Positions 1-64,000 of a DNA stretch of 64,000 bases are shown here, in pieces. This DNA comes from Thermoanaerobaculia bacterium (GTDB lineage Bacteria > Acidobacteriota > Thermoanaerobaculia > Multivoradales > Multivoraceae). The notes under the pieces are model-generated. The model ran no database searches and had not been told where the DNA came from. It was given only the letters and a program-made list of their open reading frames with translations. Where the stretch lies: positions 1,792,001 to 1,856,000 of the forward strand of contig OY761158.1 in assembly GCA_963664405.1 (NCBI GenBank), in the 5' to 3' direction. Within the stretch, counting starts at the first letter, position 1, and every line of letters begins with the position of its first letter. The position numbers and the translations under genes were made by a program.

Positions 1-983
1 ACGATCGGGTTGAGGCTCTCCGGCTCTCTACCGTACCAAGCAGGCAGGTTGCGATTGTAGATCTTGCCGTAACGCCCGTCGAAGGCGATGTCGCCAAAAC
101 GAACCCGTGCCTTCTCCCAAAGAAATTCTTGCACGTCCGGGCGCGCCCAACCGCTTCCAGCGATCGTAGCGGCATGCTCCGGGCCGAGCACCACCGCGCA
201 GTGGCCGGCGCTCACTGCGTTGTTGTGAGCAAAGCTGCTCATCGCCGAGACAACACTGTCGAGGACCCCCCTGGCATCGTCGGCGACATGATTCGTAACA
301 CTGTGGGGAGGCTCAGCAGCCATCACGAACACAGTCGATTCTTGCGCCGAGTACCCTCGGGCAACATGGTAGGGCTCGAACGGACTCTCTTCTTCGTTCT
401 CGGCGATGCAATAACTGTATTTGCCGGGGTGCCCGAGCGTGCTCTTGTCGAGCTCGCCGGGCCAGGCCCCGCCCACATTGAGCAAGATCAAACGGAGTGC
501 ACGACCGATGGTCGCGTTGGCGCGATTCCCGGAGCCGAAGACGTTAGCCCCGGAGTTCATCTGCAGCTGACCACGCACCGGTCCATTCACCACCAAGAGA
601 GGAGCAGCCATGTGGGTCGTCGCCTGGACGCCGTTGAGATTGAAGGCGGGCTCCGCTAACGCCAACAGGGCGGCCCGAACCACGGCTGCATACTGCGGCA
701 GACAGCCCGCCATTACCGCGTTGATCGCCAGCACCTCGCGGGTCAGCCCGCCCCATCGCGGAGGCACTCTGCACTCCGTCAGTCCCGGATTGGCGCCAAG
801 AGCCGCGACCATGGCGGCCACCTTCTGCGCCGTCGGCGGGACCACCGGCAAGCCGTCGGTCCACCCCTTTTCGTAGTACCACTCGACCAGGTCCCGATTC
901 GCCTCGAGTCGAGCAACTGCTTTGCCAGCTGCGGCCACAGCGCCCTCGACCTTGCCCCCCCTCGGTTTGCGCTGTGTCGTCAT
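1..983 (-). CDS. Conserved protein of the GWTDGLPVVPPT family, typically a partner or fusion of UGSC-family (seleno)proteins; runs off the window start
   Basis: Not in the ORF track because it has no stop in the window. ATG at 983-981 overlaps the upstream TGA. Manual translation: MTTQRKPRGG...WYYEKGWTDGLPVVPPT...AINAVMAGC...GVQATTH...GNRANATIGRALRL...STLGHPGKYSYCIAENEEESP; the frame is open to the window edge. Confidence 0.85.
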   Translation of the reverse strand, partial: MTTQRKPRGGKVEGAVAAAGKAVARLEANRDLVEWYYEKGWTDGLPVVPPTAQKVAAMVAALGANPGLTECRVPPRWGGLTREVLAINAVMAGCLPQYAAVVRAALLALAEPAFNLNGVQATTHMAAPLLVVNGPVRGQLQMNSGANVFGSGNRANATIGRALRLILLNVGGAWPGELDKSTLGHPGKYSYCIAENEEESPFEPYHVARGYSAQESTVFVMAAEPPHSVTNHVADDARGVLDSVVSAMSSFAHNNAVSAGHCAVVLGPEHAATIAGSGWARPDVQEFLWEKARVRFGDIAFDGRYGKIYNRNLPAWYGREPESLNPI

Positions 984-2428
984 CAAGATCCGTTCACTTC
1001 GAGACTGACCTCCGGACCGAGGGAGACATTCAGCACAATCGCCGGGCTGCCATCGAGACGCTTGGGTCGAGGCCGGCCGAATCTCCCTCGAGAACTCGAA
1101 CGCATTTCCATCTCGCAACCGGACAATCTGATCTGCGAGTCACCGAAAGCTTCCGAAGAACCGGAACGCACAACACAAGGAGTTGGAAGCTCCACGATGG
1201 CGAGAGTACTCCCCGTCAGCCGCATCGAAAGAGGAGTCGAGATCTCTCGCAGATCCAGATCGAGCCGACTATCGGCGGCAACCAGCTGCCGTAGCCGCTC
1301 GACCCCAGCGACGCGAACAACCGACGACGTCGCCTCCAGGCCCAGACTGCCACAGCCGACGAGCTCGATCTCACTGCGGTCGACCTTCAGCTGCAACTGC
1401 GCCATGGCCGCCACCTCCGCCTCTGCGTCAACGAGAGTCAGTTGCCCCGAGGCAAGCTCCTCGAGATCCAAAGTGGCGCCGCCATGCGCCGCGATATTTA
1501 CCACTCCTCGAACCCTCCTCGCCTCGAGCAGACCACCCGTCATTTCGACCTTGAGCTCGCCGCCAAGCTCCTCGATCCGCAGTTCTGCATCCTCAGCTGA
1601 AAGCTCGACCGAGGCGTTGTTGTCGGCAAAACCAAAGGACTCGATGAGCGAGGATCGTGCAATGGCATTGAGCGACCCACTCCATCCACGCAGGCGTACC
1701 GCCGCGTTCACCGCCTCGCCGAGAGCTTCACCTCCACCTCGCTCGAGCTCGAGTGAGCCGCCGTCCAGAACAAACGTGATCTTGCCTTCCAACTCGGAGA
1801 CCAAGAGCTGACTGTCGATAGCGGTGATTTCCAGCTCGCCAAAATGACCGGCGACCGTCAGCGAGGACCTCGTCACTTCGAGCATGACCACCCCTTGGCA
1901 GGCGGCGATGTCGATGCGGCTGTCGACTGCGCCAATCGCCAGATCGGCAACGCGCGTGGCTTGGACCCGAGAGTCCTGGACCGCGAGCGCGATCAGGGCG
2001 CCGTCACCAGAGAGCCCGAGATCCTCCGAGCCCTCGATCTCGACAGCGAGATCTTCGCCTTCGAGCCCGAGCTCCTGATCGGCCCGCAAGACGAGGTCGA
2101 TGCGAATACGTCGATCCTCGAGCCCCGGGTCCCGTGAAAGTCGGATCTGCCCTCCACTCACTGCCAGCTCGATTCCTTCGCCGCGCGTCGCATCGTCACT
2201 GAACGCGGCCTCTATCTGTCCCTGATCCGTCGACTCGCTGACGGTGACGAATACATCGGCCCGATCGAGAACCAGCGCGATGGGCGAAGAGAGTACTGGC
2301 GCCCGACGTGGTTCCGCCGCCGCCGGGTTGGCGGCTATCGCGGCCACCGAGATCATCGCGAGAGAGCCCAAAACATGGCTGACCGAGAGGCGCTGATGAG
2401 CCGGCGGGATTATTCTCGACATTGGCAT
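983..2428 (-). CDS. Secreted beta-strand-repeat (DUF4097/adhesin-like) protein
   Basis: 481-aa ORF with a signal-peptide-like segment (VLGSLAMISVAAIAANPAAA) and many short alternating beta-strand repeats. Exact start uncertain. Confidence 0.65.
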   Translation of the reverse strand: MPMSRIIPPAHQRLSVSHVLGSLAMISVAAIAANPAAAEPRRAPVLSSPIALVLDRADVFVTVSESTDQGQIEAAFSDDATRGEGIELAVSGGQIRLSRDPGLEDRRIRIDLVLRADQELGLEGEDLAVEIEGSEDLGLSGDGALIALAVQDSRVQATRVADLAIGAVDSRIDIAACQGVVMLEVTRSSLTVAGHFGELEITAIDSQLLVSELEGKITFVLDGGSLELERGGGEALGEAVNAAVRLRGWSGSLNAIARSSLIESFGFADNNASVELSAEDAELRIEELGGELKVEMTGGLLEARRVRGVVNIAAHGGATLDLEELASGQLTLVDAEAEVAAMAQLQLKVDRSEIELVGCGSLGLEATSSVVRVAGVERLRQLVAADSRLDLDLREISTPLSMRLTGSTLAIVELPTPCVVRSGSSEAFGDSQIRLSGCEMEMRSSSRGRFGRPRPKRLDGSPAIVLNVSLGPEVSLEVNGS

Positions 2429-2472
2429 CTCGGCAGGGGTCCATGCTGGGGTAAGCTACCGACTTCCCACCC

Positions 2473-2534
2473 TATCTTCTCTTCTTCGGCGAGGGAGCCC
2501 TAATATCTTCTCTTCTTCGGCGAGGGAGCCCTAA
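2473..2534. repeat. Perfect 31-bp tandem duplication TATCTTCTCTTCTTCGGCGAGGGAGCCCTAA x2 in a divergent intergenic region
   Basis: Copies at 2473-2503 and 2504-2534, read directly. Confidence 0.95.
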
Positions 2535-2568
2535 TGTTCTTTCTCAAGGTGGGTAGTTGGGAGTCTGC

Positions 2569-3333
2569 ATGACCGACCCGAGTTCTGTTTCAACGCCGGG
2601 GGATCATTCCAGCTCAGCGAGCGGTGAGCGGCGGAGCAGGCTGCGCTATCCGGCAGGCGGAGTGTCCGGGATCCTTCCTGGGGCGATGCCATTGGAGATC
2701 GTTGACGTCAGCGAGGTCGGCCTCGCGGTGGCGACCGGCGAGCGCCTGCAAATGAACCGTAGCTACAATGTGACAGTACAGTACCGCCGAAAACAGATCG
2801 AGGTGAGCGCAGAAGTGGTTTGGTGCCGCCTGGCGGAAACTCGGCAGACAAAGCCGGGCGAGTTCGCACCCTGGTACCACGCGGGCCTGGTCTTTCCGCA
2901 ACAATTCAATGGAGCCGGTCACCAGCTGTTGGCAACGTTGAAGAACCTGTGGATCACCACCGTCCCCACTCGCACCTTCGGAAGCGCCGAGTTTCAGCCG
3001 CGTGCGACGAGCTCCTTTGCGAGAGTAACAGCCGAGATTCAGGTGGGAAAGATCAGCCAGAGGGGCCTCGCTGGGCTGATCTACCTCGAGCCAGAGCCGT
3101 TCACCCGGATCCATCTCGACATCCCTCTGGGGAACAAGATCCAAGGTGCTGGAAGCACGCGCAGCCGTCTTTCGGTCGAGGGAAGGATCACCGACTTCGC
3201 GGAGCTGACCGCGGAAGGCAGCTACAAGGTTGGCATCGAGTTCCGACGGGTTTCCCAAAACAGCCGCAAAGTGCTGGCCGATTTCATGGAAGAACCCATG
3301 TCTTCTGGCTCCTACTCCCGTAGGGCAAGCTAA
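2569..3333 (+). CDS. Tandem PilZ-domain protein
   Basis: RRSRLR (RxxxR) and DVSEVG (D/NxSxxG) motifs, EVVWCR...AGLVF; a second, degenerate PilZ-like domain ends YKVGIEF. Confidence 0.8.
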   Translation: MTDPSSVSTPGDHSSSASGERRSRLRYPAGGVSGILPGAMPLEIVDVSEVGLAVATGERLQMNRSYNVTVQYRRKQIEVSAEVVWCRLAETRQTKPGEFAPWYHAGLVFPQQFNGAGHQLLATLKNLWITTVPTRTFGSAEFQPRATSSFARVTAEIQVGKISQRGLAGLIYLEPEPFTRIHLDIPLGNKIQGAGSTRSRLSVEGRITDFAELTAEGSYKVGIEFRRVSQNSRKVLADFMEEPMSSGSYSRRAS

Positions 3334-3425
3334 GCGTCTCCCGATCCACCGCGCGTCGACCGCCGTACAAACAGCGATAGTCACTCGCGGCGACCGGTCT
3401 GGCCGGACCGCGGAAGGGGAGTCTT

Positions 3426-4382
3426 ATGCTGGTAGGAAAAGGGCTCTTGGCGAGCAGTCTGTTGCTCGGCGTTGTGGCCGCGACCAGCGCGGCGGAGAGG
3501 CCCCCGCGAGGGGTCGAGATGCTCCTCCCCCGCGGCGACATCGCTGCAGTCTTCCAGCCCGAGTTCGTTCCCGCTTGGCGGGCCAAGATCACAGACGACG
3601 CCTGGGTTCTGGGTGTCGTCGTCGATGGGGTGGCCAAGGCTTACAGTCTCAACCTGTTGAACCGCCACGAGATTGTCAACGACCGAGTCGGAGACAACAG
3701 CTTTGCGGCGGTGTGGTGACCCCTGGCCAATACGGCCGTCGTGTACGACCGCAGAGTTGCTGGGAGAGAGCTCGAGTTCGAGGCTTCGGGAGGCCTCCTT
3801 CAAGCATCTCTGGTGATGAGAGATCGCGAGACCGACAGCTGGTGGTCGATCATGACCGCGGACGCCATTGGCGGCGAGCTCGAGAACACACCCCTCGTCG
3901 AGCTGCCGTGGGGACGGAAAGCGATGTGGAAGGACTGGGTCGCCAAGCACCCTCAAACCGTCGTACTTTCGGTCAACGGCGAAGAGCACCTCAACAACAA
4001 CCCCTATGACAACTACTTCGAGTCCGACGACACCTTTCGCGGCCTCAGAGTCAAGGACAAGAGACTCGGCGCCAAGGAACCCGTCTACACCTTTCGGTTG
4101 CAGGACGATCCCTACGCGGCCCCACACTCCTCCTTCCAGGGTGGCCGCCTGTTCAAGATCCCCGGCGACTCGGCAACGACGCTTATGCTCTACCGAGAGC
4201 GCGGGATCTCGTTTTTCGCCTCGAATGAGGCCTACCTGGTCGATGCGCCCGCCTCCGCAGATCCTCGAGAAGTGCTGACAAAGATCCGCGACGGCCGCCT
4301 CTCGAGCCAGCCGCTCGGGGGCTTCGACACCTTCTGGTACAGCTGGGTCACAGTCAACCCGAACTCGAAGCTGCTTCGTTGA
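3426..4382 (+). CDS. DUF3179-family probable selenoprotein (318 aa, UGA at 3717-3719 read as Sec)
   Basis: ORFs 3426-3719 and 3741-4382 are in one frame, joined as AVW-UGA-PLANTAVVYDR. Family motifs: AKAYS, HEIVND, SGGL, LVMRDRETDSWW, W..W...HP.T.VLS, TFWYSW. Confidence 0.88.
3733..3751 (+). promoter_or_regulatory. Candidate bacterial SECIS hairpin
   Basis: Stem GTCG(3738-41)/CGAC(3746-49) with a UGUA loop 22 nt after the UGA; G at loop position 2 followed by U fits the bacterial SECIS model. Confidence 0.65.
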
Positions 4383-4431
4383 CGCCTTCGACGCGTCGGC
4401 TAGCGTCCTCCCCGCTCAGGGCGTCGCGTGG

Positions 4432-5772
4432 TCAGGGCGCTTCTTCGCCGTAGCGGTAGCCACGGCGATAGCGGAGCTCTAGGCTCTTGTCCTTCGCTTG
4501 TACTTTCACGTCTCGGTAGCCGCTGGTGCTGGCTGGGTACTCGGACCGGTAGCTGAGCAAGTAGTAGCCCTTGTTGTCGTCGGTGACCTCTCGCATCACG
4601 TTGCCGAAGTTGCCGAAGTTCTGGTAGTAGATACCGCCCGTGTCACTGGTGATCGAGCTCATCGATGAAGCGAGGGGGCCGCTGCCTCCACCGCCGCGAC
4701 TCCCCATGAGATCGAGGGCGTAGACCGCGACATTGCCGGAGTTGAGGCTCTTTTCCATGTCCGGGTAGTAGCGGGAGTCCGGCGTCCAGACCGCACTTCG
4801 GGTCTCGCCGAAGCCGATACTGAAGAGGACCAGATTCTTGCGGCCGACGATACCTTCTGCTGCACGGCCCAGAACTTCCAGCCCCTGCTCGAAGACACGT
4901 GTCTCACGGTCGAGCTCCTTGGGTGGCGGTAGATTGACGAGTAACGATGGGCTACCTGTCTCACGCCGGGGCGCCTCCGAGCGGCGATAACCTCGGTCCT
5001 GCTCCTTCTTCCCTATGGAGGCTCGACCAATCGCTTCGATCACTTGCTCGCGGTCGCGGGTGAAGTCCGAGTAGATCTTGAGACGAAGATTCCAGGTGAG
5101 CACAGCCACCTGGTCGTTGGGAAGAAGCTCCTCTTCGACCCATCGCTTCGCGGCGCGGCTGGCTTCGATCTGGGGCCCACGTGTGAAGGGGGCGTCGCGG
5201 GTCCGGTCGTGGAAGAGAATCATGAAGTACCGATCGCTTCGCCTCTCGCCCTCAGTGCCGCTGGCATGAAGCTCGTCTTCCCCACCGTAGAAGGTTGCGC
5301 TCCCGATCTCGACCGGCTGCCCCTCTTCCTCGATGACGAAGTCGTCGACTCCCAGACCCGCGACGACATCCCCCTTGCCGTCGGTCACGAGAACGTCGAG
5401 TAGAACCTCGATGACGTCGACCTTCTCGCCAAAGACAGGTGTGTCGGCGCCCGATCTTTCGGTCGTTGGCTCGGTCGGGGCTGCTATCGAAGAAGCTGCC
5501 GGCTCTTCGCTGCTCACGGCAGCGGGAGATTCGTCCGCCTCTACGGGCGCCTGATCCGAGGATGCGCTCGAAGGGCTCGCCGGCTTGATCAAGGTCGCCT
5601 TCACCGATTTCCCTCGCTTCGACTTCTTCTCTTTGGTCTTCTTCTCCTCATCGACACTTCCCGCACTCGGCTCCGGCGAACCGGGGGGAGCCCCAACCCT
5701 GTGCGCCGTGCCAGGTTCTGCCGCGACTAGGAGGAGAAAGAGTGTGAGTGTGCCGAGACCTGTTTTTGTCAT
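4432..5772 (-). CDS. VWA domain-containing secreted protein (acidobacterial VWFA-related type)
   Basis: Signal peptide, then F.E.VDV.EV.LDVLVTD..G..V.GL..DDF.I.E.G, GRKNLVLFS.G, TGG and YYLLSY...YR.VKV...R.GY. Confidence 0.85.
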   Translation of the reverse strand: MTKTGLGTLTLFLLLVAAEPGTAHRVGAPPGSPEPSAGSVDEEKKTKEKKSKRGKSVKATLIKPASPSSASSDQAPVEADESPAAVSSEEPAASSIAAPTEPTTERSGADTPVFGEKVDVIEVLLDVLVTDGKGDVVAGLGVDDFVIEEEGQPVEIGSATFYGGEDELHASGTEGERRSDRYFMILFHDRTRDAPFTRGPQIEASRAAKRWVEEELLPNDQVAVLTWNLRLKIYSDFTRDREQVIEAIGRASIGKKEQDRGYRRSEAPRRETGSPSLLVNLPPPKELDRETRVFEQGLEVLGRAAEGIVGRKNLVLFSIGFGETRSAVWTPDSRYYPDMEKSLNSGNVAVYALDLMGSRGGGGSGPLASSMSSITSDTGGIYYQNFGNFGNVMREVTDDNKGYYLLSYRSEYPASTSGYRDVKVQAKDKSLELRYRRGYRYGEEAP

Positions 5773-5907
5773 ACTGGGTTCCCGCCTTCAACACTCATAC
5801 TGCCACAGTCGCCACCCGCCAGCATCCGCCCCAGACAGGCGAACGGCGGCGGAGGCACGGTGCGGCAACGCTCGCCGTACGAGACCCCCCGCGACGAACG
5901 ACTCGCC

Positions 5908-7458
5908 TCACGGGCGGTAGGTGAACGCCTGGGGCCCAGGTCTGCGCGCTCCGGAGGTCAGGTTGGCCCAACGGCACAAGATCGGGCGGGTGTCGCGAGG
6001 ATCGATGATCTCTTCGATCTCGAAGTACTCGGCCGAGCGGAAGGGGGAGCGCACTCGATTGAGACGCTCCTTGATCTCGGCGAGATGGGCCTCGTAATCC
6101 GTGGCTTCGGCAAGCTCGGCCTTGTAGGCGACCTCGATTCCACCTTCGATCGGAAGCGACCCCCAGTCTCCCGACGGCCAGGCGTAGCGGAAGTGATGGC
6201 TGCCTGGTTTCTGATTGGCGCCGCCTGCGACACCGAAGGCCTTACGAATCACTACACAGCAGAAGGGTGCGGTGGCCTGGCCGAGCGCGGCCAAGGTCTG
6301 GGAGCCGAATCGAATCGTCGCCTCCTCCTCGGCCTTCTTTCCGATCACGAAGCCAGGGCAATCCTCGAGATGAACGAGCAGCAGATGAAAGGTGGAGGCC
6401 AGGTCGAGGAATCGAGTCAGCTTGCGGCAGGCGTCAGCGGTCCATCCGCCACCGTAGATGTTCACATCCTCGGCGAAGAGTGCCACCGGCCAGCCATCCA
6501 GACGCGCCAGGCCGGTGATGATCGACCGTCCCCAATCGTGGCCGATCTCGAAGAACGAGTCACGGTCGACGACGCTGTCGATGACACTGCGCATCTTGTA
6601 GGTCTGCCGCGGATTGCGAGGAACGATCTCGATCAGCCCCTCATCTCGCCGTGCGGTGTCGTCCTCACGGCCCCCCCTCGGCGGCAGCTCGTCGACATTG
6701 GTCGGTAGGTAGGAGAGAAACCGGCGAGCCCGCTCGAAAGCCTCCTCTTCGCTGTCCACCGCATCGTCAATGGCGCCATTGGCAGTGTGAATGCGAGCGT
6801 GGCCGAGATCTTCCTTGGCGACGGTTCCTCCGCCCGCCCACTCCACCAGGGCGGGTCCGGCGATCATCATCTGCGCCGACCCTCGCACGATCACCGAGTA
6901 GTGGCTCGTCGCTACCCGAGCAGCTCCGATGCCGGCGACCGACCCGAGCGCCAGAGAGACCGAGGGCGCGACACCGAGATGCTGCACCACCAGCTCCCAA
7001 CTCCCAAGGCGTGGAATGTAGGTTCGCCCAGCCATCTCGATGGTTTTGACCGAGCCGCCGCCACCCATGCCATCCACCAAGCGGACATGAGGTAGACGCA
7101 GCTCCAAGGCGAGGCCCTCAGCATGGACGCGTTTGGCCCCAATCGAAGCGTCCGCCGAGCCGCCGCGAACGGTGAAGTCATCGCCGGAGATCACCACCGC
7201 TCGGTCGTCAATCTCTGCGGTGCCACAGACGAAATTGGAAGGCGTAAAGCTCTCGAGCTCTCCCTCTTCACTGTACTTCGCGCGACCGGCAACGGTCCCG
7301 AACTCATCGAAGCTACCTTCATCGACGATCGCTGCCACCCGTTCTCGTACCGTCAGTTTGCCAAAATGGTGCTGCCGATCCACCTTCTCGGGGCCGCCCA
7401 TCCGATGGGCCAGCTCCTCCCGCCGCCGCAGCTCCTCGATCTCGGGCTTCCAACTCAT
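5908..7458 (-). CDS. Acyl-CoA carboxylase carboxyltransferase subunit
   Basis: MSWKPEIEEL...MGGPEKV.RQH..GKLTVRER, DFTVRGGS, DCPGFVIG, IIDPRDTRP; start set at ATG 7458. Confidence 0.92.
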   Translation of the reverse strand: MSWKPEIEELRRREELAHRMGGPEKVDRQHHFGKLTVRERVAAIVDEGSFDEFGTVAGRAKYSEEGELESFTPSNFVCGTAEIDDRAVVISGDDFTVRGGSADASIGAKRVHAEGLALELRLPHVRLVDGMGGGGSVKTIEMAGRTYIPRLGSWELVVQHLGVAPSVSLALGSVAGIGAARVATSHYSVIVRGSAQMMIAGPALVEWAGGGTVAKEDLGHARIHTANGAIDDAVDSEEEAFERARRFLSYLPTNVDELPPRGGREDDTARRDEGLIEIVPRNPRQTYKMRSVIDSVVDRDSFFEIGHDWGRSIITGLARLDGWPVALFAEDVNIYGGGWTADACRKLTRFLDLASTFHLLLVHLEDCPGFVIGKKAEEEATIRFGSQTLAALGQATAPFCCVVIRKAFGVAGGANQKPGSHHFRYAWPSGDWGSLPIEGGIEVAYKAELAEATDYEAHLAEIKERLNRVRSPFRSAEYFEIEEIIDPRDTRPILCRWANLTSGARRPGPQAFTYRP

Positions 7459-7465
7459 GGCGCAA

Positions 7466-8344
7466 CTAGGCGAGACTCTGAAAGGTAACCGGATCCGGCC
7501 ACTCGGCAACCGACGCCTTGATCCGCTCACCGACCTCGGCGACTCCCCAGGGAGCTTCGTCATTGGAGCGGCGAGCGATCGGCACTGCCTGCCAAGCGAG
7601 GAGGCTGACGACGTTGCCGCCGACGGCGAAGATGCGTCCGGTGATCCCGGCGGCCTCGTCGCTACAGAGCCAGACGACGGCCGGCGACACCTTCTCCGGA
7701 GCCAGCGGATCCGCGGCGGCCTCAGGCATCAGATCGTCGGTGAGCCTCGAGTATGCGGCGGGGGCGAGCAGGTTGACAGTGACGCCGTACTTGACCCCCT
7801 CCAGCGCAAGACAGCGCATCAGACCCGCGATCCCGGCTTTTGCGGCTCCATAGTTCGTTTGACCGAAGTTACCCAGCAGCCCCGAGGTAGAGCTGGTGAG
7901 AATCAGGCGTCCGCCGGACTCCTGCAACAACATCTGATCGTAGGCCGCCTTGGTCACCAAATAGGTACCCCGTAAATGGACGTCGACCACGATGTCCCAC
8001 ATCTCGTCGGTCATGTTCTTGAAGGACTTGTCGCGCAAGATCCCTGCGTTGTTGATGCAAATGTCGAGTTGGCCAAAGTGGCTCACGGCGGCCTGGACCA
8101 TCGCCGCAGCGTCCTCTGAGCTCGAGACTGAGCCGTAATCGGCAACCGCCTTGCCTCCCGTCTCAGTGATCTCCCTGACCACTTCGTCGGCCATCGCACT
8201 GCCGCTCCCAGAACCGTCTCGGGCCCCGCCCAGATCATTGACCACCACCGACGCACCCTCGGCAGCCAAGAGCATCGCATGCGCTCGGCCCAGGCCGCCA
8301 CCGGCGCCGGTGACGAGCGCTACCTTTCCATCCAGCAATCCCAT
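7466..8344 (-). CDS. SDR family NAD(P)-dependent oxidoreductase (MFE-2/3-hydroxyacyl-CoA dehydrogenase-like)
   Basis: TGAGGGLG, NNAGILRD, GNFGQTNYGAAK (YxxxK); GGAGG RBS upstream of ATG 8344. Confidence 0.93.
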   Translation of the reverse strand: MGLLDGKVALVTGAGGGLGRAHAMLLAAEGASVVVNDLGGARDGSGSGSAMADEVVREITETGGKAVADYGSVSSSEDAAAMVQAAVSHFGQLDICINNAGILRDKSFKNMTDEMWDIVVDVHLRGTYLVTKAAYDQMLLQESGGRLILTSSTSGLLGNFGQTNYGAAKAGIAGLMRCLALEGVKYGVTVNLLAPAAYSRLTDDLMPEAAADPLAPEKVSPAVVWLCSDEAAGITGRIFAVGGNVVSLLAWQAVPIARRSNDEAPWGVAEVGERIKASVAEWPDPVTFQSLA

Positions 8345-8489
8345 CGATCTTCCTCCATTACCCGACCGGTCTTGGCCTGAGGAGCTCACATTGCCCAGGC
8401 CCATTGAGCGGGTCGCAACTATACGCGATCGGTTCGCGACCGGCAGTTCGGGAGCGACGCGGTAGGATCGCCGCGAGGAGGGAGCACTC

Positions 8490-9089
8490 ATGGCCACATC
8501 CACCTTCGAGCTCACCCTGGAGGGATTCTCCTTCCCCCACGAGCTGCCGAACAATCGGGCCAACTTCCGTTTCGTCGTCGACCTTCGCCTCATCCAGGGG
8601 GCCAAGTTCAAGACCGAGACGGTAATCATGCCAGGCTTCGATACCTGGTGGGAGTGCGATCTGAAGAAGCGCAGCCAACCACGCTATGTGCGGCTAAGCG
8701 ATCGAGCCGCCTTCAACATGAAGAAGATCGACGATTGGGAGCGACTGGTGCTGCTCGCCAGGGCCGACACTCTGCACTCACTTCAGGTCAAGGTGTTCGA
8801 TGTGGACCGGCCTGGTTTCTGGGACAATCTTGGCAACGCCTTCGGGAGGGTCGTACAGACCGTACTGGGACAGGCGGGCGGGGCACTGCCTGTGCCCGAG
8901 CTTGCCAAGGAAGGCTTCGGTACCCTCGAAGAGGATCTCCGCTCCACCGTCGCCAAGCGTCTCGCCGGCGGCGACAAGCTTCTGTTCCGAGGTTCCAAGG
9001 TGCTCAAGAAGAGCGGCGACTTCAGCGTTCGCGGCGCGGGCATCGACGGAGAGTACGTCGTTTCCTTCAACCTCAGCCGGCAGCCATGA
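8490..9089 (+). CDS. Hypothetical protein (199 aa)
   Basis: GGAG RBS, coding-like composition, no recognised motif. Confidence 0.75.
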   Translation: MATSTFELTLEGFSFPHELPNNRANFRFVVDLRLIQGAKFKTETVIMPGFDTWWECDLKKRSQPRYVRLSDRAAFNMKKIDDWERLVLLARADTLHSLQVKVFDVDRPGFWDNLGNAFGRVVQTVLGQAGGALPVPELAKEGFGTLEEDLRSTVAKRLAGGDKLLFRGSKVLKKSGDFSVRGAGIDGEYVVSFNLSRQP

Positions 9090-9255
9090 CTAGACCAGCG
9101 TTTCCAAAGTTCGTGTGCAATAGCTCGAGGTCATTCTGTTCGCTGGCCAGGCGCGCCGACGCAGGCATATTGGGCAATATGTCGAGGAGGCGAAACGCCG
9201 CCAGCGGACAGAAGGGGCCGAGATATGTGCGCGAACTTTGGAAACGCTGTTCTAG
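9090..9255 (+). mobile_element. Palindromic MITE family A, copy 1 (162 bp CTAG to CTAG)
   Basis: TIRs CTAGACCAGCGTTTCCAAAGTTCG ... CGAACTTTGGAAACGCTGTTCTAG; near-identical to 14822-14987. Confidence 0.9.
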
Positions 9256-9304
9256 CCTCGCCGAGCAAGCCTCGGCCGCGGTCTGAGATCGGCGCCGGCA
9301 AGCC

Positions 9305-10402
9305 GTGGATCCCTTCGCTCACAGCCTATTTGGTGCCGCACTCGCCAAGACTCCCGTCGGCCGGCGTACGCCCCTGGCAACGACGACTCTGGTGATTGCC
9401 GCCAACGCGCCGGATGTAGACATCTTCAGCTACTTTGCAGGCGGCGACGCGGCGCTGGCATTCCGGCGTGGTTGGACCCATGGCCCCCTCGGCATCCTCG
9501 TGCTCCCCACCTTGGTGTCTCTTCTCCTGCTCGTCGGCTACGCCTTCCTGCGCCGATCGCGGCCGGAGATGCCCCGTGCCTCGGCGAGAGGAGTCCTAGG
9601 ACTCGCCTATCTGGGTACCTTGAGCCACCCAGCCCTCGACTGGCTCAACACCTATGGGGTGCGCCTTCTGATGCCATGGAGCGATCACTGGTACTACGGC
9701 GACACCCTCTTCATCGTCGACGCCTGGATGTGGCTGATTCTGGGCTCCGCCGCGTTTCTCGCCCAGCGTCCCTCACGACGTAGGAATGGGAGCTGGGGCG
9801 TGCTTGCGGTCATGGCCACCATGCTGCTCTTTGCCGCAAGCGACTCCTCGGGTGGAAAGTACCTCTGGATGGTCGGTCTCGGAATGGTCGTGTTGCTAAC
9901 GATAAGGGGCTGGCCACAGAACGAGCGTCAGCGATCGAATCTCGCCTCGGCCTTGGTCGCCGTCTTCGTCGTCTACATCCTCGCAATGATCGGAGGAGCA
10001 CGCGCAGCCCGTGATGCGGTCGCGCTAGAGCTTGCCGAGCTCGGTATCGAAGCGGTCGAGGAGTTGATGGTGGGCCCCTTACCCTTGACGCCCTTCACCC
10101 GAGAGGTGATCGCGGCAACCCCGTCGCAGATTCACTTCGGTGTCTTCCGCTGGCTGCCATCGCCTCACTTGCAGGTCCTACCCTCGTCGCGGCCCCGGCC
10201 ATCCTCCCACCCCGCGATGGCCGCCGCCTGGGCCGACCCCTGTATTCGGGGCTTTGTCGGCTGCGCCCGTTTCCCCTCCGCCGAGGTCGTGGAGGAGACC
10301 GATCACTACGAGGTCCGCCTCATCGACAACCGCTACACTCGTTCCTTCGCGACCGGGTTCGGCTCAGCTCGCGTCGAAATTCCGCACCGGCGGGTGGACT
10401 GA
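9305..10402 (+). CDS. Metal-dependent membrane hydrolase (YdjM-like)
   Basis: MDPFAHSL, ANAPDVD, RGWTH, LSHPALDWLNTYGVRLLMPWS, DTLFIVD. Confidence 0.88.
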   Translation: MDPFAHSLFGAALAKTPVGRRTPLATTTLVIAANAPDVDIFSYFAGGDAALAFRRGWTHGPLGILVLPTLVSLLLLVGYAFLRRSRPEMPRASARGVLGLAYLGTLSHPALDWLNTYGVRLLMPWSDHWYYGDTLFIVDAWMWLILGSAAFLAQRPSRRRNGSWGVLAVMATMLLFAASDSSGGKYLWMVGLGMVVLLTIRGWPQNERQRSNLASALVAVFVVYILAMIGGARAARDAVALELAELGIEAVEELMVGPLPLTPFTREVIAATPSQIHFGVFRWLPSPHLQVLPSSRPRPSSHPAMAAAWADPCIRGFVGCARFPSAEVVEETDHYEVRLIDNRYTRSFATGFGSARVEIPHRRVD

Positions 10403-10502
10403 GACGCGAGCGCCTCGCAAGATCGCCAATCGTTCTGGGAGCCGAGATCTGTAGCCAGGGACTCCCGGGTTTGCGGCCGCCAATCAATTACACTCCTCAG
10501 TC

Positions 10503-11354
10503 ATGAAATACGGACTCTTCGGCATCAACTTCGGCCCCTGTACCGACCCGGACGTCTCGAGCGAGGTCGCCATCGCTGCCGAGGCCGCTGGATTCGAGTC
10601 GCTATGGACCGGAGAGCACGTCGCCCTACCCTCGCCCCAAGCCCCCCCCTCACCGGTACCCGCTGAGACGCCTTTCGTAGACCCTGCCGTCGCCCTTGCC
10701 TACATCGCCGGTCAAACGCAGAGCATTCTGCTTGGAACCGGAATCATCATTCTGCCCCAGCGCAACCCCGTCGTGCTCGCCAAGGAGCTGGCCAGCGTGG
10801 ACGTAGTCTCGAAAGGACGCCTTCTCTTCGGTCTTGGTGTCGGCTATATCCCGGCAGAGTTCGAGGCACTGGGAGTGCCCTACGCGCAGCGTGGCGCCAG
10901 GAGCGACGAGTACCTGGAAGCCATCCTCGCTCTCTGGACCGAGTCCCAACCCAGCTTCGAGGGAGAGTTCGTTCGCTTCTCGGGAATCGATGCGATGCCT
11001 CGTCCTGTACAGCAGCCTCACCCTCCGGTAGTGGTGGGCGGATTGAGCAACGCCGCATTTTCCCGGGCGGTCACACGCGGAAACGGCTGGTATGGATTTG
11101 CACTCGATGCTGAGGCGACCGCGCGCTGCCTCGAAGGAATAAAGGCAGCGAACGAGAAGGACCCACGGCCGACCGAGCTCGGCGGACTCGAGATCTCGGT
11201 CACACCGCGAGGCAAAGTAGACCGCGAAGCCGTCGCCCGCTACGAAGATCTCGGCGTCGATCGTCTTATCGTGCAACTGCGACCTCGCGGCGAGGAGACT
11301 CCCCTCGAGGCTGTCGACCGCATCGCCAGTGGGGTCGGTCTGACGGCTTCTTGA
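10503..11354 (+). CDS. LLM class (F420-dependent type) oxidoreductase
   Basis: AEAAGFESLWTGEHV, LGTGIIILPQRNP, GRLLFGLGVGY, P.PVQQPHPP. Confidence 0.9.
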   Translation: MKYGLFGINFGPCTDPDVSSEVAIAAEAAGFESLWTGEHVALPSPQAPPSPVPAETPFVDPAVALAYIAGQTQSILLGTGIIILPQRNPVVLAKELASVDVVSKGRLLFGLGVGYIPAEFEALGVPYAQRGARSDEYLEAILALWTESQPSFEGEFVRFSGIDAMPRPVQQPHPPVVVGGLSNAAFSRAVTRGNGWYGFALDAEATARCLEGIKAANEKDPRPTELGGLEISVTPRGKVDREAVARYEDLGVDRLIVQLRPRGEETPLEAVDRIASGVGLTAS

Positions 11355-11357
11355 TCG

Positions 11358-12239
11358 ATGTCGCGCGAGCCCTGGCGAGTCTCTCTTCACGGCGGCCACA
11401 GCGGCGAGTTCTGCGAGCACGCCGAAGGGGACCTCCGCCAAGTTCTCGAAGCCGCGGTCAGAGCCGGCTACCGAACCTTTGGCGTCACCGAGCACGCACC
11501 CAGGAGCGAGAGCCGCTTTCTCCATGCCGAGGAGATCGAGAAAGGTTACGACGTCACCGGGCTGGCCGCCGATTTCGAGAGCTACGCGGCAACTGTATTT
11601 CGACTCGCGGACGAGCTCGCCGAGGATCTCCAGGTACTGCGCGCTTTCGAGATCGAGGTGGTGCCTGGCGGCGGCTACGTCGAAGAAATGAAGGCCCTAC
11701 GCCAACGCCACGGCTTCGACTACATGGTCGGCTCGGTTCACTACGTCGACGAGATCTCGATCGACGGGGCACCTTCCGACTTCGAGCGCGCGGTCAGAGA
11801 TCACGGAGGCCTCGAAGCTCTCGCGATCCGCTACTACGAAGAAGTCACCGCCATGATCGAAGCGCTACGCCCTGAGGTCGTGGGTCATCTCGACCTGATC
11901 CGTCTGCTCGCCGGCGAGAGCGCGGCACTCGACACCCCTAGTATCCGAAGCGGCGCGCACCGGACGCTGGAGGCCGCACTCAGCTGCAGCGCGATCATCG
12001 ATGTCAACACCGCTGCCTATCGAAAAGGACTCGCCAGCCCTTATCCGGCCCCATGGCTGGTGCAAGAGGCAGCCTCGATGGGACTGGGCTTCTGCTTCGG
12101 TGACGACAGCCATGGGCCCGACGAGGTGGGTACGGGGATCGACCGGGCCCGAGACTACCTGCTGACCAACGATGTAACGACCATCGCCGTACTCACCCGA
12201 GAAGGCAACGATCTCGTCCGTCAAGAAGTCACCCTATAG
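11358..12239 (+). CDS. PHP-family histidinol-phosphatase (HisJ/HisK-like)
   Basis: SLHGGHS.EFC.HA, GVTEHAP, GSVHYV, GHLDL, FGDDSH. Confidence 0.85.
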   Translation: MSREPWRVSLHGGHSGEFCEHAEGDLRQVLEAAVRAGYRTFGVTEHAPRSESRFLHAEEIEKGYDVTGLAADFESYAATVFRLADELAEDLQVLRAFEIEVVPGGGYVEEMKALRQRHGFDYMVGSVHYVDEISIDGAPSDFERAVRDHGGLEALAIRYYEEVTAMIEALRPEVVGHLDLIRLLAGESAALDTPSIRSGAHRTLEAALSCSAIIDVNTAAYRKGLASPYPAPWLVQEAASMGLGFCFGDDSHGPDEVGTGIDRARDYLLTNDVTTIAVLTREGNDLVRQEVTL

Positions 12240-12258
12240 ATCGCTCCCGTCATCAAGT

Positions 12259-12498
12259 GCGTCGCTCGAGCCGCGTAGCGACCGCATCGACGGCGGCGTT
12301 CGCGACGAAGTCTTCCTCAAGCCAGGACTCACCTGGACTCCGCCGCGTGGATTCGGTACCAAGGCCTACATCCGCGACCGCTTCGAGCTCGGCGCCTTCC
12401 TGCGCCTCGGCGTTCACGACACCGACAGCGACTTCGGCGCCGGCGGCCGAGTCAAGGTCCGTTTCGACACCAAACGGCTGACGGAGCGACGACGATAG
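12259..12498 (+). pseudogene. Startless C-terminal remnant of a probable beta-barrel/outer-membrane protein
   Basis: Open frame ...DEVFLKPGLTWTPPRGFGTKAYIRDRFELGAFLRLGVHDTDSDFGAGGRVKVRFDTKRLTERRR* with no in-frame start; alternating beta-strand pattern. Confidence 0.5.
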
Positions 12499-12507
12499 AC
12501 TGTGCTG

Positions 12508-13518
12508 ATGAACGCACTCGACTCCTGGTTGAACAAGACTCAGGAAGAAGCGATCGAGCCCGAGCTGCCAATCTGCGATCCGCATCACCACCTGTGGGAT
12601 TACGAGGGTAGCCGCTACCTGCTGGATCAGCTCCTGGCCGACATCGGGGGCGGGCACAACGTCAGATCGACCGTCTTCGTCGAGTGCTCGTCGATGTACC
12701 GGAAGGACGGGCCCGCAGCCATGCGGCCGGTCGGAGAGACGGAGTTCGTGCAGGGGATCGCCGCGATGAGCGCGAGCGGCGGATACGGTGACTGTCGTGT
12801 CGCCGCCGGCATCGTGGGCTTCGCCGATCTGACTCTCGGAGCGGCCGTCGACGACGTCCTCGAGGCCCACCTGATCGCCGGACACGGACGCTTTCGCGGC
12901 ATCCGCCACGCCTGCAGCTGGCACGACAGCGACGAGATCCGCAATTCGCACACCAATCCGCCGCCCGCCCTGTTGATGGACAACAGCTTCAGACAGGGCG
13001 TCGCCCGTCTGGAGAAATACGATCTCAGCTTCGAAGCCTGGCTGTACCACACGCAGCTCGAAGAGCTCCTCGATCTCGCTCGCGCCTTTCCGGGTACGAG
13101 CATCATTCTCAACCATGTTGGCGGGCCACTGGGCATCGGTCCCCATCGCGGCAGGCAGAGCGAGATCTTCGACGGCTGGGCACGGAACATCGAAGCCCTC
13201 GCGGGCTGTCCCAACATCGTCGTCAAGCTCGGCGGAATCGCCATGCCACTCAATGGCTTCGACTGGCACAAGCGAGATCAGCCCCCCAGCTCGAAAGAGC
13301 TCGCGACCTCGCAGGCGCCCTACTACCTCCACTGCATCGAGCATTTCGGAGCGGAGCGCGCGATGTTCGAGAGCAACTTCCCCGTCGACCGGCGCTCGAC
13401 CAGCTATACCGTGCTGTGGAATGGCTTCAAGCGGGTCGCGGCGGGCGGGTCAGACGTGGAGAAGGCCGCCCTCTTCCACGACACCGCCGCCCGCATCTAC
13501 CGTATAGGAACTGGTTAG
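12508..13518 (+). CDS. Amidohydrolase_2 family protein
   Basis: EPELPICDPHHHLW, GRFRGIRH, ILNHVGGP, MFESNFPVD. Confidence 0.92.
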   Translation: MNALDSWLNKTQEEAIEPELPICDPHHHLWDYEGSRYLLDQLLADIGGGHNVRSTVFVECSSMYRKDGPAAMRPVGETEFVQGIAAMSASGGYGDCRVAAGIVGFADLTLGAAVDDVLEAHLIAGHGRFRGIRHACSWHDSDEIRNSHTNPPPALLMDNSFRQGVARLEKYDLSFEAWLYHTQLEELLDLARAFPGTSIILNHVGGPLGIGPHRGRQSEIFDGWARNIEALAGCPNIVVKLGGIAMPLNGFDWHKRDQPPSSKELATSQAPYYLHCIEHFGAERAMFESNFPVDRRSTSYTVLWNGFKRVAAGGSDVEKAALFHDTAARIYRIGTG

Positions 13519-14825
13519 TGCGCTTCCTCACGGCGCTCGCCTGCGCATTGCTCCTCACCTTTCCCGGGCTCAGCGAGCTGGCTGCCCAGGCCGAGCCGAT
13601 AGCCTTCCGCGGCGCTGAAGTTCACCCCATCTCTTCCCCTGTGATCGCACGCGGGACCGTGCTCATCGAGAACGGCAAGATCGTCGCTGTCGGGCCTGTC
13701 GACCAAATTCGCATCCCGCGAGACACGAAAGTCGTAGACCTCGAAGGCAAGGTCATCCTCCCCGGTTTGGTGGACACCCACTCCCACATCGGCAGTGTCT
13801 CCGGCGGCGACAGCTCGGCGGCTCTCCACCCAGAGGTCCGTACCCTCGACGGCATCGACATCCGCAGCGACTCCTTCAACCGGGCTCGTGTCGGCGGCAT
13901 AACCACCGTCAACGTGATGTCCGGCTCCGGGCATCTGATGAGCGGCCAGACCACCTACCTCAAACTCCGTAGGGGAGCAACGAAGATCGAGGACTGGCTG
14001 TTCTGCGAGGACCCGCTCACCGAGGTGTGCGGGGGCCTGAAGATGGCAAACGGCACCAACTCCATGCGCCAGCCACCCTTCCCTGGCACACGAGGAAAGT
14101 CAGCAGCCCTGGTTCGCGCTCTCTTTCTCGATGCACAGGCCTACCGCGACAAGCTCGAGGCGGCAGAGTCGGATCCCGACAAAGACCCCCCCGAGCGGGA
14201 TCTAGGAATGGAGACTCTGGTGGAGGTGCTCGAAGGCAAGCGGATCGTGCAGCACCACACCCATCGCCACGACGATGTTGCAACCGTGATCCGCATCGCC
14301 GCAGAGTTCGGCTACACCCCCGTGCTCCACCACGTGAGCGACGCCTGGAAGGTCGCTGACGAGATCGCCGCCGCCGGCCTGGGAGTCTCGCTGACCGTCG
14401 TCGATGCGCCAGGCGGCAAGGAAGAGGCGCTCGGAGCCGACTTTCGATCGGCAGCCGCGCTGGAAGAAGCCGGCGCCGACGTGGCCTTCAACACCGACGA
14501 CTCGATTCTCGACTCGCGTCTCCACACTCGCAGCGCGGCGCTGGCCGTGCGCTACGGCATGTCCCGCGAGAAGGCACTGGAGGGGCTCACCCTGGCCGGC
14601 GCACGCATGCTCGGACTCGAGCACAGAGTCGGTTCGCTGGAGCCTGGAAAAGACGCCGACCTGGTGATCTTTTCCGGGGAGCCATTGAGTGTCTACACCC
14701 ATGTTCTCGAGACCTGGGTCGAAGGAGAGAAGGTCTATGAGCGCAGCAACCCAGAGCACAAAAAGTGGGCCGTCGGCGGCTACGGTGTCTACCGCTCTGG
14801 GAGCGAGGGCAGCGATGAGCACTAG
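13518..14825 (+). CDS. Secreted amidohydrolase (intact metal site)
   Basis: GTG start overlaps the upstream TAG; signal peptide; PGLVDTHSH, LKMANG.N, HTHRHDD, NTD, GSLEPGKDAD. Its stop TAG is the MITE terminal CTAG. Confidence 0.9.
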   Translation: MRFLTALACALLLTFPGLSELAAQAEPIAFRGAEVHPISSPVIARGTVLIENGKIVAVGPVDQIRIPRDTKVVDLEGKVILPGLVDTHSHIGSVSGGDSSAALHPEVRTLDGIDIRSDSFNRARVGGITTVNVMSGSGHLMSGQTTYLKLRRGATKIEDWLFCEDPLTEVCGGLKMANGTNSMRQPPFPGTRGKSAALVRALFLDAQAYRDKLEAAESDPDKDPPERDLGMETLVEVLEGKRIVQHHTHRHDDVATVIRIAAEFGYTPVLHHVSDAWKVADEIAAAGLGVSLTVVDAPGGKEEALGADFRSAAALEEAGADVAFNTDDSILDSRLHTRSAALAVRYGMSREKALEGLTLAGARMLGLEHRVGSLEPGKDADLVIFSGEPLSVYTHVLETWVEGEKVYERSNPEHKKWAVGGYGVYRSGSEGSDEH

Positions 14826-16239
14826 ACCAGCGTTTCCAAAGTTCGAGCTGCATAGCTCGAGCTCATTCTGTTCGCTGGCCAGGCGCGCCGACGCAGGCAT
14901 ATTGGGCAATATGTCGAGGAGGCGTAACGCCGGCAGCGGGCAGAAGGGGCCGAGATATGTGCGCGAACTCTGGAAACGCTGGTCTAGATGTTCCGCGAAG
15001 GCACTCCGACCGGCCGGTTGGGCCATTGCGCTTCTCCTCGCAGGCGCCGTGGCGACGCCGGCGCAAATCGCGGTTCGTGGCGACGTCGTGCACACCATGG
15101 CGGGGGATGCACTGCGCCCGGGTGTGGTTGTGGCGCGTGATGGCAAGATCGAATGGGTAGGTCCGGCGGCAAGCGCCGACATTCCGGAAGGGTGGGAGGT
15201 CCTCGAGGCCGCGGTCGTGACCCCAGGGCTCATCGACGCTCATTCGGTGGTGGGCCTGGCCGGGATCTACAACCAGGGCACAGCGACCCAGGGCTCGAGC
15301 CGGGTGCAGGACCAGGACCAGATCGAGATCTCTGAGCCCATTCAGCCTGAGCTGCGCGCTGTCGATGCCTATAACGCTCGCGAACAGCTCGTCGCCTGGC
15401 TGCGCTCCTTCGGAGTCACCACCCTCCACACCGGTCACGGCCCCGGAGCCTTGGTCAGTGGGCAGACAATGATCGTCAAGACCCGCGGCGACACCGTCGA
15501 GGAAGCCGTGATCGAGCCCTTCGCGGCGGTCGCATTCACTCTCGGCTCTTCCATCAGCTCCCGCTACAAGAGCCCTGGCACCAAAGCCAAAGGGGTGGCG
15601 ATGCTACGAGCCGAGCTCCTCAAGGCACAGCGCTACCTGGAAAAAGTCGAAGACGCCGACGTCGACAAGCGGCCCGATCGCGATCTTCGACTCGAGGCTC
15701 TCGGCGCGGTTCTCGAAGGCGAAGTGCCGGCTCTCATCACCGCCCAGGCCGCAACCGAGATCATGACCGCTCTGCGCCTGCAACAGGAGTTCGGCTTCGA
15801 TCTCATTCTCGACGGCGCGGCCGAAGCCTCACTGGTGATCGCAGACATCCGAGCGGCGGGAGCTCCCGTGCTGTTGCACCCGCCGATGATGAGGGCCTCA
15901 GGGGAGGCGATCAGCGCATCCCGCGAGACCGGCGCCGCGCTGCGGGACGCCGGTATCCTCTTCGCCTTTCAGGGCGGCTACGAGTCCTATGTGCCGAAGA
16001 CTCGGGTGGTCCTTTGGGAGGCGGCCATCGCTGCGGCGAACGGCCTGGGCTTCGACGATGCTCTCACCGCCATCAGCATCGACGCGGCGCGAGTTCTCGG
16101 CATAGACGATCGAGTCGGATCTCTGGAAGTCGGCAAGGACGCCGACCTCGTCCTCTACGACGGCGATCCTTTCGAGTACACCAGCCACGTCTGCGTCGTA
16201 CTCATCGAGGGAGAGATCGTCAGCGACGAGTGCGTCTGA
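14815..16239 (+). CDS. Secreted amidohydrolase paralogue (degenerate metal ligands) with an in-frame MITE at the N-terminus
   Basis: ATG 14815 after GAGGG; PGLIDAHSVVG, GSLEVGKDAD. Removing the 162-bp element gives MSTRCSAKALRPAGWAIALLLAGAVATPAQ. Confidence 0.85.
   Translation: MSTRPAFPKFELHSSSSFCSLARRADAGILGNMSRRRNAGSGQKGPRYVRELWKRWSRCSAKALRPAGWAIALLLAGAVATPAQIAVRGDVVHTMAGDALRPGVVVARDGKIEWVGPAASADIPEGWEVLEAAVVTPGLIDAHSVVGLAGIYNQGTATQGSSRVQDQDQIEISEPIQPELRAVDAYNAREQLVAWLRSFGVTTLHTGHGPGALVSGQTMIVKTRGDTVEEAVIEPFAAVAFTLGSSISSRYKSPGTKAKGVAMLRAELLKAQRYLEKVEDADVDKRPDRDLRLEALGAVLEGEVPALITAQAATEIMTALRLQQEFGFDLILDGAAEASLVIADIRAAGAPVLLHPPMMRASGEAISASRETGAALRDAGILFAFQGGYESYVPKTRVVLWEAAIAAANGLGFDDALTAISIDAARVLGIDDRVGSLEVGKDADLVLYDGDPFEYTSHVCVVLIEGEIVSDECV
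14822..14987 (+). mobile_element. Palindromic MITE family A, copy 2 (162 bp, in frame within a CDS)
   Basis: CTAG at 14822 and 14984, ~24-bp TIRs, no stop codon in the host frame. Confidence 0.92.
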
Positions 16240-16261
16240 GGCGAAACAGGAACGGTCCACT

Positions 16262-18892
16262 TTGATGGGAGGAATCCGATTGTACCGCCACCGGCGGAGC
16301 CCCAGGCTCGAAGCCGTCGTCGCTTCAACCAAGGCGCTGGCGATCGTCTTCCTCCTGCTCGGCTGCGAAGCCGAAGAAGCAGCCGCGCCGATCTCGTCGA
16401 GCACGCTGGCCGCTCGCTTCGAGCAGTTCGTCGAGTCCGGAGCGGCACAACCCGCGACTTCCGCCGCCGCGCTACTGGAGCGTCTCGGCACCTTGTGGGA
16501 GCTCTCGAACGCATTGGCCCTCGAGGGTGCGCCGATCCCGGTCGACTACCCCGCGCACGTGAAGAGAAACTTCCTCGATCTGAACAAGGCCGGCGCAGAG
16601 CCCGATCTGGAGATCTTGGAGAGAGCGCGCGACATCATCGACCGCTACTCGCGAGAGCTAGCGCTCAAGGCGAAGAACCCGAACGCGATAGGCACCCTCA
16701 CGCTGACGCCGCCCGGTCCGTTCCGGGTCGGCGAGCTAGTCACACTCAGCCAGACTTACACGGTCGGCGACATACCCATGAGGCCCGGGGGAGGCATCAT
16801 CCTAACCACCAATCGCGGAATCGCGGGCCAAGCCGACGATCCCTCGGCGGAGAACCATGTAAGTGTCACCAGTTCACGGCCCGAGGCGATTCTCGAGCTC
16901 GCGGAGCCCTGGGGAAACTGGCAGAGCTTCATCAATAGGACCACTCTCTCCTGGCGCTTGCGCGACGTCAACCTCGAGCCTGGCGACACCGTCACCATCA
17001 CCTACGGCACCACCCTAGGCGGTGGCGGCGGAGCGCGTCTGCAGCGATGGTCGAACGACCGAGTCATCTTCCCGGTACACATAGACCTCGAGGGAAAGGG
17101 CGAGCTATTGACGCCTCACTGGCCCTCGGTGGAGGTCAGAGGGGCGCGGGAGATCTCGCACGTCAACGTCATCGTTCCATCGCGAGTCGCCGGCAACGAA
17201 CCTTTCGACATCGCGGTGCGCAGCGAAGACAACAACAAAAACCTATCCAGCGCCACGACGCCCCGTTATCGCGTTCTGCTCGAAGGGAAGGCGCTGCGCA
17301 CCATTCCCGCTGGGAGTGGAGCCCTCACCGTACTCGAAGACATCGTTCTCGAGCGGCCCGGCGTATACCGCTTCGAGGTGCGCTCAGACGACCGCACTCT
17401 GCAAGCCCTGAGTAATCCCATCGTGGTCAGCGCCGACCCCGAGCTGCGCGTGTACTGGGGGGAGACTCACGGCCACTCCGGATTCGCCGAAGGTCAGGGC
17501 TCGCCGGACGGTTATTACCGCTTCGGACGCGACGTTGCTCGACTCGACTTCGCCTCCCTCTCGGAGCATGATCTGTGGCTGGACGATGGCGAGTGGCTGG
17601 CGCTGAAGGAGGCCGTCACTACCTACCTCGAGCCCGGGCGATTCACCGCGATCCTCGGCTACGAGTGGACGGCCTCCAACCCCGACGGGGGGCATCACAA
17701 TGTCTTCTTTTCCGACACTGCCGACCGCAAGAGAGTCCCTGTCCAAGAGACCTTAAGCCCGGAGGAGCTCTATCAGCGCCTCAGAGCGGAGAACGATCCA
17801 GAGGACGTGCTGATCATTCCGCATGCCCATCAGTCAGCGGATTGGCGCAAGAGCGATGTGGAGATGGAGCGTCTCGCTGAGATCCAATCGGGACACGGGA
17901 CCTTCGAGTACTTCGGCAACAAGTACCTGCAGCAGGGCTGGGAGGTCGGCTTCATCGGTGCCTCGGACAACCATAACGGGCATCCAGGCTACTCCGGGAC
18001 CGGTAACCGGCAGCTCGGCGGTCTGGCGGCGGTGCTTGCTCCGCAGAACACACCCCAGGCGATCTTCCAAGCGCTCCGCGATCGCGCCACCTACGCCACC
18101 ACCGGAGAGCGCATCGTGCTCGAAGCGACGCTGAACGGAAGCCGCATGGGGACTCGCGTGCCGATGGCCCTCGAGCGCCGCCTCGAGTGCCGAGTCCACG
18201 GCACAGCTCCGATCGACACCATCGACGTCATCAAGAACGGCAACGTCGTGTTCACCCGTCGCTTCCTCGAGGCGCAGCTACGCTCTTCCGCCTTCCTCCA
18301 GATCAAGGTCGAGTCGTCGGCCGAAGTTTTCACCGGCCACAAGAACCCACGCCCGGCACGCTTATGGCGAGGAAGTGTGAGCGTCAAAGGTGCGGATCTG
18401 GTCGACTTCAAGAGACCGTGGTACTTCAACCCCGGCACCTTCTCGCTCGGTCGCGACGAGGCAGACACTAACCGTCTAGAGCTGAGCACGAACACTCGCG
18501 GCCGTGGCAAGGGGATTCTGCTCGAGCTCAGCGGCGCCAACCGCGACACTACGATCGTCGTCGAGTGGGACGAGTCCAGAGAGATCGTGCCGAGAGACGG
18601 TACGACTCCAGAGATGATGGACCGGGAGCCTCAGACTCTGCCCGCGGGCACGGCGAGCTTCCGCCTCGGCGACCTCGAGGGTGGCCTCGGCCGCAAGGAG
18701 ATCAAGGTGGTCGAGAATGTAGACTCCATCCAACTCCAGCTGGTGCCGGCCGACGCCGAGCTCGATCAGGAGTTCGAGTTCGTCGACAAGGAGGATCTGG
18801 CGCCAGGTGACTACTACTATCTGCGCGTCACCCAGGTGGATGGGTCGATGGCCTGGAGTAGTCCCTGGTGGGTCGGCAGTCGGCCGCGATAG
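16262..18892 (+). CDS. DUF3604 (PHP-like) domain lipoprotein
   Basis: LLLGC lipobox-like segment; VYWGETHGHS, SEHD, LGYEWT, GHHNV, IPHAH, GASDNH, TYATTGERI, YYYLRVTQ.DG.MAWSSP.W. Confidence 0.85.
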   Translation: MMGGIRLYRHRRSPRLEAVVASTKALAIVFLLLGCEAEEAAAPISSSTLAARFEQFVESGAAQPATSAAALLERLGTLWELSNALALEGAPIPVDYPAHVKRNFLDLNKAGAEPDLEILERARDIIDRYSRELALKAKNPNAIGTLTLTPPGPFRVGELVTLSQTYTVGDIPMRPGGGIILTTNRGIAGQADDPSAENHVSVTSSRPEAILELAEPWGNWQSFINRTTLSWRLRDVNLEPGDTVTITYGTTLGGGGGARLQRWSNDRVIFPVHIDLEGKGELLTPHWPSVEVRGAREISHVNVIVPSRVAGNEPFDIAVRSEDNNKNLSSATTPRYRVLLEGKALRTIPAGSGALTVLEDIVLERPGVYRFEVRSDDRTLQALSNPIVVSADPELRVYWGETHGHSGFAEGQGSPDGYYRFGRDVARLDFASLSEHDLWLDDGEWLALKEAVTTYLEPGRFTAILGYEWTASNPDGGHHNVFFSDTADRKRVPVQETLSPEELYQRLRAENDPEDVLIIPHAHQSADWRKSDVEMERLAEIQSGHGTFEYFGNKYLQQGWEVGFIGASDNHNGHPGYSGTGNRQLGGLAAVLAPQNTPQAIFQALRDRATYATTGERIVLEATLNGSRMGTRVPMALERRLECRVHGTAPIDTIDVIKNGNVVFTRRFLEAQLRSSAFLQIKVESSAEVFTGHKNPRPARLWRGSVSVKGADLVDFKRPWYFNPGTFSLGRDEADTNRLELSTNTRGRGKGILLELSGANRDTTIVVEWDESREIVPRDGTTPEMMDREPQTLPAGTASFRLGDLEGGLGRKEIKVVENVDSIQLQLVPADAELDQEFEFVDKEDLAPGDYYYLRVTQVDGSMAWSSPWWVGSRPR

Positions 18893-18895
18893 GCA

Positions 18896-20299
18896 CTATC
18901 GTGGCCGGCTTTCGTCCCTGGTGAACTCAACCAGGGCTTCCATGGCGGCCGGGTTGAGGATCAGGTCGAAGTGGTCTCCTCGAACGTAGAGCGGCTCTCC
19001 GACGAGAGCTTCCTTCTCCTCGGGAGAAAGCCAGAGCTGACTGTCGACCGTCGCATGACCGTCGCCGAGCCCCGCCACTAGGTTGCGCAGTCTAGAGCTG
19101 TTCTTGACCGCGCTGTCACTCGCAAACAAGGTCTCCCATGCGCCCTTGCGCCCCCGCTGGAGGACGGCCCGGTCCGGCGTCAGCCGGTCCTGATCGTTCT
19201 GGATGAGGTAGTAGCGAGGCGGATTCGTCCAGCCGACATTTCGCTCGAGCAAGGCCTGAAAGCGCTTGGCTCGATCGAGGGCCCAGCGCAGGTACTCGAC
19301 CCTCTCGTCCTCCTCGCCGAAGAGCCCGGGTGCTCCGCTTCTCGCCAACCGTTCACGAGCCTTGGAGCTGAAGACGGACCACCCGTAGCGCAACCAGCTA
19401 TCTGCGTCATAGAGATCGACGGCAACACTCGCCCCATCGCCATCGACGAAAAGATCGCTACGGTAGCGGGGCAGATCCTGGAACAGCGAGGGGAAGGTGA
19501 AGAGTGTCTCAGGCTCCCATTTTCTTCCGACCATTGCCAAATAGTTGCGGCCGCGATCGAGCTCACGGAGGTTGCGGATGCTGCCACCGTTGGCGGTTCC
19601 GACGAGGATCAAGCGGCCGACTTCGAGCCCGCTGCGCGGCGGCGTATCTTGCGACTCCGCCTCTTCCAAAGCAGCTCCTCCGTACTTCGCCAGATAGCGG
19701 CACACATGGCCACCACTGCTCTGGCAGATGAGGGTGACCCTCAGCGTGTCTTGCGACCGTGCCCGGCGCAGCGCGTCGAGCCCTTCTGCCAATCGAGCGG
19801 CCGCATAGGCGTGATCCTGCCGCCAGTCCCAGGGAAAGAGAAAAAAGTCTTCGTGCGCTTTGGGGTCGCGCAGGTCGCCCCGGCGATAGCCCTCGCCTTC
19901 CAGAAGCCGGATGATAGGACCGTAGACAGGCTTGTGAATGACTCCCGCCAGCCGCAGCTCCTCGAGAACCGAGGAAGCTTCGACTCGAGAAGACGGGGAG
20001 ATGCGCAAGCCAAGAGGGCGGGCAAGAACATAGCCGCCATCGCGGGGTCTGAGGAGATTGGTGCCAACACCCCAGATGACGTTTCCTGTCGACTTCTCCT
20101 CGAGAACGCTGCCGGTCACCCCTGGCACGATAATCACCGGCGTACGCGTGGAGACTGCGCCGCCGAAGACGGCGGAGGCAAACAGAAAGGCCGCCGGCAG
20201 AACGGCACGCAGCCGACGGCATATCGGGGGTCGCTTCAGGAGATCCTCGACAAATGACACAGGGTCTCTCGTCGCCGTATGGCGCAACGCCGAGCACAA
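18896..20299 (-). CDS. Secreted alpha/beta hydrolase (LCAT/lipase-like)
   Basis: PVIIVPGVTGS.L, FPWDWRQD, CQSSGG nucleophile elbow, GDGHAT, DHFDL. Start probably downstream of the ORF start. Confidence 0.8.
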   Translation of the reverse strand: MCSALRHTATRDPVSFVEDLLKRPPICRRLRAVLPAAFLFASAVFGGAVSTRTPVIIVPGVTGSVLEEKSTGNVIWGVGTNLLRPRDGGYVLARPLGLRISPSSRVEASSVLEELRLAGVIHKPVYGPIIRLLEGEGYRRGDLRDPKAHEDFFLFPWDWRQDHAYAAARLAEGLDALRRARSQDTLRVTLICQSSGGHVCRYLAKYGGAALEEAESQDTPPRSGLEVGRLILVGTANGGSIRNLRELDRGRNYLAMVGRKWEPETLFTFPSLFQDLPRYRSDLFVDGDGASVAVDLYDADSWLRYGWSVFSSKARERLARSGAPGLFGEEDERVEYLRWALDRAKRFQALLERNVGWTNPPRYYLIQNDQDRLTPDRAVLQRGRKGAWETLFASDSAVKNSSRLRNLVAGLGDGHATVDSQLWLSPEEKEALVGEPLYVRGDHFDLILNPAAMEALVEFTRDESRPR

Positions 20300-20388
20300 T
20301 ATCTCAGTCGGGGCTCAGACACAGGATCCGAGCTCCTCCGCGTCGACTACAATCCTGTAGGCACTCGCTCCGTAGGAGGACTTCGCCA

Positions 20389-21726
20389 ATGCAACCGATT
20401 CATCAGCAAGCCGTCCACAGAATCGTCAACCTGATACCGGAACATCGCCGGCGGCCGCTCGACCGAACGCGGGAGGAGATCGACACCCTCCTGTTCTCGA
20501 ACATCGAGGAGCTGTCATCCATGGAGGGCTCGTTCTCGCTGGTGGCTCGAAGCGGAGTGAGAGTGAGGCTTGCCCGCAGCCTGGACCGCCCGATGCGCTA
20601 CTTCCTCGCCAAAGAGGCGGCAGGGCCCTACTTGATCGTCGCCGAGCGCATCGACCAGATCCAGCAGCAACTCACGGCAGACGGTCACGATTGGCAGTTT
20701 CACCCGACCTATACCCGCATGGTTCCGGCGCACCACATTACCGAGATCCTCCTTGTCGGTTGCCCCGACCCGAGTCCCGAATATCTTCGCTTCTTCGCCC
20801 CGGAAAAAGACACGCTCCCCGCGGACCCGCGGGAGATCGGACGACGCTACGTCACCGCGCTCTACGAGGAGGTCCGTCGGTGGGTAACGGGCCTCCCCAC
20901 CGAGGAGCCGGTCGGAGTCCTTTTCTCAGGCGGCATAGACAGTGGCGCCGTGCTGCTATGCGCTTACCGAGCTCTGCTCGCTTCCGGCGCGAGCGCGGCT
21001 CGCCTCAAGGCTTTCACTCTTTCTGTCGAGGGCGGAGGTGAGGACCTCGCACAGGCTCGCTCTTTTCTCGCGCGGACCGGCCTCGACTATCTCGGTGAGC
21101 CGGTCGAGGTACCCGCCGAGGCTATCGACCCGCTTCGAGCCGTCGAAATGATCGAGGACTACAAGCCTCTCGACGTCGAGTGCGCCGCGGTCAATATCGC
21201 TCTTCTCGAAGCCCTCCGAAAGCGCTATCCACAATGGCGCTTTCTGCTCGATGGCGACGGCGGCGACGAGAACCTCAAGGACTACCCGATCGAAGACAAC
21301 AAGGAGCTGACGATTCGAAGCGTGGTCTCGAACTCGATGCTGTATCAGGAGGGCTGGGGAGTCCAAGCGCTCAAGCACTCCCTGACCTACTCCGGTGGTC
21401 TCTCGCGAGGTTATGTGCGGACCTACGCTCCTCTTCGCCACTTTGGTTTCGAGGGCTTCAGCCCCTTCACTCGTCCGGCGGTGGTGCGGGTGGCCGAAGG
21501 GATCCCCTTTGCGGAGCTGACCGCGGGAGAGGTCGACGTTCTCTATCGTCTCAAGGGCGAGGTTCTCTCTCAGGGAATCGAGGAAGTGCTCGAGATCGAG
21601 ATGCCGGTCTACCCCAAAAGGCGCTTCCAAGAGGGGGCTACCGCCGATGCCGTCTTCAAGGCGAGTTTCGACGTCGACCCCGAGATCTATCGCCGCCACC
21701 TGCTCTCCCGCTATCAAGCCTTGTGA
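20389..21726 (+). CDS. Asparagine-synthetase-related ATP-dependent ligase lacking the N-terminal catalytic Cys
   Basis: AGGAGG RBS; PP-loop LFSGGIDSG, GDGGDEN, SPF, KRRFQ; truncated Ntn-like region (EGSFSLV, LARSLDRPMRYF). Confidence 0.88.
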   Translation: MQPIHQQAVHRIVNLIPEHRRRPLDRTREEIDTLLFSNIEELSSMEGSFSLVARSGVRVRLARSLDRPMRYFLAKEAAGPYLIVAERIDQIQQQLTADGHDWQFHPTYTRMVPAHHITEILLVGCPDPSPEYLRFFAPEKDTLPADPREIGRRYVTALYEEVRRWVTGLPTEEPVGVLFSGGIDSGAVLLCAYRALLASGASAARLKAFTLSVEGGGEDLAQARSFLARTGLDYLGEPVEVPAEAIDPLRAVEMIEDYKPLDVECAAVNIALLEALRKRYPQWRFLLDGDGGDENLKDYPIEDNKELTIRSVVSNSMLYQEGWGVQALKHSLTYSGGLSRGYVRTYAPLRHFGFEGFSPFTRPAVVRVAEGIPFAELTAGEVDVLYRLKGEVLSQGIEEVLEIEMPVYPKRRFQEGATADAVFKASFDVDPEIYRRHLLSRYQAL

Positions 21727-22682
21727 ATCCGGGGCTGTCACCGAAGCGAGTCCGCGCCCTTCGGCCCGCCCACTCGGCTCCCGACCCCTGGAAGATTCTC
21801 GGTACCGTCGAGGAACAGGAGCGCGGTCTCAGCGGAGCCCTGAGGTCGGCCGCGACTCTCTTCCTCGCCGGAGCGGAGTGTCCCTTTAGTTGCGTGTTCT
21901 GCGACCTGTGGCGCCATACGACTCCGTCATCGACGCCGGTCGGAGCCATTCCCGCTCAGATCCGCCAGGGCCTCGATAAGCTCAGCCGACCACCGCACAC
22001 TCTCAAGCTCTATAACGCAAGCAACTTCTTCGACGCAAGAGCGGTCCCGGTCGAGGACGACGAGGCAATCCTCGAGCTGCTCCAGGCGCCAAGACGTGTG
22101 GTGGTGGAGTGCCATCCACGCTTCGTCGAAGAGCGCGCTCTTCGCTACACAGCAAGGCTCTCCGGAACCCTCCAGGTCGCGCTGGGACTCGAGACCGTCC
22201 ACCCGCGGGCCCTGCGGCACCTTGGGAAGGGTGCGTCAATCGCGGACTTTCGACGAGCCGCGGCTCTTCTGTTGGCTGCGGGGGCCGAAGTCCGAGTTTT
22301 TCTCCTCATCGGAGCTCCGTTCATTCCAGCTGCGGAGCTCGAGAGCTCAGTCGTGGAGTCCGCCCGTTTCGCGCGCGACCTCGGCGCTCGACACATCTCG
22401 CTCATTCCTCTGCGAGGAGGCAATGGCGCGACGGAAGAGCTCGCAAGACGGGACGAGTACACGCCTCCCACTCTGCAACAGGTTGAGGGCTGCTACGACG
22501 CCTGCATGCGCCAGATCGAAGGACCGGTCCTCAGCCTTGACCTTTGGGATCTCGACCAGCTCTCCCACTGCCCCCATTGCTATGAGCGCCGGCGAGCACG
22601 CCTGCTGAGCATGAACCTCAGCGGCAGGCAAGAGGCAGATGTTGTTTGCGGCTGCGAAGATTCGATCGGAGTCGAGCTTTGA
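21723..22682 (+). CDS. Radical SAM protein, RaSEA/TIGR01210-like
   Basis: GTGA overlap; CPFSCVFC, KLYNASNFFD, VECHP, LGLETV, C-terminal CPHC...CGC. Confidence 0.85.
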   Translation: MNPGLSPKRVRALRPAHSAPDPWKILGTVEEQERGLSGALRSAATLFLAGAECPFSCVFCDLWRHTTPSSTPVGAIPAQIRQGLDKLSRPPHTLKLYNASNFFDARAVPVEDDEAILELLQAPRRVVVECHPRFVEERALRYTARLSGTLQVALGLETVHPRALRHLGKGASIADFRRAAALLLAAGAEVRVFLLIGAPFIPAAELESSVVESARFARDLGARHISLIPLRGGNGATEELARRDEYTPPTLQQVEGCYDACMRQIEGPVLSLDLWDLDQLSHCPHCYERRRARLLSMNLSGRQEADVVCGCEDSIGVEL

Positions 22683-24250
22683 AGGCCACCGTCGCCATCA
22701 TCGGGTCCGGCTTTGCCGGCTCGATCCTCGGCCGCATCCTCGCCGACCAGGGTCACCGTGTGCTGCTCTTCGAGCGGCAACGCCACCCGCGCTTCGCCTT
22801 GGGCGAATCTTCGACCCCTCTGGCGGCGCTCTCACTCGAACGCCTCAGCCGCGACTGGCAGCTCCGCGATCTCGACGCCCTCGCCGCCTATGGACGCTGG
22901 AACAAGGAGCTCGGCCATCTGCGTAAAGGCCTGAAGCGGGGCTTCACCTTCTACCAGCACACCCGTGGGAGCCCCTACACAAACGACGAGCATGACTGTC
23001 ATCGACTCCTTGTCGCGGCGAGCCCCAACCAAGAGATCGCCGACTGCCACTGGCTTCGAGCAGATGTCGACGCACACTTGGCGTCAGCCGCGGCAGCAGC
23101 GGGCGCGGAGCTCCTCGAAGAGGTCGAGATCACCGGGGTCGAGGCTCGAGGCGAAGGATTCAAACTGAGCTGGACAACTCGCGGCGGCCGGCTTCACACT
23201 GAAACCGCAAGTCATCTAATTGACGGCAGCGGTCGATCGGGAGTGCTCGGGACTACGTTTCCAGAAGCTAGAAGCACCCGGGTCGGGCTCGAGACAAGCC
23301 TCGTCGCCGGTCATTTCGGGGACGTCGCTCCCTTCCCGGACGTCGCTCGCGCCGCCGCAGCCTGCGTCGAGGATGGCCCTTATCCAGACGAGGCGGCCGC
23401 CGTCCATCATCTACTCGGAGACAGCTGGCTCTATCTTCTACGCTTCGACGACGGAACCAGTTCGATCGGCCTGGTTCGAGCTGCAACTCAGCCGCACGCG
23501 CCGGCGGTCCCTCCCGAAACCCTCCTCAGACGCGCGCTGGAGCCGTTCCCGACGCTGCACCAAGCCTTTGATCAGGCAAGACCAACAAGCCCAGTCGTAC
23601 ACTTGAACGTGCTCCCCTATCGCCGACTGAAGGCGGGCGGCTCGAGCTGGGCGCTCCTGCCTCACAGCTACGCTTTCTACGACCCTCTCTTCTCGACCGG
23701 GATCGCCTGGAGCCTGATCGCAGTCGAGCGCCTAGCCGGATGGGGACTGGAGCTCCGCGAGCACGGGAGGTCGGCTGCCGCGCAGACCCTCCGCCGCTAC
23801 TGCCACCTGATCGAGAAAGAAGCGGATCATCTCGAGTCTCTGATCACCACGGCTTGGCGAGCCCTACCCTTGTTCGACGACTTCGTGGAAGTCTGTTACC
23901 TGTACTTTGCCGCCGCAAGCTTCTCCGAGCTCCGTCAACGTCTCTGCCCCGAGCAGGAGCCGCTCGGAGGTTGGTGCTGGGACGGATTCCTCGGAACCAG
24001 TGATCCCTTGGTTTCGAAATGGCCCGAGCAAGTCTCGGCCTGGCTCCGCGAGTCACCGGCGACAGCTCCAGGGCGTCGAGTGCAGCCGCGACAACTCCGA
24101 GAGCTCATCGAGCCACGAAACCTAATCGGGCTCGGCGATCCGGCGATCGGGCGGCGAATCCCGCTCGATCTCGGATTGCTACGCCAATCGGCATCCAAAC
24201 TGGGTCTTCAGAAGACCACGATGGGCGAGCGCCTCAGCCGACTCCGATGA
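22679..24250 (+). CDS. FAD-dependent halogenase-like oxidoreductase
   Basis: TTGA overlap; GSGFAG, HPRFALGES, LKRGFTF, R...D..L, WLYLLRF, FYDPLFSTG. Confidence 0.85.
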   Translation: MKATVAIIGSGFAGSILGRILADQGHRVLLFERQRHPRFALGESSTPLAALSLERLSRDWQLRDLDALAAYGRWNKELGHLRKGLKRGFTFYQHTRGSPYTNDEHDCHRLLVAASPNQEIADCHWLRADVDAHLASAAAAAGAELLEEVEITGVEARGEGFKLSWTTRGGRLHTETASHLIDGSGRSGVLGTTFPEARSTRVGLETSLVAGHFGDVAPFPDVARAAAACVEDGPYPDEAAAVHHLLGDSWLYLLRFDDGTSSIGLVRAATQPHAPAVPPETLLRRALEPFPTLHQAFDQARPTSPVVHLNVLPYRRLKAGGSSWALLPHSYAFYDPLFSTGIAWSLIAVERLAGWGLELREHGRSAAAQTLRRYCHLIEKEADHLESLITTAWRALPLFDDFVEVCYLYFAAASFSELRQRLCPEQEPLGGWCWDGFLGTSDPLVSKWPEQVSAWLRESPATAPGRRVQPRQLRELIEPRNLIGLGDPAIGRRIPLDLGLLRQSASKLGLQKTTMGERLSRLR

Positions 24251-24289
24251 CCGAGCTCTCGGCCGGCGTCTGGCAGGGCCGCTTCGTCG

Positions 24290-25450
24290 CTAGCGATTCG
24301 TGCCCCGAAGCCGTCGCGACACCAGGCCGATGTCACGGTCGATCCGACGCCACTCCGAGCTGGTTGCCCGCGCCTCGATGACGATGGGGATTCTACGTTC
24401 AGCATCACAAGCATCGATGAGCCGGGCAAGGTGGTCCTCGAGGTAGGACAGATCAATGGGCTCCTCGGGGACCTGACGAAGAGAGGTCGGGATCTGCGCC
24501 ATCGAGGTCCGTAAGTCTGTGCAGACGGCGTCGACGTTCAACCCTCTCGATCCGCCACCCAACTGCAGCACCGAATGCCTCATCGGCGCCAGCGTGTCCC
24601 GGTAGAGATCCAACCACTGGGTCCAGCGAGCCATGCGGTTTCGACTTGCCCCCTGCTGAGCCTTCTCCACCTTCTGGCGCACAATCTTCGCCTGGTCCGC
24701 TTGGGCTTGGCGCACCTGGGATCCGACCACGGCTGGGTCGCGATCGAGTCGGTGAAGCCTGGCTCTATGAAGTAGGCCATGATCATCCCGCTTTTCGAGG
24801 TTGCCGGCCGAATTGATTACATAGTAATGACCGAGCTCGTCGCCGCCCTTCTCCTCCCAACGCAGCTCATTACCTACCCGGGTCGCTGCGATCTCGATCG
24901 CGAAGCTACCGCCCTCGCGATATAAGCGGTCCATGATGAGCTCGTCCCCATCTTGATAGACCGTAACCACCGAGGCAAAGGAAGTGTCGTCGATCCAAGT
25001 GCCGACGAGGTCTCTACTCTTGCGCGCCTGAGCGACCAGCTCGCGCTCCTCCAACCTCGTCAACCCGAGCAGGGTGACCATGAGCTCCGGCCGGTACTCG
25101 GCAGTGGCCCATGCACCCTCGCCCGGCTGCGTTTCGCTGAGATAGTAAGTAATGAAGGACCGGTCGCATCCCGATGCCTCACGCTCACGAAGCTCGTCCG
25201 ATGCCGCCTCCAACACATCTGTTGGGACCTTATAGGCGAGCCGGATGTCGGGGCTGCACCGCAGCGTAGACGGTCGATCGGCGTTGATTACTTCGAGCTC
25301 GAGGTCGCGAGGGACCTGGGGCCGCACCGGCCGTGGCGCCTCTGCTTCCTGGCAGCCACTGCCCACCACCAAGACAAGAAGCAGGAGACAGCCTTCAGCC
25401 CACCACCTGCGGGCTATCGGCGACCTCCTGTTAGACTCGATGACCTCCAC
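24290..25450 (-). CDS. Hypothetical lipoprotein
   Basis: Hydrophobic stretch ending VGSGC; 386 aa; no recognised domain. Confidence 0.7.
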   Translation of the reverse strand: MEVIESNRRSPIARRWWAEGCLLLLVLVVGSGCQEAEAPRPVRPQVPRDLELEVINADRPSTLRCSPDIRLAYKVPTDVLEAASDELREREASGCDRSFITYYLSETQPGEGAWATAEYRPELMVTLLGLTRLEERELVAQARKSRDLVGTWIDDTSFASVVTVYQDGDELIMDRLYREGGSFAIEIAATRVGNELRWEEKGGDELGHYYVINSAGNLEKRDDHGLLHRARLHRLDRDPAVVGSQVRQAQADQAKIVRQKVEKAQQGASRNRMARWTQWLDLYRDTLAPMRHSVLQLGGGSRGLNVDAVCTDLRTSMAQIPTSLRQVPEEPIDLSYLEDHLARLIDACDAERRIPIVIEARATSSEWRRIDRDIGLVSRRLRGTNR

Positions 25451-25534
25451 TCCGCAGCCTCCGCGCGACTCGCTGCCTCCCCACGCACCCTAAAGGCTAG
25501 CATGTCAAGCGTCACGAAACCGCCAGCAAGGAGC

Positions 25535-26431
25535 TCAACCGGAACAGGAGCCCGGCGATCGAGCGACGCACTCGAGCACGTTCATTGGGCCCATTCGATC
25601 GATCAGGGCTCGCTCATCATCGCTACGAGCCATCAGTGATCCCGCAAATCCAAGTGCGTTGACACCCAAAGTGTCTACGGCGGCGCTCGAGCGGGGAACG
25701 AGAAGCATCCACTCGCGTGTGAAGAGCAAGTTATGCGGGCCCGCGCGCCCGTGCGGCTGCGCCACCATCTCTCGAAGCAGACGGCGGTAGGCCTCGAATA
25801 GCGAAGCCGGCACTGCATCCGAGTCGCCAACCTCCGGCGGCGAAATCCTCTGTAGACGGTGGGCAAAAGGTAGCGCCGCACAGGTCGAGCTCCCGGTCTC
25901 GAGAGAAGACTCGAGCAACGCAGCCACCGGAACCGAGGAAGTGCCCTCGGCGAGTGGCAGCGGTACGACCTGGAGATGCTTATGTTGCTGGCTCGCGCCG
26001 GAGCCGGCTCCGGAGTTGTAGAAGACGAGTCCATTCATGCCCTCGAGACAGCTCTGCCCGGCTGCGAAGTCCTCGCGAGTGAGGAGCTCTTCCTGGTCCT
26101 CGAAGTCACGAGTCACCAGGAGAATGTGCCTATCGAGGACGCAATACTTGTTGAGTAGGCACACATGCGTAGGCGAGATATCGCCGATCAGGAGCCCTTC
26201 TTCGTAGGGAGGAAGAAACGGATTTCTTCGCTCCTGACTAGGAACAGCCGACAACTCCACCCCAGCTCGCGGCGCGACCAGTCTGCGAACAATGAAGTCG
26301 ACACCACGGTCATGGAGAATCTCGACCTCCGTCGGCAGCGGTTGAAGAAGACCGGTCGAGAGGGCTCGCCGCGATCTCTCGGTCACGAGGCTCCAGAGCT
26401 CCGACGGCCGCTGGGATCGATCTTGCATCAT
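25535..26431 (-). CDS. ATP adenylyltransferase / Ap4A phosphorylase (Apa2-like)
   Basis: NPFLP.E, LLNKY, FYNSGAGSGASQQHKHLQ, NLLFT.EWM.LVPR, NALGFAG. Confidence 0.9.
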   Translation of the reverse strand: MMQDRSQRPSELWSLVTERSRRALSTGLLQPLPTEVEILHDRGVDFIVRRLVAPRAGVELSAVPSQERRNPFLPPYEEGLLIGDISPTHVCLLNKYCVLDRHILLVTRDFEDQEELLTREDFAAGQSCLEGMNGLVFYNSGAGSGASQQHKHLQVVPLPLAEGTSSVPVAALLESSLETGSSTCAALPFAHRLQRISPPEVGDSDAVPASLFEAYRRLLREMVAQPHGRAGPHNLLFTREWMLLVPRSSAAVDTLGVNALGFAGSLMARSDDERALIDRMGPMNVLECVARSPGSCSG

Positions 26432-26634
26432 CGACAGAGGGATCCTGACTCAGCTCGTCGTCCGAGCTCGACGCAGCGGTGTCATCCTCTCACGCCCGAC
26501 CTCGAATCGTCGCTCTTGAACATTCTGCAGGCCTGTGGCAACGTCAGCAAGTTCATTTCCTTGTATGAAGAGCATCCGGTGGTCGAAATCGCCGTGCTCA
26601 GGGTTCTATGTCCGTGATTCGAGGAGGAGACCCC

Positions 26635-28269
26635 ATGCTGCCGCGTTTGCGGAGTTTCATGCTCTTGCCGAGCCTGGGCTTTGTCATCGCCTGCGCTGCC
26701 GACGAGGCGAGCCGAAAGCCTGTAAGCACTGTTCAGGTGTTCAAGAGCGGTGCACGTTTTCGTGGCACCAACGGCATCATCTTCGGCCCTCAGGGACGCC
26801 TATGGGTAGCCAGTGTCGTCACTCCCATGCTCGCCGTCTTGGACCCGGAGAGCGGCGAGCTGCTCGAGAGCTACGGCCCCGAAGACGGCATCAAGGGTCC
26901 CGACGACGTCGCATTCGGACCCGACGGGTCCGTTTACTGGACCGACATCAGCTACGGTGAGGTAGGGCGCCGAGCGCCGGACGGCTCGGTCACTGTCGTC
27001 GGTAGCCCTGGTCCGGGAGTAAACCCCATCACCTTCTCCGACGATGGACGACTCTTCGTCTCGCAGTGCTTTTTCGGAGACAAACTATTCGAGATCGACC
27101 CCCTGGGCAAGGAAGAGCCCCGTCTCATCACCGACCAGCTCGGGCCCGGCTGTGGGCTCAACGGCATGGACTGGGGCAGAGACGATTTTCTCTATGGGCC
27201 TCGGTGGTTCGCACGAGAGGTGGTGAAAGTCGACGTCGACACTGGGCAATTCGAAACGGTGGCGGCCGACTTCGGGGTTCCGGCGGCGGTCAAGTTCGAC
27301 TCGCGGGGTCGGCTGCACGTGCTCGATTCTTTGCGAGGGGAGGTCGTCCGCCTCGACGGCGACGAGAGGACCATCGTCGGGCGAGTGCCGGCGTCGAGCG
27401 CGGACAACCTCACCTTCGACGCCGAGGACCGCCTCTTCGTCTCCAGCTTCGGTGACGGATTCATCATCGAAGTCCTCGACGCTGAGACCAACCGAACAGT
27501 CAGCCCCGGCGGTCTCAATATGCCCGGTGGGCTGGCACTGTTGAACGGTCGCCTCTATGTCGCCGACTTCTTCGCCCTCCGTGGCCTGGACGCCGAAACC
27601 GCCGGGGAGCTCTACTCCGCCCGCGACATCATCGGTTTCTCAGACCTGGGCTCGGTCATGACCGTGGCAACCAGCGACGCTAACCTCGTGCTCACCAGCT
27701 GGTTCGACAATACGGTAAAGCTATGGGACCCGGAGAGCGATTCTCTGGTCGCCGCCTTCGAAGGCTTTGGCCGACCCATTCACGCTCTAGCATTCGACGG
27801 GGACATCGTGGTCACCGAGTACGACACCGGCAGTGTCATTCGCTTCGATCCGCAAGACCCGGAGACCAGAACCGCGATTGCAACCGGGCTCGAAGAGCCG
27901 GCGGGTCTGGCGGCTGCTGAGGGAGAATTGTACGTCAGTGACCGAGCCGCGGGAGCGGTCTTCCAGGTCATCCACGATGGCAGGCTGCTCACGCCGGCCA
28001 AGAAAGTCGCGGTCGAGCTGGCGGGGCCAGAGGGTATGGCCCTGGGCGCAGACGGTCACCTTTACGTCGTCGAGAGCGCGGCGGGCCGTGTCACCAGCAT
28101 CGAAACGGAAACCGGTGCGAGAGCTGTGGTGGCGGAGGGGTTGGAGCTCCACGTTCCGGCGCAGGGAGTTTTCCCGAGCACGATGCTCTTCAATGGCATC
28201 GCTCTGGGCGAAAATCACGCCTTCGTCACCGGCGACGTCCACAATCAGATCTATCGCATCGAGCGCTAG
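26635..28269 (+). CDS. SMP-30/gluconolactonase-like double beta-propeller protein
   Basis: GGAGG RBS; repeated PDD/PNG..F.PDG.LY.. propeller motifs. Confidence 0.85.
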   Translation: MLPRLRSFMLLPSLGFVIACAADEASRKPVSTVQVFKSGARFRGTNGIIFGPQGRLWVASVVTPMLAVLDPESGELLESYGPEDGIKGPDDVAFGPDGSVYWTDISYGEVGRRAPDGSVTVVGSPGPGVNPITFSDDGRLFVSQCFFGDKLFEIDPLGKEEPRLITDQLGPGCGLNGMDWGRDDFLYGPRWFAREVVKVDVDTGQFETVAADFGVPAAVKFDSRGRLHVLDSLRGEVVRLDGDERTIVGRVPASSADNLTFDAEDRLFVSSFGDGFIIEVLDAETNRTVSPGGLNMPGGLALLNGRLYVADFFALRGLDAETAGELYSARDIIGFSDLGSVMTVATSDANLVLTSWFDNTVKLWDPESDSLVAAFEGFGRPIHALAFDGDIVVTEYDTGSVIRFDPQDPETRTAIATGLEEPAGLAAAEGELYVSDRAAGAVFQVIHDGRLLTPAKKVAVELAGPEGMALGADGHLYVVESAAGRVTSIETETGARAVVAEGLELHVPAQGVFPSTMLFNGIALGENHAFVTGDVHNQIYRIER

Positions 28270-28343
28270 CCCCCCCTAAGAACTACTCGCCTGTCCGAAT
28301 TCTCGGACACGCTCCTAGCCCCAGAGAATGGGTCCCAGCGCTC

Positions 28344-29321
28344 CTAGGCCCCGAGCTCGACAGCTCGACCTACGACTTCGTCGGGGGTGATCGAGCCTGG
28401 TGCTTCGCCGTTTCTTGCCGCCTCGGCGGTGATCTCCTGTGCTGCCCGGTTGTAGGGGGTCGGCACACCATGGAGAGCGCCAAGGAGAACGATCTCCCCG
28501 TTCAAGTAGTCGGTCTCGACCGTGCCGGTGCCGCGAAGCAAACTCTGCCAGGTCGAGCCTCCCTGCCGCGGCACTCCTTCAATCTCCCCTTGTCCACTCT
28601 CCCGCCGGCAGTGCCTCAGGAGCTCGCGGGGTTGCATGTAGTCGATCCCGGCAGCCGCTAGACACGCCCGACCCTCGCGTCGAAGCTGCCTCGTCAGCTC
28701 CCCGGTTTCGGCCTCTAAACCGCACACAGCCTGCACTCCGTTGCCGACGTTCATCAGCAGCTTGCCGTACTTGAGGCGCATCACAGCTGGGTCAGGGAGG
28801 GAGTGGAGGCCCGACTCTTCGAGATCCGCGCATACAGCCTCGATAAGGGGATCAACACCGCTCGGGTAGCGACCGGCGTCGAGAGTTCCTCGTCTCGGCG
28901 TGCCGTTGAGAAGCACCACGCCCGCTTCGATGTAGGTCGCCGGCATCAGCACGAGCATTGCGTAGACGTCGGTCATGAAACGGGCCGCGAGCCTCTCTGT
29001 GAACACACCGTTCTGGGCAACGATCACCGGCAGTGCCTCCCCACCGCTGGCGCGAAGATCACGCAAGGCGCCTTCGCTATCCTGAGCCTTCATGGTCAAC
29101 AGAACAACGTCCCCTTGACGAAAGTCCAGCTCGCGGGGATGGGCGACGCTGGGGACTCTGAGACGGTCTTCGCAGTCGGGTGTGCGCAAAAGAAGACCCT
29201 CTCCCTGCAACGCCGCGAGGTGATCGCCGCGGGCAATGAGTACGACCTCTTTCCCCGCCTTGTGAAGCTGGCCTCCGATGCCCGCGCCAATGCCGCCGGC
29301 ACCATAAATGATGTATCTCAT
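28344..29321 (-). CDS. Ketopantoate reductase family protein
   Basis: MRYIIYGAGGIG, ARG.H, K.QD, QNG, KL..N, S.WQS, E.DYLNGEI. Confidence 0.9.
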   Translation of the reverse strand: MRYIIYGAGGIGAGIGGQLHKAGKEVVLIARGDHLAALQGEGLLLRTPDCEDRLRVPSVAHPRELDFRQGDVVLLTMKAQDSEGALRDLRASGGEALPVIVAQNGVFTERLAARFMTDVYAMLVLMPATYIEAGVVLLNGTPRRGTLDAGRYPSGVDPLIEAVCADLEESGLHSLPDPAVMRLKYGKLLMNVGNGVQAVCGLEAETGELTRQLRREGRACLAAAGIDYMQPRELLRHCRRESGQGEIEGVPRQGGSTWQSLLRGTGTVETDYLNGEIVLLGALHGVPTPYNRAAQEITAEAARNGEAPGSITPDEVVGRAVELGA

Positions 29322-29338
29322 CGCAGTGCGGACGCCTA

Positions 29339-29491
29339 ACTCGAACGTTGAGTGGCTGAGTGAGTCATTCGTGGTCGAGATCAAGGCGCGCTGACGCAGG
29401 CATAGCGGGGACTATGTCGAGGAAGCGTAACGCAGAGATCGGCCGCGAGGGCCGCTCAGGAGCAAAAAGTTTGGGTGTTACGGTCCACTAG
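29339..29491 (+). mobile_element. Palindromic MITE family B, left end truncated
   Basis: Matches 58448-58614 from ACTCGAACGTT to GGGTGTTACGGTCCACTAG. Confidence 0.88.
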
Positions 29492-29619
29492 GGAGCGAAG
29501 TAGATGTACTCGGCGCCGGCAGGGGGCTCACCGGGCCAGATGTCGACGAAGGTACGCCGATACAGCGGGGTCGGCCACAGAGGCTTCACGAACTGGGCCT
29601 CAGACTCAGCCATTGTGGC

Positions 29620-29949
29620 CATGAGCTCGCGAGTCTTCTCGGCGCTCTACCTGACAACGTTGTCATCTCCCCTCGCCTCCGCCGACCCATCGATCTCTGG
29701 CACGTCTTTACCCACTCCCGAAGCGAGCTTCTTCGCCAGCTCCGAACCAGCCTCGGCCAGATCCGCCAGAACGGCATGATCTGGGTCTCTTGGCCGAAGA
29801 AGTCCTCCGGCGTTCCATCCCAGGTCACCGAAGATGTCGTCCGCGAGCTCGCGCTCCCACTGGGACTGGTCGATGTGAAAGTCTGCGCCGTCGACGAGAC
29901 CTGGTCGGGGTTGAAGCTGGTAATTCGCAAAGAGAATCGCACCGAATAG
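29620..29949 (+). pseudogene. 5'-truncated DUF3052-like gene
   Basis: Frame reads ...LLGALPDNV...GMIWVSWPKKSSGV....TEDVVRELALPLGLVDVKVCAVDETWSGLKLVIRKE*; the usual N-terminus and start are absent. Confidence 0.7.
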
Positions 29950-30056
29950 GACTGCCCCGCCTCGAACAGGCGGCCCTCCAGCCATCCTGACCGGCGCGAT
30001 CTAAGGAGGAGGCAGGCGGAGGCAGGCGTGGGGGCGGGGGCCGGCCAAGAAGCGCC

Positions 30057-30986
30057 CTAATCCAGAGGCTCCAACCCCGCCTCGATCTCGTCCCGCTGCG
30101 ACTCGAGCCAGGGCGGCAGGATCAGAGTCTCTCCGAGGTGCGCCGGATCTTCGTCGCGGGCGAAGCCGGGGCCATCGGTGGCGAGCTCGAAGAGGACACC
30201 ACCCGGTTCGACGAAGTAGACCGACTGAAACCAGAAGCGATCGATCTGAGGGGTGGGTCGATGCCCGTCTCGAGCGAGAGTCTCGCGAAGCTCCATCTCT
30301 CGATCGCTGTCGGGGAGTCGCCAGGCGACGTGATGAACGGCTCCCCGCCCCGATTGGGCTCGGCCTTCCTCAGGTCGCTCCATGAGATCGAGTAGCGTTC
30401 CCGAGCCTCCCTCACCCGAGGAGAATCGCTCCCAGCCCTGGTCGCGCCCCCGCCCCTCGAGTCCCATCGGTCCGCACAAGAGATCTCGCGTCTTGGCGGC
30501 ATCCCGCACCCAGAGTCGCACCGCATGAAGCCCCCGCACCTGCTGCTCCTCGGCGACCGGGCTCGCGCCCCAGGGCACGAAGGGTCGCTCTTCGACTTCC
30601 ACAAGCGCCAGCCGAAGGCCATGAGGATCGCGAAAAGGTAGGGCCGCCTCACCGAATCTCTCCTCGTCGGGCTCGAGCTCGACTCCGTGATCTTGCAAGT
30701 GCCGCCTCCACTCGCCGAGAGTCGACGCCGGCACGGCGAGCTCGACCTCCACCGTCGAGCCTGCTCCTCTTCGCGCCGGCGGCATCTGAGGCCAAGAGAA
30801 GAAAGTCAGATCGGTGCCAGGGCTACCCGCACCGTCGGCGTAGAAGAGGTGGTAGGTATCGGTCGCGTCCTGGTTCACCGTTCGCTTTACCAGGCGCATG
30901 CCGAGGACGTCGGTGTAGAAGGCTAGGTTCTCCCGCGGGTCGCCGGCGATACAGGTAACGTGATGGAGACCGTGGACCTTCGACAT
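30057..30986 (-). CDS. Ring-cleaving dioxygenase / VOC family (MhqO-like)
   Basis: GLHHVT, LG.RLVKRTVNQD, GAVHHVAW, DRFWFQSVYF.EPGGVLFELATDGPGF. Confidence 0.92.
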   Translation of the reverse strand: MSKVHGLHHVTCIAGDPRENLAFYTDVLGMRLVKRTVNQDATDTYHLFYADGAGSPGTDLTFFSWPQMPPARRGAGSTVEVELAVPASTLGEWRRHLQDHGVELEPDEERFGEAALPFRDPHGLRLALVEVEERPFVPWGASPVAEEQQVRGLHAVRLWVRDAAKTRDLLCGPMGLEGRGRDQGWERFSSGEGGSGTLLDLMERPEEGRAQSGRGAVHHVAWRLPDSDREMELRETLARDGHRPTPQIDRFWFQSVYFVEPGGVLFELATDGPGFARDEDPAHLGETLILPPWLESQRDEIEAGLEPLD

Positions 30987-31065
30987 CGTCGAATCCTACA
31001 ACGTCGAAGGCCGCGACTCGGGCGCCGAGGTTAGGATGCGCTGAGGAGCCCTGATCCAAGCGACC

Positions 31066-32217
31066 ATGCGAATTCTCGCTCTCGAGCCCTACTACGGCGG
31101 CAGTCACCGCGCCTTTCTCGACGGCTGCCGTCGGCACTCGCGGCACCACTGGACCCTACTCCAGCTCCCCCCAAACAAGTGGAAGTGGCGCATGCGCCAG
31201 AGCCCACTCCTCTTCGCCTGGCAGGCGGAGGAAGCGCTCGCGCGCGGAGGGCGCTTCGACCTTCTCTTCTGCTCCGACATGCTTCCGCTTGCCGAATTCT
31301 TCGGCCTTGCGCCTGCACCTCTGCGTGAGCTCCCAAGCGTGGTGTATTTCCACGAGAACCAACTCACCTACCCTTTCCGCTTCAAGAAAGAGCGGGACTA
31401 TCACTTCGGCCTCAGCAACATCTCGAGCGCCCTGGCCGCCGACGAGGTCTGGTTCAACTCCGCCTATCATCGCGATGCCTTCCTCGACGCCATCCCGACC
31501 TTCCTCTCCAAGATGCCAGATCATCGGCCGCTCGCGGCGGAGGAGAAGATCCGCGCCAAGTCCCAGGTTCATCATCCAGGAATCGAGTCGGACTCGACGA
31601 AGACGCCACGCCCTGAGCGCCGACCTGGACCTCTTCACATTCTCTGGGCGGCCCGCTGGGAACACGACAAAGACCCCGAGACGTTCTTCAACGCGATTCG
31701 ACGATTGCATCGGCAAGGCAACGACTTCCGCCTCTCCGTTGTTGGCGAGCGCTTCCGGGAGCGGCCTGCGGTCTTCGACGATGCACAAAAACTCTACGCA
31801 GACCGGATTCTCAACTGGGGCTTCCTCGAGAAGCGCAGCGACTACGAGGCTGCACTACGGGAGGCTGACGTCTTTGTCTCTACTGCTCGCCACGAATTCT
31901 TCGGCCTGAGCACAGTCGAAGCCATGGCGGCCGGCGCCCTCCCTCTCCTTCCTCGAAGGCTGACCTATCCAGAGCTCCTCGCTCTCGATCAGGACCCTAC
32001 TCGGGAGCGATTCTTCTACGACGGCTCCGCCAACAACCTCGCCGATCGGCTAAGGGACCACTGCCAGGCGGCGTCTGCCGGGGACCTGCTTTCTGCGAGC
32101 GACACCACAGCGCTGGCCGCCCGCTTTCACTGGTCCAAGGTGGCGCCGGAGCTCGACCGTGCCCTGGAGTCGAGCACCGCGACTTCGAGAAGCGCCTCGC
32201 CTACCCGCCGGTCGTAG
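31066..32217 (+). CDS. DUF3524 GT4 glycosyltransferase (GTDC1/QTMAN-like)
   Basis: LEPYYGGSH, WKWRMR, YFHENQLTYP, FNS.YH, RWEHDK.P, STARHEFFG, RLTYPE. Confidence 0.9.
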   Translation: MRILALEPYYGGSHRAFLDGCRRHSRHHWTLLQLPPNKWKWRMRQSPLLFAWQAEEALARGGRFDLLFCSDMLPLAEFFGLAPAPLRELPSVVYFHENQLTYPFRFKKERDYHFGLSNISSALAADEVWFNSAYHRDAFLDAIPTFLSKMPDHRPLAAEEKIRAKSQVHHPGIESDSTKTPRPERRPGPLHILWAARWEHDKDPETFFNAIRRLHRQGNDFRLSVVGERFRERPAVFDDAQKLYADRILNWGFLEKRSDYEAALREADVFVSTARHEFFGLSTVEAMAAGALPLLPRRLTYPELLALDQDPTRERFFYDGSANNLADRLRDHCQAASAGDLLSASDTTALAARFHWSKVAPELDRALESSTATSRSASPTRRS

Positions 32218-32680
32218 CGGCCACCGGCAGGCGGCCGCTGATCACATAGTCGAGCAAGGCGACCACCTGCTGAGGGTCGCGAGCGACAGCCTGTGCCGCT
32301 CCGTCAACCTCCTTGAGTGCATGGTCGAACTCTTCGGGATGCAAAATCACCAGCGACTTACCTAGAGCGGCCGCGTAGCCCGCATCGAAAGCGGCATTCC
32401 ACTGCCGGTACTTCTCTCCGAATCGAACCACCACCAGATCGGCATCGGCGATCAGTGAGCGGGTGCGCATGGCGTTGACAGAGGCACCCTTGTGGTCTTT
32501 CCAGAAGGAGGAGCCCTCCTCGCCCAAGATCGCGACACCGCAGTCATCGCTAGCCGCGTGGTCGGTTACCGGCGCCGAGAATGAAATCGGCAGTTCGGCT
32601 TCGCGCACGCCGTCTTCAATGCGCTGCCGCCAGTCGCTGTGAATCTCTCCCGACAGATAGACCTTCCAGATCTTGCTCAT
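32201..32680 (-). CDS. YtoQ family protein
   Basis: VYLSGEIHSDWR, DH..SD.CG, VVRFG.KY.QWNAAFDAG, H.LKEVD. Confidence 0.9.
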   Translation of the reverse strand: MSKIWKVYLSGEIHSDWRQRIEDGVREAELPISFSAPVTDHAASDDCGVAILGEEGSSFWKDHKGASVNAMRTRSLIADADLVVVRFGEKYRQWNAAFDAGYAAALGKSLVILHPEEFDHALKEVDGAAQAVARDPQQVVALLDYVISGRLPVAATTGG

Positions 32681-32719
32681 CTCTCTGATCCTCCTTCACG
32701 TCTTCAGTGCACGCGCACC

Positions 32720-34282
32720 TCAGTGCACGGCGCGATCACGGCCCTCCCAATAGGGGCTACGGAGATCTTTCTTCAAGATCTTGCCGGCGCCACTCAGCGG
32801 GAGAGGCTCTTCACGAAGCTCCATACTTCTGGGGCACTTGAAATTTGCGATGAGCCTCCGGCAGTGCTCGACCAGCTCCTCCTGGGTCAGCGACTGGCCC
32901 TCCTGGAGCCGCACGATGGCGTGGACACGCTCACCCCACTTCTCATCCGGCACACCGATCACCGCGCACTCGGCTACGGCGGGATGCCCTTGCACCGCAT
33001 TCTCGACCTCGGCAGAGTACACATTCTCGCCGCCACTGATGATCATGTCCTTGACCCGATCGACGATGAAGAGAAAACCCTCCTCGTCCAGGTAGCCGCC
33101 GTCACCGGTGTGGAGCCAACCGTCGCGCAGAGTCTCTGTGGTCTCTTCCTCCATCCGCCAATAGCCGAGCATCACGTTGTCGCCGCGCGCACAGATCTCG
33201 CCCACCGTTCCTCTTGGCACTTCGGCGCCCTCTTCGTTCAGAATCACGATGTCGACGCCGGCCACGGCCTGCCCAGCCGACTTGAGCTTGCCGGCATGAG
33301 GGCCCTCGGTGGTGTGGTACTCAGGACCCAGGATCGTGAGCACGGGAGAAGTCTCGGTCTGCCCGTAGGCCTGGAGAAAAGAGACCTCCGGCATCACTTC
33401 CATCGCACGCTGGATGACCGCTTCCGGCATCGGTGAAGCGCCGTAGAGGAGCTGGCGCAGACTCGATAGATCGAAGCGCTCTATATCAGGGTGATGAACA
33501 ACCATGTTGATCATCGTCGGCACCAGAAGACACGAGGTGATCCGCTCGCTCTCTATCGCCTGAAGCACGGCGGTGGGCTCGAAAGCCGGCAGGATGACAC
33601 TGGCAACGCCGATGGTGGCCGAAGCCATACAGAAGAAACCATCGGCGAGATGGAACATCGGAGCGGCGTGAAGAAAGACATCGTCAGGCCGGAACCCCAT
33701 ATCGGGCTGGGCCTGCAGCGGGTTGAGAGTGAGCCCTCGATGACTCAGCATCACCCCCTTCGAGCGCCCGGTGGTTCCACCGGTGTAGAAGATGCCGGCG
33801 AGGTCGTCACCAGCCCGTATCGAGGCCTCTACCGGCGAGCTCGAGGCGATCAAGTCTTCGTAGCCCGAGAAACCTTCGGGAGCCGGGCCATCGCCGAGGT
33901 AGATCCGCTCCCGCACGGTAGCAAGCTCGCCCTCGATCTCGGCCAGCGCGCCGAGAAAATTGTCGTCGATCATCAATACCGAGCTCTCGGAATCGTTCAG
34001 CCAATGAACGATCTCGGCAGGTGCCAGCCGAGTGTTGACAGGAACGAAAACACCGCCCGACCAGGCGACGCCGAAGTAGAACTCGTAATAACGATCACTA
34101 TTTAGAGCGAGGATCGCAACTCGATCACCCGCGGCCACACCTAACTTCCGCAGTGCGCCGCCGAGGCGCGCCACCCGATCCGCCAACTGGCTCCAAGTCT
34201 GCTCACGCCCTCCCATTCGGGTCGCGACACCCTGCGGTCGAACCTGCTCTGCCCTGCGAATCACCTGACTCAATGACGACAT
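32720..34282 (-). CDS. Long-chain-fatty-acid--CoA ligase
   Basis: YTGGTTGRSKG, AYGQTE, WLHTGD, DRVKDMIISGGENVY, GAGKILK; start at MSSLSQ. Confidence 0.92.
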   Translation of the reverse strand: MSSLSQVIRRAEQVRPQGVATRMGGREQTWSQLADRVARLGGALRKLGVAAGDRVAILALNSDRYYEFYFGVAWSGGVFVPVNTRLAPAEIVHWLNDSESSVLMIDDNFLGALAEIEGELATVRERIYLGDGPAPEGFSGYEDLIASSSPVEASIRAGDDLAGIFYTGGTTGRSKGVMLSHRGLTLNPLQAQPDMGFRPDDVFLHAAPMFHLADGFFCMASATIGVASVILPAFEPTAVLQAIESERITSCLLVPTMINMVVHHPDIERFDLSSLRQLLYGASPMPEAVIQRAMEVMPEVSFLQAYGQTETSPVLTILGPEYHTTEGPHAGKLKSAGQAVAGVDIVILNEEGAEVPRGTVGEICARGDNVMLGYWRMEEETTETLRDGWLHTGDGGYLDEEGFLFIVDRVKDMIISGGENVYSAEVENAVQGHPAVAECAVIGVPDEKWGERVHAIVRLQEGQSLTQEELVEHCRRLIANFKCPRSMELREEPLPLSGAGKILKKDLRSPYWEGRDRAVH

Positions 34283-34356
34283 TGTCCCTCCATTCCAGCG
34301 AAGAGCCGAGCGTACTACGAGCCAAGAACGTACCCGCGGCTCGACATCGGGCAAGT

Positions 34357-34989
34357 CTATGGCAACCGGATCAATTCACCGCTGGCATCGATGGAGACCT
34401 CGACTTCTTTGGCGACGCGCAACAGCAGCCTGCTCGGGTCCTCGAGACCCCACTCGACATAAGGCACCAAGAAAGTGGTTCGCGCGTGTAACCGACCCGC
34501 CCTGGAGTCGAGGGTCACCGGCAGGGTGAGTGAGTGCTCCTCCCCGTGGATCCGCAGTCGCGCCAGCACCCGGATGACGCCGCCACTCCCCGGCTCGAAG
34601 CTCCCGACCAATCCATCGACAATGAGCACGAGCTCCGGGAAATCATCGCTCTCCAGCACCCGCTGATGCATCTGCTTGTCTCGCCTGGCGTTCCCGGTCT
34701 CGAAAGAACGCGCGTCGACCACCACCTGACCTTCTGCCTCGCCGCGCTCGGTATCGATGCGAAGGCTCCCTCGAAGCGCCTGCGCCGTGCCGTGGACCTT
34801 GTGGAGAGTGGAATCGACCACGAACCTGATCTCGGTGGCGGCGACGTCGAGATCGAAGCTGTAGGTCTGCGCCGCGAGTGAGCTCGGCACCACGAGCGCA
34901 AGAAAAGCAAGGACCCAGCTTCTAGACCAGCGTTTCCAAAGTTCGCGCACATATCTCGGCCCCTTCGGACACGCTGGTCTAGTCTTCAT
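34357..34989 (-). CDS. YceI family protein with a 19-codon MITE remnant in its signal peptide
   Basis: F.V.STLH.V.G, S..TGN..RD..M...VLE...FP, L.IHG. Removing the insert gives MKTRSWVLAFLALVVPSSLAAQ. Confidence 0.88.
   Translation of the reverse strand: MKTRPACPKGPRYVRELWKRWSRSWVLAFLALVVPSSLAAQTYSFDLDVAATEIRFVVDSTLHKVHGTAQALRGSLRIDTERGEAEGQVVVDARSFETGNARRDKQMHQRVLESDDFPELVLIVDGLVGSFEPGSGGVIRVLARLRIHGEEHSLTLPVTLDSRAGRLHARTTFLVPYVEWGLEDPSRLLLRVAKEVEVSIDASGELIRLP
34922..34982 (-). mobile_element. MITE family A, internally deleted copy (57 bp CTAG to CTAG)
   Basis: Both TIR ends retained; 105 bp of the interior is missing relative to the 162-bp copies. Confidence 0.9.
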
Positions 34990-35895
34990 GGAAGCGGTAG
35001 CGCAGCACCGTGCGAATGTTCAAGAGTCCGTCGGTCTCGGAGGAGGTGGCCGGAGGTCGCACCACCTCCAGGGGACTATAGAAAAGCTCGATCCCCAGGC
35101 GCGTCCTCTTCGTCGTAGGAACGGTGATGCCGGCAAGGATCCCCCAGGTGTCGCCGTCGCTACGAAGCAACGTGCGATCGATAACGCCAAAGGTAGCAGC
35201 GTTGACCTGGAACTCCTGGTCGAAGTGATTGATGAAGCCGCCAAAGTGAAGCTCCGACCGCCGCCAAGAGCGCAGCCGATAGCCAGCACCCAAGTACAGG
35301 CCCAGGTGCTCGAGAGTGGCCGTATCGTTGGACCGTGATCGGCAACCAAAGGCGTTCTGCGGAGATCCCGGCGGGAACGAGGCCTCTTCATCTCCGCATG
35401 TGAAGTCGCCCTCGATATCTCCGACTTGGCCATGCGCTCTCAACCCCAGCGACCAACGCTCTCCGTCGACCAGGTTGCGCTCGAGAGCCATAGAGAAGAG
35501 GCTGGGCTTCATCCCCTCTAGCGTCACCGGTGGAAGGTAGCTGGCCTCGAGAGAGAATCGGAAAGGCAGCCCCAGAGTCACCCGCGGCCGCACCAGCACC
35601 GGGAGTTTGTTCAGATCCTCCTCTTTGGTCCCCTCGAAGCCGACCGTTCGTTGCGCAGTGTCGAGATGCGGAATCTGCGTGAGCTCGACTCCGACGTCGA
35701 CGGACCAGGCCTTTCGTACTTCAGGGGGCCCTATCGGCGTCAGTAGGGAGGCCGAATTGAAGTACTTCATAGCCCAGCTCTCCGGCCGATCGAAGTCGAT
35801 ATCTTCGGTCACTTCGATCACCGGCTGAGCCGGCGCCGGCGCAGTGATCACTAGGAGCGACAGAAGGCCGAGACAGAGCCTATTGATGAACAGTG
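34979..35895 (-). CDS. Probable outer-membrane beta-barrel protein; start apparently removed by IS insertion
   Basis: The frame extends past GTG 35851 through ALFINRLCLGLLSLLVITAPAPAQ to the IS30 end with no ATG; C-terminus LRYRF. Confidence 0.7.
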
Positions 35896-35898
35896 CTT

Positions 35899-35974
35899 GG
35901 GTTCAAGGGGTCGTCGCAACGTTGCCTTGGTGAGCAGAGTGTACAAACTCATCGAAGACTTCGGCAGGGGTTCT
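35899..35974 (-). mobile_element. IS30 right-end fragment
   Basis: ~75 bp nearly identical to 36391-36465, including the IR GGGTTCAAG.GGTCGTCGCAAC. Confidence 0.9.
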
Positions 35975-36388
35975 GAGCGGTCACGGTTTCGTGGACACCA
36001 AGTTAAGCCCCATCGGGGCAGTTCCTATTCTGCATCAGTTCGGGTAGTCAGCTTCGGACGAGGCTGTGCGAGGTTCGGGGAGCGCAGCCTCCCTTCGGAT
36101 CCGACCGCCGGTCGCGCGTGAGTTCACGCTGCCCCTTCGAAGGCCTCGGGGCTCAGGAATCCGAGCGTCGAATGCTGGCGTCTCAGGTTGTAGAACACTT
36201 CGAGGTAAGAAACCGCTTCGTCGTGAGCTCGCTGACGAGTCTCGAAGGGTCGGTCCCAGACCTCGGTCTTGAGACTGTCGAAGAAGCTCTCCAAGACCGC
36301 ATTGTCATAACAATTTCCGACGCCGGACATGCTGCAGCGAAACCGCAGCTCAGCCAGCCGATCCTGGTAAGCCTTCGAGGCGTACTGC
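35974..36388 (-). mobile_element. IS3-family remnant (right IR and OrfB C-terminus)
   Basis: End reads TGAGCGGTCACGGTTTCGTGGACACC; frame reads QYAS..Y...SMS..GNCYDNA..ESFF.SLK.E...FYN..R.HSTLG.LSP..FE. Confidence 0.88.
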
Positions 36389-36390
36389 TT

Positions 36391-37836
36391 GGGTTCAAGG
36401 AGTCGTCGCAGCGTTGCCTTGGTGAGCAGAGTGTACAAGCTCATCGAAGACTTCGGCAGGGGTTCTCCAGCCGAGGGTCTTGCGGGGTCGGCCGTTGAGT
36501 GCGAGCGCGACCGCGGCGAGGTCGTCGCAGGAGTATCTGACAAGGTCGGTGCCCTTCGGGAAGTACTGGCGTAGTAGTCCGTTGGTGTTCTCGTTGGTGC
36601 CCCGCTGCCAGGGGCTGTGCGGGTCGCAGAAGTAGATCGCGAGGCCGGTATCGACGCGGAGTTGAGCGTGTTGAGCCATCTCGGCGCCCTGGTCCCAGGT
36701 CAAGGACCGGCGGAGCTGCTCGGGCAGCGTGGTGATTGACACCGCGATCGCGTCACGGACGGCTTCGGCGCCGTGCCCGGCGAGGGCCGGCCCGTTCTTC
36801 ACCCTCGATTCGGTCCCGTGCCCTTCCATGCGGGGCAGGTGCAGCAGCATCGTGAACCGCGTAGTGCGTTCGACGAGGGTCCCGATCGCTGAGCTCTCGA
36901 GCCCGACGATCAGGTCGCCTTCCCAGTGACCCGGCACGGCCCTGTCGCCGGCTTCGGCGGGGCGTTCGCTGATCATGATCTCCGGAGTTACAAATTTCTT
37001 GCCTCTCCCCCGGGTTCGCGCATGCGGCACTCGTAGCGCTCGCCCGGTTCGCAGGCACGCGACGAGCTCGCGTTTGAGGGCTCCTCGACCTTGGATGTAG
37101 AGCGCTTGGTAGATCGCCTCGTGAGAGATCCGCATCGACTCATTATGGGGGAAATCAATCCGAAGCCGGTTCGAGATCTGCTCCGGACTCCAGGATTTCG
37201 CCCAACGCCGATCCTGGCGACGGCCGTGCCGACGGCCGATCCAACGCACATCCGGACCCGGCACCAGCTCCCCGTCAGGCCTTGCGATCACGCCGGCGAG
37301 GCGGTTCTGCACGTACTCACGCAAGGCATCGTTCGCGGCAAGCTTGGAGACCTTCGGACGGCTGGCGCGCCGCTCCGCGTGCCACTGCGCAGTCGTGGCC
37401 CGATAAGTTACGGCACGGCTGCGAGTCGCCGCGTTGCGGCGCAGCTCCCGCAAAATCGTCGACGGTGAACGACCCAGGCGGCGAGCGATCTCACGTACCC
37501 CAACATGCTGAGCGTGAAGGATGGCGATCTCTTCACGCTCGGCGAACGACAGATAACGCCCCGACACCGGAGCCAACGAGATAGGTCGCATTCCACCAGC
37601 TTGCCTGAACCATCTCGACCCGACAGCCGGCGACACCCCAGCCTCTGTTGCGGCGTCCTCGCTGGACGCCCCACGAGCGATCGTCTCCCAGAACCGGATC
37701 CGGTCCTCGCGCCGCGCTGTCGAGGGCCGGCCAGGTGACCGCATCTGGCCACGCATCGCTCGAATCGCACCCTGACACTTGCCAACTCCCATCGAAACAC
37801 CTCCATCACGAGATGTTGCGACGACCAGTTGAATCC
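36391..37836 (-). mobile_element. Complete IS30-family element (~1.45 kb)
   Basis: IRs GGGTTCAAGGAGTCGTCGCAGC and, as reverse complement, GGATTCAACTGGTCGTCGCAAC. Confidence 0.92.
36395..37792 (-). CDS. IS30 family transposase
   Basis: GGAGGT RBS; LS..EREEI, WSPEQI, SHEAIY; DDE motifs GHWEGDL, TWDQGAEM, QRGTNENTNG. Confidence 0.95.
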   Translation of the reverse strand: MGVGKCQGAIRAMRGQMRSPGRPSTARREDRIRFWETIARGASSEDAATEAGVSPAVGSRWFRQAGGMRPISLAPVSGRYLSFAEREEIAILHAQHVGVREIARRLGRSPSTILRELRRNAATRSRAVTYRATTAQWHAERRASRPKVSKLAANDALREYVQNRLAGVIARPDGELVPGPDVRWIGRRHGRRQDRRWAKSWSPEQISNRLRIDFPHNESMRISHEAIYQALYIQGRGALKRELVACLRTGRALRVPHARTRGRGKKFVTPEIMISERPAEAGDRAVPGHWEGDLIVGLESSAIGTLVERTTRFTMLLHLPRMEGHGTESRVKNGPALAGHGAEAVRDAIAVSITTLPEQLRRSLTWDQGAEMAQHAQLRVDTGLAIYFCDPHSPWQRGTNENTNGLLRQYFPKGTDLVRYSCDDLAAVALALNGRPRKTLGWRTPAEVFDELVHSAHQGNAATTP

Positions 37837-37955
37837 GCCGTGGACACCTCCCTTTGCATACGGGCCTGGCCCTACGATCGGTCGGCATGTTCAGAGATCG
37901 GCCCTTCATTGGAGCGACCGCTATGCTAGCCTCTCGTGTTCGCAAGGGCTCAATT

Positions 37956-39080
37956 ATGACAGAGGTGGAAAGCTCGACAGGCTCAGACGCCCAGACCGCG
38001 ACCCGGGCGGGCTCCTTGTGTGTGGAGCCGTTCCTGCATCTCCAACCAGGGCGAATCTACAACCCTCTGACCGACCTCGCCGTCGAGCCTCTCGACCCCG
38101 GGTACACCGAGCTGCAAGCCCTCGCCCTCGGCCAAACGAGCGCCGCCGCCTTGCCTGCCGGACTGCGAACGAGTCTGATAGAGACAAAGTGGTTGGTCGA
38201 AGACGGCCCCGAGCTGGCAAGCCGCTTTCTTCTCAAGTACGTATCCCTCGAAGCCCACTCGGTCTGCAATCAAGGGTGCTATTTCTGCCCGGTCTCGATC
38301 GAGCGCAGAGAAGACCACTTCATGCCAATGGAGCTCTACGACGAAATCGCACGCCAGCTCGGGGAGCTGAGAGGGACGATCGAAGGCGTGTCGATGATCA
38401 ACTACAACGAGCCGACCGTCGACAAGCGCTTTCTCGAGCAGGTCGGGGTGCTCAAGGGGTACGGCCTCCCGCCGGCAGTGTTGACCAACGGCACCGGCCT
38501 CACTCCCAAGAGGGTAGATGCGCTCATCGAGATGGGCGGACTGGTTTACCTGTCGGTCAATCTCTCCACCTTGGACCGCGAGCGCTATGCCGCGGATCGC
38601 GAAGGCGATCACCTCGAGCTGGTGCTCTCTAATCTCGACTACATGAAAGATCTGGCCCTTGCCGAGACCATGGAAATCGTCGTTCTCGGGGTCGGCGACG
38701 AGATTCACCGCGACGACTTCACGAAGATCGCCGAACGCTTCGCCGACAGCCGTTTCGTGGTCAAGTTCTATGAGGTCATGAACCGCACGGGAAACGTTCC
38801 TTTGGGCTTGAAGCCGGAGCAGCGAGTCAAGAAGCTCCATGGCTGTGACCAGACCGGCTCCCGGCCTCTTCAGTGGCTCCACATCACTCCGCGAGGCGAG
38901 TGCGTCATCTGCTGTCAGGACTACCACGAGCACTACGTCGTTGGAGATCTGACCAAGCAGTCTCTTATGGAGGTCTTGACCGGGCCTGAGATCGCCAGAA
39001 TGCGCCGCTGGACATACGGCCTCGAAGAGGCTCCCGACGACTTCATCTGCCGCGACTGCATCTACGCTTTGACACGATGA
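37956..39080 (+). CDS. Radical SAM protein with SPASM/twitch domain
   Basis: CNQGCYFC, NEP, LTNG; C-terminal C...G.CVICCQD...VGD...CRDC. Confidence 0.9.
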   Translation: MTEVESSTGSDAQTATRAGSLCVEPFLHLQPGRIYNPLTDLAVEPLDPGYTELQALALGQTSAAALPAGLRTSLIETKWLVEDGPELASRFLLKYVSLEAHSVCNQGCYFCPVSIERREDHFMPMELYDEIARQLGELRGTIEGVSMINYNEPTVDKRFLEQVGVLKGYGLPPAVLTNGTGLTPKRVDALIEMGGLVYLSVNLSTLDRERYAADREGDHLELVLSNLDYMKDLALAETMEIVVLGVGDEIHRDDFTKIAERFADSRFVVKFYEVMNRTGNVPLGLKPEQRVKKLHGCDQTGSRPLQWLHITPRGECVICCQDYHEHYVVGDLTKQSLMEVLTGPEIARMRRWTYGLEEAPDDFICRDCIYALTR

Positions 39081-39205
39081 CATCTGGAGCCCTGGTCTCC
39101 TATCTGATCCCTGACGACAGCCGCCCCGAGCTGGGGAATCGGCCCTAGTGGCGCGATCGTTGCTCATCGGCAACACACAAAGGGGCCGATGCTACGATCC
39201 CCCCG

Positions 39206-40525
39206 ATGAGCGCCAGGCAGAGGGAGCGGGGGCTTCACGAGCTCTATCGCGAAGACTCGGAGCTGGCCGACCTCCAGATCTGGGGGCGACGACCTGATCC
39301 GCTAACCCGCCGGGGCTTTCTCAAGGGCTCGGGGATGGCGGCAATGGCGGCCGCACTCGGAGGCGAGATCGTCTTCGCGCCCTACATGCCTGCCGGGTTG
39401 TTGCCTGCGGCGCTCGCCCAGTCGCAGGAGTCACTTCGAATCTCCGGGAAGCACCCCGGGCTGACCGTGCTCAGCGATCGGCCCCTCTCCGTCGAGACGC
39501 CGGCGCATCTTCTCGACGACGAGGTGACACCCGTCGATCGGCTCTTCGTGCGCAACAACGGCGACCCACCGACGAGCACGGATCCCTCTGATTGGCGCCT
39601 ACGCATCGACGGCGAAGCGACCGAGCGCCCGATCGAGATTTCGTTGGCGGAGCTGAAGCGAGACTTTCCGATTCGCGACCTTGCTCTCCAATTGGAATGC
39701 GCTGGGAACGGCCGCAGTGAATACGACCCACCAGCGTCGGGCAATCAGTGGACCACGGGGGCCGTCGGCTGCCCGCGTTGGACCGGTGTTCGCCTCAGCG
39801 ACGTATTGCGCCGTGCCGGTGTGCTCGAAAATGCAGTCTACATCGGCTATTACGGCGCGGACCGGCATTTGAGCGGCGATCCTGAGTTGGTCCCGATCTC
39901 TCGCGGCGTGCCGATGTCAAAGGCCCTCGAAGACGAGACCCTCCTCGCCTGGGCGATCAACGGTGGGGACCTTCCCGCCCTGCACGGCGCTCCTCTCCGC
40001 CTGGTCTGCCCTGGCTGGCCAGGCTCGGCCTCGGGGAAATGGGTCCATCGGATCGCGGTTCGCGACCGGATCCACGACGGGCCCAAAATGACAGGGCAGT
40101 CCTACAGGGTTCCGTGCAATCCGGTCGCACCGGGCGAGAGCGTGGACGATGCCGACATGTGCATCGTAGAGGCCCTGCCGGTCAAATCGCTCATCACCTA
40201 CCCCAGGTCCGGAGCGGTGCACGAACTGGGTAGCGTTGCCGAGGTCCGCGGGCACGCCTGGGCCGGTGACTCGAGCGTAGAGATGCTCGACGTATCGATC
40301 GACTTCGGCCAAACCTGGAAGAGATGCGATCTCCAACCGCCGGCCAACCGCCTCTCCTGGCAGCGCTGGAGAGCCCATGTCGAGTTTCCGAGTCGTGGTT
40401 ACTACGAAGTCTGGGCTCGGGCGACCGACAAGGCGGGTCGTACTCAGCCGATGCTGGTGCCGGGTTGGAATCCGAGGGGCTACCTGAACAACGCGTGCCA
40501 CCGAATCGCAACCAGAGTCGTTTGA
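39206..40525 (+). CDS. Sulfite oxidase family molybdoenzyme (SorA/SoxC-like), Tat exported
   Basis: TRRGFLK, FVRN, LECAGNGR, HGAPLRLV.PGW.GS.SGKW, WNP.GY.NN. Confidence 0.92.
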   Translation: MSARQRERGLHELYREDSELADLQIWGRRPDPLTRRGFLKGSGMAAMAAALGGEIVFAPYMPAGLLPAALAQSQESLRISGKHPGLTVLSDRPLSVETPAHLLDDEVTPVDRLFVRNNGDPPTSTDPSDWRLRIDGEATERPIEISLAELKRDFPIRDLALQLECAGNGRSEYDPPASGNQWTTGAVGCPRWTGVRLSDVLRRAGVLENAVYIGYYGADRHLSGDPELVPISRGVPMSKALEDETLLAWAINGGDLPALHGAPLRLVCPGWPGSASGKWVHRIAVRDRIHDGPKMTGQSYRVPCNPVAPGESVDDADMCIVEALPVKSLITYPRSGAVHELGSVAEVRGHAWAGDSSVEMLDVSIDFGQTWKRCDLQPPANRLSWQRWRAHVEFPSRGYYEVWARATDKAGRTQPMLVPGWNPRGYLNNACHRIATRVV

Positions 40526-40908
40526 TGTGTGGAACGAGCGGCCTCTTCAGAATCGCACTGATAGCTGTTCCCGCCCTGGCTGCGGCGACCGCCTTGGCGC
40601 AAAGCGAAAGCACACCGAGGATCGACCGCAGCAGCGGTCTCGCCATCGCGCCCGGCTGGGAGCTGGTCAACGAACGCTGCACAGCATGCCATTCGACGGC
40701 CCTCATCAGGCAGACGCGGGGCGGTCGAGAGGACTGGCTCGGCCTCATCCGCTGGATGCAAGAGACGCAGGAGCTGGAGACTTTCGAAAAGGAAGTCGAG
40801 GACAGGATCCTCGCCTATCTCTCCGCGAGTTACGGTCTCGACGGTCGAAGGGGCCGTCGTCCCCCGCTGGCGCCGCATCTGATGCCCCCGGTCCATACCC
40901 GCCCCTGA
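40525..40908 (+). CDS. SorB-like c-type cytochrome
   Basis: TGATG overlap; signal peptide; CTACH, W...IRWMQETQ, IL.YL...YG, RRPPL. Confidence 0.88.
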   Translation: MCGTSGLFRIALIAVPALAAATALAQSESTPRIDRSSGLAIAPGWELVNERCTACHSTALIRQTRGGREDWLGLIRWMQETQELETFEKEVEDRILAYLSASYGLDGRRGRRPPLAPHLMPPVHTRP

Positions 40909-40949
40909 GAACGCGGCCCATTCGAGCTAGTGTCCTGTTAGGAGCCGAA

Positions 40950-43334
40950 ATGGGCAGAGAAGATCCAGACCCCACCCGCCAGCGTGCCGCCGACGAAGAT
41001 TTCGGAGGCCCGGTTCGCTACGGACTGATCGCTTTTCTGGTCGCACTCGCGCTTCTCAACGCCCAGGTCACGGTCACCCGTCTTCTCGCCTATCGCTTCT
41101 TCTACCACTTCGTCTTCTTCGTCATTTCACTATCGCAGCTGGGCCTCGCCGCCGCCGGCGCATGGGTTTACGCGTCGCGGCGACTGCCGCGAATGAATCT
41201 CGACCTCTTGCGCTGGCTTCTTCTCCTCGCTGCTTCTCCACTTCTGGTTCTTGCCGCATATAGCTGGCTCGGCCCACGCCCGAATCTCTCCTTCGGCAAG
41301 CTCGACGGCCCCACGGCCTACGGCTACCTGAGCCTTCTCTCGATCCTCCTCGTCGTCCTCAACTTCGCCGGCGGCATGGTGCTCACCACGCTCTTTACCG
41401 GCTTCAAGGAGCACATCGGGCGGCTTTACGCAGCCGACCTCGTGGGCGCCTCACTCGGGTGCCTGGCCTCGGTCGGCTTGATGATGTACGCCGGCCCCAT
41501 CCGCGCGTTCTTGATGTCGGGAGTCGCGGCCCTCCTGGCGGCCCTGGGGCTCCTCATTCTCCTCGAGGGGAAGGGTCGAAGGCCCAGCCAGAATCTCACT
41601 CAGCCTCGACTCGTATCGGCCTGGGTCTTTCTCATGCTCTTCCTCTGCCTGGGTCTCGCCTTTCCCGGCCTTTTCGACCCCAATCTGCGCTTCCCCGATA
41701 GAGCGGGCCGTCTTACCCGCTCGGCCTGGACTCATATAGCAAGAACCGATGCCACGGGACCCGCGAGCTACGTGATCGACGGCGACGCCTACACCGATGT
41801 GTACAGCGGTCTTCCCCAAGGCGGTGTCGATCCACCATCGCCGAGCTACGAGCTCGTGAGCCCAGGACCCGACGTTGCAATCATCGGCGTCGGAGCCGGA
41901 CCCCAGCTCGTCGTAGCTCTGGAGCGGGGTGCCACCTCGGTCCTCGCGGTCGACATCAACCCCACCATCATCGCGTGGTCCAAAGACGAAGACCGCCAGT
42001 TCAATCAGGACATATTCAACCGCCCCGAAGTAACGGTCCAGGTCGCGGAGGGACGACACGCGCTGCGGTCGAGCGAGAAGGATTTCGATCTCATCGTCAT
42101 GCACGCAATCGATACCTGGACGGCGTCATCGCAGGGCGCCTACAGCCTCACCGAGAACTTTCTCTATACCAGTGAGGCGATGCGAGACCTACTCTCGAAG
42201 CTGAGACCGGGAGGAGTCGTTTCGATTCGCCGCTGGCTCTTCTGGCCGCCCCGCGAGAGTCTGCGCCTCTTCACCACCATCAACGATGCGCTCGAGCGCG
42301 AGGGTTTCGAGGAGCCCGAGCGCCACCTCATCGCGGTCTCGCCGGAACAGCAGTTTCGCGACCCGGAGCTGAAAGTCTGGGGCTTTGTATTCTTCTCCAA
42401 CCAGCCATTCGGAGAGGAGCAGCTGGCGCGGCTCGACCGCTATGTCGAGAGTCGCCATTGGAGCTATCTCTACCGCCCCGGCGAGTCGATTTCGACCCCC
42501 TTCACCGAATTCTTGAATGCACATGATCGCCAAGCCTTCTATGACCCTTACCCCTACATCGTCACCCCGGCAAGCGATGCCAACCCCTTCTTCTTCCAAA
42601 TCGCCTCGCCTTGGTCGGACTGGGGATCGGGAGAGACTCAAAAGCTCTCGGGTGTGATTTACCGACAGAGCTCCTCGCTTCTTGTTCTCTGCCTCGTGCT
42701 CGCCGTCGTTCTCACCGTCGCCCTTCTCGGAGTTCCCCTCTTCCTTCGGCGCGGGGACCTCTCCGGCGACCGACAGCTCGGCACATCCGTCGTCTATTTC
42801 GGCTGCCTCGGATTTGGTTTCATGGCCATCGAGCTACCCGTGATTCAAGTCATGACGCTCTTTCTGGGCCACCCGACCTATGCGCTCAGCGTGGTCCTCC
42901 TCGGCCTGCTCGCGGCAGCCGGCGCCGGGAGCAGTCTGATGGGAAAGCTGCCGACGGCTGCAGGGCGGATCGCCATCGCGGTGGTCATCGTTCTCGCCAT
43001 CGGCTCCGGGCTGACCCTGTTGCCGGCGGTGCACGCCCTCATTCATCTACCAGACCCGATCCGCTTCGGACTGACCTTGGTTTACGTGGTCGCCATCGGG
43101 GTTCCTCTCGGCATGCCCTTTGTCGCCGGCGTGCGTCTCCTCGATGCGGCGCGGCCGCATCAGGTTGCCTGGGCCTGGGCTGTGAACGGCGCGACGGCGG
43201 TTGTCGGTTCTTGCTTGCTGATGATCCTGATGGTCTTTTCAGGCAGCGGCGCCAGTTTCGCTTTGGCGGCAGTCGCTTACGGCATCGCCTTTTTGGCACG
43301 ACCTCGCCTCGCCCTCAAAGAGGCCTCTCGATAG
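40950..43334 (+). CDS. Spermidine-synthase-like membrane protein (TM + SAM-binding domain + TM)
   Basis: GRLYAADL.GA, IIG.GAG, VDINP, EGR, LTENFLYT.EA, D.NPFF, AWAWAVNG. Confidence 0.85.
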   Translation: MGREDPDPTRQRAADEDFGGPVRYGLIAFLVALALLNAQVTVTRLLAYRFFYHFVFFVISLSQLGLAAAGAWVYASRRLPRMNLDLLRWLLLLAASPLLVLAAYSWLGPRPNLSFGKLDGPTAYGYLSLLSILLVVLNFAGGMVLTTLFTGFKEHIGRLYAADLVGASLGCLASVGLMMYAGPIRAFLMSGVAALLAALGLLILLEGKGRRPSQNLTQPRLVSAWVFLMLFLCLGLAFPGLFDPNLRFPDRAGRLTRSAWTHIARTDATGPASYVIDGDAYTDVYSGLPQGGVDPPSPSYELVSPGPDVAIIGVGAGPQLVVALERGATSVLAVDINPTIIAWSKDEDRQFNQDIFNRPEVTVQVAEGRHALRSSEKDFDLIVMHAIDTWTASSQGAYSLTENFLYTSEAMRDLLSKLRPGGVVSIRRWLFWPPRESLRLFTTINDALEREGFEEPERHLIAVSPEQQFRDPELKVWGFVFFSNQPFGEEQLARLDRYVESRHWSYLYRPGESISTPFTEFLNAHDRQAFYDPYPYIVTPASDANPFFFQIASPWSDWGSGETQKLSGVIYRQSSSLLVLCLVLAVVLTVALLGVPLFLRRGDLSGDRQLGTSVVYFGCLGFGFMAIELPVIQVMTLFLGHPTYALSVVLLGLLAAAGAGSSLMGKLPTAAGRIAIAVVIVLAIGSGLTLLPAVHALIHLPDPIRFGLTLVYVVAIGVPLGMPFVAGVRLLDAARPHQVAWAWAVNGATAVVGSCLLMILMVFSGSGASFALAAVAYGIAFLARPRLALKEASR

Positions 43335-43362
43335 TATCTACGCGACCCATAGGAAGCTACGA

Positions 43363-43558
43363 ATGCGCCATGGACTCATCCTCTCACCGCACCCTCGATC
43401 CAGGGTCAGGTCGCTGCCGCCGGCCGTGCCGAGGCGCGTGGTTTTCACTCGGTCTGGGTCACCGAGTCCACCCGCTCCTCTACTCACCCAGTGCGGGAAT
43501 GAGCCCCGAGCGCATCGAAGAGAATGTGAACGCCATCATCGACACAGTAGGACAATAG
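43363..43558 (+). pseudogene. Frameshifted, internally deleted LLM-class oxidoreductase remnant
   Basis: RBS and MRHGLIL, then in another frame AAAGRAEARGFHSVWVTE, then in a third frame a C-terminal tail ERIEENVNAIIDTVGQ*. Confidence 0.65.
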
Positions 43559-43570
43559 GAGAGATCCGAG

Positions 43571-44335
43571 ATGTTGCGACTACGACAAATATGCCTGGTA
43601 GCCCAGGAGCTACGCCCGGTCCTCGACGAGCTAACGGGCGTTTTCGATATCGAAGTCTGCTATGTCGACCCGGGGGTCGGGCACTTCGGCCTCGAGAACT
43701 CGCTGATGCCGATCGGCAATGAGCTCCTCGAGGTGGTTGCACCGATCCAGGAGAACACCGCCGGCGGCCGCTATCTGGAGAGGCGTGGTGGTGACGGTGG
43801 CTACATGGTCATCACCCAGTGCGACGATCACGAGCATCGCCGGCAGCGGGCCACCGAGCTCGGTATTCGCATTGCCCACCAGGGCGAGCACGGCGGCTTC
43901 CACAACATGCAGCTCCACCCTAAAGACACCGGCGGCAGCTTCTTCGAGATCGACGGGCAAGACGACGGAGAGGCCCCCGATGGCCCTTGGACACCCGCCG
44001 GCCCGAACTGGCAGAGGTCCAAGCGCACCGATGTGGTGAGTGCCATTCTCGCCGCCGAGATCCAGAGCCCGGATCCCCAATCCCTGGCTCAGCGCTGGAG
44101 CGAGATTGCCGAGCGTCCGCTCACACGAGGAGCGGGAGGCGCGCCGGAGCTGCCTCTCGACAACGCAGTCGTCCGTTTCGTGCCTTGCACCGACGGCCGG
44201 CCGGAGGGCCTCGGCGGTCTCGACCTCCAGGCTGTCGACCCGGGGCGAGCGCTCGATGAAGCGGATCGGCGCGACAAGCGCATTTCGGACGACACAGTCT
44301 TGATCTGCGGCACCCGCTTCCGATTGGTGAGCTGA
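43571..44335 (+). CDS. VOC/glyoxalase-like protein
   Basis: MLRLRQICLVA, DPGV..FGLEN, AGRYL.RRGGDGGYMVI.Q, QLHPKD.GG. Confidence 0.85.
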   Translation: MLRLRQICLVAQELRPVLDELTGVFDIEVCYVDPGVGHFGLENSLMPIGNELLEVVAPIQENTAGGRYLERRGGDGGYMVITQCDDHEHRRQRATELGIRIAHQGEHGGFHNMQLHPKDTGGSFFEIDGQDDGEAPDGPWTPAGPNWQRSKRTDVVSAILAAEIQSPDPQSLAQRWSEIAERPLTRGAGGAPELPLDNAVVRFVPCTDGRPEGLGGLDLQAVDPGRALDEADRRDKRISDDTVLICGTRFRLVS

Positions 44336-44336
44336 G

Positions 44337-47015
44337 TTACGCGGTAGGAGCCGGCGTCTCGAGAGCGGCATGCGCCGCCGCCAGACGCGCCACCGGGACG
44401 CGGAAGGGCGAGCAGCTGACGTAATCCAATCCCTGGCGATGGAAGAAATGGATCGAGCGCGGGTCGCCGCCGTGCTCTCCGCAAATGCCCATGACCAAGC
44501 CTGGGCGGGCCTCTCGGCCGCGCTGGACACCCAGCGTTACCAGCTGCCCGACACCCCCTTCGTCAATCGTGGCAAATGGGTCGGCGTCTAGGAGTCCCCG
44601 CTCTACATACTCGGGAAGGAAGCGACCGGCGTCGTCTCGCGATAGCCCCATCGCCGTCTGGGTGAGGTCGTTGGTGCCCCAGCTGAAGAAGTCCGCGTGC
44701 TCGGCGATCTCGGCCGCCTGAAGTGCCGCGCGAGGGAGCTCGATCATGGTTCCGATATGCAGAGGCACCGACTGCCCTCGCTCGCGTAAGACTTCGCCCG
44801 CCGTCGCCACGATCCTCTCCCGAATGTGAGAAAGCTCCTCTGCATTCATCACCAACGGAACCATCACCTCGGGCTGGACCTCGCCTCCCTCCTCGATGAC
44901 ATCACAAGCCGCGTTGTAGAGAGCGCGCACCTGGGTCTCGTAGATCTCGGGATACAGAAGTCCCAATCTACACCCTCGCAAGCCAAGCATCGGGTTCTGC
45001 TCCCGCAACCCTTCGGTCTTGCGACGCACTTCCGCCACCTTCAGACCCAGATCGTCGGCAATCGCCTCGATCTCGCTCAGCTCCACCGGCAGAAACTCGT
45101 GCAGGGGCGGATCGAGAAGGCGAACGGTCATCGGCCGACCCGCCATCGTCCGCAACAGATCGGCAAAGTCCTTGCGCTGCACTGGCTCGATTTTGTTCAA
45201 GGCACTGCGCCGTTGCGCTGCGGTGTCCGCCAGAATCATCTCTCGCACCGAAAGAATGCGGTGAGGGTCGAAGAACATATGCTCGGTCCTGCACAGGCCG
45301 ATGCCCTCGGCGCCGAGCTCCACCGCCCGAGCCGCATCCACGGCAGTCTCCGCATTCGCTCGCACACCCAGGCTGCGAATCTCGTCTGCCCAGCCAAGCA
45401 AGGTGCCGAAGTCAGCACCGACTTCGGCCTCGATAGTGGGCACGGCTCCCAGCAGGACCTCGCCACTCGCTCCATCGACCGTCACCACCGAGCCCGCCTT
45501 CAAGACCCTGACCTCTTCCCCCCCTTCTACTCGCACCTCCCCTGCATCTTCATCGATTACCAGGTTTCCACAGCCCACCACGCAGGTTCGACCCATGCCT
45601 CGAGCGACGACGGCAGCGTGCGAGGTCATCCCGCCGGTTCGAGTAAGAATCGCCCGCGCCGCGTGCATGCCATGAATGTCTTCGGGGCTGGTCTCGCTGC
45701 GAACGAGGACCACCGACTCCCCCGCCTTCCCCAGACGCTCAGCCTCGGCGGAGTTGAATACGATGCGGCCGCTGGCCGCCCCAGGTGACGCGGGCAGCCC
45801 GCGGGCGATCAGATCCCTCGGCGCGTGTGGATCGATCTGAGGATGAAGAAGCTGATCCAACTGCTCGGGCGCCACTCGCCGCACCGCAGTCGCACGATCG
45901 ATCATCCCCTCCTCGGTCATCTCGACGGCGGCGCGAAGGGCCGCACTGGCAGTGCGCTTTCCACTCCTCGTTTGCAGCACCCACAGCTTGCCCTCTTCGA
46001 CAGTGAACTCGACATCCTGGATATCGCGGAAGTGACGCTCCAATCCGACCAGCAGCTCGTCCAACTCGCGATAGATCTCGGGCAACGCTTCTTCGAGCGA
46101 GGGTGGCGAGTCCGGCGACGATGCCGACCCTCGCAACGGTCCCGGTGTCCGGATGCCCGCCACCACGTCTTCGCCTTGAGCGTTCGCCAGCCATTCCCCC
46201 ATCGGCTCGCGCTCGCCGGTCGCCGGGTTGCGGCTGAAGGCGACACCGGTGGCGGAGCTCGGGCCCAGGTTGCCGAAGACCATCGCCTGCACATTCACCG
46301 CCGTTCCCCAAGAGTCCGGAATACCGTTGAGCATCCGGTAGGTGCGAGCCCGCTTGCCATACCAACTGAGAAAGACAGCGGCCAGAGCCTCGCGCAACTG
46401 CCGACGAGGATCGTGCGGAAAGGGCTTGCCGACACCGTTCTCGTAGATCGCCTGCAACTCGCCGATTATGATCTCGAGATCGCGCTCGTCGAGCTGGTGG
46501 TCGAAGCCAACGCCTCGCCTCTCTTTGCGCCGCCGCAGCGGCTCTTCGAGATCTTCCCTCGGCAGCCCATTGACCACATCCCCGAACATCTGTAACAGCC
46601 GGCGATAGGAATCGAGCGCGAAGCGACGGTCGCCGGTTCTCGACGCCAATCCCTCGACAGTATCGGCGTTGAGCCCGAGGTTGAGGACCGTGTCCATCAT
46701 TCCCGGCATCGACTCGCGAGCGCCGGAGCGCACCGAGACCAGCAGAGGGCGACCCGGATCACCGAAGCGAGGGCCTGCCAGCGAGGCCTCGATGTGGGCG
46801 ATGCCATCCTCGATCCCTTGAAGCACGTCCGGGCTCAGCACCGAGCCGGCCTCGAAGAACTCCCTGCACAGATTTGTCGGCAGGGTGAAGCCGGGCGGCA
46901 CCGGTAGCCCGAGGCGGCACATTTCCGCGAGATTGGCACCCTTGCCGCCAAGGAGCTCTCGCATCTGCTGGTCTCCGGCCGCTTGGCCCTGAGCGAAGGG
47001 ATACCAACTAGGCAT
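44337..47015 (-). CDS. ppdK: Pyruvate, phosphate dikinase
   Basis: LLGGKGANLAEM, SVRSGAR.SMPGMMDT, GGMTSHAAVVARG, GIGLCRTEHMF, GICGEHGG. Confidence 0.97.
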   Translation of the reverse strand: MPSWYPFAQGQAAGDQQMRELLGGKGANLAEMCRLGLPVPPGFTLPTNLCREFFEAGSVLSPDVLQGIEDGIAHIEASLAGPRFGDPGRPLLVSVRSGARESMPGMMDTVLNLGLNADTVEGLASRTGDRRFALDSYRRLLQMFGDVVNGLPREDLEEPLRRRKERRGVGFDHQLDERDLEIIIGELQAIYENGVGKPFPHDPRRQLREALAAVFLSWYGKRARTYRMLNGIPDSWGTAVNVQAMVFGNLGPSSATGVAFSRNPATGEREPMGEWLANAQGEDVVAGIRTPGPLRGSASSPDSPPSLEEALPEIYRELDELLVGLERHFRDIQDVEFTVEEGKLWVLQTRSGKRTASAALRAAVEMTEEGMIDRATAVRRVAPEQLDQLLHPQIDPHAPRDLIARGLPASPGAASGRIVFNSAEAERLGKAGESVVLVRSETSPEDIHGMHAARAILTRTGGMTSHAAVVARGMGRTCVVGCGNLVIDEDAGEVRVEGGEEVRVLKAGSVVTVDGASGEVLLGAVPTIEAEVGADFGTLLGWADEIRSLGVRANAETAVDAARAVELGAEGIGLCRTEHMFFDPHRILSVREMILADTAAQRRSALNKIEPVQRKDFADLLRTMAGRPMTVRLLDPPLHEFLPVELSEIEAIADDLGLKVAEVRRKTEGLREQNPMLGLRGCRLGLLYPEIYETQVRALYNAACDVIEEGGEVQPEVMVPLVMNAEELSHIRERIVATAGEVLRERGQSVPLHIGTMIELPRAALQAAEIAEHADFFSWGTNDLTQTAMGLSRDDAGRFLPEYVERGLLDADPFATIDEGGVGQLVTLGVQRGREARPGLVMGICGEHGGDPRSIHFFHRQGLDYVSCSPFRVPVARLAAAHAALETPAPTA

Positions 47016-47127
47016 GGCTGAAGGTCCGAGAACTGTGCATGAGTGAACGGCGGCTATATTAGCGCGGGGGAGATCCGAGTCGAGCACGCGATGAGCGATG
47101 CGCCTCCGCCTTTGCTATGTTGGCGCG

Positions 47128-48387
47128 ATGATCCGCTTTCGGTGCTTCGTCAGACATGGAGCTGAGCTACTCCTGCTCCGACGCCCCGGGGGAAGCTGGG
47201 GCGTTCCCAGCGGTGCCGGCGAGGAGCCTATTGGTGACGAGGAGCCAAGAGAGCTCCTGAGGCGGCTCGGATTGAACGGAGCGCACCTCAACACCGGCGG
47301 AGATCCTCACCAGATCACCAACGGCGCCGGTAGGCGCTACCAGGCCTTCCTCTACGACGCGCCAAAAAGAGAGCTCGAGGAACGAGAGGGATCTCTCGAG
47401 GCAAGATGGCTGGCGGCACCGGAGCTTCTCCTCCTTCGCGACTCTGTCTCCGACCTCTGGGACTCGTATCGCACCGTTTCCCCGAGCCTCAGCCAGGTGC
47501 GAACGGATCGCGACCACGGTTCTTCGTGGATCTCGCTCCGCGCCCTGGAGGTCCTGCGCGACGAGGCGGTCGATCTCGGGCGTGCCGGCGCCGAGCCCGA
47601 GGACGCCGAGAAAAAACTCGTCGGACTTGCTGAAGATCTCCGCAATACCCACCCCTCGATGAGTGCGGTCTCCAATCGACTCCACCGAGCCTTTGCCACG
47701 GCTCGCGAGAGAACGGGCCAGAACAATTTCGCGATCGACCTGGCAGCCGCTGCCCAAGCGACACTCTCCGAAGTCATGGACCACGAGCTTGCCGCCGCCA
47801 GAGAAGCCGCTTCCCTGGTTCGGGGGAGATCGGTGCTCACCCTCTCTCGCTCAGAGAGCGTCAGCCAGGCGCTCCTTCTCGGCTCTCCGGCGTCGCGAGT
47901 CTTCGTCGCCGAGTCGAGGCCGGGGGGCGAAGGAGAAGTCGTGGCTCGCGAGCTGGCAAGAAGAGGGCTCGACACCACGCTCGTCGCGGACGCGGCGATG
48001 GGTAGAGTCCTCGCCGACGGTCGAGTCGACCTGGTGTTGGTGGGGGCCGATGCCATCCTCGCTGACGGCACGGTCGCCAACAAATGCGGCACTCGGCTTG
48101 CCGCCCTCGCCGCCAAGAGCCTTGCGGTGCCCGTCTACGTGGTCGCCGCGAGCGACAAGATCTCGCCGAGTCTGAGCATCGACCTCGAAGGAGATCGGTG
48201 CGACGGCGGCAAGGAGAGCTGGAGCAGCGGGCCACGCTCTTTTCGTCCTCTATTCGAGCTCACTCCCGCTGAGTTGATCTCGAAGATCGTCACCGAGGAG
48301 GGGCCCGTGGAGCCTTCGGATCTGGCACCCCTCTGCGCCGAGGCGGAACGACTCGAGCGACTGTCGGGACTGAGCACGCTACGATAG
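47128..48387 (+). CDS. Degenerate NUDIX-like plus eIF-2B alpha-like (sugar-phosphate isomerase family) fusion
   Basis: N-terminal LLLRR...WG; D..HGSS.IS.RALEVLRD, PSM, TLSRS, VAESRPG.EG, LVGAD, NK.GT, FELTP. Start uncertain. Confidence 0.8.
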   Translation: MIRFRCFVRHGAELLLLRRPGGSWGVPSGAGEEPIGDEEPRELLRRLGLNGAHLNTGGDPHQITNGAGRRYQAFLYDAPKRELEEREGSLEARWLAAPELLLLRDSVSDLWDSYRTVSPSLSQVRTDRDHGSSWISLRALEVLRDEAVDLGRAGAEPEDAEKKLVGLAEDLRNTHPSMSAVSNRLHRAFATARERTGQNNFAIDLAAAAQATLSEVMDHELAAAREAASLVRGRSVLTLSRSESVSQALLLGSPASRVFVAESRPGGEGEVVARELARRGLDTTLVADAAMGRVLADGRVDLVLVGADAILADGTVANKCGTRLAALAAKSLAVPVYVVAASDKISPSLSIDLEGDRCDGGKESWSSGPRSFRPLFELTPAELISKIVTEEGPVEPSDLAPLCAEAERLERLSGLSTLR

Positions 48388-48394
48388 CCAGGCA

Positions 48395-49519
48395 ATGAAG
48401 AACTACGATCTGGCCATCGTAGGAGGCGGCATCGTCGGCGCCTCGCTCGCCTACCACGCAGCGCGCTTGGGCGCCCGAACGCTTCTCATCGACCGCGAGG
48501 ACGAAGGACGAGCAACTGACGCCGGTGCCGGTATCGTCTCACCGGAGACTACGGCCACCGAGAGCTCGGCTCTTCATGACCTGGGGCGCCTGGCCGCCGC
48601 CTACTACCCGGAGCTCCTCGGCGACCTCGACTCAGATACCGGGTACCAACGCTGCGGCATACTCGTCGTCGCCGCCAACGACTGGGAGACCCAGTTCTTC
48701 GACGAGCTCACCACCGCCCTTGCGCGACGCCACCAGGAGAGTGAAGAAACCGCCCCACTTCCCCAGGAGATCGAGCCGAGGGCCGCACTGGAGATGTACC
48801 CACCCCTCGGCCTCATGAAACGATGTCTGTGGAGCCACGAAGCGGCGCGGATCGACGGACGCAAGACCTGCAGCGCCCTCTCGACAGCAGCCGAGGGCCT
48901 TGGCGTCGAAGTCCTCGTGGACAGCGTCAGTAGTCTCATTCTCGAGCACAAGCAAGTGCTCGGAGTGCGCGTTGGCGAGGAAGACCTGACAGCCAACGCT
49001 GTCGTCATCGCTGGTGGCGCCTGGTCGCCAACCTTCGCCGCCCAGCTCTCCTTTCCGCTGCCGGTCGAGCCGCAGCGCGGCCAGATCGCGCATCTCCATC
49101 TCGAGGGCGCCGATTCCGAGAACTGGCCAATGATCAACGGCTTCCGTGAGCACTACATGGTGGCGTGGCCGGGAGGACACATCTCGGCCGGCGCCACCCG
49201 AGAAGAAGGCGCCGGCTTCGACCCCCGGATCACCACCTGGGGCGTGCAAGAGGTTCTGGGAGAGGCGCTGCGCGTCGCTCCGGGACTGGCCGATGCAACC
49301 GTGGTCGAGATGAAAGTCGGGCTCCGGCCTCTCAGTCCAGACGGCCTACCGGTACTCGGCCGAGCTCCCGGTTTCGACAACCTGTGGCTCGCCACCGGCC
49401 ACGGCCCCTCGGGTCTGACTCTGGGGCCCTACTCCGCAAAGCTGGTGGCACAAGCCGCCCTCGGCGGCGAATGGTCACCTTGGCTGGCCGCCTTCGACCC
49501 CGCCAGGTTCTTAGATTAG
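48395..49519 (+). CDS. FAD-dependent oxidoreductase (DAO/glycine oxidase family)
   Basis: GGGIVG, ATDAGAGI, AGGAW, PQRGQI, GLRP.SPDGLP, ATGHG..GL. Confidence 0.9.
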   Translation: MKNYDLAIVGGGIVGASLAYHAARLGARTLLIDREDEGRATDAGAGIVSPETTATESSALHDLGRLAAAYYPELLGDLDSDTGYQRCGILVVAANDWETQFFDELTTALARRHQESEETAPLPQEIEPRAALEMYPPLGLMKRCLWSHEAARIDGRKTCSALSTAAEGLGVEVLVDSVSSLILEHKQVLGVRVGEEDLTANAVVIAGGAWSPTFAAQLSFPLPVEPQRGQIAHLHLEGADSENWPMINGFREHYMVAWPGGHISAGATREEGAGFDPRITTWGVQEVLGEALRVAPGLADATVVEMKVGLRPLSPDGLPVLGRAPGFDNLWLATGHGPSGLTLGPYSAKLVAQAALGGEWSPWLAAFDPARFLD

Positions 49520-49531
49520 CGCAGCGCCGCC

Positions 49532-49900
49532 TCACAAAGAGCGAGCCGAAAGGGCGAAGACGACGAAGGCGGCGATCATGAGAGTGCCGCCGATAGGAGT
49601 TATAGCGCCGAGCCATCGAGGACCGCCCAGAGCGAGGATTGCGACAGTACCGCTGAAGATCAAGGTTCCGCCGAGAAGTAGCCCGCCCGCCCACAGTAGA
49701 CTCCCGCTCTCACGCGACTGAGCAACGATTCCAATCAGCACTAATCCCAGGCCACTGTACATCGAGTAACGCGCCGCCGTCTCCCACAAGGCGAGCGCAT
49801 CTGCATCCAGGCGAGCCCGGAGGCCGTGCGCACCGAAAGCGCCACCGAGCACCGAGAGGGCGCAGAGAAGTGCGCCGGAAACGATCCAAGCTGAGCTCAT
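49532..49900 (-). CDS. DUF423 membrane protein
   Basis: GAFGAHGL, WETA..Y, FSG, LGAITPIGG. Confidence 0.9.
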   Translation of the reverse strand: MSSAWIVSGALLCALSVLGGAFGAHGLRARLDADALALWETAARYSMYSGLGLVLIGIVAQSRESGSLLWAGGLLLGGTLIFSGTVAILALGGPRWLGAITPIGGTLMIAAFVVFALSARSL

Positions 49901-50024
49901 GATCTCCCTCCTACAGACAGCATCCTGCGCGCCATGCTACCAACCGGAGACGCTGCTAGACTTCCTCGCGTCGAATCGGCACCAAGGCCCCCCTATCGAT
50001 CTGCTCAGCCCCACCGACCAAGGA

Positions 50025-51079
50025 TGAAAGACCTCCTCGAACAACTCTCCCCCTATCTCGAGAACCAGTGGGTGCGCTCACTTCTCATCCTGCTCGGCGC
50101 TCTGCTGGCTGCGAAGCTGACCGACTTCGCCATCACGCGGGTGGTGCGGCGCTTCACGGCAAAGACCCGCACCGACTTCGACGATCGGATCGTCGCTCTT
50201 CTGCATCGGCCGGTGTTCATCAGCGTGCTCCTCGCCGGTCTTGGCCTCATCACCACCGTACTCGATCTGCCGCCAGTTCTTCGCCTGAGTGTGCAGCGAA
50301 TCCTCAAGACTATCGCCATCCTGCTGTGGTCGCTGGTGATGATGCGCATGGTCACTTTGATCCTCGAGCAACTAGGCCGACTCCGCGACCGCTTCGCCAT
50401 GATCAAGCAAGAGACGGTCATTCTCTTCTCGAATCTGGCGAGAGTGCTGATTTTTGGTGGCGCTGTTTACTTCGTCTTTTTGAGCTGGAATATCGATGTC
50501 ACGGCCTGGATGGCTTCGGCGGGGATCGTCGGCATCGCCATCGGGTTCGCCGCCAAAGACACGCTCTCCAACCTCTTCGGAGGCGTATTCATCCTCGCCG
50601 ACGGTCCCTATAGAGTCGGCGACTTCATCAATCTCGACCGAGGTGAGCGTGGGATGGTCACTGACATCGGTCTGCGTACCACCCGCCTTCTGACCCGGGA
50701 CGACGTCGAGGTGACCGTTCCGAACTCTGTGATCGCGCAATCGACCGTGGTCAACGAGAGCGGCGGCCCCTGGAAGAAGACGAGGATCCGGGTCAAGATC
50801 GGCGTCGCTTACGGCTCCGACATCGATTTGGTGGAGGAGACGCTGTTACGCATCGCAGTCGCCCACGAAAAGGTCTGCGAAGAACCTGAGCCGCGAGTCC
50901 GCTTCCGCGCTTTCGGCGACTCCAGCTTGGACTTCGAGCTGCTGTGCTGGATCAGTGAGCCGGTCTTTCGAGGCCTCGTCCTTCACGAGCTCAATCGTCA
51001 GGTGTACAAAGAGTTCGGCCGGTTGGAGATCCAGATCCCCTTCCCGCAGCGAGACGTACACCTGCTCAAAGACGACTAG
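50025..51079 (+). CDS. Small-conductance mechanosensitive channel (MscS family)
   Basis: AGI.GIA.GFAAKDTL.N, P..VGD.I, IGLR.T, VAYGSD, F..FGDS.L, IPFPQRD. Confidence 0.92.
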
Positions 51080-51735
51080 TCTTCCACCGACGGAAGATAG
51101 GGCCGAAGACCGGCGAGAACGACTTCCGGCTCGTTGAAGGCGACACCGATGCCAGCCGGAAGCCCACCTGTCTCCTGACCCGGAGGGACCCTCTGCACCA
51201 CAGTCGCTTTCGCGCGCAGACTCTTACCGCTCGGCTCGGGCAACCGAAACTCCAGCACGATCTCCTGGTTGAGCTCCGGTGTAGAGTCGGTCGGGATGTA
51301 AAAGCCGCCATGCTCGAGCTCTTTGCTGTACGCCGCGAGCAGAGGCTTGTCGTCTTCCAAGACGATCTCGAAGACACCATCCTCGCCGTTCACCTTCCTG
51401 GCACCACCCCGCCCCCGTACCCGAAGCTGCTCGACCAGCTCTTCCGGCGAGAGAAAGCGCACACCCATTCCTGTCGGGCCGAGTAAGCGTAGATCGGGAG
51501 CCACCCACACCCGTCTCGCAACGACCGTCTCGAAGTGGATAGTGGTATCGCCATCTCGAATCTCGAGACGGACCCCAGTACCGCGCGTGACCGGATATGG
51601 GGTCGCGATGAACACCCCCGTGGTGGAGATATCGTGAACGTACGCCGCACGCGGGGTCGGATCGTTTCCGATCCAATACCTCACCTGCGCCCGCCGGGCA
51701 AAGCGTCGCGCAACTCGCCGTTCGTGGGGTCTCAT
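51076..51735 (-). CDS. Tandem PilZ-domain protein
   Basis: ERRVARR, DISTTG, GMGVRF; second domain GGFYIPT...GIGVAF. Confidence 0.82.
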   Translation of the reverse strand: MRPHERRVARRFARRAQVRYWIGNDPTPRAAYVHDISTTGVFIATPYPVTRGTGVRLEIRDGDTTIHFETVVARRVWVAPDLRLLGPTGMGVRFLSPEELVEQLRVRGRGGARKVNGEDGVFEIVLEDDKPLLAAYSKELEHGGFYIPTDSTPELNQEIVLEFRLPEPSGKSLRAKATVVQRVPPGQETGGLPAGIGVAFNEPEVVLAGLRPYLPSVED

Positions 51736-51823
51736 CAGTGTTCGTGTGATTGTAACCCGGCAAGCACCCTGCCACGCAACAGGTCTGCAGCGGTATACTC
51801 CTCCTTCTCTCGAGGCCACTGAA

Positions 51824-52978
51824 GTGAGTTCCAAGAAGCCCGACCTCCAAGCCCTGCGCGAAGACATCGAAGCTGTCGATCGAGAGATCCTGGCCCGACT
51901 CAAAGACCGCATGGAGCTGGTCGAGGACGTCGCGATATCCAAGGTAGAGACCGCTTTCCCGTTTCGAGACAAACAACGAGAAGAGCAGCACCTGCTACAC
52001 ATCCGGCACCTTGCGGCCGAGATATCTCTCGACGCTCACCACGTCGAGCGCATCTACCGGATCATCATGGAGATGGCGATCGCCCATCAGCAGGCACACA
52101 TCCAGGGCCTCGAGACAGCCCCTCTCCGTGTCGCCTATCAGGGGGTCGAGGGCTCCTACAGCCACTTGACCGCACAGCGCCACTACCGGAACAAGGAAGG
52201 GGGCATTCTTCTAACCGGCTGCGAGACCTTCCGCGCCGCCGCCGACGCGGTGCGCGACAGCACCGTAGATGTGGCGCTACTCGCGGTCGAGAACAGCACC
52301 GCCGGCAGCATCAATGAGACCTACGATCTTCTCGCCGAGGGCGGGCTCACCATCACCGCCGAAGTGATCTCTCAAGTCGAGCACTGCCTGCTCGCCCTGC
52401 CTGATACAGCGATCGACCAGCTTCACGCCGTCCTCTCCCATCCTCAGGCACTGATGCAGTGCGAAGCCTTCTTTCGCCGGCACCCGAAAATTCGGCCCCA
52501 GGCGGAGTTTGATACCGCCGGCGCAGCGCGCAAGGTTGCGGAATCGAACGACCCGACGCTTGGTGCCATCGCCAGCGAGTCAGCGGGGAAGGCCTTCGGG
52601 CTCGAAGTTCTCGAACGTGCCATTCAGACCCAGTCGAACAACTACACCCGCTTCGTAGAGGTCGCGAAAGAAGCAACCCCCTGCCCTCCCGATGCCGCCT
52701 GCAAGACTTCCTTACTCCTCGAAACCGCTCACAAACCCGGGGCACTGGGAGAGGTCATCGTTGCCTTCGCACGTCGGGGAGTGAACCTCACCAAGCTCGA
52801 GTCGCGCCCCATCCCGGACCGACCCTTCGACTATCAGTTCTACCTCGACATCGAAGGCCACGCCGCATCTCAAGCGATAACCGAGACCCTGGGAGAGATC
52901 GAGAGCCAGGAGCTCACTCGCGAGCTGCGGATCTTGGGCACCTACCCCAAAGCCGCTCCGGCCGCCCGCGCCAACTGA
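51824..52978 (+). CDS. pheA: Bifunctional chorismate mutase/prephenate dehydratase
   Basis: LR..I..VD.EIL, VAYQG..GSYS, ENS..GS, SHPQAL.QC, N.TRF, NLTKLESRP. Confidence 0.93.
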   Translation: MSSKKPDLQALREDIEAVDREILARLKDRMELVEDVAISKVETAFPFRDKQREEQHLLHIRHLAAEISLDAHHVERIYRIIMEMAIAHQQAHIQGLETAPLRVAYQGVEGSYSHLTAQRHYRNKEGGILLTGCETFRAAADAVRDSTVDVALLAVENSTAGSINETYDLLAEGGLTITAEVISQVEHCLLALPDTAIDQLHAVLSHPQALMQCEAFFRRHPKIRPQAEFDTAGAARKVAESNDPTLGAIASESAGKAFGLEVLERAIQTQSNNYTRFVEVAKEATPCPPDAACKTSLLLETAHKPGALGEVIVAFARRGVNLTKLESRPIPDRPFDYQFYLDIEGHAASQAITETLGEIESQELTRELRILGTYPKAAPAARAN

Positions 52979-52981
52979 ACC

Positions 52982-54190
52982 GTGGCTCAAGAACGCTTCG
53001 ATATCGCGATCGTAGGCGGCGGTATCGTCGGCCTAGCCAGTGCCCTCGCCTTGGTCCGCGAAGGGGCCAACAAAGTCGTGGTGCTCGAGGCCGAAGGCGC
53101 GATCGCCAGACATCAGACCGGGCACAACAGCGGAGTGCTGCACTCGGGCCTCTACTACCACCCAGACTCGTACAAGGCGAAGAACTGCGTCAAGGGACGC
53201 AGCGATCTGGTGGCCTTCTGCGAAGAGCACGAGATCGCCCACGAGATCTGCGGCAAGCTGGTCATCGCCACCGACCCGCAAGAGATCCCCCGCCTCGACG
53301 AGCTGGAACGGCGGGGGCGGGCGAATGGTCTCCTGGGAATGGAGCGGCTCGGTCCCGACGGAATCCGAGATCATGAGCCCCACGCAACCGGTATCGATGC
53401 CCTCTGGGTTCCGGAGACCGGTATCGTTGATTTCGTTGCCGTGGCTCGCGCCTACTCCCGACTGGTGACGGAGGGCGGCGGCGAGATCCGAGTCGACCAC
53501 CGAGTGTCTGCGATGAAAAGAGAGGCTTCAGGGCTCAATCTCGAGACCTCAGGGGGAGACCTCTTCACATCGCGCCTCATCAACTGCGGGGGGCTGCAGT
53601 GCGACCGCGTTGCGCGTATGGCGGGCGTCGACCCGGGCGTGCGTATAGTCCCCTTCCGCGGCGAGTACTTCGAACTGGCCGCGGAGCGACGCTCTCTGGT
53701 ACGCAACCTCATCTACCCGGTACCCGATCCTCGCTTTCCCTTTCTTGGAGTCCACCTCACCCGCGGGATCGGCGGAGAGGTCGAGGCCGGTCCGAACGCC
53801 GTCCTGGCCCTACGCCGCGAAGGCTACGAACGGCTCAGCTTCTCGCTCAGAGACACTCTCGATACCCTACTCTTCCCGGGTTTCTGGAGAATGGCTGGGC
53901 GCTTCTGGAAGATAGGGCTCGAGGAGATGCGCCGCTCCGGCAGTCGCCGCCTCTTCGCCGCATCGCTGCAGCGTTTCGTGCCGGAGATCCGTGCCGAGGA
54001 TCTCACCGGCGGAGGCGCCGGCGTCCGAGCTCAGGCGGTCGATCCGACCGGAAAGCTGCTCGACGATTTCCACATCGTCGAGGACGACCGCTCCATCCAC
54101 GTGCTCAACGCTCCCTCGCCGGCGGCGACATCTTCGTTGTCGATCGGCCAAGAGATCGCCGGCCGCGCCAAGCGCAGCTTCGGGATCTGA
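52982..54190 (+). CDS. lhgO: L-2-hydroxyglutarate oxidase
   Basis: HQTGHNSGV.HSG.YY, PFRGEY, IYPVPDP.FPFLGVH, NAPSPAATS. Confidence 0.92.
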   Translation: MAQERFDIAIVGGGIVGLASALALVREGANKVVVLEAEGAIARHQTGHNSGVLHSGLYYHPDSYKAKNCVKGRSDLVAFCEEHEIAHEICGKLVIATDPQEIPRLDELERRGRANGLLGMERLGPDGIRDHEPHATGIDALWVPETGIVDFVAVARAYSRLVTEGGGEIRVDHRVSAMKREASGLNLETSGGDLFTSRLINCGGLQCDRVARMAGVDPGVRIVPFRGEYFELAAERRSLVRNLIYPVPDPRFPFLGVHLTRGIGGEVEAGPNAVLALRREGYERLSFSLRDTLDTLLFPGFWRMAGRFWKIGLEEMRRSGSRRLFAASLQRFVPEIRAEDLTGGGAGVRAQAVDPTGKLLDDFHIVEDDRSIHVLNAPSPAATSSLSIGQEIAGRAKRSFGI

Positions 54191-54202
54191 TCGTCCTTCG
54201 CC

Positions 54203-54880
54203 ATGGCAACCGAGCTCCGCTTTCAAGCGACCCCCTCATCGGGCGAGGTGAGTGCGCTATTGGAGTCTCCTGCCAACGCTCGTTGCCTCTACGTACTTGC
54301 CCACGGTGCCGGTGCGGGCATGCGTCATCCCTTCCTCGAAGCGATGGCAGCTCGGCTCGCTGATCGCGGGGTGGCGACACTGCGCTACCAATTCCCCTAT
54401 ATGGAGAAAGGCGCCAGAAGGCCTGGGCCAGCGGCGGTGGCGGAGAGAACCGTGCGAAGCGCCGTGGCGAAGGCGACTGAGCTGAGCGATCTTCCTGTCA
54501 TCGCCGGCGGCAAGTCCTACGGCGGGAGAATGACCGCCTACGCGCTCGCCAAGCAGCGCGTCCCCGAGGTCCTCGGCCTCGCCTTCCTCGGCTTTCCGCT
54601 CCACGCTCCCGGCCGTGACGGGACCGAGCGCTGGAGCCCCATGAGCAGTGTCGGCCTGCCGATGCTCTTCTTGCAGGGAAGCCGCGACCGTCTCGCCAAC
54701 CGCGACCTGCTTCGGCCGCTGCTGCCAGCGCTCGAGCCACCCGCCAACCTGCACGAGATCGTCGACGGCGACCACTCATTCAAAGTGCCGAAGCGCACCG
54801 GCCGGAGCGCCGACGAAGTTCTAGACGAGTTGGCCGCGACACTGGCACAGTGGGCAACCGATCTAGTCGAAAAGAGATAA
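54203..54880 (+). CDS. Alpha/beta hydrolase (KANL3/Tex30-like)
   Basis: AHGAGAGM, FPYM, GGKSYGGR, GFPLH, QG.RD, GDHSF. Confidence 0.88.
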   Translation: MATELRFQATPSSGEVSALLESPANARCLYVLAHGAGAGMRHPFLEAMAARLADRGVATLRYQFPYMEKGARRPGPAAVAERTVRSAVAKATELSDLPVIAGGKSYGGRMTAYALAKQRVPEVLGLAFLGFPLHAPGRDGTERWSPMSSVGLPMLFLQGSRDRLANRDLLRPLLPALEPPANLHEIVDGDHSFKVPKRTGRSADEVLDELAATLAQWATDLVEKR

Positions 54881-54894
54881 CCCGAGGGGGACGG

Positions 54895-56070
54895 ATGAGC
54901 GAAACGATCCAAGTCGACATCGGCAACGACTACTCCTTCCTGCGCGACCCGGTACGCCGAATCTGCGAGAAGTTCCCCGGCGAGTACTGGCGCGAGCTCG
55001 ATGCAAAGCAGGAGTACCCCCACGCCTTCGTGGATGCGCTCACCGAGCACGAATATCTGGCCTTGCTCATCCCCGAAGAGTACGGCGGCTCCGGGCTGCC
55101 CCTGCGAGCGGCCGTGGCGGTGCTCGAGACCATCCACGAATGCGGCTGCAACGCCGCCGCCTGCCACGCCCAGATGTACACCATGGGTACAGTGCTTCGC
55201 CACGGCAGCTCGGAACAAAAACAGCGCTACCTGCCAAAGATCGCCAGCGGCGAGCTACGCCTGCAGGCCTTCGCCGTCACTGAGCCGAATACCGGCTCCG
55301 ACACCACCCAGCTGACCACCAGGGCAATTCGCGACGGCGACGGCTATGTCATCCGCGGCCAGAAGATCTGGACCAGCCGGGCGCTCCAGTCCGACCTCAT
55401 GCTCCTCTTGGCTCGAACCACCCCCGCGGATGAGGTCGAGAAGCGCACCCACGGACTCTCGACCTTCTTGGTCGATCTGCGCGAGGCACGGGGCAACGGC
55501 CTCGAGATAACGCCGATCGACACCATGATCAACCACAACACCAATCAGCTCTTCTTCGACGGTCTGCGGGTGCCGGCGGACAGTCTGATCGGCGAGGAGG
55601 GCCACGGCTTCCGCTACATCCTCGACGGTATGAACGCGGAGCGCATCCTGCTTGCCGGCGAAGCCCTGGGAGATGCTCGTTGGTTCATTCGCAAGGCGGT
55701 CGACTACGCCAACGAGCGCCAGGTCTTCGGCGCACCGATCGGCCGCAATCAGGGGATCCAGTTCCCCATTGCCCGTAACTGGGCCGAGACCGAAGCAGCC
55801 GATCTCATGGTCCGCAAGGCCGCCGCCCTCTTCGAGCTGAAGCAGCCGTGCGGAGCCGAAGCCAATACCGCCAAGATGTTGGCCTCGGAGGCCTCCTGGG
55901 GGGCCGCCGACACCTGCTTTCAGACCTATGGCGGTTTCGCCTTCGCCAAGGAGTACGACATCGAGCGCAAGTGGCGCGAGACCCGTCTGCTGCGCACCGC
56001 TCCAATCTCGACGAATCTGATTCTCGCCTATATCGGGCAGCATGTTCTGGGATTGCCGAGAAGCTATTGA
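54895..56070 (+). CDS. Acyl-CoA dehydrogenase
   Basis: IPEEYGG.G, VTEP..GSDT, GQKIWTS, ER.VFG.PI..NQ, Q..GG. Confidence 0.93.
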   Translation: MSETIQVDIGNDYSFLRDPVRRICEKFPGEYWRELDAKQEYPHAFVDALTEHEYLALLIPEEYGGSGLPLRAAVAVLETIHECGCNAAACHAQMYTMGTVLRHGSSEQKQRYLPKIASGELRLQAFAVTEPNTGSDTTQLTTRAIRDGDGYVIRGQKIWTSRALQSDLMLLLARTTPADEVEKRTHGLSTFLVDLREARGNGLEITPIDTMINHNTNQLFFDGLRVPADSLIGEEGHGFRYILDGMNAERILLAGEALGDARWFIRKAVDYANERQVFGAPIGRNQGIQFPIARNWAETEAADLMVRKAAALFELKQPCGAEANTAKMLASEASWGAADTCFQTYGGFAFAKEYDIERKWRETRLLRTAPISTNLILAYIGQHVLGLPRSY

Positions 56071-56156
56071 GGGACTAGAGTTGAGGGGGCCGCCCTCTTG
56101 CACGGGTGGGCCAAATTCGATATTCAAAAAACGCATCGTAGAGGAGAGTCAACCCC

Positions 56157-57341
56157 ATGCGCGAAGCTGTCATCGTATCTACTGCCCGTACCCCCATCGG
56201 CAAGGCGCACCGAGGCGCCTTCAACAACCTCGAATCCCCGACCATGGCCGGAATCGTCATCGCGGAGGCGGTCAAGAGAGCCGGCCTCGAAGGCGGCGAG
56301 GTCGACGACGTGGTGATGGGAGCGGCCCTGCAGCAGGGGACCCAGGGCTTCAACACCGCTCGGCAATGCGCCATCGCCGCCGGCCTGCCGATGGAGACCG
56401 CCGGCATGAGCATGGACCGCCAATGCTCGTCCGGTCTGATGTCGATCGCCACTGCGGCCAAGCAGATCGTCGTCGACCAGGTTCCGATCATGGTCGCTGG
56501 AGGTATCGACTCGATCAGCCTGGTCCAGAACGAGCACATGAACAGCTTCCGCACTCCCGACCCCACTGTCTACAAGCTCAAGCCTGAGACCTACATGCCG
56601 ATGATCGACACCGCCGAGATCGTCGCCAAGCGCTATGACATCGCCAGGGAAGCGCAAGACGAATACGCTCTGCAAAGTCAGCAACGCACCGCCGCCGGTC
56701 AGGAGAACGGTCTCTTCGACGAAGAGATCATCCCGATCACGGCCCAGAAAGCAATCTACGAAAAGGGTACAAACAAACTCCTCGGCCATGAGGAGGTCAC
56801 TCTTGCCAAGGACGAAGGAAACCGACCTTCGACCAATCTCGAGGGCCTCGCTTCGCTGCGGACAGTGCGAGAGAACGGCACCATCACTGCCGGCAATGCC
56901 AGTCAGCTCTCCGACGGTGCCTCGGCCTGTGTGCTGATGGAAGCGAAGGAGGCGGAGCGCCGCGGCCTGGAGCCACTCGGTGTCTATCGAGGCATGGCGG
57001 TCGCCGGTTGCGAGCCGGACGAGATGGGGATCGGGCCGGTCTTCGCCGTTCCCAAACTGCTCGAGCGTATGGGCCTGACCGTAGATGACATCGATATCTG
57101 GGAGCTCAACGAAGCCTTTGCGGTACAAGTGGTCTACTGTCGCGATCGCCTCGGCATCCCCAACGAGAAGCTCAATGTCAACGGCGGCGCCATCTCCATC
57201 GGTCATCCCTACGGCATGAGCGGCGCGCGCATGACCGGTCATGCACTCATCGAGGGCAAGCGTCGCGGAGCCAAGAACGTCGTCATCACCATGTGCGTCG
57301 GCGGTGGCATGGGCGCCGCCGGTCTCTTCGAGGTGCGTTGA
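56157..57341 (+). CDS. Acetyl-CoA C-acyltransferase (thiolase)
   Basis: [41 protein letters not shown]. Confidence 0.95.
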
Positions 57342-57377
57342 GGACCCCATCACCTCGCGCTCGGAGGGAGTAGCCGC

Positions 57378-58451
57378 ATGAAATGGTCCTGGAGTCTCGG
57401 CAAGATCGCCGGGATCGAGCTCAAGGTCCATGCGACCTTCTTCCTGTTGGTCGCCTGGGTGGGCTGGACTCACTGGGCGGACGGCGAATCGCTGGCGGCG
57501 GCGATCGCGGGCATTACTTTTATTCTCAGTCTCTTCGCCTGCGTGGTCCTGCACGAGCTCGGCCACGCCTTGACGGCGCGCCGCTACGGAATCCGCACCC
57601 GCGACATCGTGCTGCTACCGATTGGGGGCGTAGCCCGACTCGAGCGCATTCCTGAGGACCCGCGCCAAGAGCTCTGGGTCGCGGTGGCGGGACCCGCCGT
57701 CAACGTGGTCATCGCCACAGTTCTCTTCACCATCATCTCCTTGACCGGATCCTGGCAGCCGGTGGGCGGGCTCACCGTCAGCGGCGGTTCGTTTCTCGAG
57801 AGAATCGCCATCGCCAATGTCATTCTGGTCATCTTCAATCTGATCCCCGCCTTTCCGATGGACGGTGGACGCATGCTTCGCGCTGTTCTGGCGATGCGCC
57901 TCGAGTACGTAAAGGCAACCCAGATCGCGGCGACCGTCGGTCAGGGCCTCGCCTTCGTCTTCGCTCTGATCGGTCTCTGGGCGGCGCCGTTCCTACTCTT
58001 CATTGCCTTCTTTGTCTGGATCGGCGCCAGCCAGGAAGCCAGTATGGTCCAGATCAAGCACGCCCTCGGGGGCATCCCGGTCGGCCGGGTGATGATCACC
58101 GAGTTCGTCACTCTCCACCCGGAAGAACCGCTGACACGCGCAATAGCCCTGACTCTGGCGGGGTCCCAGAAAGACTTCCCTGTCGTTGTCGGAGACCGGG
58201 TAGTGGGCGTGCTCACGCAGTCGACATTGATGCGTGCGCTGGCGGAGAAGGGGGAGCACGCCCAGACTGCCTCGGTGATGGAGCAGAGTTTCGAGCTCGC
58301 CGACGTCTCGGAAATGATCGAGCCGGTCTTCATCCGCCTACGGGCACGTAGATGCTCAACCCTGCCGGTACTCGAAGCGGGCCGACTGGTCGGTCTCCTC
58401 ACGCTGGAGAACGTGGGCGAGTTCCTCAGCCTTCAATCTGCGATGCGCTAG
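57378..58451 (+). CDS. Site-2 protease (M50) with CBS domains
   Basis: HELGH, AGPAVN, FNL.PAFPMDGGR, C-terminal CBS pair; its stop TAG is part of the MITE B end. Confidence 0.93.
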   Translation: MKWSWSLGKIAGIELKVHATFFLLVAWVGWTHWADGESLAAAIAGITFILSLFACVVLHELGHALTARRYGIRTRDIVLLPIGGVARLERIPEDPRQELWVAVAGPAVNVVIATVLFTIISLTGSWQPVGGLTVSGGSFLERIAIANVILVIFNLIPAFPMDGGRMLRAVLAMRLEYVKATQIAATVGQGLAFVFALIGLWAAPFLLFIAFFVWIGASQEASMVQIKHALGGIPVGRVMITEFVTLHPEEPLTRAIALTLAGSQKDFPVVVGDRVVGVLTQSTLMRALAEKGEHAQTASVMEQSFELADVSEMIEPVFIRLRARRCSTLPVLEAGRLVGLLTLENVGEFLSLQSAMR

Positions 58452-58614
58452 TGGGCCGTAACACTCGAACGTTTAGTGGCTGAGTGAGTCATTCGTGGTC
58501 GAGATCAAGGCGCGCTGACGCAGGCATAGCGGGGACTATGTCGGGGAAGCGTAACGCAGAGATCGGCCGCGAGGGCCGCTCAGGCGCTAAACGTTTGGGT
58601 GTTACGGTCCACTA
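58448..58614 (+). mobile_element. Palindromic MITE family B, complete copy
   Basis: TIRs TAGTGGGCCGTAACACTCGAACGTTTAG ... CTAAACGTTTGGGTGTTACGGTCCACTA, flanked by TA. Confidence 0.9.
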
Positions 58615-58645
58615 ACCATTCTCAACCCACGGAGCCGTTCTAGTC

Positions 58646-59512
58646 ATGACAGCAAATCTACTCGAGGGAAAACCAGTCGCCGAAGCCGTCCTGGAAGACG
58701 TCAGACGGAGAGTCGCAGCGATGGCCCAGAAAGGGGTGACCCCAGGTCTCGCCACCGTCCTCGTCGGCGAAGACGGCGCCAGCGCCGGCTACGTGCGCAA
58801 GAAGCATGAGACCTGCCAAGACGTAGGCATCGCCTCCTTCAACTGCGAGATTCCAAGCAACGGTACGCAGGCGCAGTTGTTGGGCGAGATCGATCGACTC
58901 AATGCGGATCCGCGAGTCGATGGATTCCTCGTCCAGCACCCTCTCCCGGCCGGGTTCGACTTCAACGAGGCCCTACTCCGTATGGCCCCGGCAAAAGATG
59001 CCGACGGGCTCCACCCGGTCAATCTCGGCAAGCTCGTGTTGCAAGAGAGAGGGCCTATCCCCTGCACCCCCGCTGGTATCCAGGCGATGTTGCGTCACTA
59101 CCAGATCCCGGTCGCCGGCAAAGAGGTCGTGATCGTCGGCAGGGGGCCCACGCTCGGTCGACCGCTCTCTCTTCTTCTCACCCTGAAGCAAGAGGGCGCC
59201 AACGCCGCGGTGACCGTGGTTCACACCGGCGTTGCGGATATTTCCCAGTTCACCCGCCGGGCCGACATCATCATCGCCGCCGTCGGAGTGCCAGGGTTCG
59301 TCACTCCCGACATGGTGAACCCCGGCGCCGTCGTGATCAGCGGCGGCATCTCGTGGCAGGGGAAAAAGCTGCTAGCAGACGTAGACGAGGCCGTAGGCGA
59401 GGTCGCCAGCTGGATCACGCCTCGACTGGGAGGCGTCGGCCCGACCACCGTCGCTATGCTTCTTCGCAACACCGCAGATGCGGCGGAGGCGCGCGTGCCG
59501 ACTGGCACGTAG
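58646..59512 (+). CDS. folD: Bifunctional methylene-THF dehydrogenase/cyclohydrolase
   Basis: PGLAT.LVG, YV..K, KD.DG.HP.N.G, PCTP.G, P..GGVGP.T.AML..N. Confidence 0.95.
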   Translation: MTANLLEGKPVAEAVLEDVRRRVAAMAQKGVTPGLATVLVGEDGASAGYVRKKHETCQDVGIASFNCEIPSNGTQAQLLGEIDRLNADPRVDGFLVQHPLPAGFDFNEALLRMAPAKDADGLHPVNLGKLVLQERGPIPCTPAGIQAMLRHYQIPVAGKEVVIVGRGPTLGRPLSLLLTLKQEGANAAVTVVHTGVADISQFTRRADIIIAAVGVPGFVTPDMVNPGAVVISGGISWQGKKLLADVDEAVGEVASWITPRLGGVGPTTVAMLLRNTADAAEARVPTGT

Positions 59513-59666
59513 CCTCCGGAAGCGCTGCCCTCGGGGGTTTTCATTCCGCCGGAGAGCTTGAACAGTCATCCCATCGGTGTAGCTGGGGGTACAATGGTTC
59601 CAGCTAACCAGGCGCTCCAGCCCAGTCTGCGGCTTCGGCGACCATAGTCAACAAGGGGTCCAAACC

Positions 59667-60587
59667 ATGATGAGCATCAAGAGAGTCGCAAGCTTCGTTC
59701 TCCTCGCAGCAATTTTCGCCTTGCTACCGGCGGCGGCGGTCGCCCAAGGCTCGATGCGCTACACCATCGGCGTCACCGAGTTTGAGAACCAGGCCGGCTG
59801 GTACAGCTCATGGCACCTCGGCAACGCGTGGGGCACGGTAATGACCAACGCACTGCAGGAGACTGGCCGCTTCATCGTTCTGGCTGAGACCGACATGCGG
59901 GGTGCGGCGCTCGACGAGCAGGATCTGGCAGCCTCGGGCCGCACTGCACAGGGGGCAAAGGCTCCGGTCACCGGGCAACTGACCCCCGCCCAGCTCCTGG
60001 TCAAGGGCGCGATCACCCACGTACAAAGCGACACCAGCGGCGGTGGCGGCGGGATCAGGATCAAAGGCATCCGCCTCGGCGGCAAAAAAGGCAAGGCCGA
60101 GCTCAATGCGACGATCTATCTGATGGATTCAACCACAGGGCAGATCGCGGCTTCGACCAGCGTTATCGGCAAGGCAGAAAGAAAGGGTGCATCCATCGGC
60201 TATAGCAGCAGCGACTTTGGCGGCGATTTCAACGCCTACAAGAAAGACAATGTGGGCATTGCAATGGAAGATGCCATTCGTCAAGCCGTCGCGTGGCTCA
60301 CCGACCAACTCGAGAACGTGCCGTGGACGGGAACCGTGGCTATCGTGCGCGAAGGGCAGGTCTACATCAATCGCGGCAGTCGTGAGGGCGTTGCCAACGG
60401 GCAGGAGTTCATCGTCGGCGAAGCCGACGTCGTCCGGGACCCCGACACCGGCGAGGTGCTCGAGACCTTTGTAAACGAGCTCGCGCGTCTCAAAGCCACC
60501 AACGTAAGAGAGAAACTCACGATCTGCGACGTGGTCTCGGGGAACGCAGCGGCGGTCAAAAAGGGAATGACCGTCCAACTGCCCTAG
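59667..60587 (+). CDS. CsgG/HfaB family protein with FlgT-like C-terminal domain
   Basis: Signal peptide; I.V.EFEN, L..TGRF.V, A.LLV.GAIT; VYIN.G...G...G, DPDTGE.L. Confidence 0.82.
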   Translation: MMSIKRVASFVLLAAIFALLPAAAVAQGSMRYTIGVTEFENQAGWYSSWHLGNAWGTVMTNALQETGRFIVLAETDMRGAALDEQDLAASGRTAQGAKAPVTGQLTPAQLLVKGAITHVQSDTSGGGGGIRIKGIRLGGKKGKAELNATIYLMDSTTGQIAASTSVIGKAERKGASIGYSSSDFGGDFNAYKKDNVGIAMEDAIRQAVAWLTDQLENVPWTGTVAIVREGQVYINRGSREGVANGQEFIVGEADVVRDPDTGEVLETFVNELARLKATNVREKLTICDVVSGNAAAVKKGMTVQLP

Positions 60588-60609
60588 CCGAGGGGGACAC
60601 ACACCGAGC

Positions 60610-60638
60610 CCTGACGTTCTCCTGACGCTGTCCTGACG
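60610..60638. promoter_or_regulatory. Three CCTGACG direct repeats at 11-bp spacing (candidate regulator binding site)
   Basis: CCTGACG at 60610, 60621 and 60632, about 100 bp upstream of the GGDEF gene. Confidence 0.55.
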
Positions 60639-60740
60639 CCTGGCAGACAAACTACGCCTTACAGTCCTAATCGGCATGTGAGGTGGCCCGCTCGGGGAGC
60701 TGCCACCGCGAGACGGTTGAAGTTGAACGAAACGAAGGGT

Positions 60741-63700
60741 GTGGAATCGCCTAGGGAAGTAGAAGCTCGGCCAGACGGCCGCGCCGCCGAGCTGATCTAC
60801 GCCGATGACCTGACCGGTCTCTACAATCGGCGCTTCCTTCAACGGATCTTCAACGAGTACTGGGACCGTCTCACCAGCGGTGGGCAGTCGGTCTCTCTGG
60901 CGATCGTCGACTTGGACTATTTCAAGACGATCAACGACAGCTTCGGGCATCCGACCGGAGACGCCGTCCTCGTCGAGACAGGGGAATTCCTGCGCGGTTA
61001 CTGTCGTGAGAACGACTGGGTCGTCCGCTATGGTGGCGACGAGTTCCTGCTGATCTTTCCAGGGACCTCCAAGGCGGAGGCGAAAAACCTCACCGAGCGG
61101 CTCACAGACGCCTTCGGAGAAAAGGTCCTCTATTCAGCCGAGACACGGCAGGCTCTCGAGCCCCAACTGACTTTCAGCATCGGCGTGGCGACTTTTCCGG
61201 AAGACGGGGACGACGGAGAGACACTCCTGAGTCAAGCGGACAGGGCTCTTTATGCATCGAAGAGGCGAGGTGGGAACCTAGTCCGGGTCGCCGGTGAGAC
61301 CGACGATTGGCACGACAGAGCTGAGCCCTTTCTCATTTCTCCCTGCGAGGCAACGATCGGGCGGGAGAGATTGTTGGATGACATCGCCGAGTTTTACGAA
61401 AGACCGGCGACCGCGGAGCCTTCGTGGCTGTCACTGTCGGGGCCTCCGGGTATCGGAAAAAGTCGAATACTCGAGGAAGCGGCCAAGATGGGCCCGAAAT
61501 CTGAAGTCGAGCCTGTGTCGATGATCTGCCGATCAGAGACAGCCGAACAGCCCTTCGCCTCCATCGGTCATTTGTTCTCGAAAATCGGTCGCCAGAATGC
61601 TTCCCTTCTCTCGCAGTTGTGGCAAAACACCGATACCGAGCTGTACTCGACTCTTCGAGCCCTCGTAGACGGCGGCCCGCTGCCGGCTCCGGCAGACACC
61701 GAGAATAGGCCGGATCTACCCCCCCATGAAGAGATCCGCCGGGCCTTCCTCAAGGGTTTGGAGTGTCTGGTATCCGAGGGCCGATTCGTCCTGCTTCTGG
61801 ACGACTTTGGTCACTGCGACCCTTCGAGCGCGGAGGTCTTGCGCTCGGCTGTGGGCGAGGAGGGCCTCCGGTTGCGGATCCTCACTGCCCACAGCGGAGA
61901 CGAATCCTCGTACCACGACGTTGGAGCCTCCTTCCTAGCTTCCCTCGGGGAGGCGGCCTGGCTCGAGCGAAGAGAGATACCTACTCTCTCCAAAGAAGGA
62001 GTGCGAGGCCTGATCTCGGGTCTCCTCGGCGATCATCGCTCCTTTCCGGGCTTCGGCAGGCTCATCTTCGAGGCCACCGACGGCAATCCCCTCTTCGTCG
62101 AGGAAGTGCTACGCCTCGCGGTCGCCCGCGGCAGAATCCTGGACACGCAGAACGGACGGCTGGTCCAGATGATGGAGGCGAAAGAGCTTCCCAAAACCCT
62201 CGACGAAGCCATGGGTCTTCGGATGCTGACGCTCGACAAGAGTACGCGGGAGATCGTGTCGCAAGCGTCCGTCATCGGCGACGCCTTCGATCTGTCTACT
62301 CTTGTGGCGCTGCTGGGCCGTAATGAGGGTGAGACGCTGCACCTGCTGGACAAGGCGCAAGCTCAGGGTCTCCTTGCTGGAGTCGCCGACAACGACTTTT
62401 CCAACCTTCGCTTCACGACGAGCTCGTTGAGAGAGACCGCATATAGGAGTACCACTCCGGAGGAGCGAAAGCGGGTCCACCGCCAGATCGGAGAGTTGGA
62501 GGAGTCCCGATCCGGCCCCCACACCCTCAGCAAGGCAAGACAGCTCGCCCATCACTTCTCCCTGAGTGGTGAAGTCGAGAAAGCCCGCCGCTACCGAGAG
62601 CTGGCGAGGACCCTCCGTCAGAGACCTAGCCCGGATGCGCCGGTCTTGGAAGGCAGAGAGAGGCGCCCCCCTGAGGCCGGTCCCGAGGTCAACCCGCTCG
62701 ACCATGGAGGGGCGAGTGCCGGTGACTCCGCAGCCGAGGCTTCGGGAGCCGCGATCTTGGCGCCCCAGCCTGTACCGCAAACCGAACTTACCTCCGAGGA
62801 CCTTCGGATGCTTCTGCAGGCCCACTTCGGTCATGAGCTGAGGGGTACCCTTGCCGAGGCCACCGACCCCATCGCCAAAGGAGAGGAGCATACCTACCGG
62901 CAGGATCTGCTGCGGACGGGCGAGAAGATGTTCCGCGATTTCCTGATGGAGGGTGACCTGGCTTCCGCCAGAAGAGTCGTGCACTTCGTGAAGAGCTCCC
63001 GCGAGCTCGACGGAAGCGGGAAAGAGAGTGGCGGCAGAGCGCAGGACGTTCTGTCACTCCTGGCGTCGACGAACACCTTCGAAATTCTCCTATCGGATCT
63101 CCAGGCCGGGCCTGGGAGCGTCAGCCAGGAGGCCCTAGCCCTGTTGCGGGAGTTCGGGACAAGCGCGGAATCGACGCTCGGCGTGTTCGTCACTGAAACG
63201 GACGATCTCAGAGCTCGGCTGCTGGCGGCCCAGGTACTGAAGGAGATCGCAGCCGACGCGTGCAGAGGGGTCTTGGACCTCATCGCCAGTGGAGATGACC
63301 CCGTCGTCTCCCGGCGTGTCGTGAGCCTCCTGCCGGTGCTCTCGGACGACCTCGTGTCCGAGCTATCTCTTGCCGCGCGGGTGCGAAACGTGGGCGTTTT
63401 TGGCGAAGTCATCAAGATCCTCCATGGACAGCCCAGGGAGGTGCGCTGTGAAGTGCTCCTCTCCCTACTCCGATCTTCGAGCGCAGAGTTGGTGCGGCGA
63501 GGGATGCGCTACATCGGCGAATGGGATCTCAAGGAGATGAAGCTCCAGGTTCTCGATGTGCTCACCGCTTCCGACAGCCCGAAGATCCTCCATTCCGGAT
63601 GCACCGTGGTCGTTCGTTGGCACCTCACGGATGCGATCCCGAGATTGGCGAGCGTCCTGGACAAGAGGAAACCCTTTAGTTTCGGCCGAGCCTACCCAGC

Positions 63701-64000
63701 GGGGGTACGACGAGGGGCCGCTCGTACCCTGACCGCGCTCGGCACCATGGAGGCCTTCGACGTGCTGTCGAACTTCGTTAAAGACAACGACGAAGAAGTT
63801 CGGCGCATCTGCCTTGGTCTCAGTTCGGAACAGTCTCAAGCGGAAAACCTCGACATCGACGACCAGGTACCAGTGGAGTCGTGGTCTCGACGTTCCCGCG
63901 CCGAAGACCTGACGATCGAAGAGCGAGGGGCCGAGGCGGTCAGACTACTCATCGTCGATAGCCACCGTGGAGAAGCCAAGCGTCTCAAGCGTGCACTCGA
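60741..64000 (+). CDS. Large diguanylate cyclase: GGDEF + AAA ATPase + helical/HEAT repeats + probable receiver domain; runs off the window end
   Basis: Not in the ORF track because it has no stop. GTG 60741; DDLTGLYNRR, D.D.FK..ND.FGH..GD, RENDWVVRYGGDEF, GPPGIGKS, LLLDD, T.GNPLF.EE; ends VRLLIVD. The motifs checked share one frame. Confidence 0.88.
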   Translation, partial: MESPREVEARPDGRAAELIYADDLTGLYNRRFLQRIFNEYWDRLTSGGQSVSLAIVDLDYFKTINDSFGHPTGDAVLVETGEFLRGYCRENDWVVRYGGDEFLLIFPGTSKAEAKNLTERLTDAFGEKVLYSAETRQALEPQLTFSIGVATFPEDGDDGETLLSQADRALYASKRRGGNLVRVAGETDDWHDRAEPFLISPCEATIGRERLLDDIAEFYERPATAEPSWLSLSGPPGIGKSRILEEAAKMGPKSEVEPVSMICRSETAEQPFASIGHLFSKIGRQNASLLSQLWQNTDTELYSTLRALVDGGPLPAPADTENRPDLPPHEEIRRAFLKGLECLVSEGRFVLLLDDFGHCDPSSAEVLRSAVGEEGLRLRILTAHSGDESSYHDVGASFLASLGEAAWLERREIPTLSKEGVRGLISGLLGDHRSFPGFGRLIFEATDGNPLFVEEVLRLAVARGRILDTQNGRLVQMMEAKELPKTLDEAMGLRMLTLDKSTREIVSQASVIGDAFDLSTLVALLGRNEGETLHLLDKAQAQGLLAGVADNDFSNLRFTTSSLRETAYRSTTPEERKRVHRQIGELEESRSGPHTLSKARQLAHHFSLSGEVEKARRYRELARTLRQRPSPDAPVLEGRERRPPEAGPEVNPLDHGGASAGDSAAEASGAAILAPQPVPQTELTSEDLRMLLQAHFGHELRGTLAEATDPIAKGEEHTYRQDLLRTGEKMFRDFLMEGDLASARRVVHFVKSSRELDGSGKESGGRAQDVLSLLASTNTFEILLSDLQAGPGSVSQEALALLREFGTSAESTLGVFVTETDDLRARLLAAQVLKEIAADACRGVLDLIASGDDPVVSRRVVSLLPVLSDDLVSELSLAARVRNVGVFGEVIKILHGQPREVRCEVLLSLLRSSSAELVRRGMRYIGEWDLKEMKLQVLDVLTASDSPKILHSGCTVVVRWHLTDAIPRLASVLDKRKPFSFGRAYPAGVRRGAARTLTALGTMEAFDVLSNFVKDNDEEVRRICLGLSSEQSQAENLDIDDQVPVESWSRRSRAEDLTIEERGAEAVRLLIVDSHRGEAKRLKRAL

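Follow-up and report, generated by a model that had tools for sequence, protein, structure and literature searches.

Several described systems resemble parts of the locus reported here. RaSEA and MnmL/YtqA act on modified tRNA bases, where they cleave a C-N bond and take off an N-alkyl group. Beta-lactam synthetase and CarA, relatives of asparagine synthetase B (AsnB), have a catalytic Tyr-Glu dyad. In the phenol halogenase PltM a conserved lysine next to the flavin plays a catalytic role, and QhpD, from cysteine tryptophylquinone biogenesis, is a SPASM-type radical SAM enzyme. In the ArcS-RaSEA system of Euryarchaeota, ArcS attaches lysine to preQ0, according to the abstract of PMC11298593. 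The title of another report (10.64898/2026.05.18.725915) describes the radical SAM enzyme YhcC as replacing MnmC.

The locus is an operon of three genes in a window of 64,000 nucleotides (the whole stretch of DNA analysed, contig OY761158.1 of a Thermoanaerobaculia bacterium, forward strand positions 1,792,001 to 1,856,000). Like ArcS-RaSEA, the trio combines a putative nitrogen-attaching enzyme with a small radical SAM enzyme, and in either system nitrogen could be supplied independently of glutamine. However, in the carrier genomes examined the radical SAM gene is coupled to an upstream gene for an AsnB-fold ATP-dependent ligase and not to ArcS, and the trio is bacterial and usually includes a third gene, for a flavoprotein. 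QhpD-QhpG is similar in that it pairs a radical SAM enzyme with a halogenase-fold flavoprotein, but genes for a QhpC-like peptide, QhpD and the dehydrogenase are not found beside the trio, and its radical SAM enzyme is not of the SPASM type. With MnmL/YtqA/YhcC the likeness lies in a radical SAM enzyme standing in for a flavoenzyme (MnmC) in mnm5s2U synthesis, as the YhcC report describes it; here the match to gene 2 is weak and the MnmE/G context is absent at the trio. No description of the trio was found in the literature searched, and no characterised pathway matched it, which supports an earlier sequence-only reading.

Organization and distribution of the operon

The three genes are genuine and coupled in translation. 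The features of the operon are as follows.

20373..20378, forward strand: Shine-Dalgarno-like AGGAGG, 10 nt upstream of the gene 1 ATG at 20389, read from the sequence
20389..21726, forward strand: gene 1, 445 aa, ATP-dependent amide ligase resembling AsnB and beta-lactam synthetase (Pfam/NCBIfam and Foldseek)
21723..22682, forward strand: gene 2, radical SAM enzyme, 319 aa, GTG start, GTGA overlap with gene 1
22679..24250, forward strand: gene 3, 523 aa, flavoprotein with the flavin-dependent halogenase fold, TTG start, overlapping gene 2 by TTGA

The sequence-only reading had described a three-gene unit behind one strong ribosome-binding site, joined by GTGA and TTGA overlaps. The coordinates agree with this, and every motif claimed for genes 1-3 is present. 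An 89 nt spacer lies upstream of the operon and a 39 nt spacer downstream.

A sample of 301 genomes from the phylum contains 27 carriers. The trio is adjacent, in the same gene order, in 23 of the 27, and many loci share this kind of 4-base overlap, a recurrence beyond chance. The trio is inherited or lost as a unit. Of 80 loci in other species, 76 have gene 1, 75 have gene 2 and 66 have gene 3. Three genomes (G119, G246 and G011) carry genes 1 and 2 without gene 3; thus this pair forms the core, to which gene 3 is often added. Co-localisation of the three genes in other genomes is borne out, but the flavoprotein, missing in three genomes, is not obligatory.

There are relatives in at least 567 species records, spread over several phyla. 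Carriers are soil, sediment and marine species, mostly uncultured, of the Acidobacteriota, Gemmatimonadota, Verrucomicrobiota and Planctomycetota, with further relatives labelled Armatimonadota and Rhodothermaceae. A quick tree of gene 1 shows the phyla intermixed. A lone homologue labelled Berkelbacteria, a reduced-genome lineage, is a singleton, and its relatives are from Planctomycetota, Rhodothermaceae and Armatimonadota.

No universal neighbour, transporter or precursor peptide was found beside the trio in the carrier genomes and the 80 loci, and it is not accompanied by an exporter, regulator, flavin reductase or precursor-supply gene. Among the 76 loci examined for small open reading frames (20-95 aa, within 700 nt) none is conserved across phyla, and RiPP/lasso-peptide-type precursor genes with a leader protease gene were not found beside gene 1. 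The locus had been termed an orphan, and across the loci examined no other gene is universally linked to it; the short flanks and the lack of conserved small open reading frames also agree with the reported absence of a precursor peptide.

Motifs and structural relatives of the three proteins

The conserved segments of the three proteins are listed below.

20572..20772, forward strand: gene 1, conserved blocks of the N-terminal domain, ARSLDRPMRYFLAK (residues 62-75), QFHPTYTRMVPAHH (103-116) and GCPDP (124-128), invariant columns in the alignment
20926..20943, forward strand: gene 1, PP-loop SGGIDS (residues 180-185), ATP pyrophosphatase motif; S180, G181, G182, D184 and S185 invariant in 50 sequences
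21250..21273, forward strand: gene 1, DGDGGDEN (residues 288-295), synthetase-domain loop, invariant in 50 sequences
21879..21902, forward strand: gene 2, CxxxCxxC (C53, C57, C60), radical SAM [4Fe-4S] motif, invariant in 53 sequences
22569..22655, forward strand: gene 2, C-terminal Cys4 (C283-x2-C286, C309-x-C311), putative family-specific metal or auxiliary-cluster site, beyond the RaSEA-matched stretch
22928..22945, forward strand: gene 3, GLKRGF with K86, aligned with PltM GIKLGF and CtcP GQKSNF; K86 at least 95% conserved in 68 sequences
23426..23443, forward strand: gene 3, WLYLLR (residues 250-255), at the position of PltM WLWVIP; family consensus W[LM]YxLRF

With its two domains, gene 1 is related to asparagine synthetase B. 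Its assignment to the Asn_synthase family, made earlier from the sequence, is confirmed by a 47 bit match to PF00733, which is confined to residues 171-306 (Pfam). The score against TIGR01536 (asparagine synthetase B, glutamine-hydrolysing) is 35.6 bits, below the cut-off of 267.1. The same genome encodes a separate true AsnB (424.8 bits, TIGR01536); thus gene 1 is not the housekeeping asparagine synthetase. The structure model (pLDDT 86.5) gives as top Foldseek match the beta-lactam synthetase 1mc1 (E-value = 4e-13, TM 0.58-0.63), full length over 445-467 aligned columns, followed by ASNS, CarA and TsnB9.

The 50-sequence alignment also shows an invariant K410-RRFQ-G. The N-terminal Cys nucleophile is absent from gene 1, as had been noticed: the protein starts with MQPIHQQ, an in-frame ATG upstream at 20254 does not give a Cys start either, and in the 50 sequences there are no invariant residues before G47. 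The N-terminal blocks are strongly conserved, and ARSLDRPMRYFLAK and QFHPTYTRMVPAHH are retained in distant subfamilies too. Thus the domain is no dead relic. Gene 1 shares with beta-lactam synthetase and CarA the two-domain AsnB fold, the lack of a Cys nucleophile and a retained PP-loop. It differs in its strongly conserved N-terminal domain, and the trio is without the biosynthetic partner genes of those enzymes.

The best NCBIfam match of gene 2 is RaSEA (TIGR01210), and to this extent the description of gene 2 as a RaSEA-like radical SAM enzyme stands. However, its 74.4 bits do not reach the cut-off of 212.15, hence RaSEA-like rather than RaSEA. In the genome search, controls for TIGR01210 were above the cut-off in 3 of 14 genomes. 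Gene 2 was rejected as a RaSEA equivalog, its approximately 74 bits being one third of the cut-off. All 53 members of the gene 2 family match TIGR01210 and 23 of the 53 match MnmL/YtqA, the second-best family, for which gene 2 scores 20.9 bits (cut-off 180). The TIGR01210 match stops at residue 254, and the C-terminal Cys4 region, with three Cys invariant and one at least 90% conserved in 53 sequences, is unmatched by the RaSEA model. Gene 2 also carries KLYNASNFFD, VECHP and GLET. Its structure model has a pLDDT of 95, with MgmA and Elp3 as the closest solved folds.

The phenol halogenases PltM (6bzt, E-value = 9e-33 over residues 5-393) and CtcP (7xgb, E-value = 1e-25) come closest to gene 3, so that the earlier term halogenase-like is apt. 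Its nearest solved relatives, PltM, CtcP and RadH, all act on free phenolic substrates. The match to Pfam Trp_halogenase (PF04820) is 20.3 bits, covers an N-terminal stretch alone and misses the gathering cut-off of 21. The GxGxxG FAD-binding motif is GSGFAG at residues 9-14, and GES and DPLFSTG are also present. As in PltM and CtcP, the GxGxxG, the Lys-bearing GxKxxF and FxDPLFSxG are kept. In contrast, WxWxIP is absent from gene 3 and, by the PltM alignment and the family consensus, family-wide; the loss of this motif noticed in the single sequence thus holds across the family. Another difference is that a flavin reductase is not linked. Since K86 is kept though WxWxIP is lost, gene 3 may be either a hydroxylase or a halogenase.

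Candidate pathways

The reading that we favour, tentatively and at somewhat less than even confidence, is that the operon may encode a self-contained, horizontally mobile pathway of three enzymes acting on a small molecule encoded away from the locus. In this scheme a carboxylate would be adenylated by gene 1 and joined to an amine not derived from glutamine; the amine could belong to an amino-acid donor or to the same molecule. Glutamine-independent coupling is proposed because the ATP-pyrophosphatase site is kept and the glutaminase nucleophile is missing. The 5'-deoxyadenosyl radical of gene 2 would then cleave or rearrange the new C-N linkage, and the two enzymes together would install an amide or amidine nitrogen without glutamine, following the logic of ArcS-RaSEA. 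Gene 3 would hydroxylate or halogenate an electron-rich ring in the product. Every mechanistic step in this scheme is drawn by analogy with known enzymes, and lysine as donor, halogenation and the class of substrate are points that we infer. A small molecule is favoured over a peptide because no small open reading frame is conserved, occurrence is patchy (27 of the 301 genomes) and the phyla are mixed in the gene 1 tree.

Several observations count against a small-molecule pathway. The nearest relatives of gene 2 act on tRNA; the identity of gene 1 between phyla (53-65%) is high for accessory metabolism and would fit a conserved macromolecular substrate as well; and the lack of a linked exporter, regulator, flavin reductase or precursor-supply gene also speaks against it. 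A further one is QhpG, described in PMC7876137 as a halogenase-fold monooxygenase that acts on a protein, or peptide, with a radical SAM partner.

This last observation also bears on an alternative that we consider unlikely, in which the trio would mature a protein- or peptide-derived cofactor or modification by the logic of QhpD and QhpG. The polypeptide would be encoded elsewhere, possibly as an exported FG-GAP/ASPIC protein, and the role of gene 1 would be to amidate or cyclise a carboxylate, either on a side chain or at the C-terminus. QhpG (NF049967) is the best NCBIfam match of gene 3, although the score of 63.9 bits over residues 127-346 is far under the cut-off of 240, and no precursor gene is conserved beside the trio. 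At least 8 out of 26 carrier genomes have an ASPIC domain no more than 8 kb from gene 2 (1.14 expected); counted by family, at least 4 of 12 do (1.09 expected, P about 0.016). FG-GAP/ASPIC open reading frames are found in 37 of the 80 other-species loci (Gemmatimonadota, Acidobacteriaceae and Verrucomicrobiota), and in G011 a same-strand FG-GAP gene follows gene 2, in the usual place of gene 3. Against this, all 9 ASPIC genes of the source genome are far from the operon, no family of the window's own class shows the link among the 150 of 331 matches that were listed, and most neighbouring FG-GAP genes lie on the opposite strand. FG-GAP proteins are also large and exported, which is awkward for cytoplasmic enzymes. 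We know of no function for the FG-GAP/ASPIC (CRTAC1-like) family in bacteria.

The same neighbours allow a combined scheme, which we hold to be distinctly unlikely. The ligase-radical SAM pair would be a hitherto unrecognised module that installs nitrogen independently of glutamine: it would ligate an amino acid to a carboxylate and strip its carbon skeleton by radical N-dealkylation, and the resulting new hydroxylated or halogenated small molecule or cofactor would be used extracytoplasmically by the neighbouring FG-GAP/ASPIC propellers.

Modification of a tRNA or rRNA nucleoside appears improbable. Here gene 1 would act on a modified base with a carboxyl group, adenylating it or adding an amino acid, gene 2 would trim the adduct in the manner of RaSEA/MnmL, and gene 3 would oxidise it like an MnmC-type flavoenzyme. 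The recognisable relatives of gene 2 (RaSEA, MnmL/YtqA, Elp3) are all tRNA-modification radical SAM enzymes, and the strong conservation of gene 1 across phyla is in keeping with this. The N-terminus of gene 3 gives weak matches to MnmC models, but these are limited to the dinucleotide-binding part. PUA, THUMP or other known RNA-binding domains were not found in genes 1-3 (Pfam), and the family median pI values of 5.9, 6.8 and 6.5 (genes 1-3) do not point to nucleic-acid binding. The patchy distribution argues against this scheme as well, as does the singleton status of the homologue from the reduced-genome lineage.

In a lactam natural-product pathway, ring closure by gene 1 would be intramolecular, like that by beta-lactam synthetase and CarA, with genes 2 and 3 tailoring the product. 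This scheme is given little credence: it draws on the full-length structural match to beta-lactam synthetase, the presence of CarA among the matches and an N-terminal domain kept without the Cys nucleophile, but identity to these two enzymes is only 13-19%, that domain is strongly conserved, unlike a vestigial one, and no CEAS/CarB-equivalent, resistance or export genes are linked at the loci examined.

The operon is thus a compact set of three enzymes present in hundreds of bacterial species, and no described pathway accounts for its product. As it consists of only three genes, it is directly testable by heterologous expression. If the ArcS-RaSEA-like logic is true, this would be the first bacterial, non-tRNA use of ligating an amine donor followed by a radical cut, and it would give a function to a large branch of the asparagine-synthetase fold that has no name yet. 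Should the FG-GAP/ASPIC link be genuine, it would offer a first way into a second large family without a function.

Operon layout and surroundings in the window

Three genes on the forward strand (20389–24250, here termed the trio) code for an AsnB/beta-lactam-synthetase-like ligase (gene 1), a RaSEA-like radical SAM enzyme (gene 2) and a halogenase-fold flavoprotein (gene 3). The trio and the open reading frames on either side are arranged as follows.

18896–20299, minus strand: upstream flanking open reading frame, 467 aa, no match in Pfam or NCBIfam
20373–20378, plus strand: single Shine-Dalgarno-like AGGAGG ahead of the trio, read from the sequence
20389–21726, plus strand: gene 1, open reading frame of 445 aa
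21723–22682, plus strand: gene 2, open reading frame of 319 aa, GTG start within a GTGA overlap
22679–24250, plus strand: gene 3, open reading frame of 523 aa, TTG start within a TTGA overlap
24290–25450, minus strand: downstream flanking open reading frame, 386 aa, no match in Pfam or NCBIfam

The three genes are coupled. The one ribosome binding site and the GTGA and TTGA overlaps described in the sequence-only reading are found at AGGAGG and at the starts of genes 2 and 3, and every motif listed there is present in the translations of genes 1–3. Gene 1 lies only 89 nt from the divergent upstream open reading frame, and gene 3 only 39 nt from the convergent downstream one. The window is uniform in composition, with a G+C content of about 63%. 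An Rfam search of the whole window gave 0 matches, and a promoter and terminator scan showed no signal above shuffled expectation.

Two amidohydrolase genes (13416–16239) precede the gene for an 876 aa protein (16262–18892, plus strand) with DUF3604 and a CehA/McbA-type metallohydrolase domain (70.8 bits vs a cut-off of 80); these possibly form a separate degradative cluster. An Ap4A phosphorylase/ATP adenylyltransferase gene at 25535–26431 (minus strand; Ap4A_phos_N, 196 bits) is an ordinary gene. Conservation with the trio extends to none of the neighbours in the window (the amidohydrolases, the DUF3604/CehA-like gene, the two flanking open reading frames, the Ap4A phosphorylase and an NHL propeller), which are thus rejected as parts of it.

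Conservation and spread of the three genes

The radical SAM gene is present in 27 genomes of an even sample of 301 from the phylum. Co-localisation had been proposed as a check on the operon, and a tblastn comparison of the carrier loci, with the unpublished genome G024 among those counted, shows all three genes adjacent and in unchanged order in 23 of the 27 carriers. The genes are co-inherited, and many of the trio loci have a start codon compatible with the same 4-base overlap. The contig ends before gene 1 in one carrier, and three carriers (G119, G246 and G011) have genes 1 and 2 only. By direct search, no gene 3 relative is found in G119, which is 100% complete, or in G011, and the sole relative in G246 is 28% identical and located elsewhere in the genome. 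Thus the pair of gene 1 and gene 2 is the core. In contig C86 of genome G005 (loci L026/L028) the radical SAM match is split (query 6–146 and 149–303), which may reflect a frameshift in that genome or a fault in its assembly.

In species-representative genomes, a pattern scan gives at least 567 gene 1 relatives. The best 80 of these show 54–65% identity and come from Acidobacteriota, Gemmatimonadota, Verrucomicrobiota and Planctomycetota, with one Myxococcota record. When all open reading frames of the best 80 loci are clustered, gene 1 is found in 76, gene 2 in 75 and gene 3 in 66, and no further gene family occurs in more than 37. No exporter, regulator or flavin reductase was found conserved with the trio. 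The sequence-only reading saw no precursor peptide, and in agreement with this no small open reading frame within 700 nt of the trio is conserved across phyla.

Among 1.84 billion cluster representatives there are 651 gene 1 relatives at E ≤ 1e-3 and 162 at E ≤ 1e-30, some of them full-length subfamilies with 33–47% identity. Named relatives in the distant subfamilies include Pirellulales, Gemmataceae, Rhodothermaceae, Fodinibius and Armatimonadota; a metagenome scan for these subfamilies yields only 5 weak loci (26–31% identity). Sequences mostly cluster by phylum in a quick gene 1 tree. Its well-supported branches require at least four Acidobacteriota and at least two Gemmatimonadota groups, so that some transfer between phyla has occurred. 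Two homologues carry CPR/DPANN labels, one Berkelbacteria and the other Nanoarchaeota. A core function in minimal genomes was dropped as an explanation, since the Berkelbacteria-labelled homologue is a singleton with relatives from large-genome phyla.

Of the best 80 loci, 37 contain FG-GAP/ASPIC (CRTAC1-like) genes. An RnfD-like membrane protein is often encoded with them (14 loci), as are TonB-receptor and SusD-like genes in Gemmatimonadaceae. With 150 of 331 matches listed and uniform placement as the expectation, at least 8 of the 26 other carrier genomes have an ASPIC domain no more than 8 kb from the radical SAM gene, vs 1.14 expected. By family the count is at least 4 of 12 vs 1.09 expected (P about 0.016), which is the fairer figure because the genomes are not independent. 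All 9 ASPIC genes of the window's own genome are distant from the operon, and among the matches listed (150 of 331) there is no link in families of its own class. These data are suggestive of an association that is lineage-limited and not defining.

Convergent to the trio, FG-GAP/ASPIC genes recur as a sub-cluster grouped about the gene for a 299 aa RnfD/NqrB-like membrane protein (loci L029–L108, e.g. L074:13661-16353, L096:11869-16410 and L044:15082-17191), and this sub-cluster is also near the trio in genomes G099, G209, G259 and G289. It spans two phyla, with Acidobacteriaceae and Gemmatimonadaceae represented. To our knowledge, no function has been reported for such a sub-cluster. In G011, the usual position of gene 3, directly behind the radical SAM gene and on its strand, is taken by an FG-GAP repeat gene whose start resembles a signal peptide. 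Genes 1 and 2 of this genome are separated by an inserted toxin-antitoxin pair, a Phd/YefM antitoxin with a PIN toxin (L111:3787-4472).

The three enzymes

The Pfam Asn_synthase match to gene 1 covers residues 171–306 only (47 bits), and the score on the glutamine-hydrolysing AsnB equivalog is 35.6 bits with a cut-off of 267. The AlphaFold model (input alignment of 50 sequences, pLDDT 86.5) has its best match, a full-length one, in beta-lactam synthetase 1mc1 (E 4e-13, TM 0.58–0.63), followed by asparagine synthetase of human and of E. coli, carbapenam synthetase and TsnB9; both AsnB-fold domains are thus kept. The N-terminal Cys, noted earlier as missing, is indeed not there, and nothing before G47 is invariant in the 50 sequences. 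Invariant in this alignment are the PP-loop SGGIDS, DGDGGDEN and K410-RRFQ-G. The N-terminal domain is no relic: its blocks ARSLDRPMRYFLAK, QFHPxYTRMVPAHH and GCPDP are invariant or near-invariant in the same alignment, and the first two (ARSLDRPMRYFLAK and QFHPxYTRMVPAHH) are also kept in the subfamilies at only 33–47% identity. A role for gene 1 as replacement of the housekeeping AsnB is rejected, as a separate genuine AsnB (424.8 bits) is present elsewhere in the genome.

A hunt for fused forms of gene 1 produced 6 long proteins, none of which was accepted as an informative fusion. Judging by sequence, P0124 is an over-extended open reading frame, and in P0127 and P0129 a frameshift carries the reading on into genes 2 or 3. 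In P0126 (795 aa, one metagenomic contig) the gene 1 open reading frame reads through into a neighbouring DUF6807 gene, whose product bears a signal peptide of its own. P0125 and P0128 were assessed by Pfam only.

Gene 2 carries a CxxxCxxC motif and its model has a pLDDT of 95. The top curated family is RaSEA (NCBIfam TIGR01210), followed by MnmL/YtqA and Elp3. TIGR01210 is matched by 53 of 53 family members and MnmL by 23 of 53. The gene 2 score is 74.4 bits vs the cut-off of 212, which is passed in 3 of 14 control genomes. Gene 2 is therefore RaSEA-like and not a RaSEA; the earlier assignment holds as to the best family, but the score falls below the cut-off. The closest solved folds are MgmA and Elp3 (E about 1e-8), and no chain titled RaSEA is among the sequence or fold matches. 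Four conserved C-terminal Cys (C283, C286, C309, C311) are situated outside the RaSEA-matched stretch.

Residues 5–393 of gene 3 align with phenol halogenase PltM (E 9e-33), and the protein also aligns with tetracycline halogenase CtcP (E 1e-25). GLKRGF, which holds K86, aligns with GIKLGF of PltM and is kept in at least 95% of 68 family members. The halogenase motif WxWxIP, reported as missing, is replaced by W[LM]YxLRF in the family alignment. Gene 3 may be a hydroxylase or a halogenase.

Possible pathways and place in the literature

By analogy, the trio could constitute a small-molecule pathway, a reading we hold tentatively. Gene 1 would adenylate a carboxylate and couple it to an amine, which would come from elsewhere as the ligase is without a glutaminase. 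Radical C-N cleavage or rearrangement by gene 2 is suggested because its only recognisable relatives, RaSEA and MnmL/YtqA, are N-dealkylating enzymes. Gene 3 would then hydroxylate or halogenate an electron-rich ring.

The top NCBIfam match of gene 3 is QhpG, a halogenase-fold monooxygenase (63.9 bits vs a cut-off of 240). Maturation of a protein or peptide cofactor after the QhpD/QhpG pattern (PMC7876137) is unlikely. Modification of tRNA or rRNA is slightly less likely still; the family median pI values of 5.9, 6.8 and 6.5 for genes 1–3 give no hint of nucleic acid binding. A lactam-forming pathway is the most doubtful of these.

No description of the trio was found in full-text literature, mostly that outside subscription journals, and TIGR01210 by name gave nothing there. 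The ammosamide paper PMC12424672 was rejected as a description of the trio, as it deals with an unrelated gene cluster. PMC12758564 places FG-GAP/CRTAC1 genes in hydrazine-synthase-like clusters, but mentions neither radical SAM nor asparagine. The observation made in the sequence-only reading is confirmed and its interpretation is supported in part only. The trio is an uncharacterised, widely conserved operon whose enzymes come from divergent branches of three known superfamilies.
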